Part shown: one piece after another, positions 1 to 64,000 of the stretch
Numbering within the stretch: the first letter of the stretch is position 1
Layout: each line of letters starts with the position of its first letter
Assembly (NCBI GenBank): GCA_002104945.1
Contig: MCFH01000002.1
Location: 868,001 to 932,000, forward strand
Origin: Piromyces finnis finn
Taxonomy: Eukaryota > Fungi > Neocallimastigomycota
Reading direction: 5' to 3'
DNA: 64,000 bases
Program-made: the position numbers and the translations under genes
The notes under the pieces: generated by a model
Told to the model about the DNA's origin: nothing
The model's input: only the letters and a program-made list of their open reading frames with translations
Database searches by the model: none

Positions 1-1
1 T

Positions 2-451
2 GATGAATCTGAAATCCCTGAATGTCTTGGTGGTACAAATAGTTATAATTTCAAATATATGCCATATAATGAAGAAGACGATGTTAATGCTTCTGAAGAA
101 GAAATTGCAGTTGCAAAAAGAAATTGGGATATTGCAAAAAATGAATATATTAAAGAAATATATGAACATTATGGTTCTCAAATTAATGTTAAATTAAATG
201 ATTTATTATTTAAAATTAATGATAAAGGAAATGATTGTAATGAAATAAAAAACATTAATGATATTATTGAAAATGAAAATTCTAATTCACCATCATCATA
301 CTCAGCTCCATCTTCTGCTAGTGGAGATGATAGTTTTGGAAATTCTATTATAAGACAAAATGAAAAGAACCTTTATAATGCATTTGTAGAATATGATAAG
401 CTTACAAGATCAAGAACATTTTATCATCGTGCAGGTTTTACTCACTATTAA
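2..451 (+). CDS. C-terminal exon of a Sec14/CRAL-TRIO lipid-transfer protein, CSR1/Sfh2-like (5'-truncated by the window)
   Basis: The frame is open from base 2: DESEIPECLGGTNSYNFKY...AFVEYDKLTRSRTFYHRAG. IPECLGG resembles the CRAL-TRIO terminal LPxxxGG motif. The tail resembles the CSR1-family LDPYIRxRSxYDRxG end. Confidence 0.6.
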   Translation, partial: DESEIPECLGGTNSYNFKYMPYNEEDDVNASEEEIAVAKRNWDIAKNEYIKEIYEHYGSQINVKLNDLLFKINDKGNDCNEIKNINDIIENENSNSPSSYSAPSSASGDDSFGNSIIRQNEKNLYNAFVEYDKLTRSRTFYHRAGFTHY

Positions 452-1473
452 GCAAATTTAATATAAAAGAGATTTTTGTGAAAAATGTTTAATATATATA
501 TATATATCAATTATTTCAATTATTAATTTTAAAAATATAGATTAGTAAAAACAGTTTATAAATAAATAATTAAATAATTTATTTATTTATTTATATGTTC
601 ATTAATATACCTATATACTTAATCTACTTTTTTTTTTTGTTTAAAAACAAAAACAAAAACAAAAACAAAAAACAAAAAAAAAAAAAATATAAAAAGAATA
701 TATATTTCTTTTTATGAAAATACCTACCTCTCAATAGCATCTTTTTTTTTCTTTTTTTCTTCTTTTCTGTATCTTAATATTAAAAATAATTGATATATGA
801 AATATTTAAAGTAAAACCTACTCTTTTTTTTTTTTTTTTACTAATATATTTTTATTCTGTATTTTTTAATTATAATTAATTATTTTTTTAATAAAATTAT
901 ACATATATCTTTTTTATTAATTTATATATCATCGTTTAGTATATTATTATAATTATTATTATTATTATTATTATTATTATTTCTAAATATATATAGAAAA
1001 AGTAATTTGTAAATAATTAATCAAATAATTTAGATATATCTTTTTTTTTTTTTTATTTTTTAATTTTTATTTCATTTTTAAATTGACTATATAAAATTAA
1101 TAATAATACATATAAAAATAAATATGGATGCTTTATGATTTATTCAAGGTTAAAATTAATTCTATATATATAGAATTCATTCTACTTTAAATGTAAAAAA
1201 CAGCTAGAAACTATGTTGGATTAAATTTCTTACTTCTTTATAATTAGAAAAAAAAAAAAAAAAGTATATATATGCATGTAAATTTATTATTCTTTTTTAA
1301 AATATAAATACATTTTGTTCAGTTGAGATTTAATAGTTGAAAAATTAATTATTATTATTACATTAAAAAAAAAAAAAAAAAATTAGATTATAAATATATA
1401 TATATATATATATATATAAATAAGTATTATTTGTGAATATTTATTTATTTATTATTATTATTATTATTTTTTT

Positions 1474-4400
1474 TTAGGATAATGAATCATCGATATGGTT
1501 GACTTCAGACGAAGAAGGATTTATATTTGCATGAGAAATAGCAGTATTAATATTATCTTCTTCTTCACCTTCTTTTTCTTTCATTTCAATATCTTGTCCA
1601 TTTGATGGATGACTTGTATTATAACTAGAATTATTAGAAGAAGAATCATGTGATATTAATTTCATAAATTGATAATTTTTATTCTCACTTTCTCCTCCGG
1701 ATGGATGAGAAGAAGATGAGGATTTACTCAAGCTATTTTGAATAAACTCATCTTCTAAATTTTGTAATCCTTCTCCATAATCTAGGACTTCAAACCAAGT
1801 TTTAATGTTATTACCAGTACCTCGTTGGAAAGCACAGACTAAACGACGTTCATCAATTTCAATTTTCCAGACACATTGAATACCCGTAACTAAATCACGT
1901 TTATAGGTACCATAGGTTGTCTTTGTACTAACTCCACCAGTTTCAGTTGTTGTGACTGATGTACCTGGACGCTTATTAAGACGTTCATCAGAGGAGAGTT
2001 CCCAAAGTTTAATAGCACCCTCACTACCAGAAACGATACGATTTAATCTAGCATCATGATGGAAACAAGTAATAGCTGCAGTATGTCCATATAAGGCTGA
2101 TATAAATCGACCTGATGATGGTGACCATATACGGAGGGTATTATCTGCAGCTGCAGAAACAATGTAATTTGGAGAAATTTCTAAGAGACCAACCAAGGAA
2201 GAATGTCCTTCCAATTGATAAAGACATTGTCCAGTTTTAGTAGACCATACTCTAACGAAAGTATCCATACTACCACTTGCAGCTAATTCTAATTCTGGGG
2301 AATAACCAACACTATAGACTTTGTCCATATGACCACGCAATAAATGAACACTTTCACCGGTTTTTAAATCCCATACACGTACTGTAGAATCATAACTACC
2401 ACTAACTAATACATTACCACTACCTGCAACAGCTCTAACAGATTGGGTATGACCATGAAGGGTATGTAAAAAATAAGGATTTACATTATTGTTATTTCCA
2501 CTATTTAATGAAGAATCAACTGAATTGATTAAATTCAAGCGACCTGCAATAGTATTAACCATATTATTATTACCATCTGTATTAATTTGTCCTGCTTGTT
2601 GTTGGCCTAATGGAATAATTGGTATGGTCGAGAGTTGGTCACTTTCACTCATGTTCATAATTTGCTGATTTATCGTTTGTTGTTGAGATTGTGGGAAATA
2701 AGGTTTATCTTTTTTAGTATCAGGTAAACGCCATACTCTCAAGGTGGTATCTCTAGACCCAGTTACAATTAAAGGACATTCTGGTTCCATTTTACCGGTA
2801 ATTGAATTTTTCGTTGGGATAAGAATTTGAAGGCATCTAACAGTACTTGTGTGACCTTCAAATTGATGCGTACATTTACCTTCTTCAATATCCCAGATTC
2901 TAACAGTACGATCTGTACTACCGCTAACTAATGTATTTCCGTAGTAGTGTAATACCCATACACCACCTGTATGACCTGTTAATTTTTTACGTAGTTTACC
3001 CGTTGCAGTATCATAAATATTAATAATATTATCATCTGAACCTGAAATGATTTTATCATCATCAAATTGCAAACAAGTTACAACCATACTGCCATTTCCT
3101 GGAAAAGATATTTGATGACATCTACCATTATTCCAATTCTTTTTTAATAAATGATGACGACGATATAAATATTTGTATAAATTGGGTGGTATTTCATATC
3201 CTTGACTTTGAAGTAAAGCTGCAAAGTTTTCTTTATTTTCATCCGATAAATCATCTATATTAAATGTATACATTATATATTTTTAATATTTATTAATAAT
3301 TTTTTATTTTTATTTTAGTTTTCTTTTTAAATAAAGTCAAACTTGTATATAAAGTTTTTATAAAAATGATAATCAGATAATAGAATAATTAAATTTCAAT
3401 GAAATTATAAATATTATTTTATGATATCAATATAATATCTAATTTAAAAAAATATGATAATAAACAATATATAAAATACCATTTTCAAACGATAGTGTAT
3501 TTGCATCTTCCTTTAACAAAGATGTTGGATTACTATAAGAACTCGTACTTGCGACATTACCATTTAAAGTAACTGTAGATTTATTCTTATTTTTGTTCCA
3601 AAGTATAATAGCTTCCTTTATTTCTTTTTCATCAATCCAAAAATCATTTTTAAGTTGATATTTCCATATAGCAGTGTCAACACCAGGACTATTGAAAAGT
3701 TTATACCATGATTTTGATACTTGTGAACAAATAGCGATGCTATGAAAATCAAGATATTGTATGATACGATAGCTAATATGCACTGGTAACAAGCTAAAAA
3801 AATCATATTTTAATGAGGTTAAAATAAGTGAAGAAATATATTGAAGAGTAGGTACCCGACAACGTTTTAGTAAATGTAATAAAATATATGATTTCATTGT
3901 AGGTGGAAGTACGTCAAAAGTTGATATTATATATGGAATATTTGATATTGGAATATCTTCTTGATTATGTGAAAGATCAGTAATATCTCTAAATGGTGAT
4001 GAACCACTTTTGACTAGATCTAAATAATCATCTCTATTCTCATTTTCTGTATTATCACTATTATTGTTAATGTGTTTAATTTTTGAGTTTAATGTTGGTG
4101 ACATACTAGGACTTGGTAAATTTTTGTTGCATTCTGAATCACTTATATTTGCGGATGCTACTGAAGCGCTGTTAGAATTATGATTTCCTGAAATATTCAT
4201 ATTATTATTGCTAAAAACCTCTTCATGAGGATTAACATCCTGTTGTGAAGCGTGCCTTTTATGTGGTTTTCTTATAGTTGGTACATCATGTAAATGAGAA
4301 TTAGAATCCTTTGATTCTTCATTTTCAAAATATATATCATTTTGAATTAAGGTATCAATATCTGGCGCTGGTCTTTTACGATTAATACGCTTTATATATG

Positions 4401-5040
4401 GATTTGATAAATTTGAAATTAATTTACTATTAACAGTATTAGTTTTCGTTATTTTTAATCCATTACCAACAGTGTTTGTTTCTGGTTGATTCTTTTTTTT
4501 TTTTTTTTTTTTTTTTTTTTGATAATTTAATGTTTGAAAAATACAATTGAAGAAAAAAAATATATAAACAATATTTAAAAATAATAAATATCATTGAAAT
4601 GTTATTGTAAATATTAATATATAATATATTCATAAATTATAATTATATTATTATTAAGTATTAAGTTTTAGCTAAATGTTTTAAAAATATACAAAAAAGG
4701 TACTTACAATTTCAATTTCTTTAAAATATGTAGGGGATCCATTAAGATCAAATTGGAAATTTTTTAAATTATATGGTGTTGGAACATTAGCTAAAGGATA
4801 TGTTGAAGAATCGCAATCTTTAGGTAATTCTGGTGGTGCAAAATAAAGTGGTGGATATTCTGTAGTTGTTGTAGTTTTTGTTATTATGGTTGTCGTCACA
4901 GAAGTTGGTGTTAATGACATATTTCCATACTTATATTTCTGATATTGCTCTTTATTATCTTTCTTTTTTGTTGTTGAGCTTTTTGGTTTGATTTCATTCC
5001 TTAATTTTTTTATTTCTGTTATATCTGTTATAGTATTCAT
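1474..5040 (-). CDS. CDC4: F-box/WD40 SCF substrate receptor (Cdc4/Fbw7 orthologue), 3 exons, ~1041 aa
   Basis: Exons 5040-4708, 4491-3480, 3254-1474 with phase-consistent GT..AG introns. N-terminal TTTTT..YPLANVPTP..F.FD motif typical of fungal Cdc4. F-box DFFSLLPVHISYRIIQYLD. WD40 repeats (GHTGGVW, GHTSTVRC, GHTQSVRA, SGSYDSTVRVWD). Confidence 0.93.
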
Positions 5041-6112
5041 TTTTTATATTATTTAACAATTTTCAATTTTCAATAAAAATAATATTAAATTACTTTTATA
5101 TATTTATATATTATTTAAAGTTGATTTTCAAATAGAGTAAAAGATGAATTAAAAAGATATTATGTAATGAATAATAAATTGATATAATAAATTTTTAAAA
5201 GATTTATATTATAAAAATAAATTCTATGCTTATTGATAAAATCAAGTAATAATAATAAAAAAAAATAAAGCAAATTTTTTGTGAGTTATTAATGTAGCAC
5301 TTTACTTTAATACGTTTTTTTTTTTTTTAGGGATTCATATCTCTTTTATTATAATTATTATTTTATTTATTTATTTTTATTTTATTTTATTTTATTTTTG
5401 GTATTTTCTTAAAACTATATTTTACAAAATTGATTTTAATAACTTTTTTTTTATTCAAAAACAAAATATCATATGGGAAATTAGTACTGAATATTAATAT
5501 AAGTTATTTATATCATGTTTTTATATAAATTATGTTAAAAAAAAAAAAAAAAAACAAAAAAAACAATGATTTAATATTTTATGTTAAATATTATTATTAT
5601 AATAATAATTATAGCAATATTTTAAATTATTTTTTTAATTAAATTTCATTAAATTAAATAAAGGATCCTTGTTTAATAATTACAAATTGTTATATGAATA
5701 AATATTTACAATAATTTGAAGTTAATTTTTTTTTTTTTTTTTTAAAATATTATTATTTTATTAATAATGATATAAATGATAATAAAGTTATTGCTTTAAT
5801 GTTTTGAGATTTTTAATAATCTTTCATTTTGTACTTTTTTATTTTTAAGAATTTAATTAAATAAATAAAAACTACTAATAAATGTTAATACTTTTATGAA
5901 ATATAATAAAAATAAATTATTTTTTATAAATTTAATTAAATTATCAAAGTATCAAAGACTTTTTTTATGTAAAATTTACTATATAAAGTATAGGATATAA
6001 ATTTGATATTTTATTTAAGATTATATGAAAAAAAAAATAACAAATATAAATTAAATTTTTTTAATTAATTCATTTATTAAATATAAAAGTATCTAATTAT
6101 AATTTAATGAGT

Positions 6113-6115
6113 GAA

Positions 6116-6146
<31 letters not shown>

Positions 6147-6179
6147 GTAAATAAATAAATAAATAAATAAATAAGTAAG

Positions 6180-6214
<35 letters not shown>

Positions 6215-6227
6215 GTAAGTAAGTAAG

Positions 6228-6272
<45 letters not shown>
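6113..6272. repeat. (TAAA)n tetranucleotide microsatellite with TAAG variants
   Basis: Direct reading: ~40 units of aaat/aagt. Confidence 0.95.
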
Positions 6273-6276
<4 letters not shown>

Positions 6277-6486
6277 ATCTAGTTTAATTTAAAAAAACAA
6301 AATAAATATTATAACCTTAACTTAAATTTTTTCAATATAGTCAATTTCAAATTATTAAATATTTATATTTGTTTATTTATTTTATTAGTATTTTTTCTTT
6401 TTCTTTTTCAAAATATAGTTAGGTGAAAAAAAAATAATAATCACATAAGTTAACACAATAGCAATTAATAATTAATTATTCTAAAA

Positions 6487-9400
6487 TTATTTCTTTTGAT
6501 AAACACGAACATAATCAACAATCATTTCTGGACGAGTCCATTGTTTAGTATCACGAGAATAATTAAAGGTACCATATCCATTAAATGATCCACCAGCAAC
6601 ACCAACATTTAATATAAGATGGAATTTTTCATCAAATGGTTGACGAATATCAGTATATGGGTTTGTTCCTTTTCCGGTCCAGAAACTTGTACGAAGATCA
6701 ATTGAATAAGTAATTTCTTCATCTACTGAGAAAATTAATGCATCTTCAGTCCAATCTAAACCATAAACATGGAAATCATTTATAACATTATCAAATTGGA
6801 AAGATCCTCCAGCATAACCATTATTTGGCCATGGTCCTCCAAAATGAATAGCATTTTCAATAGCATCAGGAACTTGTCCTTTAGCTTTTAACATATCAAT
6901 TTCACCTGAAGATGCCCATTCACCATATACATTATCTTGTGGTAGCATCATAATTGATGGCCAAAGATATGGACCAGCTGGTAATTTTGCCTTAACCCTA
7001 ATCTTACCATATCTCCAAGCATTTCCACTTTTAAAGGTTCTTATACGACCACTTGTAACATCTTGAGTCCAGCTACAAGAATTTTCTACATTATTAGTAC
7101 ATTTTGCCTTTTCTGCTTCAGTCAACATAAATTGACCTTTTGGAATAGCTTTGATATGAAGATAACCATCTTCAACAAAAATATTTTCCTCGCGATCAAC
7201 ATAGCATTGCTTTTCACTATTACCTCCACCCCAACAATTAACTTCAACATCCCAAATAGATTTATCTAATTTATTACCATTAAATTCATCATGGAATACT
7301 AATGTATAATCATCAAAGTTTTGGATTTCTTGACTACTTGGATTTTCTATAGGTGAAGGTGAAAAAGAATTAACCGGTTTAACTTCTGTTATTTGGTCAG
7401 GTTTTTGATATACATGAACATAATCAATAATCATTTCTGGGCGAGTCCATTGTTTAGTATCACGTGAATAATCAAATGTACCATATCCATCAAATGATCC
7501 ACCGGCAACACCAACATTTAATAAAAGATGGAATTTTTCATCAAATGGTTGACGAATATCAGTATATGGATTTGTTCCTTTTCCAGTCCAAAAACTATTA
7601 TTAAGGTCAATTGAATAAGTAACTTGTTCATCAATAGAAAATATTAAATTATCTTCAGTCCAATCTAATCCATATATATGGAAATTATTGATAACATCAT
7701 CCATATTAAATGAATTTCCAGCAAAACCATTATTTGGCCATGGTCCTCCAAAATGAATAGCATTTTCAATAGAATTAGGAAGTTGACCTTTAGCTTTTAA
7801 AATATCAATTTCACCTGAAGATGCCCATTCACCATATACATTATCTTGTGGTAGCATCATAATTGATGGCCAAAGATATGGTCCAGCTGGTAATTTTGCT
7901 TTAACTCTAATCTTACCATACTTCCAAGCATGACCACTTTTGTAAGTTCTTATACGACCACTAGTAACACTTTGACCCCAGCTACAAGAGTTTTCAACAT
8001 TATTAGTACATTGATTTATTTCTTCATCATTTAATCTATATTCACCTTTTGGGATAGCTTTAATATGGAGTTGATTATTCTTAATGAAAATATTTTCTTC
8101 ATGATCAACATAACATTGTTTTTCTCCATTACCACCACCCCAACAGTTAACTTCAACATCCCATATTGATCTGTCTAATTTATTATTTTCAAAATCATCT
8201 TTAAATACTAAAGTATAATCATTAATACTTGGAATTTCTGGAATATAATCATTTCCAGGAGTATTTGTGAAGATTTCAATTGGCTTGACTTCAGTAATTT
8301 GTCCTGGTCTTTGATATACACGAACATAATCAACAATCATTTCCGGACGAGTCCATTGCGGAGTATCACGATTGTAATCAAATTTTCCAATCTTTTCAAA
8401 ATAACTACCTCCAACAGCAACATTTAATAAGAGATGGAATTTTTCATTGAATGGTTGACGTATATCATTATATGGATTTGGTCCTTTACCGGACCAAAAA
8501 CTTTTTCGAAGATCAATAGTATAGTGTGGAATTTCATCTACAGTAAAGATAAGGAAATTTTCTTCCCAATCTAAACCGTATACATGAAATTCATTAATAA
8601 TATTTTTAAGCTTGGCATCTTCAGCAGAAAATTCATTATATGGCCATTCACCTCCATAATGTATAGCAGAACCGATTGTGTCAGAAATTTGTCCTCTAGC
8701 TTCCATAATATCAATTTCTCCAGAAGATGCCCATGTACCGTAGACATAATCTTGTGGCAACATCCAAATAGCTGGCCAAAGATATGGCCCTGCTGGTAAC
8801 TTTGCCTTAACTCTAACTTTGCCATATTTCCATGCATGGCCACTCATATATGTTCTAATACGACCACTTGTAATATTCTGGGTCCAACTACATGAATTTT
8901 CATTATTATTAGTGCACTGCTTCATTTCTTCATCAGTCAATCTGTATTCACCTTTTGGAATAGCTTTAATATGAAGTTGATTATTTTTAATAAAAATATT
9001 TTCTTCATGATCAACATAACACTGTTTTTCACCATTTCCTCCACCCCAACAATTGACTTCAACATCCCATACAGATCTATCTAATGTATTTCCTTCAAAT
9101 TCTTCTGAAAACACAAGTTCCATCTCATCAATAGATCTGATTGTTGGTTCACTATACTGAGTTTTATCTGTTTTTGATGTAGTTGTAGTTTTTGTTTTTG
9201 TTGTTGTTTTTTTACTAGTAGTTGTTTTTTTGCTTGTGGTTGTTTTCTTGTTTGTGGTTTTATTTGAACAGTCATTTTTAATACCACACCATTCATTATT
9301 TTCATATCCCCACTTACCATCATTATCGGTATAAACCACATTACATTCTTCACAACAAGAATATCCTAAATTTTCAGAAAAGCATTTATTAGATGGTTGA

Positions 9401-10239
9401 AATTGACTATTACATTGTGAAGTATTAATTCCACACCACATTCCATTTTCATATCCCCAGTCGCCATCAGCATCAGAATAAATAATAGAGCATTCATTAC
9501 AACAAGGATATCCTAAAACCTCAGAAAAGCATTTACTAAGATTCTGTTGAATATTGTTGGAGCAAATTGATTTAATTATACCACACCATTCATTATTTTC
9601 AATACCCCAATCTCCATTTTCATCAGTATAAATTACATTGCATGTTGTTGTACAACAGTTATATCCAATAGATTCAAATGTACATTGATTAGTTTCTGAT
9701 TCATCACCTAAACCAGCACCTGTAACTAATGAATTGTTCACACACGAATAAAGTAAAGGATCGTAGCAAGCATCATTACAACCCTTAGTACCTAAAGGAC
9801 TTATTTTACAATGTATTATTTAATATTTAGCAACAATGATTATAAAGATAATTTAAGAATTTTCAACATACAAGGAAAAAAGCAATAATTAAAAAATTTT
9901 AAATTTATATTTAAATAATTTTATTCATGGTTGACAAAAATTATATATATATATTTTTTTTTCATTAATAATTTTTAATTTTTTTAATTGTAGATATATA
10001 TAAGAAACTTATTTATGTAAATTTATCGATTACTTATAATAATTTTAAAAATTAACAATTAGTATGATAATTAAATATAAAACATACCATAATAAATTAT
10101 TAGAATAACATATATAATTCTCTGGTGAATAACATTGTTTTCCACATGATTTTAAATTTGTACCACATTGCGCTTTAACATTTTTAAAGATTGCAAAAAG
10201 CAGAAGAAAAGAATCAATTAATCCTATATTTTTGAACAT
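6487..10239 (-). CDS. Secreted modular beta-1,3-glucanase-type protein: signal peptide - CBM52-like - 3x fungal dockerin (CBM10) - Thr/Lys linker - 3x GH16 (first intact, second and third lacking the acid/base Glu), ~1154 aa
   Basis: Exon 10239-10088 (MFKNIGLIDSFLLLFAIFKNVKA-QCG...) splices via GTATGT..AAG to exon 9799-6487, in frame. Three C..LGY.CC..C...YTD..G.WG.EN..WCGI dockerins. Three GH16 repeats with VNCWGGGN.EKQCY, TSGRIRT and WP.I.MLP motifs. Catalytic motifs read EIDIME, EIDILK and EIDMLK. Confidence 0.93.
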
Positions 10240-11597
10240 TTTTACATCAATGTATTTTATTTGACCTGTAAATATAATGAATTTTGTGAAAGTTGAAAAA
10301 TATTATTTGTATTTTCCAAAAAAAAAAAAAGAAAAGAAAAGAAATAAATTTAAATGAATTATACAATTAATATTATAAATTTGTCTTTATATATAATATA
10401 TAATTAAATACATGTGCATTTGTATATACACATTTATAACAAAAAATGTATTATTCTAACAATATTAAATTTATATTTAAATTTAAATAACTATATATAA
10501 AATTTGTAAATTGTTAAAAAAATACAAGAAAAATAAAAGAAAAAAATTTTATATTTATATTAATGAAAAATAAATATAATTCATTACAATTAAATATATA
10601 TTACTAATATATTTATATTATAATATATTTTTAATATTTAATATATATGTATAATACTTCATTGTATCATATCAATATTTTCATTTTTACCTAAAATATT
10701 GTTTTTGAATAATGTGAAGTAACTTTAAATTATATTTCAATCAGATAATATTAATAATAATAAAAAACATTACTGTAATAAATTAATTTAATATAGTAAT
10801 TTTAATTATAAAATTTTAATCTATTTCTAAAACTTTAAATAATAATATTTTTAAAAGTACTCCTTTAATTATCTTTTATTATTGATTGAAAATAATTGTG
10901 AGTTTTAAATGTTTATATTATAATTTCTCTTTTATATTAATTAAAGTTTATTATCAACTAATTGAAGGTATATTAACAATGTTAAACTCTAAAAAATAAT
11001 AATATAATAAATTTAATAAAAAAAAACTCCTAAAATCATGAATATATAAGAAATAAATAATTGTATAAATACAGTAATTATAAACAAAAACGTTAAATTA
11101 ATGAAGTATTAATGAATTTATCTATATACTATATTTATTTGATAAAATCACTTTGAAGTATAATCATATTTATTATATAAGTAAATAAAATAAATTGTTT
11201 TTTTATTATATAATAATATTATTATATTCATAATTATTTCTGTAATTCTATAAACTATATTTCACATTTTATATTTATAAGAATTTTTCAATTTAAATAT
11301 TTATGATAATAATGAACATTGTATTTCAGTAATATATTTCAGTAATAAAAAGGTAATAATTTTAGGTAATATTATTAAAAAATATATAAAATAAACTCTT
11401 ATTCTAATAATATATTTTTTTTGAAAAATGTAATATTTACTATTTTTATTATGTAAAACTTTATAAATTAAAAATCCACAATATTATATAATACTATATT
11501 ATTATATACATATAATATACATATAATATAGAGTAAAATACATAATTATTTTATAATTTTTTAATTTACAAACAAAAACTTAATGGGAAAAATAATA

Positions 11598-11778
11598 TTG
11601 ATGATATAGTAAAGATATACTGTTACTGAAAAAGTCTGGTAAGAATTTATATTAAGGAAGAATGTGCAGCACAAGTTTAATCGCAAAATCAGGTTAAATT
11701 TTAGTGAATCTGATTTTTAGATGATATGGATTTCTGGCAGATCTTCTCATTGGTGTTGTATCTTTACTAGATACACCT
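11598..11778 (+). ncRNA. Candidate structured non-coding RNA of unknown class (long bulged helix ending in two hairpins)
   Basis: GC-enriched island in very AT-rich DNA. 11607-11619 pairs with 11757-11769, 11623-11654 with 11722-11753, and 11685-11695 with 11707-11717. Confidence 0.4.
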
Positions 11779-11820
11779 ATATTTTATAAATTTAAATAAA
11801 ATAATCTAACCTTCATATAG

Positions 11821-11877
11821 AATTTTAAAATATTATTTTATCCAATCAATTGTTAAAATCATTGATAACCAATCATG
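11821..11877 (+). promoter_or_regulatory. Two CCAAT boxes upstream of fibrillarin
   Basis: tccaatca and accaatca roughly 110-140 bp before the ATG at 11980. Confidence 0.35.
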
Positions 11878-11979
11878 AATTTTTTATATTTTTAAATTTT
11901 TTTTTAAATTAACTATTAACAAAATTTTACATTTTAATAGTATATCAATAATATAATATTAATTCAGATTTAATTAACA

Positions 11980-13849
11980 ATGGCATTCAGAGGAGGTGAT
12001 TATTGTAATTTAAACATAATATGAAACAGTACTTTTTTTTTTAAAAAAAAAAAAGAAGGAAATATAAAATATAAATTTTTGAATTTATGAGGATAATCAA
12101 GAGAAAATAATAAAAGGAATCAATTATAAATCTAAATTTTAAAAAATTAATGAATGTGAAATAACAAGAATCTATAATTTTAAAAATATAGAAATATATC
12201 AAATGAATATATAAAATTGTATTAAAAAATGTTATTAATATGTTCATAAATCTTGTAACCACAATCTAAAATAATTAAATAAAAAAAATAATTGGAAATA
12301 ATGTTACTTTTAAAATAATAAATAAGAATGGCTATATCTTTTTTACATATTTATTTTTTAAATAAAATTTTAAATTTAAAATATTAATATAAAGAAATAT
12401 TAACTTTTTATAAATAATAGGAAATCGTGGTGCTGCTAGAGGAGGCCGTGGTGGTTTTGGCGGTTCTTCAAGAGGAGGCCGTGGTGGCTTCGGTGGACCA
12501 AAGGGTGGTCGTGGCGGTTTTGGTGGTAAGGATTAAATTTAGAAATAGTGTTGAAGTCTATAGAATTAAGATTAATTGTATTTTATTAAAAAGGTCGCGG
12601 TGGCCGTGGTGGCGCTAGAGGTGGTCGCGGTGGCCGTGGAGGAAGTCGCGGTGGTCGCGGTGGTGCCAAGGGTGGCCGTGGAGGAGCCAAGGGTGGATCT
12701 AAGGTCATTGTTGAACCACATAGACACGAAGGTGTTTTCGTTGGTAGAGGTAAAGAAGATTTATTACTTACCAAGAATCTTGTTCCAGGAGAAAGTGTTT
12801 ATGGCGAAAAGAGAATTTCAGTTGATGTAAGTTATAAAAAATAAAAAAATATATTTTAACTAAAAAAAGTATTAATAATTAATAAATATTATTAAAAAGA
12901 ATGCTGATGGTACAAAAACTGAATACCGTGTCTGGAATCCATTCAGATCTAAGCTTGCTGCAGGTATTTTAGGTGGTATTGATCACATTCACATTGCTCC
13001 AGGAAAGAAGGTATTATATCTTGGTGGTGCTTCTGGTACTACTGTTTCTCATGTTGCTGATATTGTTGGTCCAGTAAGTATATAAATTTAAGTTTTCTTA
13101 AAAGTAATAATTATTTAATATTATATCATTAAATGTATTTGCGTTATATAATTTAACTTAAATTGAGATTTTGAAATCGATATTTCAAAAGATTTATTTA
13201 AGATAAAGTTTTATTAAGTGTTTTTGAAAATATTAATATAAAGTATACATATAATTTGAATTATATATAATATATAATTGTGATAATAATGGATACATAA
13301 AAAACACTTGGTAATGATCTTAACCTAATCATTAAATGAATATAATTGTTTTTTTTATTATTTGGTAAAAAAAAATATTATATTTTATTTAAAAAATTAT
13401 GATCATTATAATAAATTTTCAAAAATATATAGACTGGTGTTGTCTATGCAGTAGAATTTTCACACCGTGTTGGTCGTGAACTCATTGCTATGGCCAAAAA
13501 GCGTACTAATGTCATTCCAATTATAGAAGATGCTCGTTACCCACAAAAGTACAGAATGCTTGTATCTATGGTTGATGTTGTATTTGCTGATGTAGCTCAA
13601 CCAGATCAAGCTAGAATTATTGCACTTAATTCTCATATGTTCTTAAAGACAGGTGGTCACATTGTTATTTCTATTAAGGCTAACTGTATTGATTCTACTA
13701 TGGAAGCCGCTAAAGTTTTTGCTTCAGAAGTTAAGAAGATGCAAGCTGAAATGATTAAGCCACAAGAACAATTAACTTTAGAACCATATGAACGTGATCA
13801 CGCTTTAGTTGTTGGTGAATACCGTGCTGCTCCAAAGAAGAAGAACTAG
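11980..13849 (+). CDS. NOP1: Fibrillarin, rRNA 2'-O-methyltransferase, 5 exons, ~314 aa
   Basis: Exons 11980-11995, 12421-12525, 12594-12826, 12900-13073, 13433-13849. RGG/GAR N-terminus, then [54 protein letters not shown]. Confidence 0.98.
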
Positions 13850-15193
13850 ATTAGTTATTAGAATAGAATATTTTACTAAAATATTAAAATAAAGTTCTTA
13901 TTTATTATTTTCTTATAAAATATATTCATAATATATTAAAGAAATCAAGTGAAATATACTTGTTTTCAAATAATTTTATAACATAAACGTAATTTATTTT
14001 TTTATTTATAAATTTTATATATTTAAATCACAAAACAAAATAATTATCTGTTTAAAAATTATTATAAATTCATTTTACATTCAAATACTTTTACATGATT
14101 AAAATAAGACAATAAATAATAATTTATAATTATAATTATATTTTGAAAAAACATTAATTTATGTGTTAAAAAAAGTATTTAATTAAAATTCTGAAGTTTT
14201 TAATATTTTTTTAATTTTAATATATAGTTTTGGATGAAAAAATAAAGTAGAAAATGTGTTATTATTAAAAAAATAGGTATATAATTTAAAAATTAAAATT
14301 TGTTGCCATTAAAAAATCTAATATTTTTTCCTAATTTTTTTTTTTTTTTTTTTTTTTTGGATTTATTAATAATAGTTAAATATCAATTCTATTAATAAAT
14401 AAAGATTTTTAAATTTTTTATTTATAAATATTTACTTTTTGAAATTATAATACATAATTTATAACACTTTTTTATTGTATAAAATTTAAAAAGGTTTTAT
14501 TTAATAATTCATTTTTGAATATTAATGTTTATATTATCTGTAACTTTTTTTTTTAGTTCTGTGTAACATATTTATTATTTTTAAAATATTAATAATTTAA
14601 ATTAACAAAAAATATTTCAGTATTCCTTTGATAAATTTTAGCAGTACAATACATATTATTATGTAGAATTTATCGAGAAAGATGATTGGTTATAAATTGT
14701 AAGAATAATATAAAAATGTAATATGATTGGTTGTAATTACTATAATTATATATGGTGTTATAAACCAATACATAATTGAATCATATATGATCAATATTTA
14801 CTATATTTGTGTCGAATTGATAGGATTAATATATTGTATACAGTGGTTAAATTGAATCTAAGAAATATGGTATTTTTTTCAAGAAAAGTTTTAAATATAA
14901 TTTATTTATTAATTACTAACAAAAATTAATATTTAATGGTATGTAATAAAATTTTATTATTACAATGATTACAATCAAAAAACATAAATAACATTACATA
15001 AAATTAAGGATATATCATTCATACTATTATTTTGATTAAAACGAAATATAATACCAAAATATATAATAAAACCTTTTTCATTATTATTATAGTGAATTAT
15101 TATTATTATTTTATATATTACATAAATTATTATCTATCATTTAACTATATTAAATAATAATTTACATTAAAACATTTATTCTACTTTATAGTC

Positions 15194-15222
15194 AATACGC
15201 CACATAATACACACGCCACATA
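15194..15222. promoter_or_regulatory. Direct repeat ACGCCACATA x2 in the PFK upstream region (candidate TF sites)
   Basis: Two identical 10-mers at ~15196 and ~15213 in otherwise very AT-rich DNA. Confidence 0.3.
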
Positions 15223-15806
15223 CTAACATATAGATTTTTTTTTATTTACTATGACTTTGACATACAATAACAATAATAAGTAAAACATCATTTTACAATT
15301 TTGTAAAAATAACTAATATTATGGCAATAATTAAATGAATAAAAAACATAATATTAGATAAATATTATATTAATAAAAATACAAAAATATTAATAAATGA
15401 ATATTTAAAAGATAAAAAAATAGATAAATATCCTATATATTCATTAAAATTATTCATTTTAGTTATAGTAGATAATCCTTATTTTTTTAATTAAATTAAA
15501 AATATATTACTATATATTAAAATATATTAGAATATTATATTTAATAATATATTTGAATGTAATTTTGATCCAAACAGAAATTAATCAATCAAATATGTAA
15601 AAAATTTATCTAAATAGTTCAAAAAAATTTTTTTTTCTTTTTTTTTCTTCACGACAAATATTTAAAATAAAATTAAAATATTATATTATTAATAATTAAT
15701 AAAAAATTATTTTATAAAATATAGATACATTTATAAAATAATTTTTAATATTCTATTTAATATTATTATAGTATTTTTTAATTAATATACAATAAATAAA
15801 TATAAA

Positions 15807-18800
15807 ATGGCTGTTAACGGATTTTCTCACTTTACTCTTAATGCTCCAAATGAATCATTCTATCAAATTGCTATTGATTACTATTCATCCCTTGGTTTCA
15901 AGACCGTTTCTCAATTAAATGAAGCTGTTAAGGCTCTTACTGGTATTTTAAATGAAAACAAGAATGAAAAGGAAACTTGGCTCCACATTTTCCCAGCTGG
16001 TTCTAAGAACCTTGATGGTACTACTATTAGAATTGTTTTAAGTCCAAGCGATCAAGTCCAATCTTTCCAAAAGACTTTAAAAGAAAAGACTAAGGCTTTA
16101 ATGGACGGTGACTTTAACTCACTTTCTCTTTTTGCCACTTTTGCTTCTGGTGATGTTAAGGTAAAATAAAATAAAGTGCTAAAAAATAATAGTCATAAGA
16201 ATATAATAAAAATAAATGAATTAATTTTGTGAAAGTTTAATGTTTTTAATATAGAACAAAATATTAAGAATGAGTAATTTAAAAGTATTAACGAAATGAT
16301 TTTAATAAATTTTATTATTTATTTAGTCTGTTGAAAATGTTCTTTCTAAGACTAAGCTTCCATACAAGCTTATTACTAAGCCATTCGTTACCACTGAAGG
16401 TAACTCTGAAATTAAGGAACTTTACACTATTGATCCATTAAATAATGTTATTATGTTCACTAACAGAGTTAACCCATTCACCCCAGCTCTTGATAAGGAT
16501 GGAATTATCTCTGAAAACAAAAAAGAATCTTCTCCAAAGAAGTCTCCACTTCCAAAGAATAGTACTGGAAAGAGTGTTGGTATTATTACTAGTGGTGGTG
16601 ATTCTTCTGGTATGAATGCTGCTGTTAGAGCTATTGTTAGAGTTGCTCTTACTAAGGGTATTACCCCATATGCTATCTATGAAGGTTACCAAGGTAAAAA
16701 TATAAAAATAATAAATTTTTATGAAATAAAATATATTGAATATTATTAATATATAAATATAATTAACTAATTAAATATGTTAAATATAATAAATATAATA
16801 AAATTTAAAATAAATAAAATAATTAAAAGGTATGGTTGATGGTGGTGATAAGATTAAGGCTCTTTCTTGGGAAGATGTTGGTGATTGGTTAGCTATTGGT
16901 GGTACTGAAATTGGTACTGCTCGTTGTCAAGAATTCCGTACCGTTGAAGGTCGTCTTACTGCTGTTAGAAACTTAGTTAAGAGTGGTATTGATGCTCTTA
17001 TTATTTGTGGTGGTGATGGTTCTCTTACTGGTGCTGATTTCTTAAGAGCTGAATGGACTGAATTCGTTGACAGATTAGTTAAGCAAAAGCGTCTTACTGA
17101 AGAAGAAGCTGCCCCATACCGTAGTCAACTTACTATTGTTGGTTTAGTTGGTTCTATTGATAACGATATGGCTCAAACTGATCTTACTATTGGTGCCATG
17201 ACTGCTCTTCAACGTATTTGTGAAGCTCTCGATTCTATTAAGTCCACTGCTATGTCTCACCAAAGAGCTTTCGTTGTTGAAGTTATGGGTAGACACTGTG
17301 GTTGGTTAGGTCTTATGGCTGCTATTGCTTGTGGTGCTGATTGGTTATTCCTTCCAGAACTTCCACCACCAATTGGTGATGAATTCATTGCTTCTGGTGA
17401 TTGGGAAACTGAAATGTGTGACATTCTTAGCAAGGAACGTAAGCTCGGTAACCGTAAGACTATTGTTATTGTTTGTGAAGGTGCTATTGATCGTAACTTA
17501 AAGCCAATTAAGCCAGAATATGTTAAGGATGTTCTTACTAAGAGACTTAACTTTGATACTAGAGTTACTTGTTTAGGTCACGTTCAAAGAGGTGGTGTTC
17601 CATGTGCTTATGATCGTTATCTTGCTACCGTTCAAGGTGCTGAAGCTGTTAATGCTGTTATTGAAACTACCCCAACTACTCCATCTCCAATGATTGGTAT
17701 TAGTAACAACAAGGTTATTCGTGTTCCATTAAAGAATGCTGTTGCTCAAACTAAGGAAGTTGCTAAGGCTATTGCTCGTAAGGACTTCAAGAGAGCTATG
17801 GAATTACGTGACCCAGAATTCAACTCTTCTTACAATGCTTACATTGAAAGCACTATCTTAGCTGATGGTCCAGGAACCAGAAAGGTTGAAGAATCTAAGC
17901 GTCTTAGAGTTGGTATTATGCACGTTGGTGCTCCAGCTGGTGGTATGAATGCTGCTACTAGAACATTCGTTCGTCTTTGCCTTAACCGTGGTCACACTCC
18001 ACTTGGTATTCACAATGGTTTCTCTGGTTTAATTGCTGACCAAGTTCAACCAATTCAATGGCAAGATGTTAACGGATGGGTTAGTATGGGTGGTTCTGAA
18101 TTAGGTATTAACCGTGACCAACCATCTCCAACTCCAAACCCATTAAATGCCAAGCCACAATTCGGTAACTATATCGATACTGGTCTTATTGCTTTCCACA
18201 TGCAAAAGAACAATATTCAAGCTTTAATGATCATTGGTGGTTTTGAAGCTTACACTTCTTTAATTACTTTAACTAAGGCTAGAGAACTCTACCCAGGTTT
18301 ATGTATCCCAATGATTTTATTACCAGCTACCGTTTCTAACAATGTTCCAGGTACCGATTTCTCTCTTGGTTGTGATACTGCCTTAAACTGCATTGTTGAT
18401 GCTTGTGATACTATTAAGCAATCTGCTTCTTCTAACCGTAAGAGAGTCTTTGTTGTTGAAGTTCAAGGAGGTAACTGTGGTTACTTATCTGTTATGGGTG
18501 CTCTTGCTTCTGGTGCTTCATCTTGTTACATTCCAGAAGAAGGTATTACCCTTGATACCCTTCAAAAGGATATTAACCATCTTGTCAAGCGTTACGCTTA
18601 TGAAGAATCTGCTAACATTCCATCTTACGGTCGTCTTATTCTCAGAAATGAAACTGCTGGTAACAAGACTTACACTACTGATGTTATTTCTACTATTCTT
18701 AAGGAAGAAGGAAAGGGATTATTCGATTCTCGTAGTGCTGTTCTCGGTCACTTACAACAAGGTGGTATTCCATCACCATTAGATCGTATTCGTGCTACTC

Positions 18801-19153
18801 GTCTTACCGTTAACTGTGTTGATTGGTTACAAGAAATGGCTTTCAAGTCTATAGATGAACACAAGAAATCATCTAACCTTTCTGACATTCGTACTCCAAC
18901 TGTCTTCACTAAGGGTGCTGAAACTGCTACTGTTATTGGTATCTGTGGTGCCGATATTAAGATTACTCCAATCTTAGATCTTCTTGCTGAAACTAACTTA
19001 AATAAGCGTAAGGGTACCAATGAATGGTGGTTAGGATTAAAGGACTTAACCAAGACCTTAGCTAAGTACGAATATGAAACTGAAGAAGAACGTGCTGCTT
19101 TAGAAAAGGTTTTAGGTGATAGAAAACAAGCTACTGGTAAGAACAAGTTATAA
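15807..19153 (+). CDS. PFK: ATP-dependent 6-phosphofructokinase, eukaryotic tandem type with N-terminal glyoxalase-like domain, ~1014 aa
   Basis: Exons 15807-16160, 16327-16693, 16830-19153. [19 protein letters not shown] (ATP-type), [16 protein letters not shown], duplicated regulatory half ([19 protein letters not shown]). Strong high-expression codon bias (AAG, CGT, GCT). Confidence 0.98.
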
Positions 19154-19936
19154 GCTCGTTCAAAATTGTAAAACAAAAATATAAATAATTTAATCAACAG
19201 CCTATCAAATCAATACACATTATTTTATCTTTCCTATTATAATAAGACAAATAAAATATAAATTAAATAAATAAATAATATATATATAAATAAAAAAAGA
19301 AAATAAGAGATATTTTAAAATAAAAAGAATAAGAAATAACAAAATAAGTTTAAACAATTAATAGAGAAAAATCCAATTTTTAACAAAACAAAAAAGTTTA
19401 AAAATTATCAGCCATATAAATATAAAACATTATAAATCATCAACTATAATATAATATAAATTAATTCTTTTATTTTAAATATTTTACCTATTAACTTTAA
19501 TTATACTTTATATTAATGATTGATAATCATATAATAGACAGTAAATTTAAAATAAAAAGTAAAATATTCTATACTTTACATCTAAAATATAATAAATAAA
19601 CAATTCAATAATTAATAAAAAAAAAAAATAATAATAATAATAATAAAATAATTAAAAATAATAATAAATGAAAAAAATAATATTTTTTTTTTTTTTAGAA
19701 TTTCTAAAACAGATTAAAGTACGTTTAGAAGATATTTAGGAAGTTTTTTATTTATTAATTAATTTATTTTTATTTTAATAACTTTATATTACTTTGAAGT
19801 AATTTAAATTTAATAAAAAAATATTAAAAAAAAAAAAAAACCAAAAAAAACATTTTGTTAAAAATTATTAATTTTTAAAAAAATTAATATATAGAATAAA
19901 GCAAGTACTATTTTGAATTATAATTATCTTTTTTTT

Positions 19937-21080
19937 CTATAGGTGAATCTTGATTTTCTTTTTCCGTAAGAGTTGATGTATAGTTACGTAAGAGAGATCT
20001 TAATGATAATGTCTTTTTCGTCTTTGATTTTGTAATAAATTCATTTGATATTGAATTAGGTTCATTATTTGGTGTTTCATCTATTATATCTGAAGTATAT
20101 TTTGCTTTTTCTGTTGATGATATAATATGATTTAATGACTCTTTTGAAGTAATTTCTGATATTGACAGCGAAGCAGTTGATTTACTTTCGATATTGCCTA
20201 AATTTGATGGAATAACATAATAGGATTTTGATATATTATCTATAGATAATGATGAATTTATTACTAATGAATGTGATTCTTGTTCAGAATTATATTCTAT
20301 TATATTAATTTATAAATGTGGTTAGAATATGTATTTTTTTTTTTTTTTTATTGATACAAATTTTAACAAAATTATATTAATATAGTTTCAAAACATTACC
20401 GTAAATAACTTCCTGGCTAGAGTCATTTATCCTTTGGTTTAAATCAATTATATTATATTTCTTTTTTATAAATTCTATTGTGATTTTCTCATTACTAATA
20501 CTGGGGATTGAATGTTTAGCATTATTATTTTCATTAAGGATATTTTTATTTAAATCAATAATATCATTTTTTGTATTATAAAATTCAAGATAAAATATAT
20601 CCTTTTCTTTATTATTATCATTATAATTGAAAATAGTTGAATCGGAATTACTTTCTTTTTCATTTGAAATTAATTTTTTATATTTTTTTTTATAGATCCG
20701 TTTTATATAATTTATTTTGTCTTCATCTGGATTACTATAATTTTCATATATTTTTATAGCTTTATTTTTCTTTTTCTTTTCTGTTTTTAGTAAATTAGTC
20801 TTTGATCTATTTATTCTTTGATTTATAAATATTTTTGATTTTAGAGGTGAATCTTTATCGGTATGAATTAATTTATTATTATTGTATTTGTTTCTATACT
20901 CTAGTCTTCGTATTTTAAAGGTGTATAAAAATTTTAAATTTTCTATATTTTTATTATGGTGGTTAATTATGTGATTTTCTGTTATATTCATCAATTTATT
21001 TATTAATTTTTGATTTTTTTGTTCGTCACTTTTTAATGTTTTTATTTTTAAAACATATTTTCTTTTTTTTTTTTTAATTT
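19937..21080 (-). CDS. Hypothetical Asn/Lys/Ser-rich protein or terminal exons of the gene at 21413-24298
   Basis: ORF 20377-20994 is open upstream to ~21090. It splices (TAC G|GTAATG ... CTAAC ... AATAG) in frame into a Ser-rich exon ending IKIHL* at 19937. No recognisable domain. Confidence 0.5.
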
Positions 21081-21412
21081 CTTTTTTTATAAGATGCCTT
21101 AAATAATTTTCTTGAAAAAAATTTTTATAGGCTATTTATAGATAATAAAGTGTATATTTATAATTATATAGTTAATTAGTCATAAATACTATTGATTTTA
21201 TATATGTTATAATAATAATAAATATTTATAACAAAATTTCAATCTATTATTATTTCTTGTAATTTATTTCTTTATTAATGCTATTAATATATTTATATTT
21301 AATAATGGTTATATTAATTAATTATTTATATAATTTTTGCATTCGTTTCTACAAATATTTTTTTAAACATTATATATATATATATGAATATATATATTGA
21401 TTATAGTTTATT

Positions 21413-24298
21413 CTAAAAATTATAAAATTTACCATATTGCTTTTCCCTTTTCATATTCTTTTTTTTTAAAAAAAATTCCATTTGATTATCGTTATATGAC
21501 ATTTGACTTGATAATATGTATGTTTTTCTATGCCTAAGTGATGGATAAGTGATATAAGAGTTTGTAACTATCTTCTTGTAATTATTCATCAAAGTCATAT
21601 TATTATTCAATACTGGTAATGAAAAATCCAATTTTTGATAATTACTTTTTATATTTCCAAAATTATTTTTATTATGATATGGATATTTGGAAAAATGCGA
21701 TATTACTTGTTTATTATTATTATATTGATGATGATTACGAATAGCTATATTTTTATAATTAATTATTTTATTAACTTGAATGTAATTATCTTTTTTAATT
21801 AATGATGGATAGATTGTATCAATTATTGAAATGTTTCTTGAATTAATAATTATATTATTATTTTGATAATTATTAATATTACATATAAATTTATCGTTTT
21901 TAACGACGTCGTTATTATCAAAATCTAATGGTTTAATAGTTTTTTTTTGTGAATTGATAATATGTCTTTTACAATTTCTATAATTTTTATCTTTCTTTAA
22001 GTAATTACTATTTAAGGTATTAATTGCATATGATATTTTTGGCAAAAATTCTATATGAATTAACTTTGATACTTTTTTGTGATTTATTGTTGAAGAAATT
22101 TTATTTTTTGGTGATTTTAAATAATATATTAAGTAACGGATACAAATTAACTTTGATTTTTCGGAAGCCATTAATAATATATTTTTTCCTGTTTCAGTTG
22201 ATATGATTTTATCTTCATAGAGTGTTGGTGTTGGTTCAGACTCAACTGAATTTACTTTTGCAATATAGTTTACAAATTTGATAAATATTTCATAATAATT
22301 ATTATTAAAGTCATATAAATTTTCATTAATTAAGTTAATTAAGAATGAATATAGTTTTTTTATTGTTATTACATCTAATCCAGTAGATTTAATTTTTCTT
22401 GTTTTCATGTATGGAAGAGAAATATATGTAATATTTAAAAGATAGTATATATAAGAACTAATAAAGGTATTGAAATCATAGTTCTTAAAGTTATTATAAA
22501 GATTATTAATAAATGCATTATTAAAATTTAATAAATTATTTATAATTTCATTTTCATTTGCTATTGAACAGAACTTTGTGTTTTTTAATAGCTTTGACGA
22601 ATAAACACAAATATCATAATTTTCCATATCATTAACATTTATAATTATTAATTTATTTTTAGTTTTGTTACATTTACATCTAGTTTTAATGATTTTTGTA
22701 GAATAATTTATAGAAGAACATTCTTTTAATGGTGAAGATTTAGAGGTCCAGTTTTTTACATTAACCTTTACTCTTTGTTCTACAACTTTTGAAAATATAC
22801 GTTTATAATCATCAATACTTTCAATATCACTATAAAAACAACTTTTCGTATTATTATCTTGGCAATCCTTATTTCTTATTTTATTCACTCTATAAAAAAT
22901 AATAAAATATATAATAACATGTTAATATTAATATTAATTAATTTAAATAAATAAGTAAGTAAATATTAATGATAATTACAATGTGTTTTCATTTCTCGAA
23001 TTATAATGATTAATAACATATTGTGCTTTCTTTTTAATAATATTAAATGCAATGAATTTTCTTTCATAATTTTCAGTTTCTTTTTTTATACATTTTTGGT
23101 TTTGCTTTCGAGCAGCATAACGTTTTGTTAATAATTTATTTGAAGTTCTATCATTTTTATATTGATTTAATAAATTTGTCCAATTTTCAGTTGATTTACT
23201 ATTAAAAACAGTATACTTAATAACTTCCCATTCTAAAGCATTGTTTATTTGTTGACGTGAAAGATTCATACCTTTTAACTTACTTACATTCTTAAATAAA
23301 AGAAGACCTTGAAAATATAGTACATCTTTAGGAATTAAACAATTTCTACAGAAATCTAAGTGTGCTGATTTATAAATATGAAATGTTCTTTCAGTGGAAT
23401 CATTAGGGGAAGTGACATTTATGACAGGTTTGTATTTTGTTATTGCTTTAACAATTCTTTTATTTGTCATTTCTTTTTTTGTTTTAAATTCAACATTTGC
23501 AATTAGAGCAGATTGACTATTTCTTAGTGTTGGTTTTAATAAGCTTAATGATGTAGATTCTGGTTTAGGTTGAAGTTTTTCATTCTCTATATCAATATTT
23601 TCGTTATTTATTTTAATATTTTTATATATTTTGCTATTTTTAACATTTTGTTGAGATTGCTCTATTTTTTTATTATCTGATATAGTTGGTATGTGTGGAG
23701 GAGGTCTTCGCTCTATTAAAGGTCTCATAAGTCCTGTTCCATTACATTTACAATCCGTTCTCTTTATGGTTTCAGTACTTTTGTTTTGATTTTTAAAACT
23801 TTCATTTAATTTAGCTATAGCTATATTCTTTTCCTTATTATGATTTGGCTCATTTGTGTTTGTTATATCCTTTTCATTTTTTAATACTACATTTGTAACT
23901 TTTTTGCTAATTTTTATTTTATCGCCATTATTTAAAATATGTACAGATTCATTATTAGGTAATTTCTTATCCAACTTATTTATTTTTTCATTTTTTAATG
24001 GTTCACTAATTTTCTTAATTTTTTCTGTAATATAACCACTACTGATATTATTACTATTCATATTACTATTAATTTTTTTAGATATTTCCAATAGCTTAAC
24101 AGTCTTATTAATATTCTTATATTTATGATTAATATTATCATTTGTATTTATTTTCAAGTTATCATTGCTATTACAATTTTTATCAAAATTTAAAAATGTT
24201 TTTATATGTGAATACTTTTCTTCTATACTATCTATAACATTCTTATTGTTTTCATTTAAATCATTAAATATTTTATTTGAATAATTTGAAAAAACCAT
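21413..24298 (-). CDS. Hypothetical ~930-aa basic/Asn-rich protein (two ORFs joined by a 90-bp intron)
   Basis: Intron 22979-22890 (ACATT|GTAATT...TTTATAG|AGTG) joins the 440-aa and 491-aa ORFs in frame. No family recognised. Confidence 0.6.
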
Positions 24299-25706
24299 TA
24301 TATAATAAATAACTTTTTTAACTTTTTAAAATTCTAAGAATTTTTGATATTTTTATTTTATTTAACCTTATTTTTTTTAAGTGAATAATAAATAAATTTT
24401 TAATGTTAAAAGCTTTTTTTTCCAAACAAATATATAATTTTAGAAGCATAAATTGTGTTAATAATTAATGATAGATAATTAATCTATGAAAAAAAGTCAA
24501 ATACAAAAACAAAAAATAAAAAACAAAAACAAAATAAAACAAATAAAAAACATTATAAAGTACACTATGTAATATTGTTGTTACCATATATATTGTAATT
24601 ATTTTAATATGTATTATAATTATATATATATAATATAAAAATAAAGATGATTATTATTATAATTCAAAAATAATCATATAAAATTATTAAATTTTATGGC
24701 TATTACACTAATTATATCAGAATAATTATTATAATATTTTCATTATTTTCCATAATTTAAATAATTATTCGTTATTATTAAACTAATACGAATTAATTTA
24801 ACCTGTACATATAACTTTTAAATGTATTATCTCTTTATTTTGAAAGTTATTTAGTTATATATATTCATTAATAGTTAAAATTATTATGTAGGTTAGAGAT
24901 TTTTTTATATGTATATTTATAAATTTCTATTATTCATAAATGTATTAATAGTATTCTTTAAATTTAATAATAATAATAATAATAATTATTATTATTTTTT
25001 TTTTTATTATTAAGCTTAATGTAATTTTTTTTACTAATAATTGTTACTATATTTATGAATAGAATAAATATAAAAAGTTTAATAGATAAATTTATTTTTA
25101 ATTTCTCGGTAAATGTATAATTTAAACTTTAATCTATATTAATTTTTGAAATTTTGAAATATTTGAATAGATAATTTCAATTAATTATTGTTAATGATTT
25201 ACTCAAGATTAAAATACAAAAAGTTAAAAATTAGAAAAAAACTGAAATATGGGAAAAGAAAAAGAAAATACAATTATGAAATTTTTTATAATTAGTTATT
25301 TCAATTATATATAAATTAAGATAATTAACAATTTTTTATAATAAAATAATGTCATTTTATTATATATCATTATATAAAATTTTATAAAAATAGTTTGCAA
25401 AAAATAATAATTACACTTTTTCTTATTTTTAAAATTATTATCACTAGATTAATAGTTTTAAGAAATTAATATATTATTATTAAAATATATTATTTATAAT
25501 GAAACATTATTTTTATGATATTTTTTTATTCATAATTTAATATAGATATAATCTATGTTTTAAAATATAAAGATATATATTTTAATTTTATATTTTTTTT
25601 TCTTCTTCATTTTCTTTTATTTTCATAATAAAGTGTTTTAATTATTTATTTAATTTTTATATAATAATAATTATTAAATTAGATCTATAGAATTTTGTAA
25701 AGGAAA

Positions 25707-28702
<2,996 letters not shown>

Positions 28703-29343
28703 ATAAACGTTATAAATAATTAATTACCAACTTTAAAAATTATTAAGTTAAAAACTAGAAAACTGTTAATTTTTCATTATATATATATTAAAATGTTTAA
28801 GTATTATAATTACTAAATAAAAAAAAAGAAAAATAATTAAAAGTAATTTAAAATAATAATGAAATTAATTTGATATTAATGCTATTATAAAGTGTAAGGT
28901 GTAAAAGTTTAAATAATTAAATATATTTATTTATTGAGTAATGATTTTATCTTGTATAATTTTTTTTATCTAAAAAAGAAGTAAGATATTAACGATCCTA
29001 ATTTTTTTATTTTATAAAGAATAAACTTTTTATAGTGTTGACAAACATTGTTAATGATATTTTAAAAATAGATAATATGAACTTTAAATTATATTAATAA
29101 AGATTTTGTAAACCAATACTGTATCATTGTATTATTCCTATAAAAGCTAAAAGATATTTATAATTTTTTATTTAATTTTTATAATATCCATATCCATATT
29201 TATTTTTATAATTATATTAATGATTTAATAAGCATATTTTTAAATTATATTTAATTACTTTATTTATACAGTCATATCAGAATTAACTACAACACCTATT
29301 TTAAATTATTTGATTTGATTTAATTAATATTCGATGAAATAAA

Positions 29344-32259
29344 ATGAGTAATATGGATAAAATTACGGAATTGTGTCAGAATAATGATAATGAAGATGTA
29401 AACAATATACAGAAACAAGTGGGCTTAACAAGTGATGCTGATAAAGAAATTGATGCATTTCCTACATCAATTAGTAATAAAGACTGTACTAATACAGTAA
29501 ATAAGACCACAAATGCATTAAATCGAAGAAGTGTATTTAGGAAGAGATCATCGACAGAAAGTGCAGTTATGTTTGAAAGTCCAAAACTTCAACCAAGAAC
29601 ACGTAGATTCTCAAGGCCTTTAATAGAGTCTGTATTAAAAAATAATGATAAACAAAATCGGTTATCAAAAATAATTGAAAAACGTCATTCAAGATTATCT
29701 CAACACATTCTTAAATATATTCAGTTATATATTAAAATTAATGGATGTCAAGATTTTTCAATAACAGTTGAAAAGAAAAAAACAGTTGAGGATTTAATTC
29801 ATCAAATTGAGGCTGAATACGCATTCCAATTTTTATTTCCAAAAAATAAAAATATTGGAGAACTTAAAAAAGAGTTTAGTGAACCTTATCTACTTACAAA
29901 TCAACAATTTGAATGTAATGCTATAATGAATTCTGATGGAGATATTTTAAAGTATACAGATGTTGTTGGCGATGTTTTTGATATGTTTGATACAGTTGTA
30001 TGCACAAATGTTTATGAAGGTAGTAATATATTAGTATTTTACTATAATTATTTTTAAAAATATTAAATATAATTCATTTTCTTTATTATTTAAATTCATG
30101 TATTAGAGAAAATTCCTGTAAGAGATACTTATAGAATACTTAATGATATATCGGATAAAGAAATCGATAGTGAAAAAGGAACTGAAGAGAATAGTTCATA
30201 TAAAAATACTCAAATGGATGTTATTCAAGAACAACAAATAAATGATAATGATAAAAATGTAATGAAAAATAAAATAAATAATGAAAAAGTATATAGTATG
30301 CTTAATAATTTATCTTTAGATGAGAGATTCCAGAGTATATTACATAATAAGATTACTCTAAATGTATTTTATACATTTTGTTTAAAAGAATATTCTGTTG
30401 AAAATATACTATTTTGGTTAGATATTGAAATACTCCAAACAGTAAATAAAGAACAATTAGAACTTTATTCTAAATATATATATTATACATACATTGATGA
30501 TAGAGCTCCATTGCAAATAAGTATTACTGAAGAAATTAGGTCTGAAATAGATATTGATAAAATAGACTACTCAGATTCGAAAGCACGCGAAGTATATGAT
30601 GATGCTCAAGAACATATATATATATTGCTAAAGACTTGTTTATATCAAAAATTTGAAAATAATAAAATATATAATAAATTAGTTGAATATAAGAAAAATA
30701 GTAAATATATAATCATTTACATATAATAATATACATTAAAAAAAATAAACATATTTATAATTATTATTATTATTATATATACATATATTATATTATATTA
30801 ATATTTGTAACTTTTAGATAGAAGTGAATATGAAAAAAACAGAATTCTTGGTTACTTTGGAAATTATTATAAACCTGATTATGATGTAATTGAAGAAAAA
30901 TTAGAATTTATAAGAACTAAAAATTCTGAAAGTAAAGACATCGAAAATAACTCAAGTAATACAGAAAATGAATCATATCATTTATTATATCAAAATAATT
31001 GGTTAAATTCAGCAATTTCACAAGGTGTTGTATTAAATAATGATGAAGAATTGAAAAAGTATATGAAGACAGGTGAAAGAAGAATAAAAGAGGTTAAAAA
31101 TATGAAATTACAAAAAGGTAAAAAATTAGCAAAATTCTTTGGAGAGATAGTTGATGTTGAAACCTTATGTCAACAAGTTAAAAAAATATCTAAACAGGAA
31201 GAAGAAACTAAGAATGACTCAACATTTGATTTAACATTAACTAAAAAGGAAGAAAAAAAGAGTGTACGGAATATAAAGAATGAATTTGATCAAGAAGAAA
31301 GAAAAAGATTAATTCGAAAGAATGAAAAATTGAATAGCGTTCTTGGTGAAACACTAACAGAGGATCAAATTAAGAATATTATAGATGTAGATAAAAGAAG
31401 GAAAAGAATGAAATATCTTCAACATTTCTTGTATAGTCAAGTGGATGATAAAGAAATTATCAATGAGATTAAAATTGAACAAGAAAAAGCAATGGTTGAA
31501 CGTAGATCTAATAAACTTAAAAAATACTTTGGTCAAGCTCCTCCTCCTGATTTAATTAATAATATATCATTCCAAATGGAAAATCGTCATAGACGTTCAA
31601 TCATATCATTAACATTATTAATGTCAAAGGAAAATGGTATTATTAATTTATTTAATATGATAAGTGATATAGAAAAACGTGAAGACCTTTTTGATGATAA
31701 AAGTAATATTTCTGTTCCAGCAGAGGTAACTATTTTTGAAGAAGAAAATGAAGAAGGGAATGATAATAAAAATAATATAGTAACTGAAGGAACAGGAAAT
31801 GATAATAATAACTGTAGCGGTATAGATAATGGTTATGAAAGTTATAGTGATTCTGAAGAATTTAGTGAATGTAATGTTGAATTACCTGAAAGAAAAGGAA
31901 GTGATATTACTGAAAATAGTATAAAAGACCAAAATGAATATATTTATGAAATATATGAAAATAAAAATATTGAATACTTAGTTGAAAGGAATGTATTTTT
32001 AACATTAGAAGAGTCAATTAATGAAGATATTACTGATCCTGAAACAAAGGAAGGTTTCAAAAGACAACTTTCATATTTAAGAGAAAGCTTTAGGAAGAAT
32101 AGTAGTAATATTAGAAGAATGTCTCAAATGAATAATACATTACTAATTAAAGATAAATCTGAAAAAATATGGAAGGGCTCAAACTTATTAAAACCAATGA
32201 TTGATAATGAAACTATTGTAAATAGAGATTATACAGATATTAGTGATGAATCTTCTTAA
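29344..32259 (+). CDS. RGS-domain protein with N-terminal ubiquitin-like domain and acidic tail, ~903 aa
   Basis: Exons 29344-30019, 30107-30700, 30818-32259, in frame. RGS: ILHNKITLNVFYTFCLKEYSVENILFWLDIE...YIDDRAPLQISI. UBL-like segment LYIKING...TVEDLIHQIE...VVGDVF. Confidence 0.8.
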
Positions 32260-32948
32260 TTTTTTTAATATTTAATTGTTTAATTATATATAATAAAATT
32301 AACAAGAAAACTAATTTTTGATATAAAAATATTTAAATTATATTAAAGTTATTTACTCTTTAATATTAATAGAATTAATAGTATAAATAATTATACTACA
32401 TTTTTAATAAAAATTTTATAAATTTTTATAATAATGTTATTATTTATTTAAATTATATAAGAAAATTTTTATTTTTAAACTATTATTTTCATTGATTTTT
32501 TATTTATAACATTTTTACATATAATCTGATGAAAAAGTAAAAATTTTTTTACAATGAACATTTATATACAATTTTGACTTTTTAGTTATATATATAGATT
32601 TTATAATATATAAATTATAGAATAATTTAGTATATTTCTATATATATTAATTATATACAACCATTATATTAAAATTTAAGTGATAATAATGTCAATTATT
32701 TTTTTTGACAAAATAATAATAATAGTAATAGTTTTTTTTTCTTTTTTTTTAATTTGTTACAACAGTTAATTATTATTGGAATATTATTATTGAATTACTA
32801 TTATTATTTCATATTTACTTTTGTTATAACATTTAATAAATATATATTAATTTTTTTTTCAAAAATGATAATATTCAAGCTTTGAAAATAAAAATAACAC
32901 TGAATTTTTTAATATTTTTTAAGTTTTATATAGTCACAAAATTGTTAT

Positions 32949-34514
32949 TCATAGAGAATATTCAGAATTTAATTTAATATTTTGGTGTTGTGGTATTATT
33001 TGAGTTGGATATTCAAATAATTGGTTTTGATATGTTTCATGATTTGTATCAATCACATATTGAATATTATAATTTAAATTTGGTTTTTGATTTAATAAAG
33101 AAGAATTAATACTTTGGATTTCGTATGGATTTTGAGTTCCAGAAATATATGACATCTGATTATTATACCAATTACAATCGATCCTTTGAGGTGTGTATGC
33201 CTCTGAATTAATACTTTGATATTGAGTATGTGGTGCCGATGATATATAAGTTGATGGTTCACTATTATTAAGTGAATCTATTTGAATGTAGTAATTATAA
33301 TCATTTTGTTCTGGATACATCATGTTATAATAATAATTTATTGAAGAATTTTGTGTTGGTTGATAAGAATATGAAGTATTAATCATTCCCGATGATTGAG
33401 ATGTAGAACTTGTAGCTGATGTAAAATTATTTGATTTTAAAACCATTGAGCTTCTTCCATTACATTCTTTACTGCTATTACTTTTTGTACTAAAATTATT
33501 ATTATAACTACTACTACTATTACTAACAGTACTATTACTTGCAGTAACATTTGATGCTGATCTAATATTATTTATTCCATTTTTTCTTTTCCTAGTGCGA
33601 GTGGTATGATTAGTTTTATTTGGAGTAACTATTCCTTTTTTAATAAGATCTTCCCATGTATTTTGAATAATTGTACTTGTTATTAAAGTTGTATCATTTC
33701 CATAAATTTCTAGAACTGACTTCCATAATATTTGAACCATTTTTTGGTCTTTGGTACATCTTCTTAGTGTTCTACATTGCCTTTCACCACATGGAAGTAC
33801 ACTAAAACCTTCAAGTTGCTTTAATAATATATTATATATAATTTTAATAAAATATGTAAAATATAGTTATATTAATTTATATTAATATTAGTATGATAAT
33901 ATACTGTTAAAACTCTGGATGCATCTACAAAACGATATACCGAGGCTCTTGAGAGTTTAAAAACTTCTTTAAAATATTGCTCCATTGTAGGATATTTATT
34001 TTTATAGAGTTTTTTGGTAATGATTTCTTTCATTGCCATTGCAGTTTTTTTAAACCGCTCTTGCTTATCATCACTATAATAAAATTATTTATTATTATTA
34101 GTAATTAAGTTTTTTTTTTATTTATTTATTAATATAAATTTATTATAAAAATCGATATAGGAAATAATAAATTTTTAATTCCATTTATCATAATATATAG
34201 TATTCAATATGTTAGTATTATTTTTATACTATACTCCTTCCATTTTATTAATATAATTTACATCGAAAATTAATTTTCGGTAAATAATTAAATTAATTTA
34301 TACTATATCTTTTTTTTTTTTCGACATTTAACAATAATTTTAAAAGTATATATAAAAATTAAATCTTTTATAATGTTTCAATTCCTTATTATTCCTATTA
34401 TCTTTATGTTATATGAAAGTTTTAATATTAATCAAATTTATCGACGAACCTAATTATTTTTTTATTTATAATCTCATCTTTAGTATGAAAATCATTTCCA
34501 TTTCCGGTATTCAT
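32949..34514 (-). CDS. Putative HTH-type DNA-binding protein with NLS and Ser/Asn/Tyr/Gln-rich tail, ~367 aa
   Basis: Exons 34514-34450 (inferred), 34073-33905, 33818-32949, in frame. Domain FKKTAMAMKEIITKKLYKNKYPTMEQYFKEVFKLSRASVYRFVDASRVLTQLEGFSVLPCGERQCRTL...LWKSVL, then RTRKRK. Confidence 0.7.
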
Positions 34515-36095
34515 TTTTTTTCAAGCAAATTAAAAATAATATTATTAATCCTTAAAATTTATATTCGATTTTAATATAAACAATTTTTTTAATTATCGAT
34601 AGTTTTTTTTGTTTAATATTTTTTCCTCATTTATATCAATACATCAATATTGATATATATTTTAAAAAAACAATGAAAAAAAAATATAAACTTGAAAAAG
34701 AAAAAGATTTTCAAAAATACAAAAAAATATTTAATTCAATTTGAAGAATTGTAATAATTAAATGCTAATAGTGTCATTATTAAATAATGATAGAAATTAA
34801 ATGGTATGTGTCTATAAACTTTTTCGTATATATTAAAATACTTTTAAGATTTATAAAATATCTTTTAAATATATATATGATTTAAATTTAAATAATTATA
34901 GGAAATATTTTAATAGAATTGCAAAGATATTAATAAACTTTATTATGATAATTATTGACTCGATTTTTAAAAAAATTTATAAAAAGATTTAAGAATAATG
35001 GTTTTAATAAAAAAGAGTTCCTTTAATTCATATTTTTAGTTATTTTATTTTAAAAATATAAATCAATATATATTAATATTTTTTGTTCTATAAATTATTT
35101 TTTTATTTATAGATATATGTTTTTGATATATAAATAAAAATTAAAAAAATATTATAAATGTTCTATTTTAGTAATTAGTATAATAGTTGTTAAAGTTAAT
35201 TATAATTAGTATTTTTCCAATTTAATTTATTAAGATCAATATTTTTTTTTTGAATTTATTATTAATAAAATTTATTATAAGAATCGTTTATTATTATTAT
35301 TTTCCGAGGTTTATAAATTCTAATATTTAAGGTTTTTTTTTTCAAATAATTTTATTTATATTTATTTTGGTAATATAAAAAAATAATCTGAAGTTGGAAC
35401 TATTAAATAGTAATTTATTTTAATAAAAAATTTAAAGAATTATAAAAGGTATTATGTAATTCCTATTAAATAATACAATTAAATAAATGATATTTAACAT
35501 TATGAATAAAATAAACCTTTATAAATGTGATTGAAGTAATGACGAATATATTCATATTTATTTTAATAGAAATATGCAGCGAAATATTACACTAATTATC
35601 ATTTTAAAATATAATATTTAAAAAAATAATATATATAATAATAAGTATAAAGACAACAACAACAATAATAACAACTGTAATAAAATGATCAAAGTAAAAA
35701 AGACTTTATAATTCTTTTTTGTACTTTTTATATAATAATTGAAGTCATATATATGTAAAAAGACAAGTTTTTAATATATTTTTTTTAAATGTTACATTCA
35801 ATTTTATTTGATATTTTTTTTTTAAAAATTATGGTTTTTTGAGTAAAGTTTTAATTTATTTAAACGATTTGTTTATTATTCGTTACAATAAAGTTTTCAG
35901 TTTTTGTTTTATATTTGTTTTCATTTCTTTTTTTTTTTATAAAGGATTATAAAAAAGATAAAAAAAAAATATAAATTTAAAAATAGTTTCTTTTTATTAT
36001 TGTTAGCATCATCATTATTATTGATCTATTATATTTTATTACAAAAATAAAGGATATGCAATAATTATTTAAGACATTTTAAAATAATATTAAAT

Positions 36096-38922
36096 ATGGC
36101 TGTATCAATATCACAGGAAAATATAAAAAAAGTAATGTTTTCAAATTCAGATAGTACATCTTTAAAAATATCATCAATAAAAAATGAAGGCTTAAATAAT
36201 TCTTTTGGATCTTCAGGATATTTAAATGGATCTATCACAAAAAAGAAATTACCGCCTATGAATGTGAATGATTGGAAAAAAACACCACAAGCAACAAGTC
36301 AATATTCAAAAGGTAGTCAAGGACTTAAAAGAATGGAGAATTTTTGTGAAGAACTTCAAAATAAAGTATATTAAATATTGTAATTAAGTAATAAATAATA
36401 TAACAATTCTTTTCACTAAAGAATATTTAATTAAAAAGTGTACAGAATATAGAGAAATCATAAATCAAGCTAAAAATGAAATTATAGATTTAAAAAGACA
36501 AATCCTTGATTTAGAAAGTAAAACAAACATTAGTATAAATAATTTATATATGAAAATATTTTTTTATTGTATTCTGATATATGATAAATTATATTCTAAA
36601 TTAAAGATGATATAAAGAAAAAGAATGATGAGATAGCATCTTTTAGACATATATGTAGAAAAAATAAATATTCAAAGAGAACATTGTAGGATATAATATA
36701 TATATAAATTTTGTATTAATTATGAAAGAATGGAGTTATTAATTTTTTTTTTATTTTAAAAGGAATGAAATTGAAGAGATGGTTCAAATAGAAGTAAATA
36801 GAAGAAAATCCTTAGAAAAACAAATTCAGGATTTAAAAAAACAAATTGAAGATGCAAACTTAAAAATTAAAAGATATAATGAGTAATTTTTTAAATAATA
36901 AAGAATAATAAAGTAATAATTATAATCAAAATTAAATTAAAAATTATCTTAATATTATTATTAATAATAAAGACAATATGAGGGGATTGAAGATAAACGA
37001 TATGAGTTAGAAGAGATTATAAATAAGCAAAAAAAAGAAAATTACAAATTAGAAAGTACAATAAAGTAAAAACATATATATAAATAATAAATATTATAAA
37101 AGATATTATTAATAATAGCATTAATAAAATGTTTATGTATATATTTTATAAAATATATCATAAATGAATAAAATTAGAGATCAACATTTTGAAATAGATG
37201 AATTAAAGGTTTCAGTAATTCAATTAAAGAGAACAATTGATGAGCAAAATCAATCAATAGAGTTAGTAAATATAAATAATATAATTATATATAATAATAT
37301 TCTTATAATGCATATATTCACAATTTATATATATAAAGAGAAACAAAAACATTGAATCAAAATCTTATAAATAAACAAGTAATATTGACAGAAGAAAATA
37401 CTAAATTAAAAAGTAAACTTAGGTACTACACTGATTAATATATGGATAAAAGTTATATATTATTTTTAAAGCTTTTATTTATGAATATTAAATATTATTA
37501 CATTCCATTATTTAAATAATTATACATATATCAATAAATTATTATTATTTGAAATAAAAGTGATACTCTTGAAGCAAATCAAGAGATGATTGATAATTAC
37601 CATTTAATTAAAGACCAAGATCAGGTCAATAAAGTTTATTATTCTCAAATTATTAAAAATTTTGAATCAACAAGTGTAGCTTTAGCAACAGCTAATGTAA
37701 ATAAATACAATAGTTTTAATTAATACTATTATTAGTAATTTAAAAATGAAACAAAAAATTAATATATATTTTTCCTTTAAAAAAGAAATCATATAAATTA
37801 TTAAAGAAAGAAGTGGAAGAATTGAAAAAACAAAAATTAGAAATAGAAGAAAACAATATTGAATTAGATAAAACTATAGCAAAGAAAAATAAAGAAATAT
37901 CAGATTTAGTAATTAAATTAAATACGACAATTCAAGATTATGAAATTAAACTTGAAAAAAAAGAAGAAGAAATGTGGGCACTTAGCTGCCAAGTAACAAA
38001 TTGTATTTTGAAATCTAATTTTAATTAGTATTAATACTATATATTTTTAAGATAAAAAATATCAAATTATTAAATATTCATATTTTTAATTCTAAAAGCT
38101 GAAATGAAAAAAAGTACATCCATATCAAATGAAAAGGTTATGATTGATTTAGAATCTAAATGGAAAGGTATTATATGTTTTTTTTTTTATTTCATACTTA
38201 ATTATATTAAATTTTATATAATTAATATATCAAAATTTGGGTTGATTAAAAATAGATAAGGATAAAGTCTTAAATGAAGAAATTCAAAATTTGACAGAAA
38301 AAATTATGGATAAGGATAACCGAATAATTGGTAAATCTTTTTTTAAAGTATCATTTAATATAATATATAATACAAAGAATTGGAATTTAAATTGTACAAA
38401 TAATTTTATTTTAGAATTAACAAAGGAAATACAAAGATTAAATCAAAAACAATTCCATTCAAGACTAAAAAATCTACGGTCAACAGAACAAAAAATGACA
38501 GAAAAAATTAACGAATATATTTTAACTGAGGAAAAACTAGAAATTATGTTTATATGTCCAAGATGTTTAAATATTTTAAAGGATCCGGTTACACTTTATC
38601 CTTGTGGTGTATGTTTTTATTCAAATAATAGTTTATAAATAATATATAAAATATATTATATTAATTGATGTTATAATATCACATATATATATATATATAG
38701 CATACATATTGTAAAGAATGTATGGAGACTATAAAAGAGGAAAACTACAATTCATTATACTGCCAAGAATGTACTATACCTGTAAAAAGCTTATTTGATA
38801 ATAAAATACTTAATAGAATATGTAATGAATTTTCAAAAAGACATGAAGTAACAAAAGCTCTTATGTTATCTCTAAATGAATTAGAACAAATTGATAAAGA
38901 TGAGAATGAGGAAAGAGAATAG
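36096..38922 (+). CDS. Multi-exon coiled-coil protein with C-terminal C3HC4 RING finger (probable E3 ligase)
   Basis: More than ten short exons encoding heptad-rich sequence. The last two give CPRCLNILKDPVTLYPCG|HTYCKEC...YCQEC. Internal exon boundaries not all resolved. Confidence 0.75.
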
Positions 38923-39530
38923 CTATTAAAAAAATTAAAAAAAATTATTCTTAAACGATTTATATATATTATAAATGTAATTTTAATATTTAAATTACTA
39001 TATACCAAAATTATTATTTTTTTTTATAATAATAATTAATATAATATTATAATATGAAATATAATTAGCATTTACAAGTATGGTTTTATTTATAGTTATT
39101 TAAAAGATGAAAATAAAGTTAAAATTAAAAAGAATATATTATTTTAATTATTAAAACAAATAAAATCAAAATATTTAATTAGTGATTACATCAATGAAAA
39201 TTAATAATTATTATATAATAATAATATATTTAATATTTCATATGTTCAAATGTTCATAAAATTGAAACATTTTAAATATTCTCAAAACATATGAATCTTA
39301 ATAATTATTTTATTGTTTTTTTTTTTTAAAAAATTTTTAATTTATTGCTAATTAAAAATTCATTAGTTTATTATTAATTAAAGAATTTTCATTCCAAATT
39401 AACAGTAAAATTTATGATGGAAGGTTATTTTCCTTTTTTTTTTTTAAACTATTTAATAGCTTAAAATATTAATATATATTCAAATTCCATTATTTATATA
39501 ATTTAATTGTGAATAAAGAGAAATAAAAAT

Positions 39531-41796
39531 ATGCCTAAGGCTATTGGAATTGGTAAATAGAAAGACATGTGATAGCATTAACTTTATCGTAAAGAAAATG
39601 ATAATAAAATAAATTAAAAAAATAAAAAGGGAGTTAAATACTAAATTACAAAAATGATAATTAAATCAAATACAGGAATATATTTATAAATATGTTTTAT
39701 TCATAAAAATACAAGATATTATTTATTTTATATATATAATAATGATAACCTAAAGAAGAAAAATAATTATAAGCTTTGTCATTAAAGTTAATTTATTTTT
39801 TATTATAATATATTATACAGAAATTTTTAAGAATACATAATAATGAAAAAAAAATTAATGGGAATTGATAAAATGAAAAGTTAAATTTAAAAATATACAA
39901 TAATTCTTTAAAATTTAAGTATCACATATATTTCATTCTTACAAATAATAATAATTTAGATAATAATAATAAATGTAATTTTTAAAAATGAAATCTAAAT
40001 ATATTTATATTATAATAAATATTATTCTCTTATTAAGAGAGTAATTGAAAAAAAGTTTATAAAATATATGAATAAAAGCATATATCAAAAAAAAAAAAAA
40101 AAAAAGAATAAAAAACATATAGAAATGTTAATATAAATGATATATAAATTAAAAATTTGAATTATATAATAATATACCATTGTTAATAATCAGATTTAAG
40201 TACCACTTATTCTTGTATTGGTATATGGCAAAATAATCGTGTTGAAATTATTCCAAATGATCAAGGTCATCGTACGTACCACTCCATCTTATAGCGTTTT
40301 ATTGGTGATGCTACTATGAATCGAGTTACCATGAATTCACAAAACACAGTTTTTGATGCTAAACGTCTTATTGGTCGTCGTTTTAATGATCTAGAGGTTC
40401 AGTCTGATATGAAGCATTGGTCATTTAAAAAAAGTGGTAAACCATATATTCAAGTCGAATTCAAGGGAGAAACTGAGAATTTCATTCCAGAAGAAATATC
40501 CTTCATGATACTTACAAAAATGAAGGATACTGCTGTTATTACTGTTCCTGCTTATTTCAATGACATTTGATGTTTCTCTTTTGACTATCGAAGATGTTAT
40601 TTTTGAAGTTAAAACTACTACTGGTAATACACACTTAAGTGGTTTGTTGATTACTCAAGAATTTAAATGTAAGTATAAAAAGGATATGACTAGCAATTCT
40701 TGTTCTCTTTGTCGTTTAAAAAATACATGTGAACGTGCTAAACGCACATTATCTTCTTCAGCACAAGCTTCTATTGAAATTGATTCTCTTTTTGAAATAT
40801 TGATTTCTATACATCAATTACTCGTGAAAGATTTGAAGAACTATGACGATGTCTTTTTCGTTCCACAATTGGTCCAGTAGAAAAGGTAATTCCTGATGCA
40901 AAACTTGATAAAAGTAATATTGATGAAATTGTCTTGGCTGGTAGCTCTACTAGTTCAATAACTTATTTCTGATTATTTTAATGGAAAAGAACCTAACAAA
41001 TCTATTAATCCAGATGAAGCTGGAGCTTACGGAGCTGTTATTCAAGCTGCTACCACTTTCATTAGGTATTAAAACCGCCGGTGGTGTCATGTCCCCATTA
41101 ATTAAGCGTATTACTACAATTCCAATTAAGAAATCCAATATATATTCTACATATACTGATAATCAATAAAGTGTACTTATTCAAATTTTTGAAGGTGAAC
41201 GTTCTTTAACAAAAGATGATAACCTTTTAGGTAAATTTGAATTAACTGGTATTCTACCAGCTCCATGTGGTATCCTACAAATTCTAGTAACTTTTGATGT
41301 TGATGCTAATGGTATTTTAAATGTATCTGCTTTAGGTAACACTACTAGAAAATCTAATAGATTACTATTACAAATAATAAAGGAAGATTGTCAAAAGAAT
41401 TGATCGTATGGTTAATTATGCTGAAAAATACAAAGCTGAAGATGAAGCTGTTGCTCAACGTGTTTAAGCCAAAATTTTTTTAGAAAGCTACGCCTATAAT
41501 CTTTGTAATTCTATTCAAGATGAAAAAATTGTATCTTAAAATTGATGATGTTGATAAAGAAAAATTAAAGTCATTGATGAAGTTATTGAATGATTAAATC
41601 ATAATTAAGAAGCAACTAAAGATGAATTGAAACAACATCAAAAGTAGTTGAAAAAGACAGCAAATCCAATTATGATGACAGTATATCAAGCTATTGGTGT
41701 TCCAGATAGTTTTCCAGAAGCTACTTCAAGTGTTTCAAAAGGAAGCAACTTAAGAGAAGATGACAAAAATGGTTCAACTGCTGAAGATGTTGATTA
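39531..41796 (+). pseudogene. HSP70: Decayed cytosolic HSP70 (SSA-type) pseudogene retaining its first intron
   Basis: ATG CCT AAG GCT ATT GGA ATT G|GT..intron..CAG|AT TTA (MPKAIGID L), then [68 protein letters not shown], ending ..AEDVD*. Many frameshifts, in-frame stops and deletions. Confidence 0.92.
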
Positions 41797-42194
41797 AGCT
41801 TATAATAAAAAAAGAATATATCATATATAATAATATTATTTTAATAGTTTCAATACTAAGAGAAATAATAATTTTTTAAAAGTAAAAAAAAAAAATAAAA
41901 ATAAAAAAATAAATAAAAAATATAAATAAAATATAATAAAATCATATATTAAATAATCCATTCCAATAAAAAAAAAAAATTTTTTTTTTAAAATTTTGAT
42001 CTATAATTTTATTTTTTAAATTTATTTATTAGAGTACAATATATAAGTACAATTATATATAATATATATAATAAAATAATAAATTATATTATATTATATT
42101 TATATATTTATTTAAGTTTAAAAATATATTTTCCCCCTTCTTTATCTTTAAATAAAGTAAAAAAAGAAAAAAAGAAAAAAAGAAAAAAAGCAAA

Positions 42195-43694
42195 ATGGTT
42201 TTAACTGAATTTGTTGAAGTTAACAGAAAAACCTTTGAAACTGACATTCAATGTTCTCTCTTACTTAACCAATATGAAAATCAAATTATTGAAATTGATA
42301 CTGGTATTGGTTTCTTAGATCATGTAAGAATCATAATTGTTTAGTTTATTATTCTTGGATTAATATTTTTTTTCATAATAAATCAAATTTCAAAATCATT
42401 TCCTGTAATAAATTATAAAATACCAAAGAAAACAAAAGAATGATAAAAAAACATGAGCAGATACAATAGGAAATATTAATTACAAAACAGATAATAATAG
42501 TGAATATTATAATAAAAATTTCCTTGGAATTAGATGAAATTTATCAAATTATCTTTTGGAGTTGGTACATTGAATATTTTTTTTTTAAAAAAAAAATGAT
42601 ACAAATTTAGACAATTATTCATAATATTATATTTAAAATATTCTAATTAATATTCGATTAAGTATAAAGTTAAGATTAAAGATTAAATATAAAATTTCAT
42701 TTAATTATAAATTTATTATTCAATGAAATTTCTCAATATAAATTTATATCTTTTAAAAGTTAAAATTATTTCTTTCTTTCTTTCTTTTTTTTTTTTTTTA
42801 ACTATTTACTTTTATTAAAAGAAACTTTATTATTATATATAAATAAAATTACCATATTATTGTTTTGTATCAATTAAATTCATTTATATATCATTTTTAT
42901 TTGTAAAAATTAAATCTCACTAGATGTTTACTGCTTTAGCTAAGCATGGACGTATGTCTTTAAAGCTTAAGTGTAAGGGTGATCTTTATATTGATGACCA
43001 TCATACTGCTGAAGATTGTGCTATTGTTTTAGGTATGGCTTTCAAGAAGGCTGTTGATGTTCCAAAGGGAATTAAACGTTTTGGTTATGCTTATGCTCCA
43101 TTAGATGAAGTAAATATTGCAATAATATATTTATCTATTATTATTGTTATTATTATCATTGAAAAATTAAAAAAAAAAAAAAATTAAATTTCAAAAAGGA
43201 AAGAAAAGAAATTGTAGCAATGTTTGAATATATATATTAAATGAATTATATAGACATATTAAAATTATTATATAATTATTAAAGTATTTAATTTATTTTA
43301 TAATTATGTATATATTTAAATAATTAGGCTCTTTCAAGAGCTGTTCTTGATATTTCTGGACGTCCATGTCCTGTTATTGATTTAGGTTTAAAGAGAGAAA
43401 AGGTTGGTGATTTATCTTGTGAAATGATTCCACATGTTTTACAATCCTTTGCCTATTCTGCTTGTATTACTCTTCACGTTGACTGTATTCGTGGTGACAA
43501 TGACCATCACAGGTAATATTTAATAATGCATTATTTATTAACTTTATTTATTCATTTTTTAAATAATATTAATTTATAAAAAATCTAATTTTAATAGAGC
43601 TGAATCTGCTTTTAAGGCTCTTGCTTTAGCTATTCGCAGTGCTCTTGAACCAAGTGGTGCTAATGATATTCCAAGTACTAAAGGTTCTTTATAA
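42195..43694 (+). CDS. HIS3: Imidazoleglycerol-phosphate dehydratase, 4 exons, ~198 aa
   Basis: Exons 42195-42323, 42924-43109, 43328-43512, 43598-43694. [53 protein letters not shown]. Confidence 0.97.
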
Positions 43695-45291
43695 GATAAT
43701 ACACTAGCATTTTTAATTTTAAATAAATAATAAATTGAAATTTAATAAATTATATCTTGAAAAAAAGCAAGACATAGTTTATTAAACCTCCTTACTTATG
43801 ATGATTGTACAATTTAGTATAATGAAAAATTGTAAAGAATTAAATTAAATAACCTTATAAATGTAATATATTTATTACATATATCAATAAGCACATAATA
43901 ATATTTAATAAAGTAAAAACAAATAAATATACAGTTCTTTACTTTTTAACATTTCTATATGTTTATGTAATATTTTATTAATTATTATTATTATTATTTT
44001 AAAGTTTTACTTTCAATATTTAAAATTCTATTCTGTGATATATAATGATATATAATTGTTTTTTTTTCTAATTAAAAAAAAAGAAAAAGAAAAATATCAA
44101 TTATAATATAAATTTTATTTACTTTTTAATGACGATAAATAAATTATAAAAATGAATAATAAGCGATTAAGTTAACTAATTTAAAATGATATAGAATTTA
44201 TGATTAAAAATTACTTATTTAATTTTAATAAAAAGAGTATTATTAATTATAAAAAAAATTACATTTTATTAAATTCAAGTTTTATATATATATATATTTT
44301 CTGCATTTTTATTTTTATTAAAAATGTTTTTTTTTCTTTATTTTTAAAAGTACTATGTAAAAATATAGCATATTTATCTTTTTTTTAAAAAGAAAATTAT
44401 GGTTGATTCAAAGCATGAAATAAAAAATAAAAATAAAATTTACTATAGCAATTATACTATTCCTTTTTAAGTTCACTGAATATTCCTTTTTCTATTTTTT
44501 TTTAATAATTAATAAACTATTGATATTTTTTTTTATTCAAGTGTAATATATAATATCTATTTATTTTAATATATTTTATTTTATTGCCACAGATTTAAAT
44601 TCAAAAATAATATCTATTAATGTTAATTAAAAGTAGGTATGACAAAATAAAATTTATAGGTTTTAAATTAAATTGTAACTAATTTAGGCTATTAATATAA
44701 ATATAATATATTAATAGTTTAATAATTATAAGGTAATGACAAAGAAATATAAAAGAATTAATAAAATTATAAAATTTGACATTTAGATAATAAAAAATAA
44801 TTGATTTTGAAAAAAAAAAAAAAAGACAAAGTATTTCAAGTATTTTAGTTGATTTATTTGAGAAAATATTATATTAATAAATAAAAAACTAATAAATTAA
44901 CAAATAAAATAATAAATATATTAAAAAAAAGGCTAAATATTTTTTAACAAACACGAAAAGTTTAATTAAAGTGATAATATTTTTAGTAATAGAATAGATT
45001 ATAATTTATATTTTATAAAAAACTACCAATTAATTATTTATTATTTCATTGAAATGTAGAATAATATTTAAAGATGAATTTTATTATATAAATTTTTATT
45101 ATAGACCCTTTTTATTTAATATTGTTTAAATATATATTAGAATTTATTATTAAAAAACAATATATTAAACATTATTTTTTCTATTCAATCTATTGGCTAT
45201 AATTAATTTTGAAACAGTATAACTAAATCTTAAAAAAATTATGTTTATTGATATTATTTTATTTTTTTTTTAAAGTATAATTAAAAACATA

Positions 45292-46263
45292 ATGGCTCCA
45301 ATAGTAGATAAAGGCGATTTTAAGCCAACAGAACACCAAACAACAACTTTAGTTATCATTGGTATTTATATTGTTGTTATTTTAATATTTTGGAATGTTA
45401 AATTCTTAAGTACTATATTATGGCCATTTAAGGTAAAAATATATATAATTAATAAATGAAAAAGTTTGTCATTACGTTTTAAAATAACAGAAAAAAAAGG
45501 TTGAATTTACGTATATTAAAAAATTTAATATAAATTTATAAAAATAAAAAAGATTTTCACAGTTGGCCTTCATGAATTATCACATGCAATTGCAGGTAAA
45601 TTAACTGGTGCAAAGATTGAATCTATAAAGGTTGATGCTGATGAAGGTGGTTGTTGTACAATGAGAGGTGGTAAACAATGGGTTACACTTCCAGCAGGAT
45701 ATGTTGGTAGTTCATTATTCGGTGCTCTTATGATTTTTTGTGGTTTCAATGAACAAGCAAGTAAGATTTGTGCTGTAATAATTGGTATTAGTATGCTTTT
45801 ATTATTATGGTATTCCAAAAATTGGATTGTAAGACTTATTACAGTAGTCTTCGTTGGTCTAATTGGATTAGTATGGTGGCTTGAAAATGCTAAATATTTA
45901 GTTTACTTTGTATTATTCTTAGGGTAAATATAATAAATTTTATTTTATTCTTATAGTTAGACTTTAATAAAAATAATATTAAGAGATTTTATTTAACATG
46001 TTTTAAAATTATTATAAATTTAATTATATAGTACAATGAGTTGTTTCTACTCACTTTGGGATATTATTGATGATATAGTATTACATAAAATAAATGAGTC
46101 TGATGCATCTAAATTTGCCAAAATATTTTGTCGTGGTTGTATTCCAGCCCAAGTTTGGGGATTCTTTTGGTTTGTTTATTCAGTAGCATTTTTATTTATC
46201 GGTATCGCTGCTGCCTTGTTTGCATTTAGAGACAGAGACAATAATCCTGATACAATGTTCTAA
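45292..46263 (+). CDS. Peptidase M50B-like integral membrane metalloprotease, ~247 aa
   Basis: Exons 45292-45432, 45553-45923, 46032-46263. FTVGLHELSHAIAG (HExxH), EGG..TMRGG, LPAGYVGSS, SDASKFA, several hydrophobic helices. Confidence 0.85.
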
Positions 46264-47084
46264 GTAAATTACTTATAATAATGAAAAGCAATTCAAAATG
46301 AAAACTTTTATTATTTAGTCATAAAAACGACATATACAAAATATATATTAAATGTAAATATATCATATCAACGTAATATTATTACTTTAATCTATGCACA
46401 AATATTTATACGCATTAAATACACTTTAAAAAAACAAGATATTATGAATATTAAATATAATTAATACAAGAAAATATAAAATATTAATTCTAAATATTAT
46501 TTATTAGCATATATAAATAAAAATTATAAACATATATTATATCTATTAAAATATTCTTTTAATTTTTATAGTTAAAGTTAAAGGAATAATAGAATAAATA
46601 ATAAAAGATATGTATTAAATATATATTTTTTTAAATGACATTATTTTTGTTATTATATAAAACAATTTTTTTATCAATTCACTTTTAAATATTATTTCTA
46701 TAATTAATGAAATAATATATATTATAAACTAACTACTGAAAAAATATATATATAATAAAACTTTATACTATTTTACGAAATTAATAATAACAAAACCTTT
46801 TTAATTTAAATTTTAATTTTATTATAATATTAATGATTTGAAATGAATTACAATAAATGTTGAGTTTTGAATATTAATGGTAAAACGAAGAATTATAAAA
46901 CTAAAAAAATTCTAATTTATAAATTTATAAATATGATTTAAATATGTTGAATTTTTAAATGAATGTATAAAGATATATTGTGGATTGAATAATAATGTTT
47001 TTTTTCTTAAAATATTTTTTGAAACTCTTTTTTATTTATTACAGCAACATGGATGTAATCCTTGAGTAGATAAGTCATGACAAT

Positions 47085-47855
47085 GGCATTTATGAATTAT
47101 TTTATGAGAACATTCTGTAATATGTTCTTCTTCAGTTTCTTTACCTAATAGTTGTAAATTTGATATATATATATAATTTAGTATATTTATAATTTCATAA
47201 ATTATTCATTTTTTTTTTTTTTTTGAATTACAATATTAATATTTACATTCTTTATCTTTAGAGCATTCTGTAATTCCTTCAGTAGGAGTGCTATTTGAAT
47301 CTTGTTCTTTTGCAGCATTCTTCATCTTTAGTGATAATAATTGAAATATTTTAATATTCATTATCATTAATATTATAAAGTAATTGAAAATATATATTAA
47401 ATTATATTATATTTTGGAAAGCTATTAAATTCATTTTCATATAATATATATTTACCTTTTCTTCATATTCCTTCTTCTTTTTTTCGTAAATTCCTTCAAT
47501 AATCATATTTTCCCATTCTCTTTGGTAGTGATATGATATAACTTTTCCGACTGGCACTGAATATCTTTAAATTTATATAAAAGTTTTAATAAAACAGAAT
47601 AATCAATGTTATAATATATATGTTTAAAATATTTACTTTGTTTCTAAACCGTAAGTATAGTTTGGATTATCATCAGAAGGAAGATGTGGTTTTCTTCTTC
47701 TTTGTAAATCCTCAGTTGGAGATACAATGATATTTTTTCTAAGTTCTTCAATAAAATATAAATATATATATATATATATTAATATTTAAATAGTTTATTA
47801 TTGAAGATTTATAGTATACTACACAAATCAAATATATACCTTCTAATGATTGCAT
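47085..47855 (-). CDS. Small multi-exon hypothetical protein, weakly CFAP77-like (possible flagellar protein)
   Basis: Spliced read MQSLEELRKNIIVSPTEDLQRRRKPHLPSDDNPNYTYGLETKYSVPVGKVISYHYQREW... from exons near 47855, 47745-47638 and 47567-47456. The 3' end is unresolved. Confidence 0.45.
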
Positions 47856-48225
47856 ATTTATTTATTATCTATTTAATTTAATTAAGAGATATTTTTTAAA
47901 TGTTTTTTGAAATGAAAAAAAAAGGAATATAATTTAAAAATTTTTTTCTTTTTAACAATTTATGAAAACTTTAATAATATTAGTAATTATAATAAATAAT
48001 ATTATTTTTATTGATAAATTAAAAGTAGATAAAGTTTCAAGGAAATTTTTTCTATTTAACATAATAAATATAATAAATATTAAAAAATGTTTTGACTTAA
48101 TATAAAGTATTTTAATTATATAGAGTTTAAATGCAATTTTAACAATTTTAATTTGCTTTGATTTTTTACTTTTTTTTATAAATCTATAATAATTTTTTTA
48201 AATTTTAATTAACATATCATTACAT

Positions 48226-48246
48226 TATCACGTGTTTCACACCAAT
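48226..48246. promoter_or_regulatory. E-box CACGTG plus CCAAT in the divergent promoter of TAF6 and the small minus-strand gene
   Basis: tatcacgtgtttcacaccaat lies between two head-to-head ATGs (47855 and 48324). Confidence 0.35.
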
Positions 48247-48323
48247 TTGATTTTCAAAATATAATTCATATTCCTACTCTATTTCATAATTATTTTTTTT
48301 AAAGAAATATAAAACTGAAAAAT

Positions 48324-48674
48324 ATGTCGGATCAGTTAAGTGTATTATCTACAAATTTAATAAAGGTAGTTAACTTTTTTTTATTTTATTTTATCATGTT
48401 TAGTAATAGGTTTTATTAATATATATACTTTTTCAGTAAAACAGTTATATATTTTTAATAACGCTTTTTATTTATTTTTTTTTTTTTTATTTTTCTCTTA
48501 TTTAATAAATGCAAACATAGTCTGCTGGTGAAAGTGCTGGTGTTGAAGTTTCTGATTCAGCGGTATAAATTTATAATTATATTTTATGTAAATCTGTTTT
48601 ATTTTAATATCAAAGGTTACTAAAATTTATTGTATATGTAATTTTAATTAATTTTTCACATATATATATATACA

Positions 48675-48709
<35 letters not shown>

Positions 48710-50889
48710 AAAGGCCAAATTATTAGCACAAGATGTTGAATACAGAATTAGAGAAATTGCAGAAGTAAATCATTATTATAATTATTAAAATAAAATATAA
48801 AGCATTGATAAATGAATTATTTTGGAATTAAAAGAGGAAATTTAAATATTCAATATTACTAATAAATAATAAAAATCATCACAATTTAATGTATATTTTT
48901 AAATTGGTATAAATATATATATATATTATTAAATTCAATATAAATCAATTTTCAATATACTTAAAAAGATTATAAAGTAATATATATATTTATATACTTT
49001 ATTTAATAAATAAATTTGAATAATTAAAACATTAAATGCCAATCATTATGTTTTTTAAAAAATGTCATATTTTATAAAATAATTCATTAAAAAATAAAAA
49101 GTAATCATTATAATATATATATTAAACTCCAAAAATTTTTTATTATTTCCAAATATATAATTTTACTTTATTAAAAGGAAGCAAGAAAATTTATGAGACA
49201 TTCTCATAGAGATATATTAACAACAAGTGATATAAATTATGCCTTGAGAGTTAGAAATGTTGAAGTAATTATTTTTTCATTATGTAATTATATAATTTTA
49301 TATAATGAGAAATTAATTATATGTATATATATTAAAAAATAATTGTAGCCAATGTATGGTCTTAATTCGAAAGAAGAATTAAGATTTCAACCTATTGTTG
49401 GACAAGATATTTATTATGCAGATGATGAAGAATTATCATTAGATGATTTAATTAATACGCTATTACCACCTGTACCACTTGATGTCACATTTACTGGTGA
49501 GTTGAAATAAAACAGGTTTAAACATTTCATTTTGTTTCATGTTTTTATAATTATTGTAATAATAAGTATATTAAAATGATTCTTTGTTATATTAAAAAGG
49601 TCACTGGCTTGCTATTGAAGGTGTACAACCAGCTATTCCTCAAAATCCAAGTCCTCAAGAAAGTGAGTTTAAAGAATTTGATATCATAAATTTTAAATTG
49701 AAAATTTTGATTATTTAATAAATATTAATATTCACTATTTTCTAAATATAAAAATAAAGTTGAAATTCTTAAGAAACAAGCTTCCAATGATAAATTATTA
49801 TTACAACAAGATAAATCTTCTAATGATATTGTACAAAACATGTTATCCAAGGAATTAAGAATTTATTATGAAAAATTAACCGAATCTGTTGTAAGCTCAG
49901 ATGAAACTCTTCAACAAGCTGTATTTGATAGTTTAAAACAAGATCCTGGTATTCATCAATTAGTTCCTTACTTTGTCAAGTTTATTATTGAAAATGTAAG
50001 TTTTTTTAATCTCTTTATAACACTTTATGAATTAATTCATATAAAAATAAATAGATATTAATATTAAAAATATATATATATTATAATAGGTTACTAAAAA
50101 TAGAAAGAACCTTCAAGTTTTATGGTCTGTTATGAAAATGATTGGATCTCTTTTAGAAAATACTCATATATATATGGAACCATATGTATGAATTATATAG
50201 CAATATTTTGAATAATATATTAAAATGATATTATGTAGTATAATATATTAAACAAATATATATATATATATTTAATGAAGTTACATCAACTTATGCCATC
50301 AATATTGACCTGTGTAGTAACAAAACACTTAGGAGAGAAAGCTTCAGAGGATCATTGGGCATTACGTGATTATGCAGCTTCTTTAGTTGCCTTAATATGT
50401 AAACAATTTGGTTCTGCTTATCATACATTGCAGCCACGTGTATCAAAAACATTATTACATGCTATTATGGATCCTGGTAAACCATTCACAACTAGCTATG
50501 GTGCTATTATTGGTTTATCTCTCTTAGGTGAAGAAGTTATAAGAGTATTAATATTACCAATTATAAAACCATTTTCAGCCAGAATAGAGAATGAAATTAA
50601 ATCAGGGTCAAAACCATCAAGAATTGAGGAAGCCAAACGTTGTCAAAATGCTTTAATTGTATGTATACTCTATTTATTACAATTCTTGATTAATTAGCTC
50701 ATTAAAATATATTATAAATACTAATTATATTTTAAAAAAATTTTTTAATAGAAATCATGTAAAGAATTAATTACACAAGAATATAATGAATATATGAAAA
50801 AAGGTAATACTTTAGAAAGTTTTAAAACATATCTTAATGAAACATATGGTTATATAGGTGATTCCTTTTATGAAACTGTAACGAAATAA
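48324..50889 (+). CDS. TAF6: TFIID/SAGA subunit TAF6, multi-exon
   Basis: Histone fold (AGESAGV..SDSAAKLLAQDVEYRIREI..EARKFMRHS), HWLAIEGVQPAIPQNP, HMLSKELRIYY, DPGIHQLVPYF, HQLMPSILTC, HWALRDYAASL, YGAIIGL. Confidence 0.95.
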
Positions 50890-51437
50890 AATTTATTAGA
50901 GTGAATCATTCATTTATTAACTCAAAACAAACAAATTAACAAAAAAGTCTTATTTACATATAAAATTCTTTGTTATTTTTTTAAAATTTTTTTATATCAA
51001 AAAATATTTTTATATCGTCAAATCCTGTAATTTATAATTTATATATAAACATTATTTTTCTTTAAAATAATTCTATTATATAATATATTATTATTAAATT
51101 TATTATTAATGATAATACAATAATTCGAAAAACATATATATTTATCCCATTTAAAATAAAATAAAAGTTTGCAACTATAAAATTATATATTTATACATAT
51201 TCTTTTTATCAATTTTTTTGATTTTCAATAAATATTTTATTAAGAAATTATTTAAAATTTAATTTTATTATTATTAATGAAATAATTATTTATTATGTTT
51301 TAATTACTACAATTTTTCTAATACGAAAGTCTAGTTTAATTTTTAAAAAATTAAATACAAAATTTACATATTTTTTAAATTACAAGTTTTTTTTTTTTTT
51401 TGTAGATATTGAAAATTTTATATTTTTTTTTTTCTTT

Positions 51438-62050
<10,613 letters not shown>

Positions 62051-64000
62051 TTTTTATATTTTTTCTTCTCTATATTTTTATTATATTTCAAAATTTTCAA
62101 ACTTTATGTTGATGATGTCTGTAACTTTTCTTTATTATTTATTGATTTTTTTTTTTTTTTTTCTGTTTTTATACTATCTTTTTTTTTTCTTCTTGATTAG
62201 ATACTTTTATTTCCAAAGAAAAAATAAATTTATAAAAAAAAAAAAAAAATATCCAATTTATGTTCTCTCTTAATTTGATATATACATTTGTTATATTATA
62301 TAGTAATATATATAATATAAATAAATAATATTTTATATAAAATGGTTATTATATCTACTTTGAATATAAAATTATATGTTGTCAAACTTATAACTGATAT
62401 AGTAATGAATTGAAAAAAAAAAAAAGAATGTGAGTAAAATGATTAAACCTTTGATATTTAATATACTTTAATGTACATATAATTATATACAATGCTAAAA
62501 TAAATATATTTATTTTAATTTTTTTCTTTTTTTTTATTTTGTTTTAATACTATATTTTAAAAATATATATATATATATATATTAGTAATATTTATCATCA
62601 AAATATCGTTTCTCTTTTTTTTTATATATACTTTTTCTTACAATTTTCAAAAAAAAAAAAAAAATAATATATATATATGTATGTAAGAAAAAAAAACTAA
62701 TTTTATCAAGTTAAAAATAAGTTTTTCATATATAATAAATTATAACATGCATCCATATAGTATATTTTTATTTTTAAAAAATAAATGTAATAATAAATAA
62801 TTATTATATTACATTTAAATAAAATAATAGACTTTAATAACGATTAAAGTTGTTTATGAGAAAAAGAAAGATAAAAAGAAATTAAATATAAAGAATTATT
62901 AAATAAAGTTTCCTAAAGTATAAATATAAAAATATTTTTTAAAGGTAAATGTAAAAAAAAAATTTTTTTTTAAATATTTTTATTTTTCATATAGATTTAC
63001 CTTAGTTTATAAATAATAAGTAAGAATTTTATTTTTAATAATTTTTTTTTTAAATTCAAATCTATATTTAATTTTAACATTGTGTATTTCTTTTTTTTTT
63101 TTTTTTAATAAACAATATATGTTAAAATGTATATATATAAAATAATGTATATTCCACACAATGATCAAAAATTATAGTTTATAATATAAAAAGGAAATAT
63201 GAATAATTAATCATTATATATATTTATATTTTTAATAAATAAATAAAATCCAGAAGAAAAAATAGTCTTTTTTTTTTTTTTTTAATGTAAAAATCTTATT
63301 TATCCTAAAAATTTTAGCCAAAAAAAAAAATTGTACCCATACCTCATGACACTTTAATAATTTTTAAAAAAAAAAAAAAAAAAATTTTTTTTTGACAGTT
63401 TTTTTTAAATATTTATTTTGTTAAAAAAAAAATGTGGATAGATTTATGAAATATAAATTATTATTTACATTTTTAATATATATATATGAAAAATTAAAAT
63501 ATAAACTTTTAATCGATTTTATATTTTATGGATTTTTTTTTTTTCTCTCCATCATTATTATTATTTTGTCGTTACTTTTATTTTTTTTATCAATTTATTC
63601 AATATTCATATTTTCATTTATATATATACTTTTTTTTTTCTTTTAAAAAAGAATAAAGAAAAAATGAATGGTAGGGATTTGTATAAAATAATCCTATTTT
63701 ATTTAATTTAATCATAAAAATCATTGCTGTCCATTAAATAATCTTTTTTTTTTTTACTGCTTTATTTTTTGTTTTATTTTTATATTTATATTTAGGTTTA
63801 TATTTATTTATTTTTTTTTTTTTTTCTTAATAAAATAAAATTATAATTATTATGATAATAATAATTTAATAATAATAATATTAATAATAATAATAAAATA
63901 AAAAAAAACTGATTTTTCTTGTATAGTAGTAGGAAACGATTTAAAAAAATTTTTAAAAATTTTTGTATTCAATAATAAAAAAAAAAACTTCTTTTTTCTT

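Follow-up and report, generated by a model that had tools for sequence, protein, structure and literature searches.

Non-catalytic look-alikes of glycoside hydrolases serve animals as receptors. Approximately 9% of GH16_4 members, from both Metazoa and Fungi, lack at least one of the two catalytic residues, and the non-catalytic members are binding proteins (PMC6827312). The invertebrate GNBP, bGRP and LGBP proteins, which are counted in GH16_4, have kept a domain of laminarinase-type fold with its catalytic residues substituted, and in this they resemble the locus described here. The same fold and motifs are found in the solved GH16 laminarinases and beta-1,3(4)-glucanases (LamR, 3ILN; SCLam, 6XOF; 7WWC; ZgLamA/C; TmLam, 3AZX). 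In SCLam, the -1 glucose is stacked by a Trp located 15 residues ahead of the nucleophile, W240 provides the stacking at +1, and the strand that follows the catalytic one forms hydrogen bonds with the +1 glucose (PMC7961093); that study and PMC6827312 are the sources of the laminarinase-type residue roles used below. A literature search uncovered nothing specific on dead GH modules in fungal cellulosomes or on P. finnis GH16 proteomics.

A preliminary description of a 64,000-nucleotide stretch of Piromyces finnis DNA (the window) had assigned positions 6487-9130 to a dockerin-bearing GH16 protein with one active and two inactive modules. The three modules and their motifs are confirmed, but the gene continues past 9130, with exon 2 reaching 9799 and exon 1 occupying 10088-10239. 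One spliced, transcribed minus-strand gene (10239-6487) carries the whole module set and includes a 1084 amino acid ORF at 6487-9741 on the same strand. The coding part of exon 1 begins with the start codon at 10239-10237, and transcript contigs join 10088 to 9799, the 5' end of exon 2, whose stop codon lies at 6487-6489; the frame was checked. The intervening 288-nucleotide intron (9800-10087, minus strand) is of the GT..AG type with the ends GTATGT...AAG, and splits the CBM52 module. This joint is present in contigs from three runs, with zero depth inside the intron, and the same exon junction is read through in P0123, a full-length spliced orthologue transcript present in three JGI samples.

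The encoded protein comprises, in order, a signal peptide, a CBM52 module, three CBM10 dockerins, a Thr/Lys linker and three GH16 modules. Exon 1 encodes a hydrophobic N-terminus of approximately 23 amino acids that resembles a signal peptide, as judged by eye and from orthologue P0123, together with the first half of the CBM52-like Cys motif, and the second half (9727-9799) opens exon 2. When the exons were searched separately, the Pfam profile PF10645 (Carb_bind; cut-off 25) scored 25.8 bits with exon 2 alone and 22.6 bits with exon 1 alone. With residues 1-100 of P0123 the score is 46.8 bits over profile positions 1-49, which is the whole profile. The domain can be placed in CBM52 on these grounds, since the gathering score is exceeded both by exon 2 alone and by P0123. 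Pfam also recognizes three CBM_10 stretches (E 9e-44) at 9577-9684, 9427-9531 and 9280-9384, all on the minus strand, and such tandem repeats are the mark of fungal cellulosome dockerin proteins (CBM10/DOC2). The dockerins reported earlier are therefore real, and attachment to a scaffoldin is predicted from these repeats. Beyond the Thr/Lys-rich linker seen in the translation (9157-9267) lie modules M1 (8302-9156), M2 (7396-8256) and M3 (6490-7344), likewise on the minus strand, which belong to GH16 by sequence (PF00722 Glyco_hydro_16, three stretches, E 1.4e-34) and, as modelled for M2, by fold. M1 and M2 are 71% identical, M1 and M3 67%, and M2 and M3 80%.

The motifs named in the preliminary description were recovered at their positions. 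M1 carries EIDIME, with its acid/base Glu encoded by GAA at 8701-8703, together with WPAIWM (8761-8778) and IGSAIH (8659-8676), whereas M2 and M3 have Lys at the acid/base position and are hereafter called K-type. In M2 the motifs are EIDILK (Lys codon AAA, 7795-7797), WPSIMM (7855-7872) and IENAIH (7753-7770), and in M3 they are EIDMLK (Lys codon AAA, 6886-6888), WPSIMM (6946-6963) and IENAIH (6844-6861); the reported exchange of a cleft Trp for Met and of IGSAIH for IENAIH thus holds for both modules. All of these motifs are encoded on the minus strand. The M3 Lys codon is covered by one transcript piece; the listed pieces end at 7754 and restart at 7852, so that the M2 Lys codon is spanned by none. 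This codon sits within a stretch that is repeated between M2 and M3.

M1 has the complete ExDxxE motif (nucleophile Glu, Asp and acid/base Glu), the conserved His, and both the -1 Trp platform and the positive-subsite aromatic (position 254) that characterize the laminarinase-type GH16_3/GH16_4 group. Neither the complete motif nor this pair of platforms is found in M2 or M3. The changes in M2 comprise acid/base Glu to Lys, -1 Trp to Met, Ala131 to Ser, Gly251 to Ala, the aromatic at 254 to Ser, and the presence of Glu164. Residues of SCLam were mapped onto M2 by motif spacing and one pairwise alignment rather than by coordinates, and on this mapping the Trp that stacks at -1 is missing from the K-type modules, as probably is the aromatic platform at +1. 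The reference set consisted of 287 GH16 domains from relatives that had been retrieved but do not belong to the orthologue cluster. Neither the acid/base Glu nor Trp133, the second Trp of WPAxW, varies in this set (287/287 each), and the motif changes in M2 and M3 are therefore not attributable to chance. Gly251 is kept in 269 of the 287 domains, and position 254 is aromatic in 273.

The same layout of one E-type and two K-type modules occurs at the syntenic locus of Piromyces sp. E2 and in a third species, represented by metagenomes and spliced transcripts. The Piromyces sp. E2 orthologue is annotated as two wrong gene models, and hence is hidden in searches. All six K-type modules share seventeen fixed substitutions that E-type fungal modules lack, eight of them in cleft motifs; the Lys, the Met in place of Trp and the new Glu are each fixed in 6/6 modules across the three species. 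Nucleophile Glu149, Asp151, His168 and the -2 Trp144 are equally kept in 6/6, and charged residues have been brought in around the K-type cleft (Lys154, Lys156, Glu143 and Glu164). In the other two species M3 is also without the near-invariant Trp129 (LWPS to FAPS or FSPS), a hint of drift away from the canonical cleft in M3.

In the phylogenetic tree the K-type modules are monophyletic (100/99), the M2 modules group together across species, the M3 modules do likewise, and P0126, a single-module dockerin homologue, is sister to all M1, M2 and M3 modules. The K-type modules have one origin, and on this topology the duplication that gave rise to M2 and M3 is older than the split of the three species. 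When metagenome contigs were scanned with the K-type alignment, the matches were E-type paralogues (57-64% identity) and distant sequences only, and searches with M2 words (candidates of 158-502 and 600-1900 amino acids) placed K-type modules in one 90% cluster only; at the DNA level the K-type search covered the window's own genome, and its outcome does not extend to other genera of anaerobic fungi. Of the named relatives, a Blastocladiomycota protein (44%) and bacterial GH16 proteins (approximately 40-44%) come nearest, there is no named metazoan protein among the best 120 relatives, and a look-up in the ESM Atlas gave generic bacterial GH16 clusters only.

Maximum-likelihood estimates of omega are 0.039 for M1, 0.034 for M2 and 0.068 for M3, and likelihood-ratio tests against omega = 1 reject neutrality for each (2dlnL of 313, 337 and 252, respectively). 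The NG86 estimates for the metagenome species against E2, a pair free of gene conversion, are 0.061, 0.070 and 0.104 in the same order. Within the window gene, gene conversion is indicated by two tracts of M3 (approximately 6808-7032 and 6499-6672) that are 90-99% identical to M2 at the DNA level. The dS values between the three species are approximately 0.5-0.7, and the three sequences therefore do not come from one species or strain.

These data bear directly on the view that M2 and M3 are recently inactivated duplicates drifting to loss, or that the Lys stems from an error in sequencing or assembly, which we consider extremely improbable. The omega of M3 is somewhat above those of M1 and M2, and the additional loss of a conserved Trp in two species would fit such a drift. 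However, the Lys occurs in three species at the divergence given above, approximately 570 codons are free of stops and frameshifts in every one of them, and independent transcript contigs (four runs from three studies) show zero differences from the window DNA where they lie. With neutrality rejected, decay of M2 and M3 is excluded, and we reject this reading on the combined evidence of conservation, omega and transcripts. A private, recent Lys mutation with dN/dS near 1 would have told against the preliminary description; the Lys is instead shared by three species, with omega far below 1. The earlier claim that both modules are maintained rather than decaying is borne out by substitutions fixed in 6/6 modules at an omega close to that of M1. 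Because selection holds M2 and M3 as tightly as M1, both must have a function.

The AlphaFold2 model of M2 (pLDDT 94.6) is a confident GH16 jelly roll, and its top matches in a Foldseek search of the PDB are all GH16 proteins, of which the best are laminarinases. DSSP assigns strands to residues 149-155 and 162-170 of this model. From these strand assignments and the ExDxxE beta-bulge, rather than from coordinates, Glu164 should lie beside position 154 on the adjacent antiparallel strand and face the cleft. Glu at this position (His minus 4, on the strand adjoining the catalytic strand) also occurs in 20 of the 286 relatives that have an acid/base Glu. This weakens the earlier proposal that the new Glu rescues activity, since Glu164 is an ordinary variant of the site rather than a compensating gain, and rescue is unlikely.

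It is against this background that we weighed whether M2 and M3 might still be enzymes, acting as transglycosylases, as hydrolases with another general acid/base (Glu164 or the Lys), or by substrate-assisted catalysis. Such activity would be consistent with the retention of Glu149, Asp151, His168 and the -2 Trp144, with a constraint as strong as that on M1, and with the predicted position of Glu164 beside residue 154, facing the cleft on the strand that contacts the +1 sugar in SCLam. Nevertheless, we judge it unlikely, because Glu164 is no novelty among acid/base-intact relatives, and because replacement of the invariant -1 Trp by Met and of the +1 aromatic by Ser speaks against a substrate being bound productively over the scissile bond. 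In addition, a Lys next to Glu164 would be expected to keep that Glu deprotonated. We know of no GH16 protein with a relocated acid/base. The conserved nucleophile Glu and Asp of the six K-type modules are compatible with residual or altered chemistry, but they constitute weak evidence for it, because omega is so low that nearly every residue is kept. A more specific proposal is that the rebuilt centre, with its retained Glu and Asp, its Lys154-Glu164 pair and a Met where the -1 Trp would stand, acts on beta-glucan without hydrolysing it or with a relocated acid/base, for instance by transglycosylation or by remodelling chains; this strikes us as very unlikely. If it were true, a hydrolase and two enzymes of new chemistry would be united in one polypeptide.

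A function of a different kind, such as binding of another polysaccharide or of a protein (as a glucanase-inhibitor decoy or an assembly partner), or service as rigid spacers that position M1, is possible but doubtful. Purifying selection shows that there is a function and not which one, and the -1 and +1 subsites have been remodelled rather than preserved, with new charges at the cleft and, in two species, the further disappearance of Trp129 from M3. Yet Asn43, Glu45, Trp144, Glu149, Asp151 and His168, which represent most other cleft-lining positions of the family, remain in place, and the CBM52 module and the intact laminarinase-type module of the same protein point to beta-glucan. No candidate partner was found, and a spacer would not account for an omega of 0.03.

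We therefore favour, with a probability of roughly 55%, the reading that selection maintains M2 and M3 as modules that do not hydrolyse beta-glucan but bind it, or bind a related ligand. The gene product would be a secreted, dockerin-anchored beta-1,3(4)-glucanase of a Piromyces-lineage anaerobic gut fungus, in which M1 is an ordinary retaining catalytic module of the laminarinase type and is presumed to be active. M2 and M3 derive from one tandem duplicate of M1 whose cleft was rebuilt at its -1/+1 centre: Lys replaced the acid/base Glu, Met the -1 Trp, Ser the +1 aromatic and Ala the Gly of AVGG. The nucleophile Glu, the Asp, the strand His and the Trp at -2 were retained. Hydrolysis by both modules has most likely been lost, because the general acid/base and the -1 platform are gone. 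M2 and M3 would most likely grip beta-glucan, or a related ligand, non-catalytically, and in doing so lend M1 and CBM52 targeting or avidity in cis, either on the cellulosome or at the cell surface. With the -1 Trp and probably the +1 aromatic missing, the ligand or the binding mode may have changed, and affinity for beta-1,3-glucan could be low, given that two of the contacts by which active laminarinases keep hold of glucan are gone. It should also be noted that the protein already carries CBM52, so the need for further binding modules is not obvious.

The arrangement proposed here differs in several respects from the systems to which it is closest. Relative to the GNBP and bGRP proteins, the inactive-looking modules stand in cis and in tandem behind an intact catalytic paralogue, within a dockerin-bearing secreted fungal protein, and they are without the acid/base only, the nucleophile being kept. 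The analogy drawn with these receptors in the preliminary description is apt as a way of working, but membership of their family is not established, as Pfam searches of the ORF and both exons find only CBM52, CBM10 and GH16 and the insect-type N-terminal glucan-recognition domain is absent. M1 matches the solved laminarinases by sequence (E approximately 1e-26), with every catalytic and platform residue present, and the M2 model matches them by Foldseek (E approximately 1e-21, TM 0.7-0.87). However, identity is only approximately 25-30%, the fungal modules are approximately 30 residues longer and have Cys pairs, and M2 and M3 have no acid/base Glu, no Trp at -1 and probably no aromatic at +1.

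Nearer relatives, annotated as 'glycoside hydrolase family 16 protein', are the CBM52-GH16 paralogues encoded by this fungus and by Piromyces sp. E2. They are 57-63% identical to the modules described here and have the same N-terminal CBM52 Cys motif, but possess one GH16 module with an intact EIDIME and no dockerins. The closest outgroup is P0126 from metatranscriptomes, which is 76% identical to M1 and shares the dockerins, a Thr-rich linker and a C-terminal ending like that of M3. It differs in having two dockerins and a single intact module, with no K-type modules, and its layout is likely to represent the state before duplication.

The locus offers a natural test case, in which a pair of pseudo-enzymes stands behind its own active paralogue on a cellulosome subunit under purifying selection equal to that on the enzyme, and it presumably captures a catalytic module turning into a binding module. 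The 17 fixed substitutions, including the eight in cleft motifs, form a short, defined set that can be mutated in either direction. The finding matters in practice too, since all three modules are entered as GH16 enzymes in genome annotation. Laminarinase-type GH16 proteins that have lost catalytic residues have been documented before; what is new here is the presence of an active module in cis with two inactive-looking ones on a dockerin protein.

The window is strongly AT-rich (GC 12-35%), and its minus strand carries one long ORF of 1084 amino acids at 6487-9741, in which Pfam detects CBM_10 (fungal dockerin) in three repeats, at E = 9e-44, and GH16 in three stretches, at E = 1.4e-34. The whole gene exceeds this ORF, since an ATG at 10239, upstream of it, opens a hydrophobic N-terminus with a Cys motif after it. 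In four public runs from three studies, contigs match the coding sequence without differences; their depth is zero in 9806-10067, and in contigs of three runs position 9799 is joined to 10088, leaving out 288 bases with GT..AG ends on the minus strand. These joints show that the gene is transcribed and spliced. The frame is closed by exon 1 (152 nt of CDS) and exon 2 (3313 nt). When each exon was searched for domains by itself, PF10645 (Carb_bind, CBM52) scored 22.6 bits in exon 1 and 25.8 bits in exon 2, and the orthologous protein P0123 yields 46.8 bits. The order of modules is putative signal peptide, CBM52, three dockerins, a Thr/Lys linker, one GH16 module with the acid/base Glu (E-type) and two with Lys at that position (K-type). 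From work on S. pombe Eng1, CBM52 reportedly binds beta-1,3-glucan.

The three GH16 modules, all on the minus strand, are M1 (8302-9156), with EIDIME (Glu at 8701-8703), WPAIWM and IGSAIH; M2 (7396-8256), with EIDILK (Lys AAA at 7795-7797), WPSIMM and IENAIH; and M3 (6490-7344), with EIDMLK (Lys AAA at 6886-6888), WPSIMM and IENAIH. All of these motifs, on which the preliminary description had based its view of one active and two 'dead' modules, were found in the ORF at the positions it gave. Pairwise identity is 71% for M1-M2, 67% for M1-M3 and 80% for M2-M3.

Seventeen substitutions are fixed in 6/6 K-type modules and occur in no E-type fungal module (M2 numbering: K26, V87, I116, S131, M133, N139, E143, K154, K156, E164, A179, G180, F183, S215, T224, A251 and S254), and eight of these sit in motifs that build the cleft. 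Conservation was counted across 287 GH16 domains of retrieved relatives. For example, all 287 carry the acid/base Glu at position 154 (Lys in K-type modules) and the second Trp of WPAxW at position 133 (Met), and the K-type residues Ser131, Ala251 and Ser254 replace Ala (282/287), Gly (269/287) and an aromatic residue (273/287), respectively. In SCLam, a laminarinase of solved structure, the motif residues are E144, D146 and E149; the -1 glucose stacks against W129, W139 stacks at -2, and at +1 the glucose receives hydrogen bonds from T161 and H163 of the next strand and W240 stacks (PMC7961093). The GH16 roadmap describes a WPA...W(M/L) pattern, positive subsites lined by Trp or Phe, and, beside ExDxxE, a strand with a conserved His (PMC6827312). 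Mapping by motif spacing and alignment places W129 at position 133, W139 at W144 (kept), H163 at H168 (kept) and W240 probably at position 254. K-type modules have thus lost the acid/base and both aromatic platforms flanking the scissile bond (the +1 platform probably), and what they retain is the nucleophile and Asp of the motif, the Trp at -2 and the strand His.

It had also been proposed that the new Glu of IENAIH might rescue catalysis. An AF2 model of M2 (pLDDT 94.6) has strands at 149-155 and 162-170 and, given the ExDxxE bulge, Glu164 should be a cleft-facing, cross-strand neighbour of Lys154. This predicted neighbourhood would allow a Lys154-Glu164 pair. The new Glu is nevertheless no evidence that the acid/base has relocated: of 286 relatives with an intact acid/base Glu, 20 also have Glu at position 164, in contexts such as ...VEGTVH or ...TESTLH, which makes it an ordinary variant of a +1 strand position.

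The gene lies between an F-box/WD40 gene (1474-4200, minus strand) and a fibrillarin gene (12354-14141, a DNA match to the fibrillarin locus of Piromyces sp. E2), with phosphofructokinase (16832-19153, plus strand) also nearby. The orthologous E2 locus has 83% DNA identity, is flanked alike and keeps the order fibrillarin, GH16 gene, F-box/WD40. On E2 contig KZ151094.1 the same layout lies within one uninterrupted ORF (6295-9222 of retrieved piece L024) that runs from the third dockerin through the linker to the last of the three GH16 modules, with EIDIMK and IENAIH in M2 and EIDIMK, IESGIH and YFSPSIMM in M3. The GenBank annotation splits this orthologue (L024 6001-9222) into a 146-aa 'DOC2, partial' fragment and a 440-aa model with faint GH16 hits only. 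The layout is likewise common to a 90%-identity protein cluster from ENA and JGI samples (P0001, P0122, P0123 and P0125), with EIDILK, IENAIH and WPSIMM in M2 and EIDIMK, VESGIH and FFAPSIMM in M3; P0123, complete at 1150 aa, is spliced and hence transcript-derived. In the genome of the window, this GH16 group has just two further members, both CBM52-GH16 proteins with a single EIDIME module and without dockerins. The long Asn-rich linker of one of them (L004 1036-2331, contig C24), in which NGWNGWNW units recur, is an unusual low-complexity spacer of Asn and Trp and is also seen in protein P0130.

A protein from JGI metatranscriptomes (P0126; pieces L012-L014) has two dockerins, one intact EIDIME GH16 module and a C-terminal end identical to that of M3, and likely represents the pre-duplication architecture from another anaerobic fungus. 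A maximum-likelihood tree places it as sister to (M1s, (M2s, M3s)), with support of 100/99 for the K-type clade and with M2s and M3s each clustering by module over three species. The change from Glu to Lys thus has a single origin following tandem duplication, and it has since outlasted a further duplication as well as two or more speciations. The Lys is present in the orthologues of both E2 and the metagenome species, and is in this respect a maintained feature, as previously suggested, rather than a private mutation.

When the window is compared with the metagenome species by the Nei-Gojobori method, dN/dS is 0.107 for M1, 0.098 for M2 and 0.185 for M3 (dS ~0.6). DNA identity between M2 and M3 of the window reaches 0.92-0.99 at M2 positions 106-180 (7717-7941 versus 6808-7032) and 0.90-0.97 at M2 positions 226-283 (7408-7581 versus 6499-6672), exceeding the identity to orthologous M3 modules, a pattern that points to gene conversion between M2 and M3. 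This conversion explains why the window M3 carries LWPS and IENAIH, which look to derive from M2, where M3 of the metagenome species and E2 has FAPS/FSPS and (V/I)ESGIH instead; it also inflates any M3 distance measured from the window. The conversion-free pair (metagenome species versus E2) gives dN/dS of 0.061, 0.070 and 0.104 for M1, M2 and M3. Maximum-likelihood omega (GY+F3X4, three species) is 0.039, 0.034 and 0.068, and a fit with omega constrained to 1 is worse by 2dlnL of 313, 337 and 252. Constraint on M2 thus equals that on the motif-complete M1, and that on M3 is slightly weaker. A dN/dS near 1, the sign of decay, was sought in M2 and M3 and values far below 1 were found; neutral decay of these modules is rejected by their omega and 2dlnL values.

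We weighed three readings. Persistence of the nucleophile and Asp in M2 and M3 leaves some room for an altered chemistry, which we regard as improbable. Recognition of another ligand, or of a partner protein, is a serious rival, albeit an unlikely one, that draws on the remodelled -1/+1 contacts and on the loss of another conserved Trp from M3 in two species. Our preferred reading, with a probability of roughly 0.55, is that M2 and M3 do not hydrolyse but are retained to bind a ligand, presumably beta-glucan, and act together with M1 and CBM52 of the same dockerin-anchored chain.

GH16 modules with lost catalytic residues are already known as a general phenomenon. In the searchable open literature we found no description of the combination seen here, in which a fungal dockerin protein joins in cis an intact module and two of K-type, with a defined substitution set, and the arrangement is conserved; this combination appears to be new.
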